DNA of 61,786 nucleotides from a bacterium (GTDB lineage: Bacteria > Hydrothermota > Tepidihabitantia > SM23-42 > JAOAFX01), in contig JBNAVN010000008.1 of NCBI GenBank assembly GCA_049700315.1, forward strand, positions 1-61,786. The letters are read 5' to 3'. Shown here one piece after another: positions 1 to 61,786 of this stretch. Both the position numbers and the translations under genes were made by a program. The notes below the pieces were generated by a model that was given only the letters and a program-made list of their open reading frames with translations, was not told the DNA's origin and ran no database searches. The stretch's first letter is position 1; each line of letters opens with the position of its first letter.

Positions 1-1
1 C

Positions 2-148
2 TTGGCGGATGGCGGAATTCAACCATTTAACCAGGTTGTTTGGTATGGTGATGATTATCTGGGTCGTAAACTGCCAGCGGGTGTTTATTTTGTGAAATTA
101 GAAACTGAGGGCTATAAGAAAATTGAGAAGGCGGTCTTGTTGAAATAA
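2..148 (+). CDS. 3' end of a secreted protein with T9SS/FlgD-Ig-type C-terminal domain (partial, starts before window)
   Basis: Frame from nt 2 reads LADGGIQPFNQVVWYGDDYLGRKLPAGVYFVKLETEGYKKIEKAVLLK*. This is the same W-x-G-x-D-x-x-G...GVYF...K-x-x-L-L-K tail as the CTDs at 13004, 49260, 50752 and 52580. Confidence 0.85.
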   Translation: MADGGIQPFNQVVWYGDDYLGRKLPAGVYFVKLETEGYKKIEKAVLLK

Positions 149-189
149 ATGCGGTTCTTCGGAGAACGGAGCATCCGGGTATAGATTTA

Positions 190-217
190 TTGACAAATCT
201 TGCTGGATAAATATAAT
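190..217 (+). promoter_or_regulatory. sigma70-type promoter of tRNA-Sec
   Basis: TTGACA (190-195), 16 bp spacer, TATAAT (212-217), 15 nt before the tRNA 5' end. Confidence 0.8.
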
Positions 218-232
218 AGATTGAGACAAAAT

Positions 233-326
233 GGAGGCGGATGGGTGCTGGTGTGCCTGACGGGCTTCAAACCCGGTTGTCCTTCGAAAGGGGGACGGTA
301 GGTTCGATTCCTACACGCCTCCGCCA
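233..326 (+). tRNA. selC: tRNA-Sec (anticodon UCA)
   Basis: 94 nt. 8-position acceptor GGAGGCGG/ACGCCTCC, 6-bp D stem with TGGT loop, anticodon loop CTTCAAA (TCA 267-269), long variable arm with GAAA tetraloop, T arm GTAGG-TTCGATT-CCTAC, discriminator G and encoded CCA. Adjacent to selAB. Confidence 0.97.
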
Positions 327-2230
327 GTTCCTAAGACCCTGACTTCACCGCGCTTGATTGTGATTCCTTTTGTATCAAAATATATCAAAAGGGGTAGGGC
401 ATATTTTCTGCTGGCATTTAATAGGTCTCTAAATTCTGCAACCCTTATTTCTCTGTGTTTTTGTAAGAAATCTATCAATTTGGTTTGTGCTTCATTTATC
501 ATATCTTTATGAAAGGCAACTCCTTCACCAGTATAAATCAATGTACCATTATCAAGCAAATACCGATAGGCTTTTTTTACCAAATCAGCGGGTCCAAATT
601 TTTGTTCTATCAACGATTCTATCTGGGGAGGCTGGAATTTGGAATCTATGAATATGTTTTCTAATCTTTGAACCACGGCATCAAGTTCTTTGTCCAGCGA
701 TACTTTGAAATCAAACAGGCTGACTTTGCCATCCTCAGTGATTCTGACCTTTTTTTCTTCCTTTAAATTCTGAAGCACGAAATTAAATAAGGTGTTGTCA
801 AATCCTTTTGCAAGTTTTGTCATAAGTTCAAGTCTTGGCATTCCTAAAAGTGTAGCATTCTCTCGGTGATAAGTTTCTAAAATTCCTAAGATTTTCTTCT
901 TCAATTCAGCCGAATTCTTCTGGCTATAATATAATCCTCGTTTCTCATCAACGATTAATACAGCATTTCTTTTTATTAATTCCGCAATTAGGCTATGGGC
1001 TGTGTCCAGGGTCAAATTTATATCTTTGGCAATTTCTTCAATCTTTATCGGTATATTGAAGTGTTGGTTTAGATATTCTTCAACGAGTATCAGGGGATCC
1101 TGGGTATCAAGTTTTTGAAGATGGTCAATAATTTCTTCATCAAAACCCTTTATCTTTGTTGCCTTTGGTTCTAATATTACACCTCCACCAATGGTTGTTG
1201 GTGGAACATAGGTACGGATTACAAAACGGTCTCCGATGTCACAAACCGCTGGTGCTTCAAGACGGAACTGTACCATTGTCTTTTCTCCAGGTTCAAGTAT
1301 CTTTTTGTCCAGGATAACCACGCGTGCAAGAATTTCACTTGTTTCAAGATGGAGTCTCACACGACTAAAGGTTTTTAGACTGGGAGCTGAATTCAACAAA
1401 TACAAAGAGCCATTCATAAACAGGGAAGGTTCAAAATAACCTGGTTGCGCAATAACATTGCCCCTTTCTATTTCTTCTTTTTCGGCACCAGCAATGTTTA
1501 TTGCTGCGCGGTACCCGGTTCCAACCTGTTCTACCTTTTTATTGTGCACCTCAATCGCACGAATCTTCAATTTTTTTTTCTGGGGGAGAAGTTCTACTGT
1601 GTCACCAATTTTGATCTTACCTGAAAGCACGGTTCCGGCAATGACCGTGCCAAAACCCTTCATTGTAAAACACCGGTCAATGGGCATGCGAAAGATGCCC
1701 TTATCCTGTTTGGTTTCAGTCTGTTCAATGAGCTGATTGAGTATTTTCTTCAAATCTTCCATTCCTTCGCCAGTTGCATTGGAGATAGGAACTATTGGTG
1801 CATTCTGGAGAAAAGAATCCTGGGTCAATTTATTGATCTCATCAATCACAATGTTCAGGTTTTCTCTTTCAACCAGATCAATTTTTGTTAATACGATTAC
1901 ACCCCTTTTTATCTGAAGTAATTTTAATATTTCAAAATGTTCAATTGTCTGAGGCATTACACCGTCATCCGCAGCAATGACAAAGATTACAAAATCTATA
2001 GTACTGGCACCTGCGAGCATATGCCGAACAAATTTTTCATGACCTGGCACATCAATGATTGTTACATCATCACCGTAAAATGCAAATCCTAAATCTGTGG
2101 TCATTCCCCTTTCTTTTTCTTCTTTCAAACGGTCGGGGTCAGTGCCAGTCAGAGATTTTATCAAAGCACTCTTGCCGTGATCTATATGTCCTGCAGTTCC
2201 AATTACAATATGTCTTCTTGATTCGCTCAT
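311..2230 (-). CDS. selB: selenocysteine-specific translation elongation factor SelB
   Basis: GTAGHIDHGKS, DVPGHEKF, TKID G-domain motifs, EF-Tu-like domains II/III and C-terminal winged-helix region (FRDLLNASRKYALPLLIYFD). 639 aa, next to selA and selC. Confidence 0.97.
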   Translation of the reverse strand: MSESRRHIVIGTAGHIDHGKSALIKSLTGTDPDRLKEEKERGMTTDLGFAFYGDDVTIIDVPGHEKFVRHMLAGASTIDFVIFVIAADDGVMPQTIEHFEILKLLQIKRGVIVLTKIDLVERENLNIVIDEINKLTQDSFLQNAPIVPISNATGEGMEDLKKILNQLIEQTETKQDKGIFRMPIDRCFTMKGFGTVIAGTVLSGKIKIGDTVELLPQKKKLKIRAIEVHNKKVEQVGTGYRAAINIAGAEKEEIERGNVIAQPGYFEPSLFMNGSLYLLNSAPSLKTFSRVRLHLETSEILARVVILDKKILEPGEKTMVQFRLEAPAVCDIGDRFVIRTYVPPTTIGGGVILEPKATKIKGFDEEIIDHLQKLDTQDPLILVEEYLNQHFNIPIKIEEIAKDINLTLDTAHSLIAELIKRNAVLIVDEKRGLYYSQKNSAELKKKILGILETYHRENATLLGMPRLELMTKLAKGFDNTLFNFVLQNLKEEKKVRITEDGKVSLFDFKVSLDKELDAVVQRLENIFIDSKFQPPQIESLIEQKFGPADLVKKAYRYLLDNGTLIYTGEGVAFHKDMINEAQTKLIDFLQKHREIRVAEFRDLLNASRKYALPLLIYFDTKGITIKRGEVRVLGTGGGV

Positions 2231-3618
2231 TACTGATTGCTGTTCAGATTCCTGGATAATGCTTCAACAATGACCTTTTCTTCACCTTTGAAAACAGTTC
2301 TGAAATCAATGAGATAACAATCATTTTCAATACGACCGAAGATTGGCGGATTGTAAAGTCGCAGGTTTCGTGCCAATTCTTCTACGGGTATTCTTTGAGG
2401 TTTTATGGCAAGAACATAAGTTGGCAATTGTTCAGTGCTCAATGAACCACCACCAATCTCTGAAACAGACCATTTGACTTCTAATTCAATATTTGAGAAT
2501 TTTTCCAATCTTCTGGCACACCATTTTGCCTGTCTTTTTATCTCTTGAATTGGTTTCAAAAGCAGGGATATCACATTGTGATTTCTTAAGATTGTTTCTT
2601 CCTTTTTTAAAAATAACTGCAGGGTTGCTTCAAGAACTGCATTGGTCAATTTGTCACATCTCAATGCCCGGTGAAGTGGGTTCTTTTTTATCTTTTCAAT
2701 ATAATCTTTCTTACCAACTATGATACCACACTGTGGTCCGCCAATGAGTTTGTCACCGCTAAAGCATACAACATCCGCACCTATTTTAATACTATCTTGC
2801 ACCATTGGTTCTTTTGGTAGATTATACTTTGAGAAATCAAATAAGGCACCACTTCCTAAATCATCAATTACTGGCAGGTTATGTTTTTTACCCAACATTA
2901 CAAGTTCTTCAAGTGGGACCTGTTTGGTGAAACCCATAATTCGGTAGTTGGATTGATGAACTCTTAGAATTCCTGCAGTATTTTCATTAATTGCTGATTC
3001 ATAATCTTTCAAGTGGGTGCGATTTGTTGTCCCTACTTCGCGTAAGATAGCGCCACTTTGTGCCATTACATCAGGGATTCTAAAAGAACCACCGATTTCA
3101 ATTAATTGGCCACGGGATATTATTATTTCCTTGCCTTTGCCTATTGTATTGAGTATTAATAGAGTTGCTCCAGCATTGTTATTCACAAACATACCTGCTT
3201 CTGCACCGGTAATAAGTCTTAATAATTTGTTTATCTTTTTGTATCGGTCAGCCCTTTTACCTTCTTCATCAATTTGTAGACGAGAATAACCGACGCCAAC
3301 AGAATTCAAAGTATGAAGAATACCCTGCATATAAGGCGCCCTTCCTAAACCAGTATGTAGCACAATACCCAAGCCATTTATTGCATACGAAAAATAAGGT
3401 TCTGTTAAATCCTGCAGTTCATCAATGATTGATTTCTTAAGGTCTTCAATATCTGATATCTCTCCATTCAATATCTTTTTTCTAAATTCCTCTGTTTTTT
3501 CACGGATAATCAAGATAATATGAGAATGTTCCAGATTATCAACAAATGGCTTCAATTCTGGATAATTGAAGATTTTATCAATTGACGGAATTTCCTTGAG
3601 ATTTTTTACCTCTGTCAT
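2230..3618 (-). CDS. selA: L-seryl-tRNA(Sec) selenium transferase
   Basis: INGLGIVLHTGLGRA, VNNNAGA, SRGQLIEIGGSFRIPDVM, EVGTTNRTH, DLGSG and FSGDKLIGGPQCG (PLP lysine) motifs. Confidence 0.97.
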   Translation of the reverse strand: MTEVKNLKEIPSIDKIFNYPELKPFVDNLEHSHIILIIREKTEEFRKKILNGEISDIEDLKKSIIDELQDLTEPYFSYAINGLGIVLHTGLGRAPYMQGILHTLNSVGVGYSRLQIDEEGKRADRYKKINKLLRLITGAEAGMFVNNNAGATLLILNTIGKGKEIIISRGQLIEIGGSFRIPDVMAQSGAILREVGTTNRTHLKDYESAINENTAGILRVHQSNYRIMGFTKQVPLEELVMLGKKHNLPVIDDLGSGALFDFSKYNLPKEPMVQDSIKIGADVVCFSGDKLIGGPQCGIIVGKKDYIEKIKKNPLHRALRCDKLTNAVLEATLQLFLKKEETILRNHNVISLLLKPIQEIKRQAKWCARRLEKFSNIELEVKWSVSEIGGGSLSTEQLPTYVLAIKPQRIPVEELARNLRLYNPPIFGRIENDCYLIDFRTVFKGEEKVIVEALSRNLNSNQ

Positions 3619-3624
3619 ACCAAA

Positions 3625-3652
3625 ATTATAACAAAAAAATTTGAAAAGTCAA
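3625..3652 (-). promoter_or_regulatory. promoter of selAB, probably leaderless transcript
   Basis: Minus strand TTGACT-16 bp-TATAAT, then 6 nt to the selA ATG with no Shine-Dalgarno. Confidence 0.7.
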
Positions 3653-3654
3653 TG

Positions 3655-4791
3655 TTAAGTTTTCCTAATATTCTTAAGGAAAAATGCTTTTAGATAATTG
3701 CTTTCTGGAAAATTCAGTAATACCGGGTGGTCTTTTGTCTGATTTCCTTGGTGAACAATGGCGAATTTCCTGCCCGCATCTTTTGCAGAATCGCGCAGCA
3801 TAGATAGAAATTCTTCATTTGAAATATGGTAAGAACACGATGAGGTAAACAGTATTCCACCATCATTCAACAGTTTCATTGCCATTAAATTTATTTCTTT
3901 ATAGCCCCTTAAGGCATCAAATTTTTTCTTTTTTGATTTCGTGAATGAAGGCGGATCAAGTATAATTGTATCAAATCTTTTATTTTCGTTATAGAGTTTT
4001 CTTAGAGTTTTGAAGACATCTTCACACTGAAAATCACATTCAAGATTATTCAATACCGCATTTTTTTTTGCGATTTCAATCGCCTTCTCTGATGAATCAA
4101 TACCTGACACTTTACCTTTTTTTGCTGCATATAAAGAAAAACCGCCTGTATAACAGAAACAATCAAGGATTTCACCGCAGGCAAATTCAGCAATCTTTTG
4201 CCGATTCTCTCTTTGATCAAAAAAGAATCCGGTCTTCTGACCGTTGATAATATCAACAAGAAATTTTATACCATCCTGTTCTATCTCCACAAGTTCGGGA
4301 ATTTTGCCACAGATGGGTCTGTTCTCTGGTTCAAGTCCTTCAAGTTTCCGCAGATTTTCATCGGATTTTTCATATATGCCCTCGGGATTGAAAAGGTCTG
4401 TTAGCACCTGAAAAATCATCTGTTTTCTCTTGTCCATTCCCAGACAATTTATTTCTACTACAAAAAAGTTTCCGTATTTATCAACTATCAATCCAGGTAA
4501 TCCATCGCTTTCACTGTATATAAGCCGGAAACTTTCGCCTAAATCTGAGCGGTTTATGAGCGCATTTTTGATTCTATTCAATAAGAACTCTCTTGAAAAA
4601 TCCTCTTCTCTTTCTGAAAAGAGCCTGACTGCGATTAATGAATGGGGATTATAAAATCCTGTTCCAATAACCTTTTTCCTCTCTTCAACCTTTACAACCT
4701 CACCCGGAGAAGGGTCTTCAGTCTTTATTACTTCATTTGAAAATATCCAGGGATGGTCTAAGTGCCGTCTGTAAACAATAACCTTCTTCAT
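3655..4791 (-). CDS. rlmI: RlmI-like class I SAM-dependent rRNA m5C methyltransferase (PUA + MTase)
   Basis: HPWIFSNE PUA start, ESDGLPGLIVDKY, GQKTGFFFDQRENR, LDCFCYTGGF, IILDPPSF, TSSCS. Confidence 0.85.
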   Translation of the reverse strand: MKKVIVYRRHLDHPWIFSNEVIKTEDPSPGEVVKVEERKKVIGTGFYNPHSLIAVRLFSEREEDFSREFLLNRIKNALINRSDLGESFRLIYSESDGLPGLIVDKYGNFFVVEINCLGMDKRKQMIFQVLTDLFNPEGIYEKSDENLRKLEGLEPENRPICGKIPELVEIEQDGIKFLVDIINGQKTGFFFDQRENRQKIAEFACGEILDCFCYTGGFSLYAAKKGKVSGIDSSEKAIEIAKKNAVLNNLECDFQCEDVFKTLRKLYNENKRFDTIILDPPSFTKSKKKKFDALRGYKEINLMAMKLLNDGGILFTSSCSYHISNEEFLSMLRDSAKDAGRKFAIVHQGNQTKDHPVLLNFPESNYLKAFFLKNIRKT

Positions 4792-5498
4792 TCAAAAACC
4801 GTTTCCATACCATCTTTCTTTACCCAGCCGCCAATTCCACCCGGCAATTGTACTAAATAATATCCATTTCTTTCCTCGCGAATCTTTGCTTCAGTTCCAT
4901 CATGGATTACAAGAATCTCTTTGTATTCTTCTCCAGGTCCGCTATATGCATTTAATTCGTTAACAACAACAACTGCTGAATTTGAATTCTTTTCTGCCTG
5001 CCAGATGATTGAAATAATAAGAAAATAAGTGAAGAATAATGAACCGACGATTGTAATCCACAAAAATAATTTATTTCTATTAACCAAATATAGAGAAAGA
5101 AAGATTGCAATAAAAAGAAAAGTGATTGAAGAAAGAATATTGCTTTCTCTGGAAGAGAAATAATGGAAGAGTCGGTCCAGAAACTGGAAAAAAGGATTGG
5201 GAATATTTGTCGTTTTGTCAGGTCTGAAATTTCTCACGAAATTCAGATTATATGATATGTCTTCATCTCTTGGACAGATAAGATATGCCTTTCTATACAT
5301 AATTATCGCCTTGCCAATCCTGCCGGATTTGAAATATGCATTGCCAAGATTGTAGTATATATCTTTGTTTTTACAGAGTTTTAGGGCGCTCTCATAACAT
5401 TCAATTGCGGACTGGAAATTATTCTCAGCATAATATCTATTGCCTGTATTATATAACTGTATTGCCTCAGCAAATACAAGAAGAAAGAGAATGGTCAT
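4788..5498 (-). CDS. batE: BatE-like TPR + TM + SH3 protein
   Basis: N-terminal TPRs (YYNLGNAYFK), two TM helices, C-terminal SH3-like (YSGPG...IHDGT...GWV). Last gene of the Bat operon. Confidence 0.85.
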   Translation of the reverse strand: MTILFLLVFAEAIQLYNTGNRYYAENNFQSAIECYESALKLCKNKDIYYNLGNAYFKSGRIGKAIIMYRKAYLICPRDEDISYNLNFVRNFRPDKTTNIPNPFFQFLDRLFHYFSSRESNILSSITFLFIAIFLSLYLVNRNKLFLWITIVGSLFFTYFLIISIIWQAEKNSNSAVVVVNELNAYSGPGEEYKEILVIHDGTEAKIREERNGYYLVQLPGGIGGWVKKDGMETVFE

Positions 5499-7276
5499 AG
5501 ACTCTCAATAAGTTTTCTGGTTTTTTCAAATAGTTCATTCATTGATAATTCTGCACTTGAGATTGGAGAATAGGCAATCGTATCACATTTATTTACTATT
5601 CCAAACAACTCTTCAACCAGTTCATTTCTTAATCCTTTACTTAATAATTCCTGTTTTAATTGTTCGGTTGTCAGGGCACCGGTATCAAGATTGAAACGGT
5701 CACCGATATTGTTGATTATTGCCTTGGAAAGTGCGCTGTAGAAATTCTTCTGGTCATTCTTTTTAAGATACTCACTCACCTGCCTGAACCGTTTTTTAAA
5801 TAATCTGCCCGACATATACCTTCTTGCATAGGCACGGTCCTTCAATAATTTTGATTGGTGGCGCTCGTATAGAAATGCAATTCCAAAGAGCAGGATTGAG
5901 ATGGGATATAAAAGGAGATAAAATCTTGATGTCTCATCTAATTCTGGTTTTATGCTATTCTTATCGGATTTTGTATACCTGATATCACTTCCTAATATCT
6001 TCACACCACCAACATCGGTCACGGCCTGACCCTGAGTTACACCTGTTGCCAGAAATTTAGTCTTCTCACTCTTTAAGAATTCATAAGTCTTTGTCGTGGG
6101 ATTGAAATATGCCATAGTTATTTCTGGAAGAATATACTCGCCATCAAGCTGGGGAATTAACGGAAATCTAAACTCTTTTGTACCTTTAATTGTGCTACTT
6201 GATTTATCAAGATTCTCTTTTATTTCAGGTTCCAGTATTCTCAAATTTGCCACTGGAGTTAACTTAGGTTTTTCTATCAATTTAATGTTGCCCGTGCCAC
6301 TAATTTTGACGATGAGATTTACTGGTTCACCCTGGCTTGATGTGTCACGGTCGACCTTTACGTTCATTGTAAATTTACCAACACCACCACAGAAGTTTTC
6401 CGGTTTCCCATCCTGGGGAAATGGTATAACATTTATTGATAATGGTTTTGATGATATATTAATTGTGTGTGCGGTGCCAAAGAAATCAAAGAAATCTCTG
6501 GGTGGTCTGATAATAGTTGCATTGAGTTCCATTGGGTCAATTGTGAGATGCCCACTTGTAATAGGAAAAAGGGCGACAGTTTTGATCAATGCTGCGTAAT
6601 ATGTCTTTCCTTCATAGACCTTTTTCTGATAAGACAGGCGATTTGCATCATAGATGGTCTCATACCAAAAACCACTGAAATTGGGCATTTTGCTTAAGTT
6701 GACATTATCTAAATCATACTGGGTATAGATATAGAATTCTACATTTATCTGTTCTCCTTGATATAGTTCTTTCCGACTTGGTACTGCAATTAGCATTACA
6801 CTGCCTTCCAGAGAACCCGTGGTTTTTGGCGGTGTTTGCGTAGATGCAGGAGGTGTTTGGGTTGTCCCTTTCACTACTTCAATCTCAATTGATTGGGTTT
6901 CATAGGTCTTGCCTTGATAATCAATTTTGCAAGGACCAATAGTAAATTTTCCCATTTTCTTTGGACTCAGAGTATGGATAAAGGTAATCGTTGTCTGCTG
7001 TGTCATCTTGCCATTGATAAAACTTATATTTGTTGATTGTGAAGATGAACGACCAAGCACATTGAAATCAGGCAGGTCAGGTAATTTTGGTGAAGGGACT
7101 CCACTTATATTTTCTCCACTCACCGAGACATTCAATGTAAAAGTCTCACCCAGCCCAACCGTAGTACGGTCAACCGTAGCGGTGAAGTTGAGTTCGCCAG
7201 CGAAAATGAATAATGGAAAAAACATTTCTAAAATCCATAACCAAAACACTAATTGGAATTTATGATTTATCTCCAT
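5495..7276 (-). CDS. batD: BatD family protein
   Basis: Signal peptide, ATVDRTTVGLGETFTL, GGVGKF motif, C-terminal TM helix and operon position. Confidence 0.88.
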   Translation of the reverse strand: MEINHKFQLVFWLWILEMFFPLFIFAGELNFTATVDRTTVGLGETFTLNVSVSGENISGVPSPKLPDLPDFNVLGRSSSQSTNISFINGKMTQQTTITFIHTLSPKKMGKFTIGPCKIDYQGKTYETQSIEIEVVKGTTQTPPASTQTPPKTTGSLEGSVMLIAVPSRKELYQGEQINVEFYIYTQYDLDNVNLSKMPNFSGFWYETIYDANRLSYQKKVYEGKTYYAALIKTVALFPITSGHLTIDPMELNATIIRPPRDFFDFFGTAHTINISSKPLSINVIPFPQDGKPENFCGGVGKFTMNVKVDRDTSSQGEPVNLIVKISGTGNIKLIEKPKLTPVANLRILEPEIKENLDKSSSTIKGTKEFRFPLIPQLDGEYILPEITMAYFNPTTKTYEFLKSEKTKFLATGVTQGQAVTDVGGVKILGSDIRYTKSDKNSIKPELDETSRFYLLLYPISILLFGIAFLYERHQSKLLKDRAYARRYMSGRLFKKRFRQVSEYLKKNDQKNFYSALSKAIINNIGDRFNLDTGALTTEQLKQELLSKGLRNELVEELFGIVNKCDTIAYSPISSAELSMNELFEKTRKLIESL

Positions 7277-7277
7277 T

Positions 7278-7898
7278 TTACCAGTCCTTTTCTACTTTCT
7301 CCAGTTGTGGCTTTGGTTGCTGTTTTTTTCTTTCTTCTTTTTCTTTGTTCTTCAATGCTTCAAGCACACGATTTGCATCTTCCTTTGACATCTGCTGTTT
7401 ACGGGTCTGGGGTTGTGGCTGTTGTTGCTGCTCTTGTTGTTGCTGTTGTTGTTTTGTAGAATCGCTCTGTGGTTGGTTCTTAAGTTGTTCTTTGAACTTC
7501 ATACACAATTCAAGGTTTTGTTTTGCCTTCATATCTTTGTTGTTCAATAGAAGTGAAGTTTTAAAGGCATTGATCGCACCATTAAGGTCGCCCTGTTTGA
7601 ATTTGCAGTTACCAATGTTGTAAAATGTATTTGCCTGGAATTTCTTATCTCTGGTCAAAAGTCCGAGTTCAAATTCACTTATCGCTTCAGGATATTTCCC
7701 CATTTTATACAATGCCCTTGCGATATTATAGTGGATTTTGATGTTGTCCGGCTCAAGAACTTGTGCCTGCTCATAGGTCTTCAACGCATCTTCATAATTT
7801 CCTTTTCTCATCAAACCATTGCCTTTGCGCATCAAAGACCCAACATCTGCATAAAGTGGCAGAAGAAATATGATCAATATAAGGGAAAATCTGGTCAT
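7278..7898 (-). CDS. batC: BatC-like TPR protein with Gln-rich linker
   Basis: Signal peptide from ATG 7898 (just after the batB stop), TPRs, poly-Q tract, MSKEDANRVLEAL and terminal EKDW typical of BatC. Confidence 0.85.
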   Translation of the reverse strand: MTRFSLILIIFLLPLYADVGSLMRKGNGLMRKGNYEDALKTYEQAQVLEPDNIKIHYNIARALYKMGKYPEAISEFELGLLTRDKKFQANTFYNIGNCKFKQGDLNGAINAFKTSLLLNNKDMKAKQNLELCMKFKEQLKNQPQSDSTKQQQQQQEQQQQPQPQTRKQQMSKEDANRVLEALKNKEKEERKKQQPKPQLEKVEKDW

Positions 7899-7906
7899 CT
7901 TTACTA

Positions 7907-8905
7907 TTATATCCACTTTCCTCTCCTATCACTCAAGAATATGCTCAAAAACATAAAACCAAAGGCAAAGACGAGAAAATACTGGTATCTTTCTTCAAAC
8001 TGGACATATTCGCCACCACCAAATTCTTTTTTCTTGATTTGGTCTAACTCATCGGTGAGACGGTTTATATAAGGACCTTCGGTTCTAAAGAATCTGCCAT
8101 TTGATGCACGGGCAATGAGCAATAACAATCTATCAGCAAGTCTTGTCATGACAATATTTCCATCTTTATCTTTCTTGTATGTCACTCCACCGGATGATGT
8201 TTCAATTATTGGTGCACCTTCAGGTGTGCCGATGCCAATTGTGAATATTCTTATTCCCTGGTTTATTGCCTTATCCAGTGCCGGCATAGGATCACCTTCA
8301 AGATTATCACCGTCTGTAAAAAGAATCAGCGCCTTGTGGGTCTCTTCTTTGGGATTGAACAGTGAAGAAGAAGCTTCAATTGCCTTTGCAATGTTAGTTC
8401 CTGGTCTTGGTATCATATTCGGTTCAATTATATCAAGGAATAGTTTAGCAGCATCAATGTCAGTTGTCAATGGGCACATAACATAACAATCACCAGCAAA
8501 TGCGGTGATACCAACCTGATGGGTTCCGAGATTATCAAGCAAATAAGCAATATCCTGTTTTGCCCGTTCTAACCTGGATGGCTTAATATCCTGTGCGTAC
8601 ATACTTTTTGATGCATCAAGGGCAATCACAATATCAATTCCTTTACCCTTGTATATCTGCAGTTTTTCGCCCCATTTTGGACGGGCAAGGCTGATGATCA
8701 AAAATGTAGCACCAAGCAAAAGGAATATTGATTTTAGGAAATAAAACCGTGAATCAAATGATTCTGTTAAAATTGGTATCAAGTTAGCATCAGCAAATTT
8801 CTTTAAGGCATTCTTTTTATGCATATATAAAATAATCAAACCCAGAATAATTATCGGAATTGAAAAGAGTAGATACAGATATTTTGGCTCAGCCCACTTA
8901 ATCAC
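7907..8905 (-). CDS. batB: BatB VWA-domain membrane protein
   Basis: LARPKWG, DASKSM MIDAS, FAGD...PLTTD, FTDGDN, C-terminal ERYQYFL. Confidence 0.9.
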   Translation of the reverse strand: MIKWAEPKYLYLLFSIPIIILGLIILYMHKKNALKKFADANLIPILTESFDSRFYFLKSIFLLLGATFLIISLARPKWGEKLQIYKGKGIDIVIALDASKSMYAQDIKPSRLERAKQDIAYLLDNLGTHQVGITAFAGDCYVMCPLTTDIDAAKLFLDIIEPNMIPRPGTNIAKAIEASSSLFNPKEETHKALILFTDGDNLEGDPMPALDKAINQGIRIFTIGIGTPEGAPIIETSSGGVTYKKDKDGNIVMTRLADRLLLLIARASNGRFFRTEGPYINRLTDELDQIKKKEFGGGEYVQFEERYQYFLVFAFGFMFLSIFLSDRRGKWI

Positions 8906-9876
8906 GGTATTCTCCTCAGGATTGTCATTGAGAGAACAGATGATAGGAAAAATAGAACAACTGCTGGCAACATAAATAATTGTGCTTTTTCTGAATAAAC
9001 TGTGTGTCTTGATACCTTGAATGTCGTCGGTTCCAGTTTGTCAATCTCATCATATATAGCCTTCAAAGCACCAGCATCTGTAGCAAGAAATGCCCTACCC
9101 TGGGTCAAAGAAGAAATCTCTTCAAGGGTTTTCATATCAAAATCAATTTCCTCCCTTACATAGATTTTCCCATAGATTGGATGATTGACAGGAATAGGGA
9201 CCGGCCCCTTTGAACCAACACCAATGCAATATACCTTTATGTTGTTTGCCTGGGCAAGTTTTGCTGCGGTAATCGGATCGATTTCACCTGCATTGTTCAA
9301 GCCATCAGTCAAAAGGATAATAATTTTTTCTTTTGCTTTTGAATCTTTTATTCTCGTTACTGCGGTTGCCAGACCCATTCCGATAGCAGTGCCGTCCTGG
9401 ATTATCCCGAACTCAATCCTATCAAGCAAGTCATTCAAGATTTTATGATCGGTTGTCAGAGGACACTGGGTCATTGAGGTCACTGCAAATATGACCAATC
9501 CAATGCGGTCTCCAGGTCTTTTTGATATAAATTCTTTTGCCCTCTCTTTTGCTACATAAAGGCGATTCTTCGGGCTAAAATCCTCTGCCTGCATTGTGCC
9601 TGAAATATCAAGACAGAGCATAATATCAACACCCCTTGTCTCAGTCTCTTCATATATCCTTCCTTTTTGTGGACGGGCAAGGCCGATGATAATTAACAAA
9701 AGCATAAGAATGTCTATTATTGACAAAAATAATTTAAGATTTCTGCCACCTGTGTAATTTTTGAAAAATTTTGTATCGGAAAATTTCAGTGTGCTCGTTC
9801 GTTTTTTGAGTTCCCAATATATCAACCCGGCAAGTAATAGTAAGAGAATAAAATATAGCGGATTTGCAAATCTCAT
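8902..9876 (-). CDS. batA: BatA VWA-domain membrane protein
   Basis: MRFANP N-terminus, LARPQ, DISGTM MIDAS, GTAIGMGL, LLTDGLNNAG. Confidence 0.92.
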   Translation of the reverse strand: MRFANPLYFILLLLLAGLIYWELKKRTSTLKFSDTKFFKNYTGGRNLKLFLSIIDILMLLLIIIGLARPQKGRIYEETETRGVDIMLCLDISGTMQAEDFSPKNRLYVAKERAKEFISKRPGDRIGLVIFAVTSMTQCPLTTDHKILNDLLDRIEFGIIQDGTAIGMGLATAVTRIKDSKAKEKIIILLTDGLNNAGEIDPITAAKLAQANNIKVYCIGVGSKGPVPIPVNHPIYGKIYVREEIDFDMKTLEEISSLTQGRAFLATDAGALKAIYDEIDKLEPTTFKVSRHTVYSEKAQLFMLPAVVLFFLSSVLSMTILRRIP

Positions 9877-10754
9877 TGTTTCGCCTCTTCGGTTTGCTGG
9901 GGTATTGTTTTTGTAATCAATTCTTTACTTTGCCTTAAAATACTCTTGGTCTCTTCTGTGGGAGGTACAAATTTTGCGTACTTGACCATATCTGCATAGT
10001 TAAAAATATTTTTGAATTCATCGCGCAGTGGAGTATTCAGTGTTTTCATACTCTGGACAATTTCGGTTGTGGTCTGTTCAATTGCGGGAAACCCAAATCT
10101 TTCCTCAAGATACCGCTTAAGAATTTCACTTAATGTGTAGTATAATTGTTTTACTATTCTGACAGTTATGAGGTCTTCTGCTGATAATTTTTCAAGGGCA
10201 CTTAATGCCCGCTCCCAGCAGGGAATTTTTTGTTGTTCGGCGATTCTCCTTTGCTTCATTTTCTTCAATAATCTTATTCCCAGAAAGCCAATAATGCCAC
10301 CAGATATTACAATGATCAAAATGATCAAGGGTAATGGATTGGGAAATTCAACCATTTCTTTTATGTCATTTATATCTTTCATATCCTGGGGAAGCACACT
10401 CAGAATTTTTATATCAACTGGGTTGGTCTGGATTGTATCAGTTTTTGAGTCTTCCTTTAAAAGGAATTTCAATGGCGGAAGTTTTAGATCACCGGTATTG
10501 AATGCTGAAATTTGAAAACGATAATTATGTTTTGCAATCCCTTTTTCCTGGATGATTTTATGTTTCTGTCCTATTATTGCAAAAGGCTCAATAGAATCAA
10601 TGAATGGTTCAGAGATATTTTTGTTTGCAGGGATAGAGAGTTCAACGACTATCTCAAATGGGTCTCCAATGGTCAGTTTTTTGTTAATGAATTCCTTTGC
10701 AAGATTTGCCTTCGCCTCAATCTGAGAAAATATAAGCCACAGGAAAATAATCAT
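9873..10754 (-). CDS. Bat-operon associated membrane protein (BatD-like N-domain, single TM)
   Basis: Probable start at MIIFLWL (10754). DINDIK linker, TM helix, YLEERFGFPAIEQTTTE and ADMVKYAK typical of the gene between DUF58 and batA. Confidence 0.75.
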   Translation of the reverse strand: MIIFLWLIFSQIEAKANLAKEFINKKLTIGDPFEIVVELSIPANKNISEPFIDSIEPFAIIGQKHKIIQEKGIAKHNYRFQISAFNTGDLKLPPLKFLLKEDSKTDTIQTNPVDIKILSVLPQDMKDINDIKEMVEFPNPLPLIILIIVISGGIIGFLGIRLLKKMKQRRIAEQQKIPCWERALSALEKLSAEDLITVRIVKQLYYTLSEILKRYLEERFGFPAIEQTTTEIVQSMKTLNTPLRDEFKNIFNYADMVKYAKFVPPTEETKSILRQSKELITKTIPQQTEEAKQ

Positions 10755-10829
10755 AAGCTCAAATACTCCCCTTTTTACCCCTATTCGCGCTTTTTCTCCC
10801 TTCTTCACCCCTTATTACCCTGATTTTAC

Positions 10830-11723
10830 TCATCTATAGCGCCTTGCTCTTTCTTCAAAGAACTTGTGAAGTTTCAGTGTGAAATCTTCTTCGGTACTCA
10901 AGCGGATGCAATCAATGCCAAGTGATTTTATTAAATGCACTTGTTCACTTGCCCTTGTCACGGACTGTTTCCGGTATTCTTCTATCATTTTGCGGTCATG
11001 AGTATTTACCATTATCGTTTCACCAGTTTCAGCATCTTCAAATTCTACAAGCCCGAGATTCGGCAGTTCCATCTCTCTGGGGTCTGATATTTTTATTACT
11101 ACAAGGTCGTGTTTCTTTGATACAACGCCCAGGGGAATACGAATCTTCTCAGATTCAAATCCTTCACCTATGAAATCGCTTATGAAAAATACTATTGCTC
11201 TATGTCTTAAGATATGCATTAAAAATTCAATTGCCTGAATCGGGTTGGTGCCTTTGTGCTGGGGCTGGAAATATAGAATATCGCGAATCAGACGCAGGAC
11301 ATGGAATCTTCCCTTTTTGGGTGGAATATATTTTTCCACACGGTCGGTGAAGAATAGTAGTCCAACTTTGTCATTGTTGCGCACTGCTGAGAATGCCAAA
11401 GTAGCAGCGATTGTTGCTGCTTGCTCAATCTTCAGTTGATTCTTTGTTCCAAAATGACTTGATCCTGAGGCGTCAACAGATAATATAACAGTGAGTTCGC
11501 GTTCTTCAACAAATTTCTTCACATAGGGTCTTCCCATTCTTGCCGTAACCTTCCAATCAATTGAACGGACATCGTCTCCTGGCAGATACTCACGCACATC
11601 AACGAATTCTATTCCGGTTCCTTTGAACGAAGACTTGTATTCACCCGCAAATGTGGTATTTACAAGTTTCTTTGTCCTGATTTCAATCTCACGAATCTTC
11701 TTTATGAACTCCGGGGATATCAT
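10830..11723 (-). CDS. DUF58 domain protein
   Basis: FKGTGIEFVDVREYLPGDDVRSIDWKVTAR...VKKFVEERE signature, downstream of MoxR. Confidence 0.92.
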   Translation of the reverse strand: MISPEFIKKIREIEIRTKKLVNTTFAGEYKSSFKGTGIEFVDVREYLPGDDVRSIDWKVTARMGRPYVKKFVEERELTVILSVDASGSSHFGTKNQLKIEQAATIAATLAFSAVRNNDKVGLLFFTDRVEKYIPPKKGRFHVLRLIRDILYFQPQHKGTNPIQAIEFLMHILRHRAIVFFISDFIGEGFESEKIRIPLGVVSKKHDLVVIKISDPREMELPNLGLVEFEDAETGETIMVNTHDRKMIEEYRKQSVTRASEQVHLIKSLGIDCIRLSTEEDFTLKLHKFFEERARRYR

Positions 11724-11833
11724 ACTACAAAACGAGTATTCTATAATTGGTAGGGCACTTAATGTTGTGCAAATTAGGACAGTCTGTAATATTGGAATTT
11801 AGACTTTTGAATTTGGTTCGTAATTTCATTTGG

Positions 11834-12829
11834 TTATGGAACTTCAACACCCGCAAGGATTTTTTGGACAATATCATCGGTTGTAATCTCCTCTGCCTCG
11901 GCTTCATAGGTGAGGATGATGCGGTGTCTTAAGACATCAGGTGCAAGTTCTTTTATGTCCTCGGGAATGACAAAACCCCTTCTTTTCAAGAATGCCATTG
12001 CCCTTGCTGTTGTCGTCAAATATATTGATGCCCTTGGAGAGGCACCATAACGAATCATCCCTTTCAGTTCATTCAGATTGTATTTTTCAGGTTCCCTTGT
12101 TGCAAAAACCAGGTCAACGATATAATCTTTTATCTTTTTATCAATGTAAATCTTTTTGCACAATTCCCTTGCCTTTATTATGGTTGCCGGGTCAACGACC
12201 GGTTTTATCTCTGGTTCGCCACTCACTGCTATCCGTTCAATGATATCTTTTTCTTCTTCTTTTGAAGGGTAGGTGATTTTTACTTTTAATAAAAATCTAT
12301 CTACCTGTGCCTCGGGCAGGGGATAGGTTCCTTCCTGTTCTATTGGGTTCTGGGTTGCCAGAACTAAGAATGGGTCATCAAGTTTGAATGTCTCTTCGCC
12401 GATGGTGACCTGTCTTTCCTGCATAGCCTCAAGTAAAGCGCTCTGAACTTTCGGAGGTGTCCGGTTGATTTCATCAGCAAGGATTAAATTAGCAAAGATC
12501 GGACCTTTACTCACAGTAAATTCACCGGTCCTTTGATTATAAATCAGGGTTCCTGTGATATCTGCAGGTAGCAGATCAGGGGTGAATTGAATCCTCTGGA
12601 ATTTTGCCTTTATTGCCTTTCCAAGTGTCCGCACTGCGTAGGTTTTGGCAAGTCCCGGCACACCCTCTATTAGAATATGTCCATTTGCTAATAGCCCTAT
12701 CAACAACCTGTTTATTAAGTAATTCTGTCCCACTATTGCCTTATTTATTTCTACCGTTAGTGCCTGCACAAAAAGGCTTTCTTTTTCTATTTCTTCATTT
12801 ATTTTTTTTATGTCATCCTTGATTTCCAT
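11834..12829 (-). CDS. moxR: MoxR family AAA+ ATPase
   Basis: HILIEGVPGLAKT, RIQFTPDLLPAD, LADEINR, ATQNPIEQEGTYPLPEAQVDRF, GASPRA. Confidence 0.95.
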   Translation of the reverse strand: MEIKDDIKKINEEIEKESLFVQALTVEINKAIVGQNYLINRLLIGLLANGHILIEGVPGLAKTYAVRTLGKAIKAKFQRIQFTPDLLPADITGTLIYNQRTGEFTVSKGPIFANLILADEINRTPPKVQSALLEAMQERQVTIGEETFKLDDPFLVLATQNPIEQEGTYPLPEAQVDRFLLKVKITYPSKEEEKDIIERIAVSGEPEIKPVVDPATIIKARELCKKIYIDKKIKDYIVDLVFATREPEKYNLNELKGMIRYGASPRASIYLTTTARAMAFLKRRGFVIPEDIKELAPDVLRHRIILTYEAEAEEITTDDIVQKILAGVEVP

Positions 12830-12954
12830 AAGAAAACCCCCTTATTGAAAATTAAAAGCAAATTTTTTTAGCATTAAAGTGAAAAAACTTGCTATTTAGG
12901 ATTTTTCATACTATATATATGACATTTAACCTAACTAAAGGTTTATTAAAATGG

Positions 12955-12988
12955 AAAAGGCGGATGCCTGTGAAAGCACCCGCCTTTT
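12955..12988. terminator. intrinsic terminator downstream of the selenoprotein gene (symmetric A/T tracts)
   Basis: AAAAGGCGG-ATGC...GCAC-CCGCCTTTT hairpin 15 nt past the 13004 stop codon. Confidence 0.75.
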
Positions 12989-13003
12989 ATGGAGGATAAG
13001 ATG

Positions 13004-14068
13004 CTACTTTGTCACTATCTTACCGGATTTCTCTATATCAGGACTTATGAATCTATAAAAGTAAACACCAGAAACGACCTTTTTCCCTGCATCATCTTTC
13101 AAATCCCATTCAATCCTTTCTTTATCACCTGTTGCATAACCTTTTATCATCCGTATCTTCCTGCCTGTGACATCAAAGATATTTATTTCATAGAAATTTC
13201 CTTTTTCCAATCTAAATGTAAACTTTGTCCTATCAACACAGGGATTTGGTATGGGTGTAATATTATGCAGAATTGGATTTTGAGAAATATCTTCTTCAAC
13301 TGCGGTTAACTGGGATACCTTTATAAGTCCACCCTGCCAGACATCCCTTGTTGAGTCTGATAGCAAAACCGTGCTTTGAATCCAGGTGACAATCTCACAA
13401 CGATTCGCATTCCAGCCTGATTGCACAGTGAAATTTCTGCTTACGGTGATTGATTCGCCAGGAGCAAGTGTCACAGGTGTTCCACTTGTGTCGGGCAGAT
13501 AATCCCTTGCAACATGATTATGCCAGTTATCACCATTTGGAGCAGCATAATACAAACTATCTTCAGTCAAGACAAACCGAATCCTGCCGGTAACACTTGC
13601 GGTTGAATCATTGCGGAATTTTGCATAAACGGTTCCGCTTCCCCTTTGCAGCGAATATGTTCCCCACATTGTGCAGGTAAATGGTGCAGGTCTGTTCATT
13701 TCTGTGACAATTTTTGATTCCCAGGTTGAATAGGTATAACTTCCGTGTGGGTCTCCATCATACCAGAGCCAGGGAGTTGCATAATACCATGTACCTCCAT
13801 AATAATATGGTGGTGGGTAAAAACGCCATCTTTGATATGATTCTGCGCTATATAATGGGTAACTTGAGTTTATGTGGTTTTCTATCACCGCAACCCTTCC
13901 AGGATAATTTATTGCAATCTGCGCCAGTGTCCCACTGGCTGGATTACAGGAGCTTCAGCCTTCTGAATAGAACTCTTCACAGACCACGACCCTCAAGGCA
14001 GCAGAGCCAAGACTTACGAGTCCAAGTTCCATAAGCAAGCCCAAGATTAGGTATTTTTTTTGGATCAT
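13004..14068 (-). CDS. exported Omp28-like thioredoxin-fold selenoprotein (UxxC) with T9SS/FlgD-Ig-type CTD, 354 aa, Sec at residue 38
   Basis: ATG 14068 with AAGGGGG RBS reads MIQKKYLILGLLMELGLVSLGSAALRVVVCEEFYSEG-UGA-SSCNPASGTLAQIAINYPGRVAV and joins the 13004..13888 ORF in frame. Omp28-like motifs ATPWLWYDG and HNHVARD, CTD PNP...GVYFYR. SECIS follows the UGA. Confidence 0.88.
13913..13948 (-). promoter_or_regulatory. bacterial SECIS element
   Basis: Starts 6 nt after the UGA: lower stem UGUAAUC/GAUUGCA, internal loop CA/GCA, upper stem GCCAGUG/CACUGGC, G-containing apical loop GGA. Confidence 0.82.
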
Positions 14069-14088
14069 ATTACCCCCTTTTATTATAT

Positions 14089-14116
14089 ATTTTAATCATT
14101 TTTTTAAAAAAGTCAA
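14089..14116 (-). promoter_or_regulatory. promoter of the selenoprotein gene
   Basis: Minus strand TTGACT-16 bp-TAAAAT, 20 nt upstream of ATG 14068. Supports that start. Confidence 0.7.
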
Positions 14117-14119
14117 GAC

Positions 14120-14599
14120 CTATTTTGCAAAGATTTTTTTTGTCAATCTTGCTATCTTATGTCCATATAGTTCGCAACTGGTGATGACCTTTTTATCGGG
14201 TTTTTCAATTGAGACAGGACCATAATGGTATGAACCAGATTCACCCATTATTATCATCCCATGGATCAAAAATGCCTCAAGGATACTCAATATTGTTGTT
14301 TCTCCACCACCTGCAATACCACCACTTGATGTGAATGCACCACCGACTTTGCCTGATAATCTGCCATGGTATTTTACTGTTTCATCAATGAATTTTTTCA
14401 TCTCTCCTGCCATCAATCCATAATAGGTTGGTGAGCCAAGGATTATCAATTCATAATTCAACAGGTCCTTTGGTTTTATTCTCTTCAATGGAAAAAGGTC
14501 AACGACCAAACCTTCTTTTTTTATACCACGGGCAATCGCCTTTGCCATCATTTTTGTATTGCCCGTGTGCGAATAATAAGCGACCAATGCCTTTATCAT
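14120..14599 (-). CDS. flavodoxin / WrbA-like FMN-binding oxidoreductase
   Basis: YYSHTGNTKMMA, LGSPTYYG, KVGGAFTSSGGIAGGGET. Start at MIKAL (14599) behind a GAGGAGG RBS. Confidence 0.88.
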   Translation of the reverse strand: MIKALVAYYSHTGNTKMMAKAIARGIKKEGLVVDLFPLKRIKPKDLLNYELIILGSPTYYGLMAGEMKKFIDETVKYHGRLSGKVGGAFTSSGGIAGGGETTILSILEAFLIHGMIIMGESGSYHYGPVSIEKPDKKVITSCELYGHKIARLTKKIFAK

Positions 14600-14629
14600 T
14601 TTACCTCCTCTCATTAGAAATTAACTAAA

Positions 14630-14651
14630 GCCCAATGAACTGGGCGAATAC
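14630..14651 (-). repeat. degenerate REP-like palindrome (same family as the copy inside cmk)
   Basis: Minus strand GTATTC-GCCCAGTTCATTGGGC versus GTAGTT-GCCCAATTCATTGGGC at 25568-25590. Confidence 0.6.
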
Positions 14652-14655
14652 AGTC

Positions 14656-15408
14656 TTAAAAATGAAAAATAAGAAAGATAACACTTATAATCAAACAATA
14701 AAAGCCAAAGAGATAGAACCATTTTTGGATTGAGACACGCAGAATTTTTAAGGCGATATAGCCAGAGACTAAACTTATCAGCATTCCAATGAGAATTTCC
14801 GCAGTATTTGGAAGATTCGTTATTTCTTTTAATTCAAGGATATTGGCACCGAATACTGCGGGTAAAGATAATAAAAAGGAAAAGCGGAAAGATTCTTCAG
14901 GCTTAACTCTTGCATATAGACCTGCAGAGATTGTAAGTCCTGAGCGGGATAAACCAGGAAAGACTGCAAACATCTGGGCAATACCAACTAATAATGCCTT
15001 TAATGGAGAAATTGTTTTTTCACCTTTTGAAACAATCGTTGTGAGCAAAAGGATTGTACCTGTCAATCCAAGGAATATCAGTATTATTTTTGTTTCTGTG
15101 AATGCATTCTCAATCATATCTTTGAATAGGACAGCAAAAATAACAATTGGTATATTGCCAATGATTATATTTGCTACATATCTTATTGATGTTGAATCTT
15201 TTTTAAATAATCCTGCAATAATCTGATATAAATCCTTTCTAAAGAATAAAATCGTTGCAAGGAGTGTACCAAAATGCAAAAATGCAGTAAATGCGACCTG
15301 TTCTTTGATTCCCATAAGATTTTCAATTATTGCCAGATGTCCGGAACTTGAAATCGGTAAAAATTCAGTCAGTCCCTGGACTATACCTAATAAAATAATT
15401 TTTATCAT
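14656..15408 (-). CDS. uppP: undecaprenyl-diphosphate phosphatase
   Basis: GIVQGLTEFLPISSSGHL, LHFGTL, FPGLSRSGLT, FSFLLSLP. Confidence 0.95.
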   Translation of the reverse strand: MIKIILLGIVQGLTEFLPISSSGHLAIIENLMGIKEQVAFTAFLHFGTLLATILFFRKDLYQIIAGLFKKDSTSIRYVANIIIGNIPIVIFAVLFKDMIENAFTETKIILIFLGLTGTILLLTTIVSKGEKTISPLKALLVGIAQMFAVFPGLSRSGLTISAGLYARVKPEESFRFSFLLSLPAVFGANILELKEITNLPNTAEILIGMLISLVSGYIALKILRVSIQKWFYLFGFYCLIISVIFLIFHF

Positions 15409-16199
15409 CCTGCTATGAATCCTGCAAGTCCAACCAGCATAATTATCTTTAGAAGATTGCTCGCAAGATTATTGTTGTGAATTTTTGCAATTGTGAAGAT
15501 AATCAATGGGATTGCGATTAAAAGAATTATAAGAAGATATCTTAAATTCAAAAAACCGAGTGCATAAGGTAAGGGTGATAAACATAAGAGAATGATAAGA
15601 AAAATAATGGCAATATTCCTTGCTCTTTCTTCACCGTAGATTATGGGAAGTGATAATACTTTAAATTTGTGGTCGCCATTTATGTCCATAATATCTTTGA
15701 TGATTTCCCTGGGTGTATGTATCAATAAGGCGAAAAATGCAGGGAGCAAAGAAAGGATATTATCAGTTATAAATCCGCCAAAGACAAAACTCAGTCCGGC
15801 AATGATTGCGACAACAAAATTTGCCAGTGGTGTTTTTTTGAAGTATAGTGAATAAAAGAAAAGGAGGAGGATGGTGATGATGACAAGAAGGAAAGGCTTC
15901 AATCCGAGGAAGAATGAAATCATCAATGAAACAATGACAAAAAAAATTGCCATAAATATTGCATTAATCTTTTTCACAGTACCTGATACAAGGGGTCTTT
16001 CTGGATTATTTACACGGTCAATTTCAATATCCATTATGTCATTTATTATATTGCCGTAAGCACAGACGAGAAATCCGACAACCCCAGCAAGGAGGATTTT
16101 ATTATTATATGTTATTCCTTTTGCAACCCAGGCACCGCAAAAGACTGAGACAAAAGTAATAAAGCAATTTATCGGACGGATGATTGATATATATCCCAC
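15405..16199 (-). CDS. UbiA-family prenyltransferase, DGGGP-synthase-like
   Basis: IIRPIN start, NIINDIMDIEIDRVNNPERPLVSG, REIIKDIMDINGD, SLPIIYG. Multi-pass membrane protein. Confidence 0.85.
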   Translation of the reverse strand: MGYISIIRPINCFITFVSVFCGAWVAKGITYNNKILLAGVVGFLVCAYGNIINDIMDIEIDRVNNPERPLVSGTVKKINAIFMAIFFVIVSLMISFFLGLKPFLLVIITILLLFFYSLYFKKTPLANFVVAIIAGLSFVFGGFITDNILSLLPAFFALLIHTPREIIKDIMDINGDHKFKVLSLPIIYGEERARNIAIIFLIILLCLSPLPYALGFLNLRYLLIILLIAIPLIIFTIAKIHNNNLASNLLKIIMLVGLAGFIAG

Positions 16200-16244
16200 G
16201 AATCATTCTACTTGATTTATCGTCCAATGTCAAGGAAATACTAT

Positions 16245-16979
16245 TCATGGTGTTATCGCAGAAACAAGGGAATAGACTTTTTCTGCGCCCGCCTCTTTTA
16301 ATACGCGAGCACATTCTTTTATCGTTGCACCGGTTGTCATTACATCATCAACCAATAATATTTTTTTATCTCTTACTGATACTCCTTTTTTCGTCTTGAA
16401 GGCATCTTTCACATTGTCCTGTCTTTTTCTATGGTCAAGACGGGTCTGGGTTTTTGTATTTCTATTTCTGATTAGGGCATTAACAACAGGTATTGAAGTC
16501 TCTTGAAATATTACTTCGGAAAGCAATTCAGCCTGATTATAGGTTCGGCGCATTTTCTTTAACCAGAATAACGGCACCGGACACAGGAAATCAACTTCTT
16601 TAAGAAAATAGTCTGTTTTTAAGACCCCTGCCATACCAAAGCCAAAAAACTTTGCCAGAGTGATTTTGCCACGGTATTTGAGATGATGAATCATTGTGTC
16701 AACCGGCGGCACATACAGCGCAAATGTCCGACCATAATCAAGATACTTTTCATATCTGCAAAATGCGCAGGTCTTTGTTTTGTCAATCGGTCTTCCACAG
16801 TGTGGACAGAATGGTGGACGGGTGTATATGACAAGGTTAAAACAATCGTTGCAAACAAGCCCCTGGCTGATCTCTTTTCCACACACAATACAGGTGCAGG
16901 GTAGGACAAAATCCATAAAGTACGAAAAGGGCAATGAGACGATTGATTTTATGGATTTTATCAGTTCAGAGTTTTTCAT
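16245..16979 (-). CDS. comF: ComF family phosphoribosyltransferase-domain protein with double zinc ribbon
   Basis: Four CxxC pairs, LKYRG, PVPL...RTYNQA, LLVDDVMTTGAT. Confidence 0.9.
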   Translation of the reverse strand: MKNSELIKSIKSIVSLPFSYFMDFVLPCTCIVCGKEISQGLVCNDCFNLVIYTRPPFCPHCGRPIDKTKTCAFCRYEKYLDYGRTFALYVPPVDTMIHHLKYRGKITLAKFFGFGMAGVLKTDYFLKEVDFLCPVPLFWLKKMRRTYNQAELLSEVIFQETSIPVVNALIRNRNTKTQTRLDHRKRQDNVKDAFKTKKGVSVRDKKILLVDDVMTTGATIKECARVLKEAGAEKVYSLVSAITP

Positions 16980-17041
16980 ATAGATTTATTGCTATAGATT
17001 ATGCAAGGAATTCGTGATGTCAAGACTGTTTTCATGCCCTA

Positions 17042-17069
17042 TTGATTTTTCCTTTTGAAATACTATAAT
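17042..17069 (+). promoter_or_regulatory. promoter of addB-addA, probably leaderless
   Basis: TTGATT-16 bp-TATAAT, 6 nt before ATG 17076. Confidence 0.6.
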
Positions 17070-17075
17070 ATCCTG

Positions 17076-19856
17076 ATGGAAGAGAAAATCAAAATAATCC
17101 ACATTGACCAGCCTTTTCTAAGGATTTTTGCAGATTATTACTTTGAAAGATTCAAAGAATTTAATCCCGATTTTTCTAAAACTCTGATTGTCTTTCCCAG
17201 CGAGAGGAATAAATTTTATTTTCGACGCTACCTTCTAAATTCTGCGCATGCAAAGGGCATTATTCCACCGACGATGCTGACGGTTGAGGAGTTGACTGAT
17301 TATCTATATGAGAAACTCGGTGGAGAAGGGGCGAGTATCCTCCACAACATTGAAAGAAATTTCATTCTGAAAAAGGCTATTGATGATTTAAAGATTAAAC
17401 ACTGGCAAGATTTGCCATTCTTGAAATTCATATCAATCGGTGATCGGTTACTGAATTTCTATGACGAATTGAGTCAGGAACAAATGAATATTGAAGATGT
17501 TAAACAAAAATCTGATGAGTTGCATTTTTCTGAAAGATATGTAAAAAATGAGCTGCCAATTTTAGAAAGAGTTTACAAAAAGTACCGTGAGAATCTGACT
17601 GAAGCAGGTTACAGAGATAGAATTGATGAATTTGAAGCAATTTACGAAAATTATGATTCAAAGATACTTGAAGAATTTGATTCTATTCTTATCGCTGGTA
17701 TTGCTGCCACCACATCATTTGAAAAATTCCTGTTAAAGAGGATTATTTCAGAGCTTCCCGCAGAGTTGGTAATTCATTCTGGAGGACCTGAAGAAATTGC
17801 ATCAAGTACTAACCCGAATGGAAAGTTTCATCTTCATTACAAATTACTGAGTGATCTTGATGTGGATATTAGAAAAGTTATGGTTATTGGCAATCATCCA
17901 TCAGTTAAGCCGGTTGTCCATCTGAAACCGCTTGAGACAATAACGAAACAGACATTTTATCTTGGCGACATTGTTCGTGAAGCAATCAAGAAATATAAAG
18001 AGCTCCATCGCATTGGCATTGTGTTGACCGATGAATCTTTGTTGTTTCCAATTACGGAAATTCTAAGGTCTTATGATATTGAATATAATCTGTCCGCAGG
18101 AATTCCTTTTACCAACCTAATTTTCTATTCATTTTTGAAACATTTATATGATGCAATAAATAGTAATCTCCATTATTCAGAGTTTTTTATTTTTCTCCAG
18201 CATCCTTTGATCAAGAATGCATCAATCAATAATGTTGAACTTCGTCCCCTTGTATATGGATTGAGAAATAAGATGGTTGAAAAGAAAATAAGAAATTTTC
18301 AGATAGAAGAACAGGGTGATCAGATAATGATTCATGGTCTTGAGCCGGGATTCCTTCCGCTGATGAATTTCTTGAAAAGATGCTTTGAAACAGTGGAACA
18401 GAAATTGGATTTCAGTGACTATATTGAAAATCTCATCAAATTGCTCAACGATGTGCTTACTTACAATCAGGAAATAATTAAAGCAAATTTTCCAGGGGTC
18501 AGGGAATTCTTTGAGAGATTGCATAATCTTGCCCAGCTGAGGATTGAGCATAACGCAATTCCGATGGGTATTGATACACTTGAGTTTATCTTGAGAATAC
18601 TGCAGGATGGGAAATACCATGTTGAAGGTGCGCCACTAAAAGGAATTCAGATTATTGGTGTGCTGGAATCAAGAAATCTTGATTTTGATTGCATCATCTT
18701 ACCTTTAATGAATGAAGGGATTTTTCCGAGAAAAAGCGAGAAAGATATGTTTATTAACTCAGCCTTAAGAAAAGAGATGGGATTGATTACTGAAGAAGAG
18801 AGAAGTAATCTTTATTATTACTATTTCACTCAACTAACCAGTGGCAAAAAAGAGGTTTTCATTTCCTACATAGCAGAAGAGAAAAAGGATGTACCATCAA
18901 GATTTATAATGATGCCTGAATCAAAGGGGTTTATTGAAGATAAGGAGAAGATCATATTTGTCAGGAACGTATTCACTGTGAAAGAGCACAGTGCCAATAA
19001 AAATAGCCAAATTATCAAAGAACTATTTAAAAGGTTCAAGGGGGGTTTGAGTTACAGCGTACTCAAGTCATATAAGGGTTGTCCATATCAGTTCTATCTT
19101 AAATATCTGCTTAGAATAGAAGAACTTGATAGGATAGCTGAAGAATTTGATGCGCTTATCTGGGGTTTGTTGTTCCACAATGTTGCTGAAGAGTTCTACA
19201 GGAAATACTTTCCAAATGGGCTCAAAAAAGAGCAACTGGATGATGCGACAGAGAAAATCAATAAGATCTTAGATCAAAGAATTAATTCTGGAGGTTATGT
19301 GGCATTGCCTTTGAAATCAATTGTCCATTTTGATGCTGAATTATTTAAGAAATACCTGCAGAAGTTTCTGATGAGTGAAATTGAAAGGTTTGAACAGGGT
19401 TATATGATTTTTACTGAATCAGAAGAAAAAAAATTGAATGATTCAATAGAGATAGACAGTTATACCATACCCCTCACTGGATTTGTTGATAGGATAGATT
19501 TAAAAGACGGTTACTATTACATAATTGACTACAAAACAGGGAGTTTACCGGACAGCAAGTCTTATGAGATCGGAGAAGAGTTTACAGAATTCCAGTTGCC
19601 TCTTTATGCTATGATGTTTGCCAAAAATTATAAAGAAAAAATTGGCGGTTTGGTTTACTATAAAATAGGTAAAAGTATTGAGATTAAAGAGATATGTAGT
19701 AAGAACGATGTGAAAGACTATTTAGCTGAATTTAGAAAGAAAATACTAATACCTGTTATCAGTGAGATGATTGATATTAAAGTGCCTTTTTATCAGGCAA
19801 AAGACAAGATTTCCTGTGAATATTGTGCATATAACCTTTTCTGCGGAAGGAAATAA
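17076..19856 (+). CDS. addB: AddB-like inactive helicase / PD-(D/E)XK nuclease
   Basis: LIVFPSER, IQIIGVLESRNLDFD, GCPYQFYLKY, GFVDRID...IIDYKTG, QLPLY, terminal CEYCAYNLFC Fe-S staple. Start MEEK at 17076. Confidence 0.85.
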   Translation: MEEKIKIIHIDQPFLRIFADYYFERFKEFNPDFSKTLIVFPSERNKFYFRRYLLNSAHAKGIIPPTMLTVEELTDYLYEKLGGEGASILHNIERNFILKKAIDDLKIKHWQDLPFLKFISIGDRLLNFYDELSQEQMNIEDVKQKSDELHFSERYVKNELPILERVYKKYRENLTEAGYRDRIDEFEAIYENYDSKILEEFDSILIAGIAATTSFEKFLLKRIISELPAELVIHSGGPEEIASSTNPNGKFHLHYKLLSDLDVDIRKVMVIGNHPSVKPVVHLKPLETITKQTFYLGDIVREAIKKYKELHRIGIVLTDESLLFPITEILRSYDIEYNLSAGIPFTNLIFYSFLKHLYDAINSNLHYSEFFIFLQHPLIKNASINNVELRPLVYGLRNKMVEKKIRNFQIEEQGDQIMIHGLEPGFLPLMNFLKRCFETVEQKLDFSDYIENLIKLLNDVLTYNQEIIKANFPGVREFFERLHNLAQLRIEHNAIPMGIDTLEFILRILQDGKYHVEGAPLKGIQIIGVLESRNLDFDCIILPLMNEGIFPRKSEKDMFINSALRKEMGLITEEERSNLYYYYFTQLTSGKKEVFISYIAEEKKDVPSRFIMMPESKGFIEDKEKIIFVRNVFTVKEHSANKNSQIIKELFKRFKGGLSYSVLKSYKGCPYQFYLKYLLRIEELDRIAEEFDALIWGLLFHNVAEEFYRKYFPNGLKKEQLDDATEKINKILDQRINSGGYVALPLKSIVHFDAELFKKYLQKFLMSEIERFEQGYMIFTESEEKKLNDSIEIDSYTIPLTGFVDRIDLKDGYYYIIDYKTGSLPDSKSYEIGEEFTEFQLPLYAMMFAKNYKEKIGGLVYYKIGKSIEIKEICSKNDVKDYLAEFRKKILIPVISEMIDIKVPFYQAKDKISCEYCAYNLFCGRK

Positions 19857-19866
19857 AACGAGATAA

Positions 19867-22800
19867 ATGGAAGACATTAAGAATATCGCGCTTATTTCAG
19901 CAGCTGGTTCCGGTAAGACCCATGCGCTGACCAAACGGTTTCTTTTTCTTTTCTTGAGCAAGAACAACTATCCTTTAGAATTTCTCTATGCCATAACCTT
20001 TACAAATGCAGCAGCATACGAGATGAAGTCACGAATATTAAGATATCTTGAGGTATTAGCTACCGGTCATTTTGAAAAACCACAGGAAGAAGATGTGCTG
20101 AATTATTTTAAGAAAATCTATAGTGAGAAAGAATTAGCGAAGATTGCTGAGTGCAAAAGAGGATATTTGTTGAATAATCTATCAAATCTGAATGTTTCAA
20201 CATTTCACAGTCTTTTCGCTTCATTTTTGTCAGCCATTCCATTTGAAGCCGGAATAATGCCTGACTACAGAATAATTGAAGAAACAGAAGAGGAAATTAT
20301 GTTTGAGCAGGCGATAGATAAGTATTTTGAAAAGGCATATAACGATAAAAAATCAGCAAAGGCAATCTCTGATCTTATCATGCTTGAAGAAAGAAAAATC
20401 AGGGATATAATCAGCAGACTATATGAAGATTACAAACCATGGCTCTCGTATTTATCTGAGTTGCACAGACAGAAGGAACAATTGTCAAAGGAATTAGATA
20501 AACATAGTAAAGCAGTCGTGGCTGCGATGAAACAATTCAAGGGTTTTGTGGAAAAAAATATAGAGGCGACATATATAAAAAATGGTGAGATCAACAGATA
20601 TTGGTTTGAGTTTTTGAAAAAGATTGATCAATTTCTTACCAACAAAGACTATGACACATTGTGTCCATTGTTATCATATTTTATGACGAAAGAAGGGATG
20701 CAAAAAGGCTATTTCATAGATTTCCATAATAGACTTGAAAATCCCGGACAATACGAAGAAATAATTCTACAAACAAAAAAAACCATCTCATCGTATCTTG
20801 AAGCATTATCAAATAATGAACTCATTATTAAATTCCAGCCTCTGTTAGAAATTCATACAATATTTCAAAAAGAGAAGAGAAAAAAAAATGTGATAAGTTT
20901 CAGTGATATTGAAGATTTAGTATATGCTGTTCTTTCAGAACTACAAGATGAACGAGAAGTTGATTATCTATACTTCAAATTAGGGTCTCGTATTAACCAT
21001 TTGATGATTGATGAATTCCAGGATACAAGTTATAAGCAGATTGATATTCTTATACCCATAATTGATGAAATTACTGCTTATAATCCTGAAGAAAAGAGTC
21101 TATTCTATGTGGGTGATCCGCATCAGGCAATATTCAGATGGAGACAGGGAGCACCTGAATTATTTGATAAAATAAAACAAGATTATGAAGGTAAGATTTC
21201 TGAAGAGAAACTTGATATGAATTATCGCTCAAAAATAGAGATTATCAACTTTGTGAACAAGATTTTAAATAAAAAAGACAAAGCCGATTCCAATAATTCA
21301 GGTGGCTGGTTAAGGCTTGAAGAACTCGGTGAATTCCCCAACAAAGACGAAGGTAATGAAGCATGTATGAATCGTGTGGTTGAGATAATAAAAGAACTAA
21401 TAGAGAAAGGGTATAAAGAAAGGGATATTGCAATTTTGATTAGGAAAAATGATTTTGGTAAAAAACTCTCAGCGATTCTATCTAAGAATGATATACCATT
21501 TTTGAGCAGGGCACAGGCAAGTATAATGGACGAACCCGATATTCATTTTATTATCAATCTTTTGAGATTTTTAGATAATCCTGAAGATGATTTCAGCCTT
21601 TTCCATGTGCTAATGTCTAACATATTCAATCTGAATGAAGGAATGATTCATAATATTAGAGTTGACAACAAAACTCTGTTCTTGTCGCTCACCAGCAATC
21701 ATCCTGACTGGAATGTGACAAGAAAACTAAAAGAACTACTCTCCTTGGTGTATTTTATGAATCCTTACCAGTTGATCTTTCATATCTGCAAATCTTTGAA
21801 CATCAGTATATCTTATCCTATCGGTTCCTTGCTTGATGCTGCTGCCAATTATACCACCGAAGGTTTTGGTTCTCTAACTGATTTTATCGACTGGATTGAC
21901 CGATATGGAGAAACGATAGAAAGCAAAGAGACACAGTTTGAAGGTGTTCGAATAATGACTATCCATAAGGCAAAAGGATTGGAATTTGAGGTTGTTATAC
22001 TACCCGAGACTAACTGGATTAATAAAATGGATAGCGAATTGATTGTTTCTTATTCAGAAAGGGCCAAACCTGAAAAAATATTCTTAAGAAACTATGGTAA
22101 ATTCCTGCCCGGCTTACTGGAAAAGGAGAAAGAACTATGCTTGATTGATGAATTAAATCTTCTCTATGTGGCGTTAACAAGGGCAAAATCAGGCGTATGG
22201 ATGCTTGGATACAAAAGAAAGAAGGGCGGTTCAGGCTTCTGGTTTGAGACAATCAAAGAGCATTTAGACAACAGCCCTTTACCTAATGACGACATTACCA
22301 GAAAAGAAATACAGATGCCTCAGAAAGAAAAGGAAAAAGGACCTTACAAGAGTGCTGGTGAGCAAATTTCCAAGATCGGTGAAGAGAGGGAACTGTATTC
22401 ACCAACTGAACGTGGTATTGAGATAATTGAGCCTGCCAGACGCAGGGGAATGAGATTTGGCGACATTGTGCATAAGGCGTTGAATAAAGTTAATTGGCTT
22501 GACGATGTTGAGATTGATGGTTTTGTTGATACCTTGTCAACATATGTTAAGAGTAATTATGCGCGAACCCCTGAAGAGATTAATGAAGTTGACAGGAGAC
22601 TAAAACCACTTTTACGTGAAATCTTTAATGACCCTGATTTGCGATTCGTATTTTATAAAGATAAACGAGATGTGAAATTCAAGAATGAACTGCAGCTTTA
22701 TTTTGAAGAAGGCAAGAAGGACATCTCGGTGCATATTGATCGTGTTCTTATTGAGCCTGATAAGATTACTATTATTGATTATAAGACTGGCTCTGAAAAA

Positions 22801-22929
22801 TCAGATTACATTCACCAGATGAAAATGTATAAAAGGGGCATAGAAGCAATCTATCCGGGTATGCAAGTGAGTACTATTTTGATATATTTAGACAATTCTT
22901 CAGGAAATAGAATCAAATTAATTGATTAA
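19867..22929 (+). CDS. addA: AddA/UvrD-family helicase-nuclease
   Basis: SAAGSGKT, AITFTNAAA, LMIDEFQDTS, VGDPHQAIFRWR, MTIHKAKGLEF, LYVALTRA, C-terminal IDRV...IIDYKTG nuclease. Confidence 0.88.
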   Translation: MEDIKNIALISAAGSGKTHALTKRFLFLFLSKNNYPLEFLYAITFTNAAAYEMKSRILRYLEVLATGHFEKPQEEDVLNYFKKIYSEKELAKIAECKRGYLLNNLSNLNVSTFHSLFASFLSAIPFEAGIMPDYRIIEETEEEIMFEQAIDKYFEKAYNDKKSAKAISDLIMLEERKIRDIISRLYEDYKPWLSYLSELHRQKEQLSKELDKHSKAVVAAMKQFKGFVEKNIEATYIKNGEINRYWFEFLKKIDQFLTNKDYDTLCPLLSYFMTKEGMQKGYFIDFHNRLENPGQYEEIILQTKKTISSYLEALSNNELIIKFQPLLEIHTIFQKEKRKKNVISFSDIEDLVYAVLSELQDEREVDYLYFKLGSRINHLMIDEFQDTSYKQIDILIPIIDEITAYNPEEKSLFYVGDPHQAIFRWRQGAPELFDKIKQDYEGKISEEKLDMNYRSKIEIINFVNKILNKKDKADSNNSGGWLRLEELGEFPNKDEGNEACMNRVVEIIKELIEKGYKERDIAILIRKNDFGKKLSAILSKNDIPFLSRAQASIMDEPDIHFIINLLRFLDNPEDDFSLFHVLMSNIFNLNEGMIHNIRVDNKTLFLSLTSNHPDWNVTRKLKELLSLVYFMNPYQLIFHICKSLNISISYPIGSLLDAAANYTTEGFGSLTDFIDWIDRYGETIESKETQFEGVRIMTIHKAKGLEFEVVILPETNWINKMDSELIVSYSERAKPEKIFLRNYGKFLPGLLEKEKELCLIDELNLLYVALTRAKSGVWMLGYKRKKGGSGFWFETIKEHLDNSPLPNDDITRKEIQMPQKEKEKGPYKSAGEQISKIGEERELYSPTERGIEIIEPARRRGMRFGDIVHKALNKVNWLDDVEIDGFVDTLSTYVKSNYARTPEEINEVDRRLKPLLREIFNDPDLRFVFYKDKRDVKFKNELQLYFEEGKKDISVHIDRVLIEPDKITIIDYKTGSEKSDYIHQMKMYKRGIEAIYPGMQVSTILIYLDNSSGNRIKLID

Positions 22930-22956
22930 AAAATTCTGTTTCTATTTTGTTTATTT

Positions 22957-23862
22957 CTAACAGGTTTTTATCATATCTTTATCACGGCAGGTGCCAAATT
23001 CAACCTGGATTGTAATGTGATTAATTCCGAATTTTTGGGAAAGTAATTCTTCAATCTTTTTGATGATTTCTGCAACCTCGCTTGTCCGATAATCTTCACA
23101 TACATCAATGTGTCCTTCAAAATGTATATCTTTATCGGTCATCTGCCAGATATGGATATGGTGCAGATTGTGGACCTCAGGGATACTTTCAATTGCGTAT
23201 TTTATCTCCATTAGGTCAATACCTTCGGGTGTTGATTGCATAAGAATGTTTACAGTGTCACGCATAACAAGATAACTTTCGCGCAAAATATAAATTCCAA
23301 TCACAATCGTTAGTATCGGGTCAATGACATAAATATTGAAAAACTGTATAAGAATACCGCCGATAACCACGGCAATTGATGATAATGAATCCGCAACAAG
23401 ATGGAGGTATGCTGATTTGATATTGAGATTGTGTCCTGCATCTCTTTTCAATAGAAATACACCTATGAGATTGGCAACAAGACCGATTATTGCAACAATC
23501 ATCATTAATAAGCTATTTATCGGATGGGGTGAAAAGAGTCGCGTGATTGCTTCCTTGAATAGAAAAAAGATTATGATAATCAGGACAGATGAATTGAATA
23601 ATGCAGCAAGAATTTCAGCCCTTTTGTAGCCAAATGTCTTCTGAACAGTACTTTTGCGCTGACTCAGACGCAAGGCAAGATAACTAATTAAGATTGCAAT
23701 ACCATCACTAAAATTGTGCAACGCATCCGAAACAAGTGCAAGACTGTTTGCGAGCAATCCACCGATAACTTCAGCAATCGTGATAATGAAATTTAATAAT
23801 ATGACGAACAGGACATTCTTTTTGCTGATGGCTATATGTTTGTGCAAGTTGTCGGCATCCAT
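22957..23862 (-). CDS. cation diffusion facilitator (CzcD/ZitB-like) transporter
   Basis: NSLALVSDALHNFSD, TFGYKRAEILAA, NIKSAYLHLVADSLSS, HHIHIWQ, HITIQVE. Confidence 0.92.
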   Translation of the reverse strand: MDADNLHKHIAISKKNVLFVILLNFIITIAEVIGGLLANSLALVSDALHNFSDGIAILISYLALRLSQRKSTVQKTFGYKRAEILAALFNSSVLIIIIFFLFKEAITRLFSPHPINSLLMMIVAIIGLVANLIGVFLLKRDAGHNLNIKSAYLHLVADSLSSIAVVIGGILIQFFNIYVIDPILTIVIGIYILRESYLVMRDTVNILMQSTPEGIDLMEIKYAIESIPEVHNLHHIHIWQMTDKDIHFEGHIDVCEDYRTSEVAEIIKKIEELLSQKFGINHITIQVEFGTCRDKDMIKTC

Positions 23863-23997
23863 TTTGATAGTATATCGTTTTTGGAAAAAAGGTCAAGATA
23901 TGATGAGTTGATTTAATATAAGATTCATTGATAAAGTTCACTTAATGGATCACATATCAATACTTGCATTATCCTTTTGTTTATTTATAATTCATTG

Positions 23998-24900
23998 ATG
24001 CAAGGAATTATCACAATCGTCGGTCCCACAGCCATTGGCAAGACCAGGATTGCAATTGAGACTGCTGAAAAGTTTAATGGAGAAATTATTTCTGCTGACT
24101 CAAGGCAAGTTTATAAATACCTGAATATTGGAACTGCCAAACCTACATTAGAAGAAAGAAAGAGGGTAATGTTTCACCTAATCGATTTTTTAAATCCTGA
24201 CGAAAATTATTCGTGTGGAAATTTTGCACGGGATGCAGAGTTGCTAGTTGAAAAAATTTTGCAGAGGAATAAGGTTCCAATTGTCTGTGGGGGGACCGGT
24301 CTTTATATCAGGGCATTATACAACCCATTACATCAATTACCACAGGCTGATAAGAATCTAAAAGAGAAATTGCAGGAAATGTTAAAAGAAAAGGGACTTG
24401 ATTTTCTTTATGATAGACTCCTTGAGATTGACCCGGAATGGGCGAAAAAGGTTGGTCCCAGGGACAAACAACGCATTTTAAGAGGTCTTGAGGTTTATGA
24501 GATCACAAAAAGACCTTTGAGCGAATTGATTAAAGAAGAGAGGAATCAGGCTCGCTATAGACCAAAATATGTTGGACTAATAATGCCCAGGAATGAATTA
24601 TACAAAAGGATAGATAATCGCTATGATAAAATGATTGAAGATGGTCTTGTTGATGAAGTTAAAAATATTTTAAAAATGGGTTTTAAATCAGATTGTTATG
24701 GTTTACGAACAATTGGATATAAAGAGATTGTGAAATACTTACAAGGCGATTGGGATTTGCAGACTGCCATAGATAAGGCAAAACAACACACAAGGAATTT
24801 TGCAAAAAGGCAGATTACCTGGTTTAAGAAGATTTCTGAGGTCAACTGGTATAATCTAAAGGATTTACATATTGATGGTGAATTTTTTAAGAGCTTGTAA
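23998..24900 (+). CDS. miaA: tRNA dimethylallyltransferase
   Basis: GPTAIGKT, ISADSRQVY, IGTAKP, GGTGLY, IGYKE, FAKRQITWF. Start at ATG 23998, 6 nt after a TTGCAT-16-TATAAT promoter. Confidence 0.95.
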   Translation: MQGIITIVGPTAIGKTRIAIETAEKFNGEIISADSRQVYKYLNIGTAKPTLEERKRVMFHLIDFLNPDENYSCGNFARDAELLVEKILQRNKVPIVCGGTGLYIRALYNPLHQLPQADKNLKEKLQEMLKEKGLDFLYDRLLEIDPEWAKKVGPRDKQRILRGLEVYEITKRPLSELIKEERNQARYRPKYVGLIMPRNELYKRIDNRYDKMIEDGLVDEVKNILKMGFKSDCYGLRTIGYKEIVKYLQGDWDLQTAIDKAKQHTRNFAKRQITWFKKISEVNWYNLKDLHIDGEFFKSL

Positions 24901-25032
24901 TATGACCGGATAGGTGAAATGCATTGCAACAAATTGATTTTTACGAAAGAAATGTAACTGTTCAGTCCAATGCACGTGTCCTGATGAAATTCATGATTGG
25001 GTAACTGCCTTTTGCATTCAATAGAGATCAGC

Positions 25033-25755
25033 TTATGAAACTGTTTTTTTAAACTTCTCGCGTACAATCTTTTCTACCAGATCTATCTCCTGTTCTATCG
25101 TCAAGTTTGTGGTATCAATTTCTATTGCATCATCTGCCTTTTTTAAGGGTGAATGCTTGCGGCTTGAATCATAATCATCGCGATATTTCAAATTATTCAG
25201 TGATTCCTCAAGGTTAATATTCATTCCCTTCTGCAATAGTTCTTTTCTCCGACGTTCAGCCCTTACGGATAAATCTGCGTTCATAAATATCTTCACCTGT
25301 GCATTCGGAAATACTACAGTTGCCATATCTCTACCTTCACATACAATATTTTTACCCCTGGCGATTTCTCTTTGTCGGTTGACCATCCATTCTCTCACTT
25401 GTTTTATCGCCGAAATTGGAGAAACAAGTTCATTTACCGCAGGTGTGCGAATTTCTTCAGTCACATCTTCTCCGTCAAGAAATACTTTAAGGTCATCATT
25501 ATGTCTGACCAATTCTATTTTTGTATTCTCAAGTAAAATCTTAAGTAATTCCAGGTCAGGGTCATTATGCCCAATGAATTGGGCAACTACATTATCTCCT
25601 TTTGAATTTTGCGCGCGCAAATATTTTAAAGTGAATGCCCGGTACATTGCACCGGTGTCAAGGTAGAAAAAATTTAATCTTTTTGCAACACCTTTTGCTG
25701 TGGTGCTTTTCCCGGAACCTGCCTTACCATCAATGGCTACAACAAAACTGGACAT
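25033..25755 (-). CDS. cmk: cytidylate kinase (with in-frame REP-containing insertion)
   Basis: AIDGKAGSGKST, YLDTGAMYR, EGRDM, RDDYDSSRKHSPL, IDTT. Confidence 0.95.
   Translation of the reverse strand: MSSFVVAIDGKAGSGKSTTAKGVAKRLNFFYLDTGAMYRAFTLKYLRAQNSKGDNVVAQFIGHNDPDLELLKILLENTKIELVRHNDDLKVFLDGEDVTEEIRTPAVNELVSPISAIKQVREWMVNRQREIARGKNIVCEGRDMATVVFPNAQVKIFMNADLSVRAERRRKELLQKGMNINLEESLNNLKYRDDYDSSRKHSPLKKADDAIEIDTTNLTIEQEIDLVEKIVREKFKKTVS
25568..25590 (-). repeat. GTAG-type REP-like palindrome inside cmk
   Basis: GTAGT-TGCCCAAT-TC-ATTGGGCA (perfect 8-bp stem) encoding VVAQFIGH. Confidence 0.75.
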
Positions 25756-26777
25756 TAAAATTCTTTAAGGCCTAATACAGAATAATGTTTCTTATAAAAA
25801 TCCCGGTATTCGCCACTCTGGGCATTTTTAAGCCATTTCTGATTTTTGCGATACCATTCAATGGTTCTTTTAAGCCCGGTCTCAAAAGAAATCCTGGGGT
25901 GCCAGCCAATCTGTCTTCTTATTTTGTTCAAAGATAATGAATATCTTCTATCATGACCTGGCCGATCTTTTACAAATGTGATCAGACTTTCCGGTCGATT
26001 CAATTTTCTTAATATGAATTTTACGACAAATAGATTGGTTAATTCATTCTCTCCACCAATGTTATAGATCTCGCCAATTTTACCATCGTGGAATACAAGG
26101 TCAATTGCTTCACAATTGTCTTCCACATAGAGCCAATCTCTTACATTCATACCGTCACCATAAACTGGAACTTTTTTGTTATTGAGGGCATTCAGTATTA
26201 CCAGGGGTATCAACTTTTCGGGAAATTGATAAGGGCCATAGTTGTTAGACGAGCGCGTTATGAGCGTTGGTAGACCATGAGTTTTGTAGTATGAAATTAC
26301 AAGGGCATCAGCGCCAGCTTTACTCGCTGCATAAGGACTCGACGGCTCCAGGGGGCTGTCCTCGCGAAAACTCCCATGTAGAATTGAGCCATATACTTCA
26401 TCGGTTGAAATTTGCATGAATTTCTTAACATTGTATTTGAGCGCGAGATTCAATAGCACGCCGACACCAATGACATTCGTCTTTATAAATGGAGCCGGAC
26501 TTAATATACTTCGGTCAACGTGGGTTTCAGCAGCAAAATTGATTACTGCATCAGGACGGAATTTCTCAAATATACGACGCATGGCTGGGGCAGAACTGAT
26601 ATCTGCTCGGACAAAACGATAATTACCCTTTTTTTCAAAACCCCTCAAATTCTCCAGATTACCTGCATATGTGAGTTTGTCAACATTGAGAATTTTGTAA
26701 TAAGGATGCCGGCAATTAAAATAACGAATAAAATTTGAACCAATAAATCCACAACCACCAGTTATTAATACTCTCAT
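25755..26777 (-). CDS. rfbB: dTDP-glucose 4,6-dehydratase
   Basis: TGGCGFIGSNF, DKLTYAGN, AAETHVDRSI, STDEVYG, YAASK, DRPGHDRRY. Confidence 0.96.
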   Translation of the reverse strand: MRVLITGGCGFIGSNFIRYFNCRHPYYKILNVDKLTYAGNLENLRGFEKKGNYRFVRADISSAPAMRRIFEKFRPDAVINFAAETHVDRSILSPAPFIKTNVIGVGVLLNLALKYNVKKFMQISTDEVYGSILHGSFREDSPLEPSSPYAASKAGADALVISYYKTHGLPTLITRSSNNYGPYQFPEKLIPLVILNALNNKKVPVYGDGMNVRDWLYVEDNCEAIDLVFHDGKIGEIYNIGGENELTNLFVVKFILRKLNRPESLITFVKDRPGHDRRYSLSLNKIRRQIGWHPRISFETGLKRTIEWYRKNQKWLKNAQSGEYRDFYKKHYSVLGLKEF

Positions 26778-26781
26778 AATT

Positions 26782-26813
26782 GTTTCGGGTTTCGGATTTC
26801 TAATTTCGAAATT
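26782..26813. repeat. degenerate heptamer tandem repeat in the rfbC-rfbB spacer
   Basis: GTTTCGG GTTTCGG ATTTCTA ATTTCGA, the same unit family as the (GATTTCG)n tract at 50962. Confidence 0.6.
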
Positions 26814-26819
26814 GACTGA

Positions 26820-27308
26820 TTATCCATCTTCCCTTTTCCAGTCATAAGGAATGTCTGAATTATGTGGCGGTTTCCGGTATTCATCAGGATTTTGATAATT
26901 GTAGCATTCGGTGACGATATTCAAAATAATACATTCTTCTTCGCTGATGCACTTGAATCCATGCCAGATGAGTTTTGGAATGTGTATGAGGATATGGTTA
27001 TGTTCACCAGCAAAGAATTCATTGATGATTCCCCTTGTTGGGCTATCTTCGCGATCATCATAGAGAACGACCTTTGCCATTCCTTTGATAACGGTCATAT
27101 TGTCATTCTGCAACTTATGATAATGCCATGCCTTTACTACTCCAGGGTAGGCAGTGGTGATATATACCTGTCCGAATTCTTCAAAACATTCATCATCTTT
27201 TCTTAGAATCTCCATAAGCCTGCCTCGTTCATCAGGCAACAATCTTAAGGTTTTAATTATGACACCATCAATCAATTCTTTTCCCTTAAAGCCAATAACT
27301 TGTTTCAT
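26820..27308 (-). CDS. rfbC: dTDP-4-dehydrorhamnose 3,5-epimerase family protein
   Basis: DERGRLMEI, GVVKAWHYH, IPKLIWHGF cupin motifs, inside the rfb cluster. Confidence 0.9.
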   Translation of the reverse strand: MKQVIGFKGKELIDGVIIKTLRLLPDERGRLMEILRKDDECFEEFGQVYITTAYPGVVKAWHYHKLQNDNMTVIKGMAKVVLYDDREDSPTRGIINEFFAGEHNHILIHIPKLIWHGFKCISEEECIILNIVTECYNYQNPDEYRKPPHNSDIPYDWKREDG

Positions 27309-28372
27309 TCTACTATCTCCACAAAACTCTGGTCACCAAGATAAAAACGATGACTGCGAGGTGAGACCTCGGTTTGAGTGATTATCACATTCTTGCCGAT
27401 TATTGAACGATCAATTCGTTTGTTGACATTTTTTATCTTTGCACCTTCCATAATTACACTGCATTCTACTTCAGAATTCTGGATAATCGCATTATCACCG
27501 ATTGAGGTAAACGGTCCGATAAAGGCATTTATGATATGGACATTGTTTCCAATCACAACCGGACCGCGAATGATACTCTTCTCAATATTTGCTCCGGAGC
27601 CGATTCTGACCCTGCCATTTAAATTTGCATCAATCAAGGTACCCTGATTCAGTGGTTCAATGTTCTCAAGAATTAGCAGATTCGCTTCAATTATGTCTTC
27701 AGGTTTCCCTGTATCTTTCCACCACCCCTTAACTTTATCTGAGACCACATTGAAATTGTTATCAAGAAGCCACTGGATTGCATCGGTTATTTCAAGTTCG
27801 TTGCGCCAGGATGGTTTGATGTTATCTATCGCAGTAAAAATATTTCTATTGAAAAGATATATTCCCACCAGGGCAAAGTTTGATGGTGGCTCTTTGGGTT
27901 TTTCAATCAATTTTTTAACCGTGCCTTTTTCATCAACAACAGCAACCCCGAATTCCTGCGGATTATTGACTTCAGTCAAAAGTATAAGGGCATCGGATTT
28001 GATTTGTTGAAATTTCTTGACAAAATCGCCAACCCCTTCCTTCAAAAGGTTATCTCCAAGATACATTACGAACGGTTCATCTTTAAGAAAATCTGTTGAA
28101 ATTTTTATGGCATGGGCAAGTCCTAACGGTGCTGATTGAAAAATATATTCAATTCTTACACCCCATTTTTCTCCATTACCTACAGTCTGTCTCACCTCTT
28201 CAGCAGTATCACCAACAACGATTCCAATTTCTTTAATTCCGGCATTGGTTAGTGATTCAATACCATAGAAAATAATAGGTTTATTGGCGATTGGAATAAG
28301 CTGTTTGGCACTTGTATATGTCAAAGGTCTAAGCCTTGTGCCAAAACCACCAGCAAGTATCAATCCTTTCAT
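27305..28372 (-). CDS. rfbA: glucose-1-phosphate thymidylyltransferase (long form)
   Basis: ILAGGFGTRLRPLT, KQLIP, MYLGDN, EKP, ELEITDA, WKDTG and a C-terminal beta-helix. Confidence 0.93.
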   Translation of the reverse strand: MKGLILAGGFGTRLRPLTYTSAKQLIPIANKPIIFYGIESLTNAGIKEIGIVVGDTAEEVRQTVGNGEKWGVRIEYIFQSAPLGLAHAIKISTDFLKDEPFVMYLGDNLLKEGVGDFVKKFQQIKSDALILLTEVNNPQEFGVAVVDEKGTVKKLIEKPKEPPSNFALVGIYLFNRNIFTAIDNIKPSWRNELEITDAIQWLLDNNFNVVSDKVKGWWKDTGKPEDIIEANLLILENIEPLNQGTLIDANLNGRVRIGSGANIEKSIIRGPVVIGNNVHIINAFIGPFTSIGDNAIIQNSEVECSVIMEGAKIKNVNKRIDRSIIGKNVIITQTEVSPRSHRFYLGDQSFVEIVE

Positions 28373-28428
28373 TTTTATTTTTGATTATATTGATTATCGG
28401 AAAAAAGTCAAGGTTTCAATATGATTGT

Positions 28429-29280
28429 TCAGGATTTTGTATTGAGGGTCTTAATAAAATCTGTAAGGGCGTTTTGCCAGGGGCGCATTTTTCTATCATA
28501 GAGAAACTCATAATTTTTTGAACCAAGTGGTGCAAATATAGGCCTTGGTGCAGGTAGGTTGAGTTCGTCGGTTTTGACCGGAATCAATTCTGTAGTAAAC
28601 CTCATCAATTCTTTTGCCTTCAATAGAAAATCAAGCCAGGTTCCAGCTCCGGAATTGACAAGGTGATAAATGCCGTAATTCTCGGATTTGATGATTGCAA
28701 GTATCGCCTCAGCAAGGTCTAAGACATAGGTAAAAGAACCGATCTGGTCACAAATTACACTTACTGAATGGGGTTTTTCCTTCTGCTGCAGGAATTTTGA
28801 AGCAAAGGTTTTGGCATTTTCCCCAAAGAGCCAGGATGTGCGCACAACATAAAACCGATTGTGGATCTCTCTGATATATTTTTCTCCTAAATATTTAGTC
28901 TTGCCATATTCGCTTATGGGATTGGGTTGGTCATATTCAAAATATGGTTTTTCTGTGTTGCCATCAAACACAAAATTTGTGCTTGTAAAAAGCAATTTTG
29001 CATTTACTTTACGGGCAATTGTTGCAATGCCCAGGGTGGAGAGTGTATTTATTCTGAATGCAAGTTCAGGTTCTCTTTCGCAGGCATCAACATCACTAAT
29101 TGCAGCAAAATGGAGTATGACATCTGGTTTGTAATTCAATACTGTTTCATTGAGTCTCTTAAAATCCGAGATGTCAAGTTGCTGGATATCAACGCCGAGA
29201 AAATTGACATTTTCCTGCCTTAAAAGGTTTTGCATTGCGATTCCTAAACATCCCTGAGAACCCGTGATAAAGATCTTCAT
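28429..29280 (-). CDS. rfbD: dTDP-4-dehydrorhamnose reductase
   Basis: TGSQGCLG, VDACE, STNFVFDG, YGKTK, RTSWLFG, PAPRP. Confidence 0.92.
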   Translation of the reverse strand: MKIFITGSQGCLGIAMQNLLRQENVNFLGVDIQQLDISDFKRLNETVLNYKPDVILHFAAISDVDACEREPELAFRINTLSTLGIATIARKVNAKLLFTSTNFVFDGNTEKPYFEYDQPNPISEYGKTKYLGEKYIREIHNRFYVVRTSWLFGENAKTFASKFLQQKEKPHSVSVICDQIGSFTYVLDLAEAILAIIKSENYGIYHLVNSGAGTWLDFLLKAKELMRFTTELIPVKTDELNLPAPRPIFAPLGSKNYEFLYDRKMRPWQNALTDFIKTLNTKS

Positions 29281-29409
29281 TGCAATATATCATTATATTG
29301 CATTTATCTCCGAAGTCAAGACAGTCAAGAAAACATTGTCGTACTTAATTTACCATTGACAAATATAGAAAAATAGATATTATTATAGAATTACCATATA
29401 GGAGGTCCA

Positions 29410-30135
29410 ATGAAAAAACTATGCTGGCTATTAATTTTTTCTTTGTTTGTTGCTTGTGAATCTGGCTTTGAGATAAACCTTGAATGCTGGGTCAAACATA
29501 CGAGTGAAGTAATTGGTGTTGAGACCAGCATTCTTGGTGAAAAATCTCAGGTCTTTGTAAATCTAACTTGGGGTTGGGTTTATCAAAGGCCTGCGATTGA
29601 CGCCGTAATTGTTGATCGTAGTATTGGGGATTCCATACACTATGTTACGATTGATACGATTTTTGAAATGGATACTGTAATGTTTTTCAATGATACAGAT
29701 TCTTTGCTAATGCCCAACACAATAGTCTATTATAGATTGAATTCCCTGAATGGCAAGGCAGTTGAAAGCTTCAAAGAGGTAAGAGTTGAAATACCAACTA
29801 CCCAGCACTTTTATAAACCTGATTCGGAGTTTATTTTTATAGTGAATGACACACTTCTTGTCAGTTTTGCCCGATTGCCTGGTTTTGACACAACCGACAT
29901 CGCCATTTACAAAGGGGCGCCGAAATCTGTTGATAGTTTGCTTAATTATTTGACCAACCCAATATTTGATACGACAATTGCAGATACTTTTTTGAATATC
30001 AGTAATGCAGATTCCTTGTTCCCTGCTGACACTGTTCCTTACACAATAAGAATTAGTTCTTCAAAGATCTCGGTGCTTGATTTTATAACAGATACCTCAA
30101 TTGGTTTCCGCGCCTTTATCAGACAGCAAAAGTAA
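29410..30135 (+). CDS. hypothetical lipoprotein
   Basis: GGAGG RBS, MKKLCWLLIFSLFVAC lipobox, upstream TTGACA-16-TATTAT promoter (29356-29383). No family recognised. Confidence 0.75.
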   Translation: MKKLCWLLIFSLFVACESGFEINLECWVKHTSEVIGVETSILGEKSQVFVNLTWGWVYQRPAIDAVIVDRSIGDSIHYVTIDTIFEMDTVMFFNDTDSLLMPNTIVYYRLNSLNGKAVESFKEVRVEIPTTQHFYKPDSEFIFIVNDTLLVSFARLPGFDTTDIAIYKGAPKSVDSLLNYLTNPIFDTTIADTFLNISNADSLFPADTVPYTIRISSSKISVLDFITDTSIGFRAFIRQQK

Positions 30136-30139
30136 TCCT

Positions 30140-31204
30140 ATGGCAAGTGTTGAACTTGATATTCTCTTAGAAGAACTTGTTCTCAAAGAGGGTTCAGATT
30201 TGCACCTGAGGGTTGGCGAGCCTCCGGTTTTTCGGGTTGCAGGTGAACTGGAACGTGCAGAATATCCGCCTCTTTCAAAAGAAGACATGGAAGGTTTGAT
30301 CTATGGATTGATGAAACCTGCGCAACGTCAGATATTTGATACAAATCTTGAATTTGATATGGCATACGAAATTTCTGGCGTGGCACGGTTCAGGGTAAAT
30401 TGCTTCAAACAGATGGGCAATATCGGCGTGGTGTTGAGGATAATTCCGCTGAAGATAAAGACAATTGATGAATGGGGATTTCCAAGCGCGCTTAAAAAGA
30501 TTGCTGAACTACCCAGGGGGCTTGTACTTGTGACCGGTCCAACAGGCAGCGGTAAATCTACAACGCTTGCTGCTATGATTGAACATATAAACCAAAATTC
30601 CCGTAAGCATGTCATCACTATTGAAGATCCAATTGAATTTCTGCACCGGGATAGGCTTTCCATTATTGAACAAAGAGAAATTGGTATTGATACAAAATCT
30701 TATGCTGAGGCATTGAGAAGGGCAATAAGACAGAATCCTGATATCATCCTGGTCGGTGAGATGAGGGATCTTGAAACAATGGCGCAGACAATTACTGCTG
30801 CTGAAACCGGGCATTTGGTTTTTTCAACTCTCCACACAATTGATGCAGTTCAGACCATTGACCGTATTATTGATGTTTTCCCTCCAGCCCAGCAACAGCA
30901 GATTAGACTGCAATTGTCCACAACATTGCAGGCGGTTATCACCGAAACACTGGTGAGAAAAAAGGAAGGTGGTGGTCGGGTTGCAGCATTTGAAATAATG
31001 GTCTGTACTCCTGCAATTAGAAGCGCAATCCGTGAAGGGAAAACACCACAAATCTATTCTTCAATTCAGACAGGTTCCCGACTTGGTATGATACAGATGG
31101 ATCAATACTTGAGAAATCTCTTGAATCAGGGAGTTATTGATTATGAGGAAGCCCTTGCCCACAGCACAAACCCTGATGAATTTGAGAGGCGGGTGTCAGC
31201 ATGA
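30140..31204 (+). CDS. pilT: type IV pilus retraction ATPase PilT
   Basis: GSDLHL, GPTGSGKSTT, TIEDPIE, QNPDIILVGEMRD, AETGHLVFSTLHT, AIRSAIRE. Start MASV at 30140. Confidence 0.93.
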   Translation: MASVELDILLEELVLKEGSDLHLRVGEPPVFRVAGELERAEYPPLSKEDMEGLIYGLMKPAQRQIFDTNLEFDMAYEISGVARFRVNCFKQMGNIGVVLRIIPLKIKTIDEWGFPSALKKIAELPRGLVLVTGPTGSGKSTTLAAMIEHINQNSRKHVITIEDPIEFLHRDRLSIIEQREIGIDTKSYAEALRRAIRQNPDIILVGEMRDLETMAQTITAAETGHLVFSTLHTIDAVQTIDRIIDVFPPAQQQQIRLQLSTTLQAVITETLVRKKEGGGRVAAFEIMVCTPAIRSAIREGKTPQIYSSIQTGSRLGMIQMDQYLRNLLNQGVIDYEEALAHSTNPDEFERRVSA

Positions 31205-32274
31205 CAAAACTCAATGACCTTTTGCATACCCAGGTTCAAAGCCGGGCTTCGGATTTAATCTTGAAGGTGGGTTCGCCACCGATATTAAGAATCAATGGAG
31301 ATTTAACAACCCTTGAAATTCCGCCCCTTACAACTATTGATATTGAATCCGGGCTTGTTGAAATGCTCAAAAAAGAACAGGTTGAAGAATATAAGAAGAA
31401 CAGCGAACTTGATATTTCATACGAAATACCGGGTGTTGCGCGTTTTCGTGCAAATCTTTTCAAACAACGAGGTAATATTGGAGCGGTATTCAGACTGATT
31501 CCCGAAAAAATACCAACCATTGAGGAGCTTGGGTTTCCCTCAATTTTGAAAGACATGGCAATGAGGCCGAGGGGTTTGATTGTGGTAACTGGACCTTCAG
31601 GTTGTGGAAAATCAACCACTCAGGCAGCACTAATTAATTATAGAAATGAAAATGATAATTGCCATATTGTTACGGTCGAGGACCCCATAGAATTTATCCA
31701 TAAGAACAAAAAGGCATTAGTGACTCAGCGTGAAGTTGGACATGATACCCATTCATTTGCCAATGCTCTAAAATTTGTGCTCAGGCAGGACCCGGATGTA
31801 ATCCTTGTTGGCGAAATGAGAGATCTGGAAACGATCTCCCTTGCAATAACTGCGGCGGAAACCGGTCATCTTGTTATTACTACATTACATACTGCTGATT
31901 CTATCTCCACAATAGACCGTATCATTGATGTTTTCCCACCCCATCAGCAGAACCAGATCAGAATGCAATTATCGCTTAATCTGCTGTGTATCTTCGCACA
32001 GAATTTGATAAAAAAGACTGATGGCAAGGGTCGGATTGCCGCCTATGAATTGCTGATTGCTACCGGCGGTGTAAGGAATTTGATTCGGGAGGCAAAGACA
32101 CATCAGTTATTGTCAATTCTTCAGACTTCGCAACAGCAGGGGATGATTACTTTTGATGCGTGCTTGGCAAACTATGTAAAGAAAAATTATATTTCCATCA
32201 AGGATGCTGAAACAAAGGCACTAAATCCTGATACATTTCACAAGGAGATTGAACTTTTAACACAGGGTAAATAG
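31201..32274 (+). CDS. pilT: second PilT/PilU-family ATPase
   Basis: GPSGCGKSTT, TVEDPIE, QDPDVILVGEMRD, GVRNLIRE. ATGA overlap with the first pilT. Confidence 0.88.
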   Translation: MTKLNDLLHTQVQSRASDLILKVGSPPILRINGDLTTLEIPPLTTIDIESGLVEMLKKEQVEEYKKNSELDISYEIPGVARFRANLFKQRGNIGAVFRLIPEKIPTIEELGFPSILKDMAMRPRGLIVVTGPSGCGKSTTQAALINYRNENDNCHIVTVEDPIEFIHKNKKALVTQREVGHDTHSFANALKFVLRQDPDVILVGEMRDLETISLAITAAETGHLVITTLHTADSISTIDRIIDVFPPHQQNQIRMQLSLNLLCIFAQNLIKKTDGKGRIAAYELLIATGGVRNLIREAKTHQLLSILQTSQQQGMITFDACLANYVKKNYISIKDAETKALNPDTFHKEIELLTQGK

Positions 32275-34355
32275 TGCTTAAAAAACAATTTCTGAAACTG
32301 GATAGTCCAATCCAGTATATCAAGGGCATTGGACCCAAACGAGCATTATATTTTAAGAGACTAAACATTGAAAATGTAAAAGATTTACTTTTTTTGGTCC
32401 CAAATAGATATCTTGATTATTCAACAGTCTTGAAAATCAAAGACCTAAAGATAAATGATGAAGCCACTGTTATTGGAAGGGTTCATCTAATTGAAATTAA
32501 ACGGGCACGGAGAAGGGGTGAGATGGTAAATGTTCTGCTCCGAGATGAAACTGGTAGCATTGTACTTAGATGGTTCAATCGTCCTGATCTGAAGACAAAA
32601 TTCAAAATCGGTAACCTGATGATTGTCTCCGGTAAAGTTACATTCTTTTATGGTAAACAATTCATCAATCCTCTTTATGAAATAATCGGAGAAGAAGAAT
32701 CTAAAGAAGAAAAGATGGGTGGAACAATTATTCCTATCTATCCATTGACTGAAGGACTGAGTATATGGGATATTAGGCGGGCAGTAAATATCGCCATTGA
32801 TTTGTGTCTGGATGAAATTGTTGAAATAGTTCCAGAATATTTGATCAAGAAAAATAATCTGCCTTCTATCAAGAAGGCGATTCGGGATTTGCATTTTCCA
32901 CAATCACTTGATGATTCAACTAAGGCTCGTCAGCGGCTTGTTTATGATGAATTTTTCTTCTTTGAACTTGCCCTTGCGCGAAGGAAAATGATGATAAAAG
33001 AACAAGAAGGTATCGCCTTACAGAGAATAGGAGTATTGACCGAACGGTTTCTCAGAATGCTACATTTTGATCTCACCGAAGGTCAAAGAAGGATTATTGA
33101 TGAGATCACGCGCGATATGGCAAAGTCCAGACCTATGAACCGACTGCTTCAGGGTGATGTTGGTTCAGGTAAGACTGTGGTTGCCCTTTACACCTTACTC
33201 GTTGCTGTAGAAAATGGCTATCAGGGAGCGATGATGGCGCCCACTGAAATACTTGCAGAACAGCACTATCTAAATCATCATGAAATTTTAACAAACCTTG
33301 ATGTAAAATCCGTGCTCTTGACAAGTAGTATTAAAGGTGCAGCCCGTGAAGAAATCACAAATCAGATCAAAAGTGGTGAGGCAAAGATTGTCTTTGGCAC
33401 CCATGCCTTAATAGAAGAAGAAGTTGATTTCAAAAACTTAGGATTAGCAATAATTGATGAACAGCATAGATTTGGCGTCATGCAGCGTGCTGCACTTGTC
33501 AACAAAAGCATCAATCCACATTTCCTCGTGCTTTCAGCTACGCCCATTCCCAGAACGCTGGCACTCACATTGTATGGTGACCTTGATATTTCTACTCTAA
33601 CTGAAAAACCTGCAGGCCGAGGTCAGATTATTACAAAGGTTGTAATGGAAAATGAAAAAGCTGGGGTCTATAGATTGATCAACGATGAACTGGAAAGAGG
33701 ACGGCAGGCATTTGTCGTGTGTCCGATTATTGAAAAATCAGAGAAATTAGAATTGAAATCAGCAATTGAGGCATACAATGAAATTTGCAAGATATTTTCA
33801 GATTTTTCGGTGGGTTTGATCCATGGAAGACTGAGCACCCAGGAACGGATAAAAGTAATGTCGGATTTTCGTAATGGATCAATCAAAATACTTGTTGCCA
33901 CAACTGTGATTGAAGTAGGTGTTGATATTCCTAATGCTACAATTATGCTTATACTACATCCTGAACGTTTCGGTCTTGCGCAGTTGCACCAGTTAAGAGG
34001 AAGAATTGGTCGGGGTGCAGAAAGATCATATTGTTTTTTGCTGTTGAGCAAATTTGTAGTCCAAGATACTTATGAACGCATAAGTTTTTTTGCGAAAAAC
34101 AATGATGGTTTTGCCCTTGCAAAAAAGGATATGCAGTTGAGGGGTCCAGGAGAAATATTGGGCAAAAGACAGCACGGCTTACCTGATATAAGGATAGGTG
34201 ATTTGGAATCGGATCAGGAACTTTTGTTCCGGGCGCGGGATGATGCTTTTGCCATTGTAAAAGATGACCCGGATATGAAATTGCCGGAACACCATCCAAT
34301 AAAAAAATACCTTGATAAATTTAGAAGAAAAGAAGAACTTTTGAGAATAGGATAG
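32274..34355 (+). CDS. recG: ATP-dependent DNA helicase RecG
   Basis: Wedge domain, MNRLLQGDVGSGKT, IIDEQHRFG, SATPIPRTL, QLHQLRGRIGRG, RGPGE. Confidence 0.97.
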   Translation: MLKKQFLKLDSPIQYIKGIGPKRALYFKRLNIENVKDLLFLVPNRYLDYSTVLKIKDLKINDEATVIGRVHLIEIKRARRRGEMVNVLLRDETGSIVLRWFNRPDLKTKFKIGNLMIVSGKVTFFYGKQFINPLYEIIGEEESKEEKMGGTIIPIYPLTEGLSIWDIRRAVNIAIDLCLDEIVEIVPEYLIKKNNLPSIKKAIRDLHFPQSLDDSTKARQRLVYDEFFFFELALARRKMMIKEQEGIALQRIGVLTERFLRMLHFDLTEGQRRIIDEITRDMAKSRPMNRLLQGDVGSGKTVVALYTLLVAVENGYQGAMMAPTEILAEQHYLNHHEILTNLDVKSVLLTSSIKGAAREEITNQIKSGEAKIVFGTHALIEEEVDFKNLGLAIIDEQHRFGVMQRAALVNKSINPHFLVLSATPIPRTLALTLYGDLDISTLTEKPAGRGQIITKVVMENEKAGVYRLINDELERGRQAFVVCPIIEKSEKLELKSAIEAYNEICKIFSDFSVGLIHGRLSTQERIKVMSDFRNGSIKILVATTVIEVGVDIPNATIMLILHPERFGLAQLHQLRGRIGRGAERSYCFLLLSKFVVQDTYERISFFAKNNDGFALAKKDMQLRGPGEILGKRQHGLPDIRIGDLESDQELLFRARDDAFAIVKDDPDMKLPEHHPIKKYLDKFRRKEELLRIG

Positions 34356-34360
34356 CAGTA

Positions 34361-34388
34361 TTGACAATCAAGGAAATTCAATTATAAT
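34361..34388 (+). promoter_or_regulatory. promoter of nrdJ, probably leaderless
   Basis: TTGACA-16 bp-TATAAT, 5 nt before ATG 34394, no RBS. Confidence 0.75.
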
Positions 34389-34393
34389 ATTTT

Positions 34394-36436
34394 ATGATTA
34401 AGTCTGTAATCAAGCGCGACGGTGCAGTCGTTGATTTTCAACCAGAAAAGATCTATCTGGCAATTGAAAAGGCAATGAAGGCAACAAATGAAGATATTTC
34501 TTTAACAAAAAAGATAGGTGATGAGGTAATTGCTGAGTTAGAAAGAAAATTTGGCAGTCTGAAGCCAAATGTTGAAGATATCCAGGATATTGTTGAGCAA
34601 ATCTTGATAAAAAATGGAAAATTCAACACGGCGCGTGCATATATTATCTATCGTCAATTAAGAACTGATCTACGAAATAAGAAAATAATGCTGGGTATTA
34701 AGGACCAGTTGAAACTTTCATTAAACAGTCTAAGGGTTTTGACAGAGCGGTATTTACTACATGACAGTAAAGGAAGGCCAATAGAAACACCAAGTGATAT
34801 GTTTAGCAGGATTGCCCGTGCAATAGCCCAAGTGGATGCAAATTATAAAGGAGATCCAGCAAAGGCTGAGCAAGATTTTTATCAAATGATGGCAAATATG
34901 GAATTCCTGCCAAATTCACCAACTCTAATGAATGCAGGTAATGAGCTTGGGCAACTCTCTGCCTGTTTTGTCCTGCCTGTAGAAGATTCTCTGATTAGTA
35001 TTTTTGATACTTTAAAATATACTGCATTAATCCATCAGTCTGGTGGCGGAACAGGTTTCTCATTTTCCCGGATCAGGCCGAAAGGTGATATGGTGAAAAC
35101 AACAATGGGCATAGCATCGGGACCTGTTTCTTTTATGAAAATTTATGACTGTGCAACTGAGGTAATAAAACAAGGTGGTAAGCGTCGTGGTGCGAATATG
35201 GGGATTTTAAGTGTAACCCACCCGGATATTGTTGATTTTGTCAGGGCAAAAGAAAAAGAAGGCGAATTCGCCAATTTCAATATTTCAGTAGCAGTCAGTG
35301 ATGATTTTATCAATCGGGCAATTAATAATCAGGGCTATGATCTGATAAATCCACGCGATAACAGACCTGTGAAAAATCTCAATGCCCGTGATATTTTTGA
35401 TATGATAATTTTAAATGCCTGGAAAAGTGGTGATCCAGGTATGATATTTATTGACGAAATAAATAGAAGAAATCCTACACCAGAACTGGGCAGGATTGAA
35501 AGCACAAATCCCTGCGGTGAAGTACCTTTGCTACCCTATGAATCCTGTAATCTCGGGTCAATCAATCTTGCCAGAATGTTTGTTGAAAACAAATTCAGTT
35601 ATGAGAAACTGAGAATGACGATTGAAACTGCGGTTCATTTCCTGGACAATGTTATTGATGCCAATAGATATCCCCTGCCTGAAATTGAGAAGATAACCAG
35701 GGGCAATAGAAAAATTGGTCTTGGGATTATGGGGTTTGCTGATTCTCTTGTTAAGATGGGAATTCCTTATGATTCTGAATCTGCACTGAATTTTGCAAAT
35801 GAACTGGGAAATTTCTTGCAGATTGAGGCACGCAGGGCTTCCAGAATGCTTGCCGAGAAAAGAGGTTCCTTTCCCAATATTGAAAAGTCCATATTCCGAA
35901 ATTCCGAACCGATGAGGAATGCTACAGTTACCTCAATTGCGCCGACCGGATCAATAAGTATGATTGCTGATACATCTTCAGGCATAGAACCACTTTTTTC
36001 GGTCGGCTATTTGCGTAATGTGCTTGATACAACATTGGTTATGGTCAATCCAATATTTGAAGAGATTGCCCATACCCAGGGATTCTATTCACCTGATTTG
36101 ATTTCTGAAATTGTTCATGAAGGGTCTTTGAAAAAAATCAAAGGGATACCTGATGATGTGAAAAGATTATTTCCTATTGCTCATGAAATAATGCCTGAAA
36201 TACATATCAGAATGCAGGCGATATTTCAAAAATATGTTGATAATGCGGTGAGTAAAACGATCAATCTACCAGAAGATGCCACCCTGGAACAGACCCGTGC
36301 TGCTTTTCTCATGGCACATAAATTAAAATGTAAGGGAATTACTGTATATAGATATAATAGCAAGAAAAATCAGGTGCTTGAATTTGGTGATATGGAATAC
36401 CTGAAAAGATGTGGTAGTGGAATTTGTGAAATATGA
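34394..36436 (+). CDS. nrdJ: class II (adenosylcobalamin-dependent) ribonucleotide reductase with N-terminal ATP cone
   Basis: VIKRDG ATP cone, [44 protein letters not shown]-terminal CxxxxC. Confidence 0.92.
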
Positions 36437-36510
36437 AAGGAAACAATTGAGACGGAGTAATGCAATTGGAATGAAAAAAGATAATTGTTGGCAAAAGGGG
36501 GCGTGTTAGA

Positions 36511-37428
36511 GTGGATTGGATAAAGGCAAAGAGATTATGTTCATTTACCGCAATTCCTTATGCTGGAAATCCAGCCTGGGTAATCATTGGCATGAAGTCC
36601 TATGTTGACGAAAAGACAATGATGAAACTTGCCCGTGAACTAAATCCCATTTCTGATACTACATTTGTTTTCTCTGGAGATGAAGAATCAGACATAAGCT
36701 TGCGATTTTTCAGTGGCTCAGAAGAAATAAAATTTTCTGGACATGGCGCGGTTGCTGCATACTATGCCATTGAGGAAGAGAATGTGATTCATTTAGAAGA
36801 ACCTACTACACTTTTGAAACAGAAAACAAAAACAGGTATTCAGGCCGTGGAGTTGCGTATCACCGATAAGAAAATTCATAGGGTTACCATTTCACTACCG
36901 CCACCCAGTATACTAAGTATGAATCTGGAGGCAAAGAGTATTGCAAGATTTTTAGGTATATCACCAGTTGATATTTCTGAGACAAATCTTCCGTTGAGCG
37001 TTGTGCAGTCAGGCCACCCAGAGGTAATTGTACCGGTTAGATCATTGCCTCAGTTGCTTGATATTAGACCAAATTTTGCCCTGATGAAAAGTTACTGCCA
37101 GCGTCTGAAGATCACTGGAATTGCCGTTTTTACTATGGAAACCAACGAGGAAGAAGCAAATGTGCATATGAGACATTTTGCACCGGCGGTTGGAATAAAT
37201 GAAGATCCTACTTCGGGTGGTGCAGCAGTTGCCCTGGGTTATTATCTCGTAAAAAATAAAATTATCCCTGCTGAGGAAACAACCCGTATTGTTGTAGAAC
37301 AAGGATATTCGCTCCAGATGCCCGGTTTGGTCTATGTGCATATTGATACATACAAAAATGATATCCTGCGGGTTGCATTTGGAGGTCAGGCAGTAATGAC
37401 ATTTGAGGGTCGTATCCGATTACCGTAG
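36511..37428 (+). CDS. PhzF family isomerase/epimerase
   Basis: FTAIPYAGNPA, LRFF...EIKFSGHG, RHFAPAVGINEDPTSG, VEQG, GGQA. Confidence 0.88.
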   Translation: MDWIKAKRLCSFTAIPYAGNPAWVIIGMKSYVDEKTMMKLARELNPISDTTFVFSGDEESDISLRFFSGSEEIKFSGHGAVAAYYAIEEENVIHLEEPTTLLKQKTKTGIQAVELRITDKKIHRVTISLPPPSILSMNLEAKSIARFLGISPVDISETNLPLSVVQSGHPEVIVPVRSLPQLLDIRPNFALMKSYCQRLKITGIAVFTMETNEEEANVHMRHFAPAVGINEDPTSGGAAVALGYYLVKNKIIPAEETTRIVVEQGYSLQMPGLVYVHIDTYKNDILRVAFGGQAVMTFEGRIRLP

Positions 37429-37522
37429 GTTGATGAAGTAAGTGAATTGATCGCATAAACAATCTATAACATTCTACGCTTGACTTTTCAGATATTTTAA
37501 CTAAAATATTATTCAAGGAGGT

Positions 37523-38113
37523 TTGATGAATATTACAAGAACAATTGATTGTTTTAATAATGGGAAGGCAATATATTTTAGATGGTTATTAGAGTTAAGT
37601 TGGGCAAAGAAAATTGGGCTTTCTCTTTTGTTTGCGTTGATTACTGGAATTTTTGCACAGATTCGCATTCCGCTTGGTTTTACGCCTGTACCAATAACAG
37701 GACAGGTATTTGTAGTATTGCTGAGTGGGGTGTTATTGGGAAGTATTTATGCGGGTCTCAGCATGGTCTTCTACTTTTGTTTTGGGGTGCTCGGAATTCC
37801 CTGGTTTTCTGGCTTGCGCGCGGGAATTACCATTGGTCCAACCCTTGGTTATCTATTTGGATTTATCCCGGCAGCGATATTCATTGGAATTTTCGCCCAT
37901 AAGAATCGTTATCTGCTTGGTCAGATTGTTATTATGGTTGTTGGTATATTGATAATTTATTTGTTTGGTGCCTTGAATTTTGCATTCGTGATGAAAGCGA
38001 ATTTTTCTGCAACAATGAAAATGGCAGTGTTACCTTTTGTCCCTTTTGATATTGCCAAGGCGATCATCGCAGGAATTGTATCAAGGGCAATACTACCAGA
38101 TGAAGGGCATTAG
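37523..38113 (+). CDS. bioY: biotin transporter BioY
   Basis: QIRIPLGFTPVPITGQ, GPTLGYLFGF, PFVPFDIAK. GGAGG RBS and TTGACT-16-TAAAAT promoter (37480-37507). Confidence 0.93.
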   Translation: MMNITRTIDCFNNGKAIYFRWLLELSWAKKIGLSLLFALITGIFAQIRIPLGFTPVPITGQVFVVLLSGVLLGSIYAGLSMVFYFCFGVLGIPWFSGLRAGITIGPTLGYLFGFIPAAIFIGIFAHKNRYLLGQIVIMVVGILIIYLFGALNFAFVMKANFSATMKMAVLPFVPFDIAKAIIAGIVSRAILPDEGH

Positions 38114-39593
38114 CCGATTATCAGCTGTATGCACGGGTGTGAAGATTCATTTGTTGAAATTTATTTTGGCAGGAGTGTTGATTATGGCACAACAATGTAA
38201 GGCAGGTGAATACCGCGAATCAATCCATGCGGGTTCCTGGTACCCGGGTACTGAGAAGGATCTCACTGATGCAATTAAGACCTATTTGAAGAATGCCCGG
38301 GCGAAGATTCCTGGTGAGGTTTATGGATTGGTTTCGCCACACGCAGGTTATATGTATTCAGGACCTTTTGCTGCATTTGCCTATCGCCTATTGGAAGACA
38401 AGGAATTTGATGATGTAATAATCATTGGTCCAAGTCACCGCCACGGATTTTACGGCGCTTCCGTGGATAAAATGGCAGGTAGAAAAACACCTTTAGGAAA
38501 AATAGACTTTGATGCAGAACTTGCAGAAAAGATAATTCTACAAAATCCTGAGGTGATTAAATATGACCCAGGGGCACATCAGGAAGAACACTCCGTAGAA
38601 ATTCAGGTGCCATTTTTGCAGGTGGTATTGAAGAAATTTAAAGTAGTTGAGATTGTCATGGGTTCTCAGGATTATAATACCTGTGAAGTCCTCGCTGATG
38701 CGATCGCAAATGCAACAAAAGGTAAAAAAACTTTGGTTGTTGCAAGTTCTGATCTTTCACATTATCATAATCAGCAAACAGCCGAGAAATTAGATAATCT
38801 TGTGATTGAGTCAATTGAAAAATTTGAACCAAGAGTTTTGTATAAAAGGCTTGCAGAAGATAGTTGTGAAGCCTGTGGCGGTGGTCCGATCATTACTACA
38901 ATGCTCACGGTTAAGAAGATGGGAGCAGATAAGGCAAGAGTTTTGATATATGGGACAAGTGGCAATATTACTGGTGATTACGCTCAGGTTGTGGGTTATC
39001 TATCCGCAGTATTCTTTAAAGCCGGTGATGAGGAGCATGAACAAGTTGGCGTTGATCTTGGCTTTACTGAAAAAGAGAAGCATTTTTTAAAAGATATTGC
39101 AAAAAAGACAATTGAAGCAGTGGTCAAAAGGAAGAATCTGCCTGAGTTCAAAGATTTGCCCGACAAACTAAAAGAGCCTTTTGGCGTCTTTGTAACCATA
39201 ACCAAGCACGGAAATTTAAGGGGTTGTATTGGTCATATAGTTGCTGACCAGCCATTATATAAAACCTGTCAGGAAATGGCGAAGGCAGCAGCTTTACATG
39301 ATCCGCGGTTCACCCCGGTAACCGAAAAAGAACTTCCTGACCTTGAAATTGAGATATCAGTCTTGACACCATTTGAAAGAGTGACTGATTATAAGGAAAT
39401 TGTCATTGGTAGGGATGGCTTGATAATCCGTCGCGGTTATCAAAGCGGACTGTTATTACCTCAGGTAGCAATTGATTATGGTTGGACAGTTGAAGAATTT
39501 CTGGAGCAGACCTGTGTAAAAGCAGGGTTACCTGAAGATGCCTATAAGTCAAAGGATACAGAGATCTATAAATTCTCAGCCCAGGTATTCTGA
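38100..39593 (+). CDS. amrB: AmmeMemoRadiSam protein B (Memo-like) fused to protein A (AMMECR1)
   Basis: AGSWYP, SPHAGYMYSG, EEHSVEIQVPFLQ, ASSDLSHY, ACG, then GVFVT...LRGCIG, DPRF, GRDGL, GLLLPQV. Start uncertain (38100 ATG or 38139 GTG). Confidence 0.9.
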   Translation: MKGISRLSAVCTGVKIHLLKFILAGVLIMAQQCKAGEYRESIHAGSWYPGTEKDLTDAIKTYLKNARAKIPGEVYGLVSPHAGYMYSGPFAAFAYRLLEDKEFDDVIIIGPSHRHGFYGASVDKMAGRKTPLGKIDFDAELAEKIILQNPEVIKYDPGAHQEEHSVEIQVPFLQVVLKKFKVVEIVMGSQDYNTCEVLADAIANATKGKKTLVVASSDLSHYHNQQTAEKLDNLVIESIEKFEPRVLYKRLAEDSCEACGGGPIITTMLTVKKMGADKARVLIYGTSGNITGDYAQVVGYLSAVFFKAGDEEHEQVGVDLGFTEKEKHFLKDIAKKTIEAVVKRKNLPEFKDLPDKLKEPFGVFVTITKHGNLRGCIGHIVADQPLYKTCQEMAKAAALHDPRFTPVTEKELPDLEIEISVLTPFERVTDYKEIVIGRDGLIIRRGYQSGLLLPQVAIDYGWTVEEFLEQTCVKAGLPEDAYKSKDTEIYKFSAQVF

Positions 39594-39628
39594 AAGGAGA
39601 GATAATAAAAAACTTCACTCAGCCATTA

Positions 39629-40273
39629 TTGGATATCGGTTTTGCAAAACTGGATTTGCATCGCGAGATTAGAAAAGGATTTCCTGAGGTCGTTCTGGGT
39701 CAGGGAAAAACAGAAGACCAGATTATTGAATGTGCACGTGGGATTCTTAAAACAAGCAAGAAAGTTCTTTTGACGAAGGTGAGTCCAGAGGTTGCAAAAT
39801 TACTACAGAAAAAACTGGGAGCAGGTAGATATTTTCCTGACGCAAAATTGTACTACATTGGCAACTTGAAAAGAAGAAGAGGATTAGTAATCGTCATTTC
39901 TGCAGGTACGGGCGATATTCCAGTAGCAGAAGAGTCTGCAGTTACCGCGGAAATAATGGGGAGTTATGTAAGAAGGATATATGATGTGGGGGTAGCTGGA
40001 TTACACCGGCTTATAAACTATAAGAAGCAAATAAAAAAAGCGCGGGTTCTTGTAGTTGTTGCCGGCATGGATGGTGTACTTCCTTCAGTTGTTGCAGGCT
40101 TATTCTCAGCGCCGGTGATTGCAGTGCCAACAAATATTGGTTATGGTGCTCATTTCAATGGATTAGCGCCATTATTGACAATGCTGAATTGTTGTGCTCC
40201 AGGTGTGGCAGTGGTTAATATTGACAATGGTTTTGGTGCTGGGTATCTTGCGGCAATAATAAATAGTTTATGA
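39629..40273 (+). CDS. larB: nickel-pincer cofactor biosynthesis carboxylase LarB (PurE-like)
   Basis: DLHREIRKGFPEVV, SAGTGDIPVAEE, DVGVAGLHR, AGMDGVLPS, VPTNIGYG, VVNIDNGFGA. Confidence 0.9.
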   Translation: MDIGFAKLDLHREIRKGFPEVVLGQGKTEDQIIECARGILKTSKKVLLTKVSPEVAKLLQKKLGAGRYFPDAKLYYIGNLKRRRGLVIVISAGTGDIPVAEESAVTAEIMGSYVRRIYDVGVAGLHRLINYKKQIKKARVLVVVAGMDGVLPSVVAGLFSAPVIAVPTNIGYGAHFNGLAPLLTMLNCCAPGVAVVNIDNGFGAGYLAAIINSL

Positions 40274-40929
40274 TCGTTTTTGACAAAGTAACCAAAGCAT
40301 ATCAAAAAGGCTGGATTGCCCTTGATGGTGTATCATTTGAGGTTCAAAAAGGTGAATTCATTTTTATTACTGGTCCCACAGGAGCAGGCAAAAGCACCAT
40401 ATTGAAACTAATATATAAAGAAGAAGAACCAACTAAAGGAACGATAAAGGTGATGGATAACAATCTTCATTTCCTTAGACGAAACAAAGTTCCTGAATTC
40501 CGTCGGAAAATTGGAGTAATCTTTCAGGATTTCAAATTGCTTCAAGACCGCACTGTTGAGGAGAATGTTGCCTTTGCCCTGGAGGTAACTGACATACCAC
40601 CCAGAGATTTGAAAAAAAAGGTTTTTGATATACTTACCTATGTACGGCTGAGCCATAAGAAATTGAGTTATCCATATCAACTCTCAGGTGGTGAACAACA
40701 AAAAGTTGCAATTGCCAGGGCATTGGTAAGAGACCCATACATTCTGCTCGCGGATGAGCCGACCGGAAATTTGGACCTAAAAAGTTCTCAGGAGGTCCTG
40801 GAAATCCTTTTAGACATAAACTACAAAGGAACTACTATTTTGATGGCATCTCATAACCAGTTACTTGTGAGAAAAACAAAAAGGCGAATTATCCATCTTC
40901 AGGATGGCAAAGTAATTTCTGACAAATGA
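40270..40929 (+). CDS. ftsE: cell division ATP-binding protein FtsE
   Basis: GPTGAGKST, IGVIFQDFKLL, LSGGEQQKV, LADEPTGNLD. Followed by ftsX. Confidence 0.93.
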   Translation: MIVFDKVTKAYQKGWIALDGVSFEVQKGEFIFITGPTGAGKSTILKLIYKEEEPTKGTIKVMDNNLHFLRRNKVPEFRRKIGVIFQDFKLLQDRTVEENVAFALEVTDIPPRDLKKKVFDILTYVRLSHKKLSYPYQLSGGEQQKVAIARALVRDPYILLADEPTGNLDLKSSQEVLEILLDINYKGTTILMASHNQLLVRKTKRRIIHLQDGKVISDK

Positions 40930-40944
40930 AGGAAAATTATTGAG

Positions 40945-41793
40945 ATGTCATTGCGCATTGGCATAAGAGAAGGTATTAGAACAATAATTCGTAGTCGGTC
41001 CCTGTTCTTCCTCTCACTACTGGTTGCGGCGATATCATTCTATTTGCTTTCAATCTTTGGACTTGTGACGGTTAACCTCTATAAGATGGCAAATATTCTT
41101 GATGAGAAGATTGAGATAATTGTCTTCCTGGAAGAGCGGGTTGATGTTAATCTGCTTAAGAGTAACATTGAGAAGATAAATGGTGTTCGTGAAATAATCT
41201 ATGTTTCAGCAGAGAGCGCATTAAGGCAACTTCAAGAAGAAGTTGCTGAGACCAAAGAGATTGTGCGTATATTTGAAGAAAATCCTCTACCTGCGTCATT
41301 GCGTATAAAACTTGAACCGAATTTTCGTAATATGAAAGGGCTTGAAGAAATAAGCCAGAAGATATTGCTTCTTAAGGGTGTGAAAGATACAATCTATGGT
41401 GGTGAGCTTGTTGAACAACTGAAAAGGATTACGCACATTATGCTATTTTTTGATGTTGGCTTACTATTAATTATCACCCTTTCCGTCATTTTTGTGATCT
41501 TTCAGACGATCAAGTTGACCATCTTTGCACATGCTACAGAGATTGAGATAATGAGACTTGTTGGTGCGACTGATGCATTCATTACCATCCCGTTTGTTTT
41601 CCAGGGATTGATTCAGGGAGTATTTGGAGGCATTATCGCCTACATATTGCTGATAATAACTGCACGTATTGCTTCATCCTTTTTCAGCATACCTTATTTC
41701 CCAAGAATGTTTTTCTTTGTCGGAAGTATAATATTTGGAATGATTTTCGGCATAATTGGTTCAAGTATCGCCCTGAGAAGATTTTTGAAATGA
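40945..41793 (+). CDS. ftsX: cell division permease FtsX
   Basis: ENPLPAS, TIKLTI...EIEIMRLVGAT...PF, four TM helices. Confidence 0.92.
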   Translation: MSLRIGIREGIRTIIRSRSLFFLSLLVAAISFYLLSIFGLVTVNLYKMANILDEKIEIIVFLEERVDVNLLKSNIEKINGVREIIYVSAESALRQLQEEVAETKEIVRIFEENPLPASLRIKLEPNFRNMKGLEEISQKILLLKGVKDTIYGGELVEQLKRITHIMLFFDVGLLLIITLSVIFVIFQTIKLTIFAHATEIEIMRLVGATDAFITIPFVFQGLIQGVFGGIIAYILLIITARIASSFFSIPYFPRMFFFVGSIIFGMIFGIIGSSIALRRFLK

Positions 41794-42902
41794 AGTGGCT
41801 TTTTGTTTTCCTTTGTATTTTTTCGCAACTCACTCAAAAACAGAAGGAATTGGATGATCTTAAGAAACGTCTTGGAGAAGTCCGTCAGGAGATAAAGCAG
41901 TTAGAAAAAGAAAAGGCAGGCGCACTCTCTCGTATTGAAAAAATTGATGAGGCGATAAATCTTTCTACTGAATATATTGAAAAACTAACAAGTCAGGAAT
42001 ATGAAGAGAAAACCAGAGTTGGCGAGTTATATCGTGAAATTGCGCGCCTGGAATCAAAGATGAAATTCCAAAAAGAAGAATTGCGAGAAAGGTTAATTAG
42101 ACTTTACAAATGGACGCCATTCTATCGTTTAGAAATACTATTTTCATCCAAATCAATTCCTGAGATTCTTTCAACTTCTTATTATTTGCAGATGCTGGCA
42201 AAAAATGATAGAAAGCTATTTTTTGAATTCAAAAATGACTGGACAAAATATCTGGCTGATAAAAAAATGCGAGAAGAATTGATTGTTATATTGGAATCTC
42301 GTCGTCTTGAGAAGGAGCAGGAACTTGATCAGTTGAGCAAAGAACGTCAGGAAAAAAAGCAAATATTGGACGAAATGGCAAGAAAAGAAACAGAAAAGAA
42401 GAAAATTGAAAAAGAATTGAAAAGCGCCCAGCGTAAACTGGAAGATTTAATTGTATCATTACAGAAGCAGCGAGAAAAAGAAATTGCCATTGCCAAGAGC
42501 CATTTTGAGATGAACAAAGGAAAATTGCCCTGGCCCTGTAAGGGTTCTGTGGGAACAAAATTCGGTAAGGTTGTTCATCCTAAGTACAATACAACTACGA
42601 AAAATAATGGAATTGATATACTTAGTACTTATGGTGAACAGGTTTATTCAGTTGCTCAGGGTAAGGTCGTATATGCGGGCAAATTTATGGGTTACGGAAA
42701 TCTTGTTTTGATTGACCATTTCGATGGTTTTTACTCACTATACGGACACTTGTCAGAAATTCTTGTTAAGGTTGGTGATGAAGTTCCTGCCGGAAGGATA
42801 ATTGGCAGGGTGGGTGAGAGTGGTTCACTCTCTGGTCCAATGCTACATTTTGAATTGAGAAAAGAAGGAAAACCAGTAGACCCATTAGTCTATCTGGAGT
42901 AA
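41790..42902 (+). CDS. envC: EnvC-like coiled-coil + M23 domain protein
   Basis: Long coiled coil, KGKLPWP, NNGIDI, YGNLVLIDH, SLYGHL, LHFELR. Follows ftsEX. Confidence 0.85.
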   Translation: MKWLFVFLCIFSQLTQKQKELDDLKKRLGEVRQEIKQLEKEKAGALSRIEKIDEAINLSTEYIEKLTSQEYEEKTRVGELYREIARLESKMKFQKEELRERLIRLYKWTPFYRLEILFSSKSIPEILSTSYYLQMLAKNDRKLFFEFKNDWTKYLADKKMREELIVILESRRLEKEQELDQLSKERQEKKQILDEMARKETEKKKIEKELKSAQRKLEDLIVSLQKQREKEIAIAKSHFEMNKGKLPWPCKGSVGTKFGKVVHPKYNTTTKNNGIDILSTYGEQVYSVAQGKVVYAGKFMGYGNLVLIDHFDGFYSLYGHLSEILVKVGDEVPAGRIIGRVGESGSLSGPMLHFELRKEGKPVDPLVYLE

Positions 42903-43013
42903 GATACGAAAAACTTTTTTGTGAAACAATGAAATGTTGTTACGGAATAGAGAAATAATTAATGTATTCGCTCCACACCGGTTTGGATCAATTTAGGTTT
43001 ACTGGTTTTTGGA

Positions 43014-43793
43014 TTAGTTGCCGATCTTGGCTGCACTTACAAGATATGCAGTATGGGTGATACCTCTTTCCTTTGGACGGACACCCCTTTCTCTAACCAG
43101 TATCTCCCTTTGTATGATTTCGCAGACCTTTATTCTAATAAAATTAAACTCCTGCAGTGCCTCAACCATTCTCTTAACCTGTTCTACATTTGGACTCCAG
43201 GCTACCAAATGATGGCCATTCTTAAGCGCGTCAGATGCCCTGGATACAATATCCCAGGGTTCAGGCACATCGATGAATATTGCATCCACATTTTTCTGTA
43301 GAAATCCATCAGTTGCTACATCCTGAAGAAAGAATTCTATTTTGCTATTCTTGGTAAATTTTTCTAAGTTTTTCTTTGCATTTTCCAGGAATTCTGCATT
43401 TCTTTCATAGGAATAGACAATTCCATCAGGTGCAACAGTCTTTGACAAGAATAATGTCAAAGCGCCACTCCCTGTGCCAACTTCAATGACCTCTGAGCCA
43501 GGTCCTATTGAGGTCTCAAATAACAAATAACCGAGGTCTTTTGGATATACAATTGTGGTTTTCCTCTTTATTTTCAGCATCAGGTCACTGGTTGTGGGCT
43601 TGAGACAATAGAAATTCTTTCCCAGATGTGTTCTACCAGTATAGCCAAATTCTTTATTAAATATGTCATCAATCTTTATTTCTCCAAGATCAGTTGAAAG
43701 TTTTAGCCTCGGTGTCGCCTGGATAAGAAATTGTCGTTTTTCATCAAGATAAATATAAACTAAATCACCGGGTCTAATGAGATTTTCAGCCAT
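43014..43793 (-). CDS. trmI: tRNA (adenine(58)-N1)-methyltransferase (TrmI/GCD14 family)
   Basis: KRKTTIVYPKD, IEVGTGSGALT, YER, DVPEPW, HTAYL. Start MAENL at 43793, 6 nt after a TTGACC-16-TATACT promoter. Confidence 0.9.
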   Translation of the reverse strand: MAENLIRPGDLVYIYLDEKRQFLIQATPRLKLSTDLGEIKIDDIFNKEFGYTGRTHLGKNFYCLKPTTSDLMLKIKRKTTIVYPKDLGYLLFETSIGPGSEVIEVGTGSGALTLFLSKTVAPDGIVYSYERNAEFLENAKKNLEKFTKNSKIEFFLQDVATDGFLQKNVDAIFIDVPEPWDIVSRASDALKNGHHLVAWSPNVEQVKRMVEALQEFNFIRIKVCEIIQREILVRERGVRPKERGITHTAYLVSAAKIGN

Positions 43794-43914
43794 AATTTCA
43801 GTATAATAAAAAACAATCAAAGGTCAATAGATATCTATGTTCATTAACTACATCTTGCTTTTTAATATTAGTTTCTTGACTAACTAAGGATTTTAATTAT
43901 CATATTTTGAACTT

Positions 43915-44811
43915 ATGAATGAACAATTTGACTTATCGGATTTTGAGAATTTTTTGATAAGCCAGGGGAGTGAATTGAATACCATTCAATCGTATCTCTC
44001 TGACATTAAACAATTATGGTTTTTTCTTGATTCAAACAAAATAGGAATAATACATGCTCGTACCAGAGACTTAAGGAATTTTATCCATTCTCTATTTGAT
44101 ATGGGTCTGAGTCCGGTTTCAATAAACCGTAAGATTTCAGCAATGAGGGTATATTATGACTATCTATTTTCAAATAATAGAATCGTCAGCAATCCTGCAG
44201 ATGACCTGGAACTGTTAAAGGTTGGCAGGAAATTACCGTTGATTTTATCGGTGGATGAAGCAAACGCAATAGTTGAATCCGCAAATGAGCAGACACCAGC
44301 CGGATTAAGAGATAGGATGTGTCTTGAATTACTTTATGGTGCAGGATTGAGGATTTCTGAATTATTGAACCTTAAGGTGGCTGATATAATAATGAATGAA
44401 GAATTGCTTAGTATCATTGGTAAGGGTAATAAGCAAAGATTCGTGCCATTTGGGAAAAAAGCATTCAAATCAATCCGTGAATATCTTCAGAATGGCAGAT
44501 CATCTTTGCTGAAGAACAGGAAGACTTCATATCTTGTTTTGAATACGAGAGGAGGAAAACTTTCAAGGATGGGATTTTTGAAGATTTTGCGTAAATATCT
44601 TATAAAATCAGGAATAAGAAAAAGGGTTACACCACATACTTTCAGGCATTCTTATGCTACGCATCTACTCCAGGCTGGTGCAGATTTGAGGGCAGTCCAG
44701 GAATTACTTGGACATTCAGATATTTCTACAACCCAGATCTATACCCACATTGACCGCGAGTATCTGAAAGAAATCCACAGACAATTTCACCCCAGGGAGC
44801 AGGAAATTTGA
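43915..44811 (+). CDS. xerD: site-specific tyrosine recombinase XerD-like
   Basis: RDRMCLELLYGAGLRISEL, GKGNKQR, TPHTFRHSYATHLL, ADLRAVQELLGHSDISTTQIYTH. Confidence 0.85.
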   Translation: MNEQFDLSDFENFLISQGSELNTIQSYLSDIKQLWFFLDSNKIGIIHARTRDLRNFIHSLFDMGLSPVSINRKISAMRVYYDYLFSNNRIVSNPADDLELLKVGRKLPLILSVDEANAIVESANEQTPAGLRDRMCLELLYGAGLRISELLNLKVADIIMNEELLSIIGKGNKQRFVPFGKKAFKSIREYLQNGRSSLLKNRKTSYLVLNTRGGKLSRMGFLKILRKYLIKSGIRKRVTPHTFRHSYATHLLQAGADLRAVQELLGHSDISTTQIYTHIDREYLKEIHRQFHPREQEI

Positions 44812-44854
44812 ATATAGAAATTTGTGATGATTTGGATAAGTGTATGCAGGATAA

Positions 44855-46948
44855 GTGGATATGAAATGGGGATTTTCAAATAAATCAATGTTGTTAATTT
44901 ACATTGCAGTTACTGTAATCGTAACTTTCTTCTCGCTTTCGCCCTGTCTTCAGAACGACTATTGCAACTGGGATGATTATCATCTCATTACGGCAAATCA
45001 TTCAATAAAAGACTTATCCTGGAGAAATATTAAAGAAATGTTCACTTCCGGGTATGTTGGAACATATATACCTTTGACCATTTTTTCTTTTGCAGTTGAA
45101 TATAAATTCTTTAATCTCAACCCTCGTGTATCACATACAATAAATTTGGTCATACACATTTTTAATGTCATTTTGGTGTTCTGGTTGATTTATTTATTGA
45201 ACGGTAATCTTATGGTTGCCTTTATTGTAAGTCTTTTCTTTGGCATCCATCCATTGCATGTTGAATCAGTTGCCTGGGCAACCGAGAGAAAGGATATGCT
45301 GTATTCCTTTTTCTATTTGATGTCTTTGATATTCTATCTTTATTATCATAGGATTAAGAAAGAGTTTTTGTATATTCTTTCACTCGTAGTTTTTATTGTA
45401 TCTCTTTTATCAAAACCAATGGCAGTGACTCTGCCCCTGATTTTGGTACTTTTTGATTACTATTTTGAAAAGAGATTGTCTATTAAACAAGTTTATTCAA
45501 AGATGCCCTATTTTGTCTGTGCGATATTTATAGGAATCATCAATATATATTTTCAGGGTTCTGGTAGTGTTCTGTTGACCAATTATCTCAAACACTTTTT
45601 TGTATTCTTCTACAATCTTTTGTTTTATATCTATAAAATTCTCCTTCCAATCAATTTATCCTGTTTTTATCCGTATCCAGCGGACTTTGAGAAATCATTG
45701 TCTTTGTCATTCTTGATTTCACCTTTGATAGTTGCAGGCCTGGTCTATTTGATCATACAAACAAAAAAAATCACGCACAAAATCATTTTTGGCGCACTCT
45801 TTTTTGTTATTACCATATTGCCAGTCAGTCAAATAGTTCCTTTGGTTGCACCTGCAATTGCTGCTGATCGTTACACTTACATTCCATCAATCGGATTGTT
45901 CTTCATCGCTGGATTAGTTTTGGAATGGCTTTATTGCAAAAGGCTTAAAGATTCAGGTGCTACAAAAATTGTCTTCTATCTCTTTCTTCTCTGTGTTTTT
46001 GGTTTATGCGCGGTTCTTTCTTTTAAACGTTGCAAGATATGGAAAGATAGTATCACACTTTGGACTGACGTCCTGAGAAAATATCCGAATAGTGATCTGG
46101 CATATAACAATCGAGGGAATGCATACAATCTGCTTGGTCAATATGACAATGCTATGTCAGATTTCAACAGGGCAATTGAATTCAATCCATCATTGGAACT
46201 TTCTTACTTTAATCGCGGGACTATTTACGAACGCTTAGGTTTATATGATAAGGCAATTGCAGATTTCACGAATGCATTAAAAATTCAGCCCAATTTTGTA
46301 ATGGGATACGTTGACCGTGGGGCAATTTATACCAAGGTCGGAGAATATGATAAGGCGTATAACGATTTGATTCATGCACTTCAGCTGAAGTCAAATCTAC
46401 CTGAAGCATATTATAACCTTGGTGTGCTTTACTTCAAACTGAATAATTACAATCTTGCAATCGAAAATTATAAGCGCGCGCTTGATCTTGATCCCTACTT
46501 TGCAGTTGTCTATATTAGTCTTGCTGATATATACTTTATTCATGGTGATTATGAGCGGGCAATTGAAAATTATACAAAATCAATGAAAATTGATTCTTTA
46601 GTTGCTGATGCATATTACAACCGTGCTGTAACATTCGCAAAATTAGGATATTTGGATCATGCTTTGTCTGATTATAACAAAACGCTTCAATTAGAACCCG
46701 ACTATGCCCAGGCATACAATAACCGGGGGAATATTTATTTTAAGTTTGGTGAAATAGAAAATGCAATCAAAGATTATGATCGGGCAATTGAATTAGAACC
46801 GAATTATACCCAGGCTTACTACAATCGGGCTCTGGCATATCAGAAAATTGGTGATTTTGAAAGAGTCTTACAGGATTTGAATACCTTAAGGAAATTTGGC
46901 ATAGTGCCTGACTCAAATTTTATTAAACTGCCAGAAAAAGGAAAATAA
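44855..46948 (+). CDS. TMTC-like GT-C membrane protein with C-terminal TPR array
   Basis: NWDD, YIPLT, HPLHVESVAWATERKD, LLSKPMAVTLP, ADRYTYIP, WKDSITLW, then about 8 TPRs. Confidence 0.82.
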   Translation: MDMKWGFSNKSMLLIYIAVTVIVTFFSLSPCLQNDYCNWDDYHLITANHSIKDLSWRNIKEMFTSGYVGTYIPLTIFSFAVEYKFFNLNPRVSHTINLVIHIFNVILVFWLIYLLNGNLMVAFIVSLFFGIHPLHVESVAWATERKDMLYSFFYLMSLIFYLYYHRIKKEFLYILSLVVFIVSLLSKPMAVTLPLILVLFDYYFEKRLSIKQVYSKMPYFVCAIFIGIINIYFQGSGSVLLTNYLKHFFVFFYNLLFYIYKILLPINLSCFYPYPADFEKSLSLSFLISPLIVAGLVYLIIQTKKITHKIIFGALFFVITILPVSQIVPLVAPAIAADRYTYIPSIGLFFIAGLVLEWLYCKRLKDSGATKIVFYLFLLCVFGLCAVLSFKRCKIWKDSITLWTDVLRKYPNSDLAYNNRGNAYNLLGQYDNAMSDFNRAIEFNPSLELSYFNRGTIYERLGLYDKAIADFTNALKIQPNFVMGYVDRGAIYTKVGEYDKAYNDLIHALQLKSNLPEAYYNLGVLYFKLNNYNLAIENYKRALDLDPYFAVVYISLADIYFIHGDYERAIENYTKSMKIDSLVADAYYNRAVTFAKLGYLDHALSDYNKTLQLEPDYAQAYNNRGNIYFKFGEIENAIKDYDRAIELEPNYTQAYYNRALAYQKIGDFERVLQDLNTLRKFGIVPDSNFIKLPEKGK

Positions 46949-46958
46949 AGGAGGCAGC

Positions 46959-48032
46959 ATGGCATACAATATTCTCGTCATAAATCCTGGTGCTGGTTCA
47001 ACCAGAATAGCGGTTTATAAAAATAGTGAACCGATCTTAGAAGAAAATATCCGGCATAGCCCTGAAGAACTCAAGCAATTTCCAAGAATAATTGATCAGT
47101 ATCAATGGCGAAAGGAAAAAGTCATTGATTTTCTGAAGAGCAAAAACTTTGAGCTGAAAAAATTGAATGCAGTTGTAGGAAGGGGTGGTCCTTTCAAGCC
47201 CCTGACAAGTGGAACTTATCTTGTAAATCAAAAATTGATTGATGATATCAAAAATGGAAATTATCAATCTGAACATCCATCACTCCTCGGTGCAATGATT
47301 GCAAAAGAAATTGCTGATAATATTGGAGTCAATGCCTATTTTGTTGACCCTGTATCGGTTGATGAATTCTGGGAATTATCAAGATTTTCAGGTTTAAAAG
47401 AGATAAATAGAAAGGCATTGAGCCATGCATTAAATGTCAGGATGGTAGCAAAAAAGGCAGCAAAGGAAATGAAGAAACCTTATGAAGAATGCAATTTTGT
47501 TATTGTCCATCTTGGGACAGGGATCACAGTCGCGGCACATTTAAAAGGAAAACAGGTTGATTCATCAAATGCAAATGAAGATGGTCCATTTTCTCCCCAG
47601 AGAACCGGTTCATTGCCAACCATACCACTTGTAGAACTTTGTTTCAGTGGTAAATATAGCGAATCAGAGATTAAAAAGAAATTATTGAGGGAAGGTGGAT
47701 TGCTTTCTTATCTTGGGACTGATGATATTAAAGAGGTTGAGGAAAGGATTGAACAGGGTGATAGTTATGCAGATCTTGTTTATAATGCACTGATTTATCA
47801 GGTGGCAAAAGAAGTCGGTGCATATGCGGTAGTATTGAAGGGAGAGATTGATGCCATAATCATCACCGGTGGCATTGCCCACTCAGAAAAATTTGTTAAT
47901 AAATTAAAATCCTGGATAGAATTTTTATGCCCTAAATTTTTTGTCTTTCCAGGCGAAGGAGAGATGAAAGCACTTGCACTCGGTGTTTTGCGTGTGCTGA
48001 CCGGCGAAGAAAAGGCAAAGGAATACCAATAA
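46959..48032 (+). CDS. buk: butyrate kinase
   Basis: ILVINPGAGST, VGRGG, VDPVSVDE, HALN, HLGTGIT, GPFSPQRTG, TGGIA, PGEGEM. Confidence 0.93.
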   Translation: MAYNILVINPGAGSTRIAVYKNSEPILEENIRHSPEELKQFPRIIDQYQWRKEKVIDFLKSKNFELKKLNAVVGRGGPFKPLTSGTYLVNQKLIDDIKNGNYQSEHPSLLGAMIAKEIADNIGVNAYFVDPVSVDEFWELSRFSGLKEINRKALSHALNVRMVAKKAAKEMKKPYEECNFVIVHLGTGITVAAHLKGKQVDSSNANEDGPFSPQRTGSLPTIPLVELCFSGKYSESEIKKKLLREGGLLSYLGTDDIKEVEERIEQGDSYADLVYNALIYQVAKEVGAYAVVLKGEIDAIIITGGIAHSEKFVNKLKSWIEFLCPKFFVFPGEGEMKALALGVLRVLTGEEKAKEYQ

Positions 48033-48038
48033 GGATTA

Positions 48039-49121
48039 ATGCGTTTTAAATTCCTTGACTTTCTTAAAGCTTATGCAGTAATAATGATGATTCAGGGGCA
48101 TACAGTGAGTGCGGTCCTTGTCCCTGATGCAAAACAGACTCCATTATACCAGTTTTTGCATATCTTAAGGGGGCTCACTGCACCGGCATTTTTGATTGCA
48201 AGTGGTTGTAGCCTTGCATTCTCAATATGTAGAAAAAAAGGTCTAGAATGGCAGGATATTCTTAAAAAGAGAATACTCAGAATTTTGCCAATCTTAATCG
48301 CAGGATATTTCCTCCATCTACCCAGATTTTGCCTTTATCAATTATTAAGCCAGACACCGAAAGAAGAGATTGCACAATTCTTTCAGTGTGATATACTACA
48401 GACCATTGGTTATACAATTTTGATACTACAAATCTTTTTGCTTTTCATTAAAGAAAAAAGGATCATAATTCCATTATCTATAATTGGGGTTTTCCTGATT
48501 CTTTATTTTACACCATCACTTAATAACAGCATTTCCTCACCAAATTTTTTTTCTCAACTATTAACCCCGAAATTTGGTTCAGGTTTTCCTTTATTCCCTT
48601 TTTCTTCATACTTAATCTTTGGATTACTTTTTGGACTTATATTTTATGAGTTTAGAGAAAAGATTAGCCCTGGCCGATTAAACTTACTTGTATTAATTTC
48701 TGGCATTATCTTTTTTGTTTTTTCTTTCTTGAATAGAATAGAAGATTTCAATCTTTTTTATTTCCGTACAGGTATAATATTGATGTTGATCAGCCTTTTT
48801 TTACTCTTTGAAGGTAAAACAGGTAAGGTCTTAGATTTCTTTGTTTTGATTGGACAGGAATCTTTTTTGCTCTATTTTGTCCACATAATGATCGTTTATG
48901 GCTCGGTGCTCAATGTGAGAAATAATTTTGCTCAATATTTTGGCGAGTCATTGAATACTGGCTTGTGCATTTTGCTCGTAGTTTCTTTGATACTTTCTAT
49001 GCTGGCAATGGGCTATATATGGCATAATTTTAAGAATAAATATCCGCTCATAAGCAAAATACTACGGAATTGTATTATCGCATTAATCCTTGTAAGATTT
49101 CTGTTCAGTTTCAACGGATAA
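48039..49121 (+). CDS. DUF1624 / acyltransferase-3-like (HGSNAT-type) membrane protein
   Basis: FLDFLKAYAVIMMIQGHT, APAFL, DILQTIG, FPLFP, GQESFLLYFVH. Multi-pass membrane protein. Confidence 0.75.
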   Translation: MRFKFLDFLKAYAVIMMIQGHTVSAVLVPDAKQTPLYQFLHILRGLTAPAFLIASGCSLAFSICRKKGLEWQDILKKRILRILPILIAGYFLHLPRFCLYQLLSQTPKEEIAQFFQCDILQTIGYTILILQIFLLFIKEKRIIIPLSIIGVFLILYFTPSLNNSISSPNFFSQLLTPKFGSGFPLFPFSSYLIFGLLFGLIFYEFREKISPGRLNLLVLISGIIFFVFSFLNRIEDFNLFYFRTGIILMLISLFLLFEGKTGKVLDFFVLIGQESFLLYFVHIMIVYGSVLNVRNNFAQYFGESLNTGLCILLVVSLILSMLAMGYIWHNFKNKYPLISKILRNCIIALILVRFLFSFNG

Positions 49122-49259
49122 AACCCAGAGCAATAACGGCATAGGATTTAAGGCATGAGTTTTTTGGAAGAAGTTAGCTCACCAAATCTATAGGAACGAA
49201 TTCCCAACCCTGCAATTTTAGTGATTCATCAACCAGAAGCCTTTAGCGGGACGAATTAC

Positions 49260-50750
49260 CTATTTCAATAAAAGAACCTTTTCTGTTTTATTATGACCGT
49301 TAACTTCTAATTTCACAAAATAGATACCTGATGTGACAGGATTACCAGAATCATCTGTGCCATCCCAGACAACACTGGACATTTTATTCTTGATACCCTG
49401 AACTGGCTCAAAGGATTTTACACTGCGTCCAGAAACATCGTAAATTCTTAATGAAAATTCGGATTGCGCATGAGGGATTGTAAATTTGATGGTGGAGTAG
49501 TCTGAAAATGGATTAGGATAGATAGCCAACTGGAGATTAGAGAAAGCAGGATGTAGATTTGTGGCCTCTTCTATTCCTGTATATGACCTTGCACCAAGAT
49601 AAATCCGGCACGGTGTGGGTGTGCCATATAACAATGTCCAGTAAGGGTCATCATTATTATACATATGGGCAAGATAAACATAATAAGCACGCATTCTCAA
49701 GGTATCAATCCTCTTTGCAAGTTGTGGCACACCAGGATTATAATTTAAAGATTGGGTGCAATTCACCGGTTGTGCCCAGGTCACACCATTATCAGTTGAC
49801 CAGCCCATATAGAAATCCCACCAGGTGGAAGGTCCCCAACCCATATTCCTTGAACGACAGAAGAGAACTGCACAATAATTTCCACCTGTAGCAATCGTGG
49901 GATAAAAACATATTGTATCACGCACACTTGCAACCAACGCTGGTGCCACACCTGAGGCATATGAAACATATATTCGATAGGTGCTATCAGTATTAGAGAA
50001 GGCATCAAAGACAATCCTTGGTTCACCATTATCGGTCAATGCCATTTGCATATAACCAATACTCAGATTTGAGGATAAGGGTATTGACCATTGTTGAGGC
50101 GAAGACCAGTTTATACCGTCAATCGTGGTTCTGTAATAAAATAATGAATCAGAGAGGCTTTTATAAAAAACATAAAAAATACCACCATTACAATCACAGC
50201 CGATATAATAAGCATTCGTTGTTATTGTTCCGGCAAAAATTAATTGAGAGAGATTTTCATCCCATGTATAACCAATGATTGCATTGTTGGTTGTAACTCC
50301 AATAAAAACAATATTTGAATTTGGAAGTTGTTTGCCAATGACTTTTGTTGCATCCACATCACCATTTCCTACATCTACAGGATTGCCGGAGAGTAATTGC
50401 GCACCCATACCGCCCAATGCCCCTGATATCAAAAAGGGGAATGAAACATATAAATTTTGCCCCGCAATTGCGGTTGGATAACGGGCAGGACCAAGTTCTC
50501 CCTGATAGAGATTAGGTAATGGCATTTGACCCGAAAGATTCCCAGGAACCATAGTAGCATCAAGGTAGTTTGAAACTACGAAACCTCTATTGACAATAAG
50601 TATTGTATCCAGTAATGGACTATAACTGATGCTTTCGTGAATTTGGCCAAATAGTGTATAACCATTAGCACTTGAATCTACACAGATACGTATATCCTGG
50701 GCAAAACAGAGCCCAGCATATACTAATATTACACATAAAAATTTTTTCAT
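49260..50750 (-). CDS. secreted protein with BNR/Asp-box-like motifs and T9SS/FlgD-Ig-type CTD
   Basis: Signal peptide, TIDGINW and STDNGVTW motifs, GIEE...YPNPF...IYDVSGR...WDGTDDSG...SGIYF CTD. Confidence 0.82.
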   Translation of the reverse strand: MKKFLCVILVYAGLCFAQDIRICVDSSANGYTLFGQIHESISYSPLLDTILIVNRGFVVSNYLDATMVPGNLSGQMPLPNLYQGELGPARYPTAIAGQNLYVSFPFLISGALGGMGAQLLSGNPVDVGNGDVDATKVIGKQLPNSNIVFIGVTTNNAIIGYTWDENLSQLIFAGTITTNAYYIGCDCNGGIFYVFYKSLSDSLFYYRTTIDGINWSSPQQWSIPLSSNLSIGYMQMALTDNGEPRIVFDAFSNTDSTYRIYVSYASGVAPALVASVRDTICFYPTIATGGNYCAVLFCRSRNMGWGPSTWWDFYMGWSTDNGVTWAQPVNCTQSLNYNPGVPQLAKRIDTLRMRAYYVYLAHMYNNDDPYWTLLYGTPTPCRIYLGARSYTGIEEATNLHPAFSNLQLAIYPNPFSDYSTIKFTIPHAQSEFSLRIYDVSGRSVKSFEPVQGIKNKMSSVVWDGTDDSGNPVTSGIYFVKLEVNGHNKTEKVLLLK

Positions 50751-50751
50751 T

Positions 50752-52515
50752 TTAACCTCCTATTTTTAGCACTTTTTTTATGGCAGATGAACTGCCCATT
50801 TTAAAGAAAACAAAATAGACACCAGGTGGTAACTTGCCACCAAGACCATTCTCACCATCCCAGGTGATTTGGGCTGATTGTCTGATTCCGCCAATCAGCG
50901 TGGCGGACTTGTAGTCCCATTGTCTGACCAACCGGCCTGTCGCATCGTAGACCTTTAATGAGATTTCGGATTTCGGATTTCGGATTTCGGATTGAACTGG
51001 GATTTGGAATTTAATCACGCAGTGATTCTGGAATGGATTGGGATAGACCGATAATAATTGCGAATTGCGGATTGCGAATTGCGAATTTGTGGTTTCTTCA
51101 ATCCCGGTGCGACGCTTTATATAGAATGGTGGTGAGACAATGGAATCATAGCGGAGATAACCACTTACTGCAACCCAGAATTTAAATGCCATATTGCTCT
51201 GGGTGTCTGGCACAACAAAGGGACAGGTCGTATCCTGAGGCAAGCCCTGATAGATTTGCCAAGAGCCCATCAAAGGATGGGCAATATAGATTCTTAATGA
51301 TTCAAGGCTTACTGTCTCATCCAATTTCCAGAGCAGATTCACTGTATCATTTGCCCACAATGTATCATACTGGGCAGGATAAACCCAGGTAACAGAGGGC
51401 ATCTTTTCATAGATATATGTCTTTGCTGGTGGTGTAGAGCCCCAATTCCCACCAGAAACAACGATTTCTCCAAGACCATTCTGGTTTAAATCCGCAACAA
51501 GTAGAACACCATCGGTCAGGTCTCCATAATACCACCTGTCCCAGATAGAAACAAAAGAATCTGGACCAACACAATCCCAAACATTTAGCATCAAACTTCC
51601 GAATGTGACCATCTCATCAATCCCGTCGCCATCGACATCGCCACAAGCGATATCACCAAAAGATAACATGGATCCTAAAGGATAAATCTTCTGCCAAATT
51701 TTCTCATAACTATTATTTCCATTTGTTTCAAACATCGTAAAACTACAGTAGTTCGCAGTTTGTGTGCCAAAAATAAATTCAAGTCTACCATCCTGGTCCA
51801 TATCATTCCCTTTAGCACAAAATGAGGGGCTCCCAAAAAACAACGGATAGCTCCAGACTAAATAGAAACTATCAACACCGATTGCCACATTCTCAAATGC
51901 AAACACCTCGTCACCATAGGTTCCTCCACAAATAATTTCTAACAAGGAATCGCCATCAAAATCATCAATAACTATCTCCCAGGGACTTCCGTTAGGTGGG
52001 TAAAGGGAATCAACACGAACATACTGATTGTCTTGTAAGTTTTCAAAATTGAACAAACCCGCGGGCCAAATTGAAGCGATGAGATTCGTTTTGCCATCCT
52101 GGTCAAAATCTATAAATACTGGTGTCCCAATGGAATATGCTTGTTCAGTATCTGGCATAGGGTAATTCCAAACCAGGGAATCGGGATAATTATTTAGACT
52201 TCTGCTCTCCCAAATTCCGATTGCCTGACCATAAGGAGCAGATTGTCCATAGCCATCACTAAGCGAATCATCGTCTCCATCTCCAATCCCAACGATGCGA
52301 ACATTAAATAATCTTGTTTCACTATACTGATTATTCCCAATATGTTCATAAACCATTGTCCCAGTATCACAGGGAGATAAAATAAAAAGCTCCGGAATTC
52401 CATCGTGGTCTGCATCGAAAGTGAAAGGCGGACAGACAGAAAATGTTCCACACGGGAAATAGGCAGTCTGTTTAAAGTTTGCCGTGAACAGAAAAAGGAA
52501 AGAGATAAGTGCCAT
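50752..52515 (-). CDS. secreted FG-GAP/VCBS-repeat protein with T9SS/FlgD-Ig-type CTD
   Basis: Start MALISF (52515, GGAGG RBS). Seven DxDxDG-type motifs (DADHDG, DGDDDS, DFDQDG, DFDGDS, DMDQDG, DVDGDG, DLNQNG) and a CTD. Confidence 0.85.
   Translation of the reverse strand: MALISFLFLFTANFKQTAYFPCGTFSVCPPFTFDADHDGIPELFILSPCDTGTMVYEHIGNNQYSETRLFNVRIVGIGDGDDDSLSDGYGQSAPYGQAIGIWESRSLNNYPDSLVWNYPMPDTEQAYSIGTPVFIDFDQDGKTNLIASIWPAGLFNFENLQDNQYVRVDSLYPPNGSPWEIVIDDFDGDSLLEIICGGTYGDEVFAFENVAIGVDSFYLVWSYPLFFGSPSFCAKGNDMDQDGRLEFIFGTQTANYCSFTMFETNGNNSYEKIWQKIYPLGSMLSFGDIACGDVDGDGIDEMVTFGSLMLNVWDCVGPDSFVSIWDRWYYGDLTDGVLLVADLNQNGLGEIVVSGGNWGSTPPAKTYIYEKMPSVTWVYPAQYDTLWANDTVNLLWKLDETVSLESLRIYIAHPLMGSWQIYQGLPQDTTCPFVVPDTQSNMAFKFWVAVSGYLRYDSIVSPPFYIKRRTGIEETTNSQFAIRNSQLLSVYPNPFQNHCVIKFQIPVQSEIRNPKSEISLKVYDATGRLVRQWDYKSATLIGGIRQSAQITWDGENGLGGKLPPGVYFVFFKMGSSSAIKKVLKIGG
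50887..50907. repeat. short palindrome inserted in-frame in a CTD
   Basis: TCCGCCA-N7-TGGCGGA encodes SATLIGG where the paralogous CTD (52580 gene) has a single T. Confidence 0.7.
50962..50993. repeat. heptamer tandem repeat (GATTTCG)4.5 inside a CTD
   Basis: Four perfect copies plus a partial copy, encoding QSEIRNPKSEI. Confidence 0.9.
51056..51087. repeat. heptamer tandem repeat (AATTGCG)4.5 at the CTD linker
   Basis: AATTGCG AATTGCG GATTGCG AATTGCG AATT, encoding NSQFAIRNSQL. Confidence 0.88.
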
Positions 52516-52533
52516 ATGCACCTCCGAAGGATA

Positions 52534-52572
52534 TGGTGGGAGAACCAATACGCTGGTTTGGTTCTCCCACCA
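52534..52572. repeat. perfect 15-bp intergenic hairpin
   Basis: TGGTGGGAGAACCAA-9 nt-TTGGTTCTCCCACCA between the 52580 stop and the 52515 RBS, with no U tract on the coding strand. Confidence 0.8.
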
Positions 52573-52579
52573 AATTTTG

Positions 52580-55444
52580 TTATCTTATGAGAATCAGTTT
52601 CTGGGTCAGGCGGTCTTTACCGTTTTCAAGGACAACGAAGTAAATGCCGTTGGAGAGGGTTCGTCCATTATCGTCATCTGTATTCCAGACAATTTGGTCT
52701 GATTGTCTGATGGTCTTGTAGTCCCATTGTCTGACTAATCTGCCAGAAGCATCATAGATTTTGAGAATCGCAGAAGATTGATTGGGTAGAGCATAACGAA
52801 TCATTGCCCGGGAATAGCAAGGATTAGGACTTACAGAAAGAGCAAATTGATTTGCAGGCAAAATCCCTGATTCTTGCGTATTTTTTGTAATCTCGGCATT
52901 TTCCCTTTCGTATTCGTAGATGAATATCTGGGAAACAAGGGCATAATCACCAATTATCTTTTTGATATTGAGATAGATTTCACCATCCTTATAACAGGCA
53001 GTTGGTAGCCATCGCTCAAGGGTTGTTATTTCACCAGGCTTTATCCAGAGATTTGAATGGAAGATATTGTCTGCATCAATCTTCATCTTCCAGTGATTCT
53101 GGCTCTGGGATTCAAAATAGAACACGAGTTTTATTCTATAGCGTTTTTGCGGATTTAGATTTGGAAAGTGATAGATTAATTTCTGAGAATGATAATCAAT
53201 CGTCTTTTCTGGTTCAGGACCAAACTGGATATAGCCTTCCCTTTGCACTGTCCAGGGACTCGGCTCTTCTTTTCCTGCATCAACATAATAATAGGAAATC
53301 TCAGGAAGCACCACAGTCTTTGCCCTTATTTCATAAGGCGCTTGATTCCCTTCGGTCCAGATTGCGGTGAGTTTTGGCTCATACGGAGGTGGCCAATATG
53401 GAGAGCGTGTCACAGCGCCGTGTGAGTATTTTGACATCTCAAGGGTCTGGGAAAGAATCTGGTAGCCTTCGTATTCCATATCCTTATAACAGATTTCCCA
53501 GTTGTTATCAGTTGGTGGCCAGATAAATTCGCTCCAGGTAATCCAGGTCGTGCCTTTACAGATTTGCGGCCATTGGGACTTGCCAGGGGTATTGCTCAGA
53601 TTATTTCGGGAATGAGGAATATCAGCTATTTCGTAGGCTCCATAGATTTCAATATTATTTGTCGTTGAATCCTCCCATACATAGTTTATCACCCCGTTTG
53701 CCTGGACATCAACAAAAGGATGGTGAGAAAATCTGCCATCTTCAGAGACCCGAATTCTATTAACAATCTGGTGATTTATTTTATCCCATTTTATCCTGTA
53801 GATTTTGTGCTCTCTCTGGAATGCGATATATAGATAATTGCCACCCTGACTGATTGAAGGGAATTCGCAGCGAATTGATGACCAAGTAGACTCTAACTGC
53901 CATAGTTCAAAATCTGATGGATTATTTATTGAGAATTTCCCGAGGTAAAGGACAGATGCCGGTCCGTTCATTCCAAAGTATATTACTTCAAAAGTTACAA
54001 AGCCGTAGTCTGCTGCTGGATCAACAATAAAACTGGGTGCGTTAAATTCAGCGCCAAAGGACCCAGAAGTTGAAAATAGGAGGAATGGTTCGGACCAAGA
54101 TTCTCCATCATATTTTGACAACCATAATTCACCACCAGGGTATGGAAAATCATGTTTATTTCTCTGCCAGATTGCACAGGGACCTCCGCTGGCATCAGTC
54201 GCTAAGCATGAATAGTCACCGTATCCCAACATTTTGCCTTTACGCCAGGTTTTTCCACGATCTTCTGAAATATTGGCAAAGATGCACTCACTTCGTCGGT
54301 AAACCATAACAAATTTTTGAGAACTTAGGATACACAGGAGTTTTGGTGATTGAAAGGCAAGAGATGTCGCAATTTCGGATTCAATCAAAGGGGATGGAAC
54401 AAGAGCAGCGATATTCGGCCTTGTTTCTGCCACCGGTAAGCCACTCGCCCGCATTAACCACGCGTCTCCTCTGCTTGTGCTTCTATATACCCGTGAGAAA
54501 AATTGAGGGAATCTACTTTCATATCCGCCTGCAAATACTACCTGTGGGCAGCTTGGGTCGATACATATAGAATTTGTGAATAAACTACCAGGAGTTATAT
54601 TGATCCAGGTATTTCCCCAATCACTACTTCTTACTAAGCCCGGTTCACCATTTTCTGATATTCCCACATATATATAGTTTGCGGCTTCCGGGTCTATCTC
54701 TATTGGAAGAGGACTAACCAAATTCAAAATTCGTTCCCAGGTTCCCGGTTCTCCGCTCTGTTGAGATTTCCATACTGCTCCTTCAGATGCATCCTGACTG
54801 AAATACACAATTCGAGAGTTTGATGGATCTACTGCAATATCTCTTCCAATTGTATAAGGGGTAAGGGTAAATACAATATTCCAGTTTTCGCCGCCATCAA
54901 TTGAACGCCAAACTGCTGCACATGGTATGCCTCCCAGAGAAAATATAGAACCGCTTGCAAACATTGTATCAGGTTCTGTGTTAGAAATCGCTAAGCGATA
55001 TATCTGGGCTTGCGGAAATGTATACACGAGTTGCCAGTTGTCTCCGTAATTACTGCTTCTATACAATTCTGAATAACTCTCAGGCCAGGCATTTCGGACT
55101 GCAAACATTTTTTCTTGATTGACTGGATGTGATAAAACGGTGCTAAATGATTCGCTAGTTGGCAGATTCTGTAATATTTCCCAGTATGCACCGTAATCTT
55201 TTGACCTTAAAATATTACCACCATCATCCGTAGCGCAAGCAGCAAAAAGATAATATCCGTCAGGGGTTCTACTTATTGACATATCATTCACCTTGGTTGT
55301 AGATGGTAATTCTAAACACTTTATCCAATCCTTACCCTCGTTAATTGTTTTATATATACCGCTACATTCAACTGCTCCATAGTATGTTACTCCGCAAATC
55401 CCAATTACAAAATTCGTTAATATAGTTAAGAACACTTTCTTCAT
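52580..55444 (-). CDS. large secreted BNR/Asp-box beta-propeller protein with T9SS/FlgD-Ig-type CTD
   Basis: Start MKKVFL (55444, AGGAGG RBS). Repeated SxDxGxxW motifs (SKDYGAYW, SIDGGENW, SSDWGNTW, SEDRGKTW), CTD SPNP...GIYF. Confidence 0.85.
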   Translation of the reverse strand: MKKVFLTILTNFVIGICGVTYYGAVECSGIYKTINEGKDWIKCLELPSTTKVNDMSISRTPDGYYLFAACATDDGGNILRSKDYGAYWEILQNLPTSESFSTVLSHPVNQEKMFAVRNAWPESYSELYRSSNYGDNWQLVYTFPQAQIYRLAISNTEPDTMFASGSIFSLGGIPCAAVWRSIDGGENWNIVFTLTPYTIGRDIAVDPSNSRIVYFSQDASEGAVWKSQQSGEPGTWERILNLVSPLPIEIDPEAANYIYVGISENGEPGLVRSSDWGNTWINITPGSLFTNSICIDPSCPQVVFAGGYESRFPQFFSRVYRSTSRGDAWLMRASGLPVAETRPNIAALVPSPLIESEIATSLAFQSPKLLCILSSQKFVMVYRRSECIFANISEDRGKTWRKGKMLGYGDYSCLATDASGGPCAIWQRNKHDFPYPGGELWLSKYDGESWSEPFLLFSTSGSFGAEFNAPSFIVDPAADYGFVTFEVIYFGMNGPASVLYLGKFSINNPSDFELWQLESTWSSIRCEFPSISQGGNYLYIAFQREHKIYRIKWDKINHQIVNRIRVSEDGRFSHHPFVDVQANGVINYVWEDSTTNNIEIYGAYEIADIPHSRNNLSNTPGKSQWPQICKGTTWITWSEFIWPPTDNNWEICYKDMEYEGYQILSQTLEMSKYSHGAVTRSPYWPPPYEPKLTAIWTEGNQAPYEIRAKTVVLPEISYYYVDAGKEEPSPWTVQREGYIQFGPEPEKTIDYHSQKLIYHFPNLNPQKRYRIKLVFYFESQSQNHWKMKIDADNIFHSNLWIKPGEITTLERWLPTACYKDGEIYLNIKKIIGDYALVSQIFIYEYERENAEITKNTQESGILPANQFALSVSPNPCYSRAMIRYALPNQSSAILKIYDASGRLVRQWDYKTIRQSDQIVWNTDDDNGRTLSNGIYFVVLENGKDRLTQKLILIR

Positions 55445-55463
55445 TTTATCCTCCTTTTTATCC

Positions 55464-55698
55464 AGCCCGAAGGCTAAGGATATCACGGGAATAAATTCCC
55501 TACTCCTTTTTGGAGTAGATTTCACGGGACTGAAATCCCTAATTTATAGCAAACCTGAAGGTTTGCCCTACATTTATTTTGCAACAGCAAGCTGTTGCAC
55601 TCCTAATTTTATTACATTTCTGGCACTATATTTTTCTGCTCCGGTGCTGCAGGATTGGTTGCAAGGCTAAAGCCTTGCCCTACATCCTGCCCGGAGCA
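55464..55698. repeat. cluster of GTAG/GGAG-type REP-like palindromes
   Basis: Minus-strand GTAGGGCAAGGCTTTAGCCTTGC (55661-55683), GTAGGGCAAACCTTCAGGTTTGC (55549-55571), GGAGTGCAACAGCTTGCTGTTGC (55581-55603) and GGAGTAGGGAATTTATTCCC (55487-55506), plus an outer stem 55637-55698. Confidence 0.8.
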
Positions 55699-55817
55699 TT
55701 TCAAACAAACCTTACAAACTCCGCATAGAAAATGCCAAAAGAATCTTTATTAAAATCGGCATAAATAAAATGCCGCTGATTATTTTCTTCAAGACAACGC
55801 GCCTCCCGGCTATTTGA

Positions 55818-55853
55818 ATAAGATAAGATAAGATAAGATAAGATAAGATAAGA
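55818..55853. repeat. pentanucleotide simple sequence repeat (ATAAG)7
   Basis: Seven perfect copies, just downstream of a minus-strand promoter. Confidence 0.95.
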
Positions 55854-55873
55854 CATACTCAATCCCTAAATAT

Positions 55874-55901
55874 ATTATAATCATCTTTTTTAAAAAGTCA
55901 A
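55874..55901 (-). promoter_or_regulatory. promoter of the secreted-protein cluster
   Basis: Minus strand TTGACT-16 bp-TATAAT, about 430 nt upstream of the 55444 start. Confidence 0.7.
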
Positions 55902-55991
55902 GGGTTAAGTGTTTTTTTGCCGGGAAGATTTCTTTTGGCGGACTGTGATGGTCATACTTGTCTGCCGCATTAATGATCTTTTTATCCAATA

Positions 55992-56019
55992 TTGACGAAT
56001 AAAGCCTTTTGAATATAAT
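55992..56019 (+). promoter_or_regulatory. promoter of the TonB-dependent receptor, probably leaderless
   Basis: TTGACG-16 bp-TATAAT, 5 nt before GTG 56025. Confidence 0.7.
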
Positions 56020-56024
56020 TTTCT

Positions 56025-58334
56025 GTGACCAGAATTTTCATTGTATTATTTTGTGCGACAACTTCCATTTATTCTGCAGAATTTGGTGTTATCAAAGGGT
56101 TTGTTTCGGATGCTAAGAATGGGGAAAGATTGGCTTATGCAGATGTTGTTCTGAAGAATACTACAATGGGAACGAGCACAGATGAAAAAGGTTATTACTA
56201 CATTTCACGGATTCCTGAAGGGAATTATACAATCGTTTTTTCATACCTCGGTTATGAGACAGTAGAAAAAGAGATTGAAATAAAGGCAGGACAGGTTTTC
56301 ACACTCAACATAGAGTTAAAACAATCAGCGATTGAGATGCCCGAGGTTGTGGTCTCGGCTGAGCGTGAAAGGTTTGACAAGAGCGTTGAAGTTAGCCATA
56401 TCACTTTTACGCAAAGGGAGATAAGATCAGTCCCTGGCCTTTTTGAATCGGATTTGATAAAGACCCTGCAGTTGATGCCTGGAGCTATTGGGATGCATGA
56501 TCTGTCAAGCAAATTATATGTGCGCGGTGGAAGTCCGGATGAAAATCTGGTTCTGCTTGATGGTATTACAATCTATAACCCCGCAACCCATCTATTCGGA
56601 TTGTTTTCCACATTCCAGCCTGATGCAGTAAATGAAGCGGAATTATATGCAGGTGGATTTCCCGCAAAGTATGGAGATAGACTTTCAGCAGTCCTTGATG
56701 TGACAACAAAAGAAGGGAATTCAAAAAAATACGAAGGTAGTATTAGCATTGGTCTTATTACATCAAAATTGCTCGTTGAATGTCCAATTCCAAAAGGGTC
56801 GTTTTTATTCAGTGGAAGGCGGACATATTTTGATGCCTTAATCTGGGGATATTCACATATCTTTAATAAGGATGTTGAACTCCCTTACTATTTCTATGAT
56901 GGTGTGGCAAAGATGAATTATAATCATTCAAGCGAGAATCGTTTTACCTTTACGGGATTTGGTGGAGCAGATGTTATCTCTTTCTCTGAAGGTGAACCAC
57001 CATCAGAAAAAGTGGATCTGGTCTGGGGTAATCGTGGTATATCAGGAAGATGGCGTCGGGTATTCACACCAAAACTTTATGGTGAAATCCTCGGTGTCTG
57101 GAGCAATTTCTTTACAGATTTGAGTTATATAGATTACTATGATTCAACCGCAAATATGAAATTATACGAAAATATAAAGAGCCTCACTGGTAAGTGTGAT
57201 TTTGCCTATATCCATAATGAAGGGCACACATTTGATTTTGGATTACAGGAAGAAAATTTAAGTGTAAAACAGCAATGGGAAGTTGAAGAAGGGATATTCG
57301 GACCACCAGAACAAAATTCTAATCTCGTCGCAATATATTTTCAAGATAAATGGCAATGCATAAAACCGATTCTTTATATTCAACCGGGTATAAGATTGAT
57401 TTATTATAATCAGGGAAATCGGTTTCTTTATAATCCACGCATTGGGTTAAAATATCGTTTCCAGGAAAATTCAGCACTCAATCTTTCGGCAGGAAAATAT
57501 AACCAATTCTTGATTACGATAAATAGTCAGGAATCATATTTTTCAATCTTTGATTTCTGGCGGCCCGTTGATAGCATCCATCATCCACCGGTTGGCTACC
57601 ATTTTATATGTGGCATTGAAAAATGGCTTGGCGAAGGCACTAATTTCAATATTGAAGTTTATTATAAAAAATACTACAATCTTTTGATACCACGCGAAGA
57701 AGATATATTTTTTAGTGTTCCCACAGAAAGTTTGCGTGTGGGTAATGGGTATGCTACAGGCTTTGATATTTTTATCAAAAAGAGTTTTAAGGATTACTTT
57801 GGCTGGATAAGTTATACATTTGGCTATACAAGAAGGAGTGTGGGTGATATTTCTTATTTTCCAAGATATGATAGAAGGCATAATTTGAATGTAGTGTTAG
57901 GATTTATCATTCCTAAATCAATTTTGTTTCTTAAAGATGGTAAACTTGATTTGCGCTGGTATCTTGGTTCTGGCCTTCCTTATGCCGAGGATATCGCAAG
58001 GTACCGCCATTATTATTATTCGGAATTTGATACAACCGGTAATTATCCAGATTCCTGGTGGGAGTATATAAAAGGAGACAGGGATGCCTTCAGATTACCA
58101 TTATCACACCGGCTTGATTTACATTATGAAAAAGAAATAAAGGTTTTTGGCTTAAATGGTGGCTGGTACCTGGATATTATCAATCTTTATGCACGAAAGA
58201 ATGTATTATTTTATGATTATGAATATTTTGACTACAACACTGGACAGGAATATGACCCACCAAAAAAGGTTGGTTATTCAATACCGCCGATTGCCATTCC
58301 AATCCCTTCTTTTGGATTTAATTTGAGATTTTGA
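56025..58334 (+). CDS. TonB-dependent receptor with N-terminal carboxypeptidase-regulatory-like domain
   Basis: Signal peptide, GTSTDEKGYY, EVVVSA, plug LQLMPG...YVRGGSPDENLVLLDG, GGFPAKYG, INLY, terminal Phe. Confidence 0.92.
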   Translation: MTRIFIVLFCATTSIYSAEFGVIKGFVSDAKNGERLAYADVVLKNTTMGTSTDEKGYYYISRIPEGNYTIVFSYLGYETVEKEIEIKAGQVFTLNIELKQSAIEMPEVVVSAERERFDKSVEVSHITFTQREIRSVPGLFESDLIKTLQLMPGAIGMHDLSSKLYVRGGSPDENLVLLDGITIYNPATHLFGLFSTFQPDAVNEAELYAGGFPAKYGDRLSAVLDVTTKEGNSKKYEGSISIGLITSKLLVECPIPKGSFLFSGRRTYFDALIWGYSHIFNKDVELPYYFYDGVAKMNYNHSSENRFTFTGFGGADVISFSEGEPPSEKVDLVWGNRGISGRWRRVFTPKLYGEILGVWSNFFTDLSYIDYYDSTANMKLYENIKSLTGKCDFAYIHNEGHTFDFGLQEENLSVKQQWEVEEGIFGPPEQNSNLVAIYFQDKWQCIKPILYIQPGIRLIYYNQGNRFLYNPRIGLKYRFQENSALNLSAGKYNQFLITINSQESYFSIFDFWRPVDSIHHPPVGYHFICGIEKWLGEGTNFNIEVYYKKYYNLLIPREEDIFFSVPTESLRVGNGYATGFDIFIKKSFKDYFGWISYTFGYTRRSVGDISYFPRYDRRHNLNVVLGFIIPKSILFLKDGKLDLRWYLGSGLPYAEDIARYRHYYYSEFDTTGNYPDSWWEYIKGDRDAFRLPLSHRLDLHYEKEIKVFGLNGGWYLDIINLYARKNVLFYDYEYFDYNTGQEYDPPKKVGYSIPPIAIPIPSFGFNLRF

Positions 58335-58344
58335 GATCAAAAAT

Positions 58345-59094
58345 ATGAAGGGGAATAAGGGGCAGATAAAGAGAATTAAGATTAATTTATTCCTTTTATT
58401 TATTCTGAGCCTTACAGTTTGTGAAAGGCACAATGAAGAGTTTGAACCACTCTTGAATGTCTATTGTGTTCTTAAAAATAATTTGTCATATCAGAAGGTC
58501 GTTGTTGATAGAACCTATGAGATGGATGAAAAGTCAATTTATGACCTTGAAGATGTCCAGGTGATCTTATCAGGAAATGGTATATGTGATACACTCGTTC
58601 CAGATTCATTATATGGAGATTCGGGTCTTTTTAGAACCCGTGATAGTTTTCCTGTTAACTCGGGTGAAGGATATTTTTTACGGGTTTCAGCAAAAGGATT
58701 TGATACACTCACAGGTATGACAACTGTTCCTGATTCTTTTCAGGTGATTTATCCTGATGAAGGTGATACAGTGAGCTTAATGGATAGTCTTATTTTCAAG
58801 TTTCTAAAAAGTAATCAGTTGTTTTGGATTAGTGGATATTTTCAGGATTCGTTGTCAATATATAATGTCGTGGGAGTTATAAAGGATACTATTTATGTAC
58901 TGCCAATCTCTTCTTTTGCTTCAGATAACGGATTTTACAAAATAAAAATTTCAATTCCAGATTCTAATTTTGTAGATTATTTTTATTGGCATTTTAACTC
59001 AATTCCAAAGTGCGGGGTTGAAAATGGCATAGGATTATTTGGAAGTATGTATGTTAAAGAAATAGATTTTTATGTAGGTTTTGAACAAAAGTAG
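58345..59094 (+). CDS. DUF4249-like lipoprotein partner of the TonB receptor
   Basis: Hydrophobic stretch ending LTVC, YFLRVSA...LTGMTTVP, C-terminal VENGIGLFGS. Directly after the receptor. Confidence 0.72.
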   Translation: MKGNKGQIKRIKINLFLLFILSLTVCERHNEEFEPLLNVYCVLKNNLSYQKVVVDRTYEMDEKSIYDLEDVQVILSGNGICDTLVPDSLYGDSGLFRTRDSFPVNSGEGYFLRVSAKGFDTLTGMTTVPDSFQVIYPDEGDTVSLMDSLIFKFLKSNQLFWISGYFQDSLSIYNVVGVIKDTIYVLPISSFASDNGFYKIKISIPDSNFVDYFYWHFNSIPKCGVENGIGLFGSMYVKEIDFYVGFEQK

Positions 59095-59122
59095 TTGCAA
59101 TTTCTAGTTCAACCTGCCATTC

Positions 59123-59227
59123 TTAGACTTAAGTCTAAATTTGCACCCTTGACTTTTTTTGTTTCGTGAATATATTATATTCGTAGATATAAAGAGTTAA
59201 AACAAGCTGCAAGCGGACTTAAGTCTA
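59123..59227 (+). promoter_or_regulatory. promoter flanked by two copies of a palindromic operator-like site
   Basis: TTAGACTTAAGTCTAA (59123-59138), TTGACT-16-TATATT (59149-59176), GACTTAAGTCTA (59216-59227). Confidence 0.6.
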
Positions 59228-59257
59228 TGTTGTGAAAAAAAGTCTGAAAGGAGGCTT

Positions 59258-61786
59258 ATGTCAGGGGTGGTGTTTTTGAAGAGAGGGGCAATTCTTATGT
59301 TGCTCCTCGGTGCATTGTTTTTATGGGCAGAATGGGTGCCTTTTGGTACCGAGCGAATACAGAAGAAAACAACAATAGATGTAATATCCTCAAACGAATA
59401 TTCGGCGCAAATATTAATAAATATTTTTGGTGCTGAAGTCTCTGAATATGATGCAGGCAAACTTACAGATACTGGAAAAGAAGTTTTTGCATTGTTAAAG
59501 ATTGATGAATATGCCTTTACCGGAGAAATTGGTAAACCCAAATTGCCAATGGTAACTGCTGTTTTGGATGTTCCACACAGGGCAGAGATCAGAGTCAATG
59601 TTATTTCTGCAGAATATAATGAGTTTGATTTAAGAACACTGGGGATTGATAAAAGGATTGCACCGGCACTGCCGAGTGTGATTAAGAAGCCAGGGGCAAA
59701 GGCAGAATTTATTCTTGATGAAAAGACCTATTCAACCGATGCATTTTATCCGGATAAGATTGCTGATGTTTATGAAGGTGATGCAGGGCTTGCCCGTGGA
59801 CACAGGCTTGCAACATTGAGGGTTTATCCGGTGCATTACAATCCAGTGGCAGGGAAGATCAGGGTTTATAATAATATAAGAGTGAAAGTAGATTTTTTGG
59901 GTGGTGATATCCTTGAGACCCAGCGGGTGATTGCAAAGGATTTTTCAACAGTCTGGGAAGAATTCATAAAAAGGACGGTAGTAAATTATCCTGAATATTT
60001 AAAGGGGGTTCCACCATTGCCAATTTACTATGACATTTTCTACAATGGTCAGGCACAGACTGTAGCAAACAAACTTGCCCAGTGGAAGAAGAAAAAGGGA
60101 TATAAAATTAGAATGTGGAATGCAGGCGGCTGGACTGCAGCAGCGATAAATGATACGATAAGAACACGCAATCCTCTGGCAACATTTCTTGTAATAATTG
60201 GTGACCCGAATTCAAGTTCAATTGCCTTACCACCATCAGGAACTGGTTCTTCGTCAGGAGACCAGACTGATCTGTATTATGCAGAAGTGAATGAATCAGG
60301 TTATTTGCCTGATATGTTCAATGCCCGTATTTCTGTCCTTGATACAATTGAAGGCAATACAGTCGTTAACAAGGCGATTCGGTGGGAACATGCAAATTTT
60401 GGTTCAGCAGGCACTGCCTGGCTTAAGAAAGCGTGTTTCATTGCTGGCTATGACGGAAGTTACCAGGGAGTTGGCATGGCAACAAACTGGTATTGCCGAA
60501 ATCTACTTGTTCCTTACGGATATACGGTTGATACATTGGTGTATGCTTCTGGTGAACAGGAAGGCAGGGTTGTTGCCCAGATAAATGCCGGACGAGCATG
60601 GATGGTCTATACTGCCCATGGAAGTCAAACATCATGGGCTGTTGGATATTCAGGCGACTTTAATGTTACTGAATTGACAAATCTCACAAATAATCTTGAT
60701 ATGTACTGTTTTCCTGCAGGTCATTGTTGTTTGACTGGTGATTATCAATATTCTACAAATTGTTTTGGTGAGACCTGGGATAGACTCAATGGCAAAGGGG
60801 GAATTTGTTACTTTGGAAGCGTTCCATCCACATACTGGGATGAAGATGACTGGTTACAACGAAGATATTTTGACGCGATATACACTGATAGTATCACAGG
60901 CAGGCTCTATGAAACAGGCAGATTTACCCAATGGGGTTTATACTGGATTGAGAACCATACGAGTTCAAGTCTGAAAAGATATTACTTTGAAGCATACCAT
61001 CTTTTCAATGACCCATCTTTGGATTTCTGGACTGATATTCCACAGAATATGGTTGTCAGCCATAATGCGGTTGTATTCCCTGGTTCACAACAATATACTG
61101 TGACCGTGACCGGTGGTGGAAGTCCATTACAGGATGCACTGGTCTGCTGCTGGATTAAGACCCAAAATCCAGAAATACATGTCTCTGCTTATACAAATGC
61201 CTCTGGAGTCGCTGTTTTGAATATAAATCCTACCACTCCGGGTGATACAATGTTCGTCACGGTTACCAAACATAATTATCTTCCTTACGAAGGCTATGCA
61301 ATAGTAACAAACCCTTCAGGCCCTTATATAGTTCTGGGCAGGATGATCATCAATGATTCTGGAGGAAATGGCCAGGCAAATCCAGGAGAGACGGTTAATC
61401 TTGGTATTTATGGCAAGAATGTGGGTGTATCAACAGCACAGGGTGTTTATGGTAAGTTGACCGAGTCCGACCCTTATGTTTCCATCTCCATTGATTCATC
61501 CTGGTATGGAAATATTCCTGCGAATGATTCGGCTTTAGGTAATCCATATTACAGGTTTACGGTTGCAAATAATTGTCCGAATAATTACAGCGTCAACTTT
61601 ACCCTTACTTTCCGTGATGCGAGTAATAATACCTGGACCTCCAATCCAGTTATAACAGTTTATGCACCGGTTTTGACCTATCAGAGTTATCAGGTTGTTG
61701 GTGGAAATAACAATGGTATATTGGATCCTAATGAGACCGCGAATTTGGTGGTGACGATCAAGAATGAGGGTGGTGCTACTGCTTCA
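59258..61786 (+). CDS. C25 (gingipain-family) cysteine peptidase, partial at window end and absent from the ORF track
   Basis: AAGGAGG RBS, ATG 59258, signal peptide, propeptide GEIGKPKLP, IIGD, TDLYY, catalytic YTAHGS and GHCCLTG, YHLFNDPSL, then repeated Ig-like modules (GNGQANPGET, NNGILDPNET). The frame stays open to the window end. Confidence 0.9.
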   Translation, partial: MSGVVFLKRGAILMLLLGALFLWAEWVPFGTERIQKKTTIDVISSNEYSAQILINIFGAEVSEYDAGKLTDTGKEVFALLKIDEYAFTGEIGKPKLPMVTAVLDVPHRAEIRVNVISAEYNEFDLRTLGIDKRIAPALPSVIKKPGAKAEFILDEKTYSTDAFYPDKIADVYEGDAGLARGHRLATLRVYPVHYNPVAGKIRVYNNIRVKVDFLGGDILETQRVIAKDFSTVWEEFIKRTVVNYPEYLKGVPPLPIYYDIFYNGQAQTVANKLAQWKKKKGYKIRMWNAGGWTAAAINDTIRTRNPLATFLVIIGDPNSSSIALPPSGTGSSSGDQTDLYYAEVNESGYLPDMFNARISVLDTIEGNTVVNKAIRWEHANFGSAGTAWLKKACFIAGYDGSYQGVGMATNWYCRNLLVPYGYTVDTLVYASGEQEGRVVAQINAGRAWMVYTAHGSQTSWAVGYSGDFNVTELTNLTNNLDMYCFPAGHCCLTGDYQYSTNCFGETWDRLNGKGGICYFGSVPSTYWDEDDWLQRRYFDAIYTDSITGRLYETGRFTQWGLYWIENHTSSSLKRYYFEAYHLFNDPSLDFWTDIPQNMVVSHNAVVFPGSQQYTVTVTGGGSPLQDALVCCWIKTQNPEIHVSAYTNASGVAVLNINPTTPGDTMFVTVTKHNYLPYEGYAIVTNPSGPYIVLGRMIINDSGGNGQANPGETVNLGIYGKNVGVSTAQGVYGKLTESDPYVSISIDSSWYGNIPANDSALGNPYYRFTVANNCPNNYSVNFTLTFRDASNNTWTSNPVITVYAPVLTYQSYQVVGGNNNGILDPNETANLVVTIKNEGGATAS

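Follow-up and report, generated by a model that had tools for sequence, protein, structure and literature searches.

The in-frame UGA codon of a thioredoxin-like selenoprotein gene from a WOR-3 bacterium is followed by a 17-nt stem-loop, GCCAGUG-GGA-CACUGGC, which very probably serves this gene as its bacterial SECIS, a reading that rests on computational comparison and from which we infer binding by SelB and actual insertion of selenocysteine (Sec). The gene lies on the minus strand (13004..14068) of the window, i.e. the 61,786-nt stretch of DNA that was analysed, and the stem-loop occupies positions 13923..13939 of the same strand, where it is translated as A-S-G-T-L-A. The conserved unit consists of this 7-bp stem (GCCAGUG/CACUGGC) and its 3-nt apical loop GGA only. 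The hairpin is a genuine but ordinary bacterial Sec-insertion signal, as this kind of element is already known, and existing knowledge of bacterial SECIS function is left unchanged by the finding.

The gene encodes 354 amino acids and extends from an ATG (14068-14066), which is preceded by the Shine-Dalgarno sequence AAGGGGG, to a TAG stop codon (13006-13004). The in-frame UGA (13955..13957, minus strand) is predicted to be read as selenocysteine, U38 of a UxxC motif (EG-U-SS-C). The product is composed of a signal peptide, a thioredoxin-like domain carrying the UxxC motif, an Omp28/Ig-like middle part and a C-terminal T9SS tail. The Omp28 profile PF11551 of Pfam matches residues 97-228 with 50.4 bits (gathering cut-off 34.9) and the T9SS type A sorting-domain profile TIGR04183 matches residues 272-350 at the C-terminus with 29.6 bits (cut-off 23), while the Pfam T9SS profile PF18962 reaches 19 bits and stays below its cut-off of 27. 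In the AlphaFold model (pLDDT 89.9, and about 96 to either side of U38) residue 38 is flanked by strand 28-34 and helix 41-54, U38-S-S-C41 being placed at the N-terminus of the helix, as in a strand-CxxC-helix thioredoxin unit. Matches spanning the Sec site are to HBP35, DUF1223, DsbA-like proteins and thioredoxin. A query for sequencing runs that would report on expression listed none.

In databases, the family is annotated differently. All 120 homologues listed, of 358 matches, are given as proteins of 221-313 aa that start downstream of the TGA, and the corresponding start for the present gene is a GTG at 13888, likewise downstream of the UGA. Taken at face value, these annotations speak for a true stop codon followed by a separate gene start, in which case the hairpin could act as a terminator, an attenuator or a re-initiation element. 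However, the 37 codons upstream of the UGA are open and conserved, are headed by the Shine-Dalgarno sequence and encode the signal peptide as well as the first strand of the thioredoxin fold, and a protein truncated in this way would be devoid of both export signal and active site. Moreover, in alignments with Cys forms and with DsbA-like proteins the TGA coincides with the first Cys of the CxxC motif, and the stem of the hairpin is not followed by a run of T. We therefore regard termination at the UGA as very improbable. A search of 272 WOR-3 genomes detected one in-frame TGA in 148 of the 150 homologous matches listed, and the two matches without it stop short of the Sec residue. The listed homologue models in the databases lack signal peptide and active site, and re-annotation across the UGA would bring back an entire family of secreted redox proteins for an uncultured phylum.

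The genes required for Sec incorporation are present. The window harbors the tRNA-Sec gene (233..322, plus strand; Rfam RF01852, 76.9 bits at a gathering score of 47), which is its sole gathering-level Rfam match, and on the minus strand selB, encoding the Sec-specific elongation factor (332..2209; TIGR00475, 365.5 bits, cut-off 242), and selA, encoding selenocysteine synthase (2254..3600; TIGR00474, 542.9 bits, cut-off 267.9). The selB gene is full length and includes the C-terminal SECIS-binding part (profile positions 1-579 of 581). The selD gene is located elsewhere in the genome and contains an in-frame TGA of its own; all four genes score above the curated cut-offs. In other systems, read-through can be stimulated by a hairpin located 3' of the stop codon, and on this precedent the UGA might be decoded without selenium, by near-cognate insertion of Trp, Cys or Gly or through a reassigned code, with the hairpin serving as a generic stimulator. 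This is extremely improbable in the present case, as a complete Sec machinery adjoins the gene, the TGA occupies the position of a redox-active Cys, in-frame TGAs are confined to few families in the genome, and the hairpin fits a SelB-type model including the loop G.

In 5' to 3' direction on the minus strand, the TGA (13957-13955) is succeeded by the segments AGCTCC (13954-13949), TGTAATC (13948-13942), CA (13941-13940), GCCAGTG (13939-13933), GGA (13932-13930), CACTGGC (13929-13923), GCA (13922-13920) and GATTGCA (13919-13913). An earlier note, made from the sequence of the window, had reported these letters and coordinates correctly but had omitted the strand, which is the minus strand. It had described a SECIS with two stems, in which the inner stem-loop is enclosed by an outer stem with the arms UGUAAUC (13942..13948, minus strand) and GAUUGCA (13913..13919, minus strand). 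The outer stem is formed in this gene but not conserved. The inner stem-loop starts 15 nt after the UGA; 22 nt separate the UGA from the apical loop, which thus begins at the 23rd nucleotide, as the note had it, and the loop G is placed 22-23 nt downstream. The RNAfold centroid of a 66-nt segment is exactly the two-stem structure described, with -18.8 kcal/mol. The inner stem alone accounts for -11.2 kcal/mol, and the outer stem adds about 7.6 kcal/mol in this gene. GC content amounts to 55.6% in the 36-nt hairpin and 70.6% in its inner 17 nt, as compared to 41.7% in the gene and 38.3% in the genome, in agreement with the view of a GC-rich structure in an AT-rich genome. Dinucleotide shuffling of the 66-nt fold yielded z = -0.98, with 32 of 200 shuffles equally stable, which renders this test uninformative when taken alone. 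With recodings that preserve the protein and the codon usage of the family as the null, the 36 nt of the window reached -12.9, the recodings averaging -6.5 (z = -2.58), of which 3 in 200 were equally stable. No Rfam family matches the hairpin; the interval 13850-14010 produced three matches at chance level (E 1.6-5.5) to unrelated families.

Conservation was assessed in a main set of 123 TGA sites from WOR-3 genomes, which align in a single ungapped register. Site L046, which is masked by N, was excluded from all counts, and the alignment (A1) and the tree do not include the own-genome paralogues C1 and C122, which have the hairpin in another register. A relaxed scan provided 21 further sites (UxxC in 20 of 21 additional loci, among 129 loci in total; locus L025 has an extra TAG and no UxxC site was obtained from it), which are part of a 144-site count and not of the analyses of the 123 sites. 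Among the 123 sites, pair 21-31 is formed in all, pair 19-33 in 122, pair 20-32 in 119 (CG in 110, AU in 5, UA in 1), pair 23-29 in 119 (UA in 61, CG in 53), pair 22-30 in 116 and pair 24-28 in 84 (GC in 59, AU in 24), and the terminal pair 18-34 in only 67. The 21 further sites form seven inner pairs in 4 cases, six in 10, five in 4, four in 2 and three in 1.

The check for covariation among TGA homologues that the earlier note had proposed turned out in favor of the inner stem. In the 121 aligned TGA sequences, 87.9% of the cells of the inner helix are paired versus 81.7% after shuffling, a value reached by none of 500 shuffles, and 87 double changes are observed versus 32 in the shuffles, none of 500 having as many; since the homologues are related, these shuffle controls overstate significance. 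Controls in which the helix was slid along the alignment gave at most 40.8% pairing. Phylogenetic contrasts provided 10 independent pairs for pair 23-29, in which the partner followed the change in 7.5, went against it in 0.5 and remained unchanged in 2 (median sign-test p = 0.031, resting on these 10 pairs), while for pairs 24-28 and 20-32 the contrasts were too few for significance (p = 0.125 and 0.25, respectively). De novo folding of the 121-sequence alignment by RNAalifold returned three pairs only (columns 26-40, 27-39 and 28-38; -0.51 kcal/mol) and did not rebuild the 7-bp stem. The first base of the loop is G in 121 of 123 sites, the loops being GUA (39), GGA (36), GUG (28), GUC (10), GGG (6) and GAG (2). 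In one subgroup the hairpin is rebuilt 3 nt upstream with other letters (CCGCCA-GUG-UGGCGG), and at the equivalent place divergent paralogues have hairpins of their own. The more than 140 natural variants, with their compensatory changes and the shifted register, would constitute a clean natural data set on the SECIS tolerance of a non-model SelB.

The stem is located entirely within the coding sequence for a conserved motif, and the z value from dinucleotide shuffling is weak. Both observations would be compatible with a hairpin that is a passive by-product of the conserved A-S-G-T-L-A peptide and of codon bias, lacking any function at the RNA level. In this case, synonymous positions should not be fixed far beyond the usage of the genes themselves, but exactly this is found: within the stem, Ala is encoded by GCC in 104 of 112 cases (26% elsewhere in the same genes), Ser by AGY in 121 of 121 (35%), Thr by ACR in 71 of 71 (47%) and Leu by CUG in 109 of 118 (23%). 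Compensatory changes occur at third codon positions, with U-A replaced by C-G 53 times and C-G by A-U or U-A 6 times. The codon that provides the loop G is always of the type xGx, so that the encoded residue varies (G/S/C/R/W) and the middle G is invariably retained. Furthermore, few recodings with an unchanged protein reach an equally stable fold, the mean z against the recoding null being -1.98 at Sec sites (n = 123) versus -0.16 at Cys sites (n = 26). The inner stem-loop is absent from these 26 Cys (CxxC) homologues, although they share a related helix-1 sequence. Counted irrespective of register, a hairpin with a G loop and 5 bp or more is present at 144 of 144 Sec sites versus 6 of 26 Cys sites, which is the loss in Cys homologues that the earlier note had proposed to test for. 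The Cys set is distant (about 30-35% identity, proteins of roughly 600 aa), and the Sec-versus-Cys test had to use these forms because close Cys homologues were not found: a search with residues 1-90 in an index of 5.8 billion proteins retrieved only the truncated protein of the window itself, and a 66-aa query against 1.84 billion representatives gave four matches, three of which are multi-domain DsbA-like proteins; the fourth, a relative of 253 aa, has Val at the position of Sec, and its C-terminus is scrambled. Taken together, a hairpin owed to protein coding alone has very little probability, and the inner stem-loop is best understood as the SECIS. The computational tests thus bear out the proposal of a bacterial SECIS with a loop G directly 3' of the UGA, and the hairpin provides independent support at the RNA level for UGA recoding in these genes.

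Use of the hairpin as a template for finding the remaining selenoproteome of the lineage, also envisaged in the earlier note, succeeded in part. The sequence motif CCAG-NN-NNN-NN-CTGG is found at 14 loci of the genome, 4 of which have a TGA on the sense strand 19 nt upstream of CCAG, and these 4 are paralogues of the present family only. A generic scan for G-loop hairpins, in contrast, picked up other conserved TGA genes.

The description as a two-stem SECIS overstates the element, as only the inner stem and the loop are conserved. It could be argued that the full two-stem structure is the functional SECIS in the genus, with the lower helix positioning or stabilising the top that is bound by SelB; the outer stem is perfect in this gene, where it lowers the fold from -11.2 to -18.8 kcal/mol, and it is intact in the nearest orthologues, e.g. 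L014 and L016. Yet all 7 outer pairs are formed in only 4 of 123 sites, the mode being 3-4 pairs. Pairing of the outer stem amounts to 52.2% of cells versus 51.0% after shuffling, its covariation score of 0.162 compares to 0.152 in the shuffles (57 of 500 as high), and sliding it by +3 does equally well (50.1% paired, covariation 0.176). Codon choice for Cys, Gln, Ile and Ala in its arms follows background usage, and close orthologues retain it because they share the C-N-P...Q-I-A peptide. As pairing, covariation and synonymous sites all behave like the controls, the outer stem was rejected as a component of the SECIS; it arises from local Cys-Asn-Pro...Gln-Ile-Ala coding and not from selection for the signal. 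A functional two-stem element is consequently unlikely, and the conserved inner stem-loop is retained as the SECIS.

In the proposed mechanism, the C-terminal winged-helix domains of SelB, in complex with GTP and Sec-tRNASec, would bind the apical part of the hairpin during translation and thereby tether SelB at the mRNA entrance as the UGA reaches the A site. Selenocysteine would be inserted in place of termination, and the ribosome would then melt the hairpin and read Ala-Ser-Gly-Thr-Leu-Ala, the start of helix 1 of the thioredoxin-like domain. The redox protein thus made is predicted to be secreted, sorted by T9SS and similar to HBP35, with U-x-x-C as its active site. Beyond this gene, at somewhat less than even chances, a large WOR-3 clade (families f1-f14) may have an expanded, T9SS-exported extracellular selenoproteome, in which the need for a SECIS would have frozen part of the protein sequence. 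This selenoproteome may comprise the HBP35-like UxxC family and at least one further conserved family with a Cys-Sec dyad and without known domain. The RNA requirement for GCCAG-Y-R-G-N-N-Y-R-CUGG would then confine helix 1 of the thioredoxin fold to A-S-[G/S/C/R/W]-x-L. If true, Sec would have replaced Cys completely in the secreted redox proteins of this lineage, and an RNA signal would visibly dictate protein sequence there.

The best structural match of the model is HBP35 of Porphyromonas gingivalis (PDB 5y1a; Foldseek E 4e-14, TM 0.54/0.60), with only 15% identity in the Foldseek alignment. From the "thioredoxin-like motif" of its listing alone, we take HBP35 to be a Cys protein that has no need for a SECIS. 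Among selenoproteins, the closest parallel is the family NF045500, which likewise combines UxxC in a thioredoxin-like fold, homology to Omp28 and a bacterial SECIS predicted downstream of the TGA. However, the present protein scores 37 bits (29.4 on the genome) and the best paralogue in this genome 65 bits, as compared to a family cut-off of 200; scores so far below the cut-off indicate a distant branch rather than a member. This branch also differs by its T9SS tail, by six paralogues in the genome and in that no close Cys form was found. A table in PMC13188914 equates NF045500, the Omp28-related selenoprotein, with GOS_C ("Hypothetical protein GOS_C"), which Zhang & Gladyshev 2008 (PMC2398784) describe as a Trx-like fold with UxxC, represented by 74 Sec and 312 Cys sequences. 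Our literature search found no paper that joins a selenoprotein with Omp28 or a selenoprotein with WOR-3.

The archetype of the bacterial SECIS is that of E. coli fdhF, a hairpin with a bulged U and a loop of the GGUC type. In a study of the minimal E. coli SECIS, a 17-nt fdhF hairpin reportedly works 11 nt from the UGA, whereas in the hairpin described here, which lacks a bulge, the stem begins 15 nt downstream of the UGA. The bSECIS model, as quoted in PMC13188914, demands a loop of 3-9 nt, an upper stem of 4-16 bp, an MFE of -7.5 kcal/mol or lower, one G or more among the first two nucleotides of the loop (in most cases GG or GU) and a spacer of 16-37 nt from the UGA to the apical loop. With a loop of 3 nt (GGA), a stem of 7 bp, an MFE of -11.2 and a spacing of 22 nt, the inner stem-loop falls within all of these limits. 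It also fits the SECIS hairpin as outlined in PMC4605307, i.e. a stem of 6-8 bp and, some 20 nt downstream of the UGA, a conserved G in the loop. Like other bSECIS elements, it lies within the reading frame immediately 3' of the UGA, and its loop starts with G followed by G in this gene and by G or U across the family. It differs in being a triloop, GGA in this gene and GUA, GUG or GUC in relatives, and in a sequence that is unrelated to curated RNA families.

The predicted selenoprotein gene, on the minus strand, has an open frame of 354 codons from ATG 14068, which is preceded by the Shine-Dalgarno sequence AAGGGGG, to TAG 13006-13004, with an in-frame TGA as codon 38. Its product starts with a signal peptide followed by the motif VVVCEEFYSEG-U-SS-C, and carries an Omp28 domain (Pfam PF11551, 50.4 bits, cut-off 34.9) and a T9SS type A sorting tail (TIGR04183, 29.6 bits, cut-off 23). 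In an AlphaFold model, for which 38 read-through homologues served as input (mean pLDDT 89.9; about 96 in the blocks either side of residue 38), U38 lies between strand 28-34 and helix 41-54, i.e. at the place of CxxC in the thioredoxin fold. The best PDB match of the whole model was HBP35 of Porphyromonas gingivalis (5y1a; E 4e-14, TM 0.54/0.60). The family profile touched the DUF1223 structure 2axo and a thioredoxin, both across the Sec position, and three of four matches to the N-terminal 66 residues were DsbA-like proteins, whose ..EFSDFxCPFC.. motif is alike in form. The sole untruncated relative of the N-terminal region came from a representative-library search: P0123 (253 aa), in which Val occupies the Sec position (..EEAYDEA-V-DSC..) and the C-terminus looks frameshifted. 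Neighbouring genes are ordinary: a MoxR-type AAA ATPase and a DUF58/VWA protein on the 3' side (10830-12829, minus strand), and a flavodoxin-like protein, BacA, a UbiA prenyltransferase and a ComF-like phosphoribosyltransferase on the 5' side (14120-16979, minus strand).

The window also encodes tRNA-Sec (233-322, plus strand, 76.9 bits), SelB (332-2209, minus strand, 365.5 bits, profile positions 1-579 of 581) and SelA (2254-3600, minus strand, 542.9 bits). selD, scoring above cut-off and containing an in-frame TGA of its own, is located on another contig (C1) of the same genome (G000). There (C1:29342-30253 and C1:31523-32200, both minus strand), it adjoins a longer Omp28-like UxxC paralogue (625-aa frame), the hairpin of which is unlike the window's in sequence and register.

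The earlier note had described a two-stem hairpin after the UGA; letters and coordinates were right, but the minus strand was not stated. On this strand, the TGA (13957-13955) is followed by AGCUCC (13954-13949), the outer 5' arm UGUAAUC (13948-13942), CA (13941-13940), the inner 5' arm GCCAGUG (13939-13933), the apical loop GGA (13932-13930), the inner 3' arm CACUGGC (13929-13923), GCA (13922-13920) and the outer 3' arm GAUUGCA (13919-13913), resulting in a UGA-to-loop spacing of 22 nt. RNAfold returned exactly this structure as the centroid of a 66-nt piece (-18.8 kcal/mol); the inner stem alone accounts for -11.2 kcal/mol. The description as GC-rich in an AT-rich genome also held, with 55.6% G+C in the 36 nt and 70.6% in the inner 17 nt vs. 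41.7% in the gene and 38.3% in the genome. Two results count against a SECIS: a dinucleotide-shuffle test of the 66-nt fold was weak (z = -0.98), and the hairpin had no match to any Rfam model.

The TGA is conserved. In a protein search, the 120 homologues listed of 358 were all 221-313 aa long and covered 63-89% of the query, indicating gene calls that begin downstream of the TGA; the organisms named by sources are candidate division WOR-3 or unclassified bacteria. When 272 genomes of the phylum were searched in six frames, 141 gave matches, and 148 of the 150 matches listed contain one in-frame TGA; the other two start beyond the Sec site, at query residues 55 and 110. Six UxxC paralogues occur in the genome of the window itself. 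The chief practical outcome is a large family of predicted secreted selenoproteins that public annotation shows in truncated form.

From 129 loci and the own-genome paralogues we obtained 123 distinct usable TGA sites in a single ungapped register. Numbering from the T of the TGA as 0, positions 18-24 pair with 28-34 in the inner stem. Pair 21-31 is formed in all 123 sites, 19-33 in 122, 20-32 in 119 (CG 110, AU 5, UA 1, UG 2), 23-29 in 119 (UA 61, CG 53, UG 4, mismatches 4) and 22-30 in 116. The closing pair 18-34 (67/123) and the loop-adjacent pair 24-28 (84/123; GC 59, AU 24) are often open, which counts against a SECIS, as does RNAalifold, which retained only three inner-stem pairs (-0.51 kcal/mol) in A1, the alignment of 121 TGA homologues. 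Covariation among TGA homologues, proposed in the earlier note as a check, was nevertheless found: in A1, 87.9% of inner-helix cells are paired vs. 81.7% after shuffling, changes on both sides occur in 87 cells vs. 32, and the covariation score is 0.242 vs. 0.130, values reached by 0/500 shuffles in each case. Sliding the partner by 1-3 columns left at most 40.8% paired. Because the sequences are related, we computed phylogenetically independent contrasts from a FastTree tree of the proteins, hairpin codons excluded. Pair 23-29 underwent at least 16-18 state changes, and of 10 independent pairs over supported branches, 7.5 had a partner that changed in the same direction, 0.5 one that changed in the opposite direction and 2 one that did not change (sign test, median p 0.031, range 0.008-0.125). 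Pairs 24-28 (of 7 contrasts 3.5 same, 0 opposite, 3.5 unchanged) and 20-32 (3/3 the same way) gave too few contrasts for significance and point in the same direction.

The inner stem translates as A-S-x-T-L-A, and its codons are biased relative to usage elsewhere in these genes: Ala is GCC in 104/112 (26% elsewhere), Ser is AGY in 121/121 (35%), Thr is ACA or ACG in 71/71 (47%) and Leu is CUG in 109/118 (23%). The Ala codon directly 3' of the stem has a background-like spread. The G claimed for the apical loop is the first loop base in 121/123 sites; the codon containing it encodes Gly, Ser (AGU), Cys, Arg or Trp, with the middle G as sole common feature. When every site was recoded in 200 versions drawn from the codon usage of the family, mean MFE was -6.0 vs. 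-10.7 for the real sequences (mean z -1.98, 123 Sec sites), and for 58% of the sites at most 5% of recodings were equally stable. The window's gene has -12.9 vs. -6.5 (z -2.58, 3/200 as stable).

The outer stem behaves differently. All seven pairs occur in 4/123 sites (mode 3-4 pairs), and in A1 52.2% of cells are paired vs. 51.0% in shuffles (16/500 reach this) with a covariation score of 0.162 vs. 0.152 (57/500). A slide by +3 performs as well as the true register (50.1% paired, score 0.176), and the codons of its arms, for Cys (UGU 76, UGC 47), Gln, Ile and Ala, are background-like. Pairing, covariation and codon usage gave no sign of selection on the outer stem across the 123 sites and A1. 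Of the claimed two-stem SECIS, the structure as such forms in the window's mRNA and in the nearest orthologues having C-N-P...Q-I-A, but its outer stem is incidental.

Protein searches with the N-terminal part found no close Cys homologue. Distant Cys forms (CxxCxxA[N/D]..LD) occur in other WOR-3 families as ~600-aa ORFs with ~30-35% identity, and the 26 Cys sites all derive from such distant proteins, which limits the comparison. Within this limit, the expected loss in Cys homologues was observed: a G-loop hairpin of at least 5 bp is present in 144/144 Sec vs. 6/26 Cys sites, and one of at least 6 bp in 118/144 vs. 3/26, in a register-free count taking in 21 sites missed by the first filter. 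Mean recoding z is -1.98 for Sec (n=123) and -0.16 for Cys sites (n=26; Mann-Whitney p 1e-11, overstated because the sequences are related). Other hairpins can occupy the same place. An A-S-V-A-V-D subgroup has lost the usual register and has CCGCCA-GUG-UGGCGG 3 nt upstream instead, while divergent paralogues carry CAGCAAG-AGGU-CUUGCUG (next to selD) and GCUCGC-GGA-GCGGGC in the own genome and UGCAGCG-GGUC-CGCUGCA outside it. Therefore, selection is for a G-loop hairpin at a given distance, not for a particular sequence. One Cys form (locus L176, CYPCKGASEVLD) shows A-S together with a partial, 4-bp CCAG...CUGG pairing; the Sec-type hairpin may have left this as a remnant or may have arisen from it.

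As a template for finding further selenoproteins the hairpin succeeded only in generic form: the family motif found own paralogues only, whereas a scan of the genome for in-frame TGA with coding on both sides plus a G-loop hairpin placed the six UxxC paralogues near the top and found further TGA genes. Two are HdrA-like flavoprotein/ferredoxin genes (C3:76600-79008 and C44:7530-10676, both minus strand), one fused to an MvhD/FlpD domain; both contain the TGA in ..DC[AT][IA]-U-ILGPKMMDVGRHPNI.. and have identical 8-bp hairpins, UGGAUGUC-GGUC-GACAUCCA. A second conserved, T9SS-tailed TGA family (L198, C23:6905-8863, minus strand; L196, C94:4314-6035, plus strand) has a Cys-Sec dyad, ..HTC-U-GASQLAKVFADD.., with U as residue 195 of 653, followed by a 6-7 bp hairpin with GGUC loop. 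The sorting tail was its sole match in Pfam and NCBIfam. In 31/31 related genomes, each listed match covering its N-terminal domain contains one TGA, and a dyad-family gene sits between two Omp28-like UxxC genes. The neighbour of L198, L199 (C23:4552-6834, minus strand), encodes a BNR/sortilin-like T9SS protein. Residues 202-435 give a PSII_BNR/Ycf48-type match that contains an in-frame TGA (first base 5583); its 7-bp hairpin (loop CGGGU) is further downstream than usual, and this TGA may represent Sec, a break in the gene or an error. L198 and L199 share identical ends of ~90 aa (..PNPFQNHLTIRWQIGDRRKQIKDELPSAI..), and L196 stops in the same stretch at the contig end; the stretch may be a repeat limiting assembly. 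Finally, a 481-codon open frame (C22:33856-35298, minus strand) for which no family was found contains ..RDSC-U-SVGN.. and then an 8-bp hairpin (loop CGUGU).

In a full-text literature search, no paper combined 'selenoprotein' with 'Omp28' or 'WOR-3'. The excerpted text of PMC2398784 describes 'Hypothetical protein GOS_C' as a UxxC protein of Trx-like fold represented by 74 Sec and 312 Cys sequences, which corresponds to NCBIfam NF045500 in a table of a 2026 review (excerpt of PMC13188914). The window's protein scored 37 bits against this model and the best paralogue in the genome 65 bits (cut-off 200), which points to a distant relative of GOS_C, not a member. The bSECIS model, as excerpted from PMC13188914, has a loop of 3-9 nt, a stem of 4-16 bp, at least one G among the two leading loop bases, a UGA-loop spacing of 16-37 nt and an MFE of at most -7.5, and the window's hairpin lies within all of these bounds. 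It likewise fits the SECIS described in the excerpted SelB structure paper (PMC4605307), i.e. a stem of 6-8 bp and a conserved loop G ~20 nt after the UGA. Taken together, sequence comparison makes it a well-supported reading that the inner stem-loop is a genuine, ordinary bacterial SECIS of known type.
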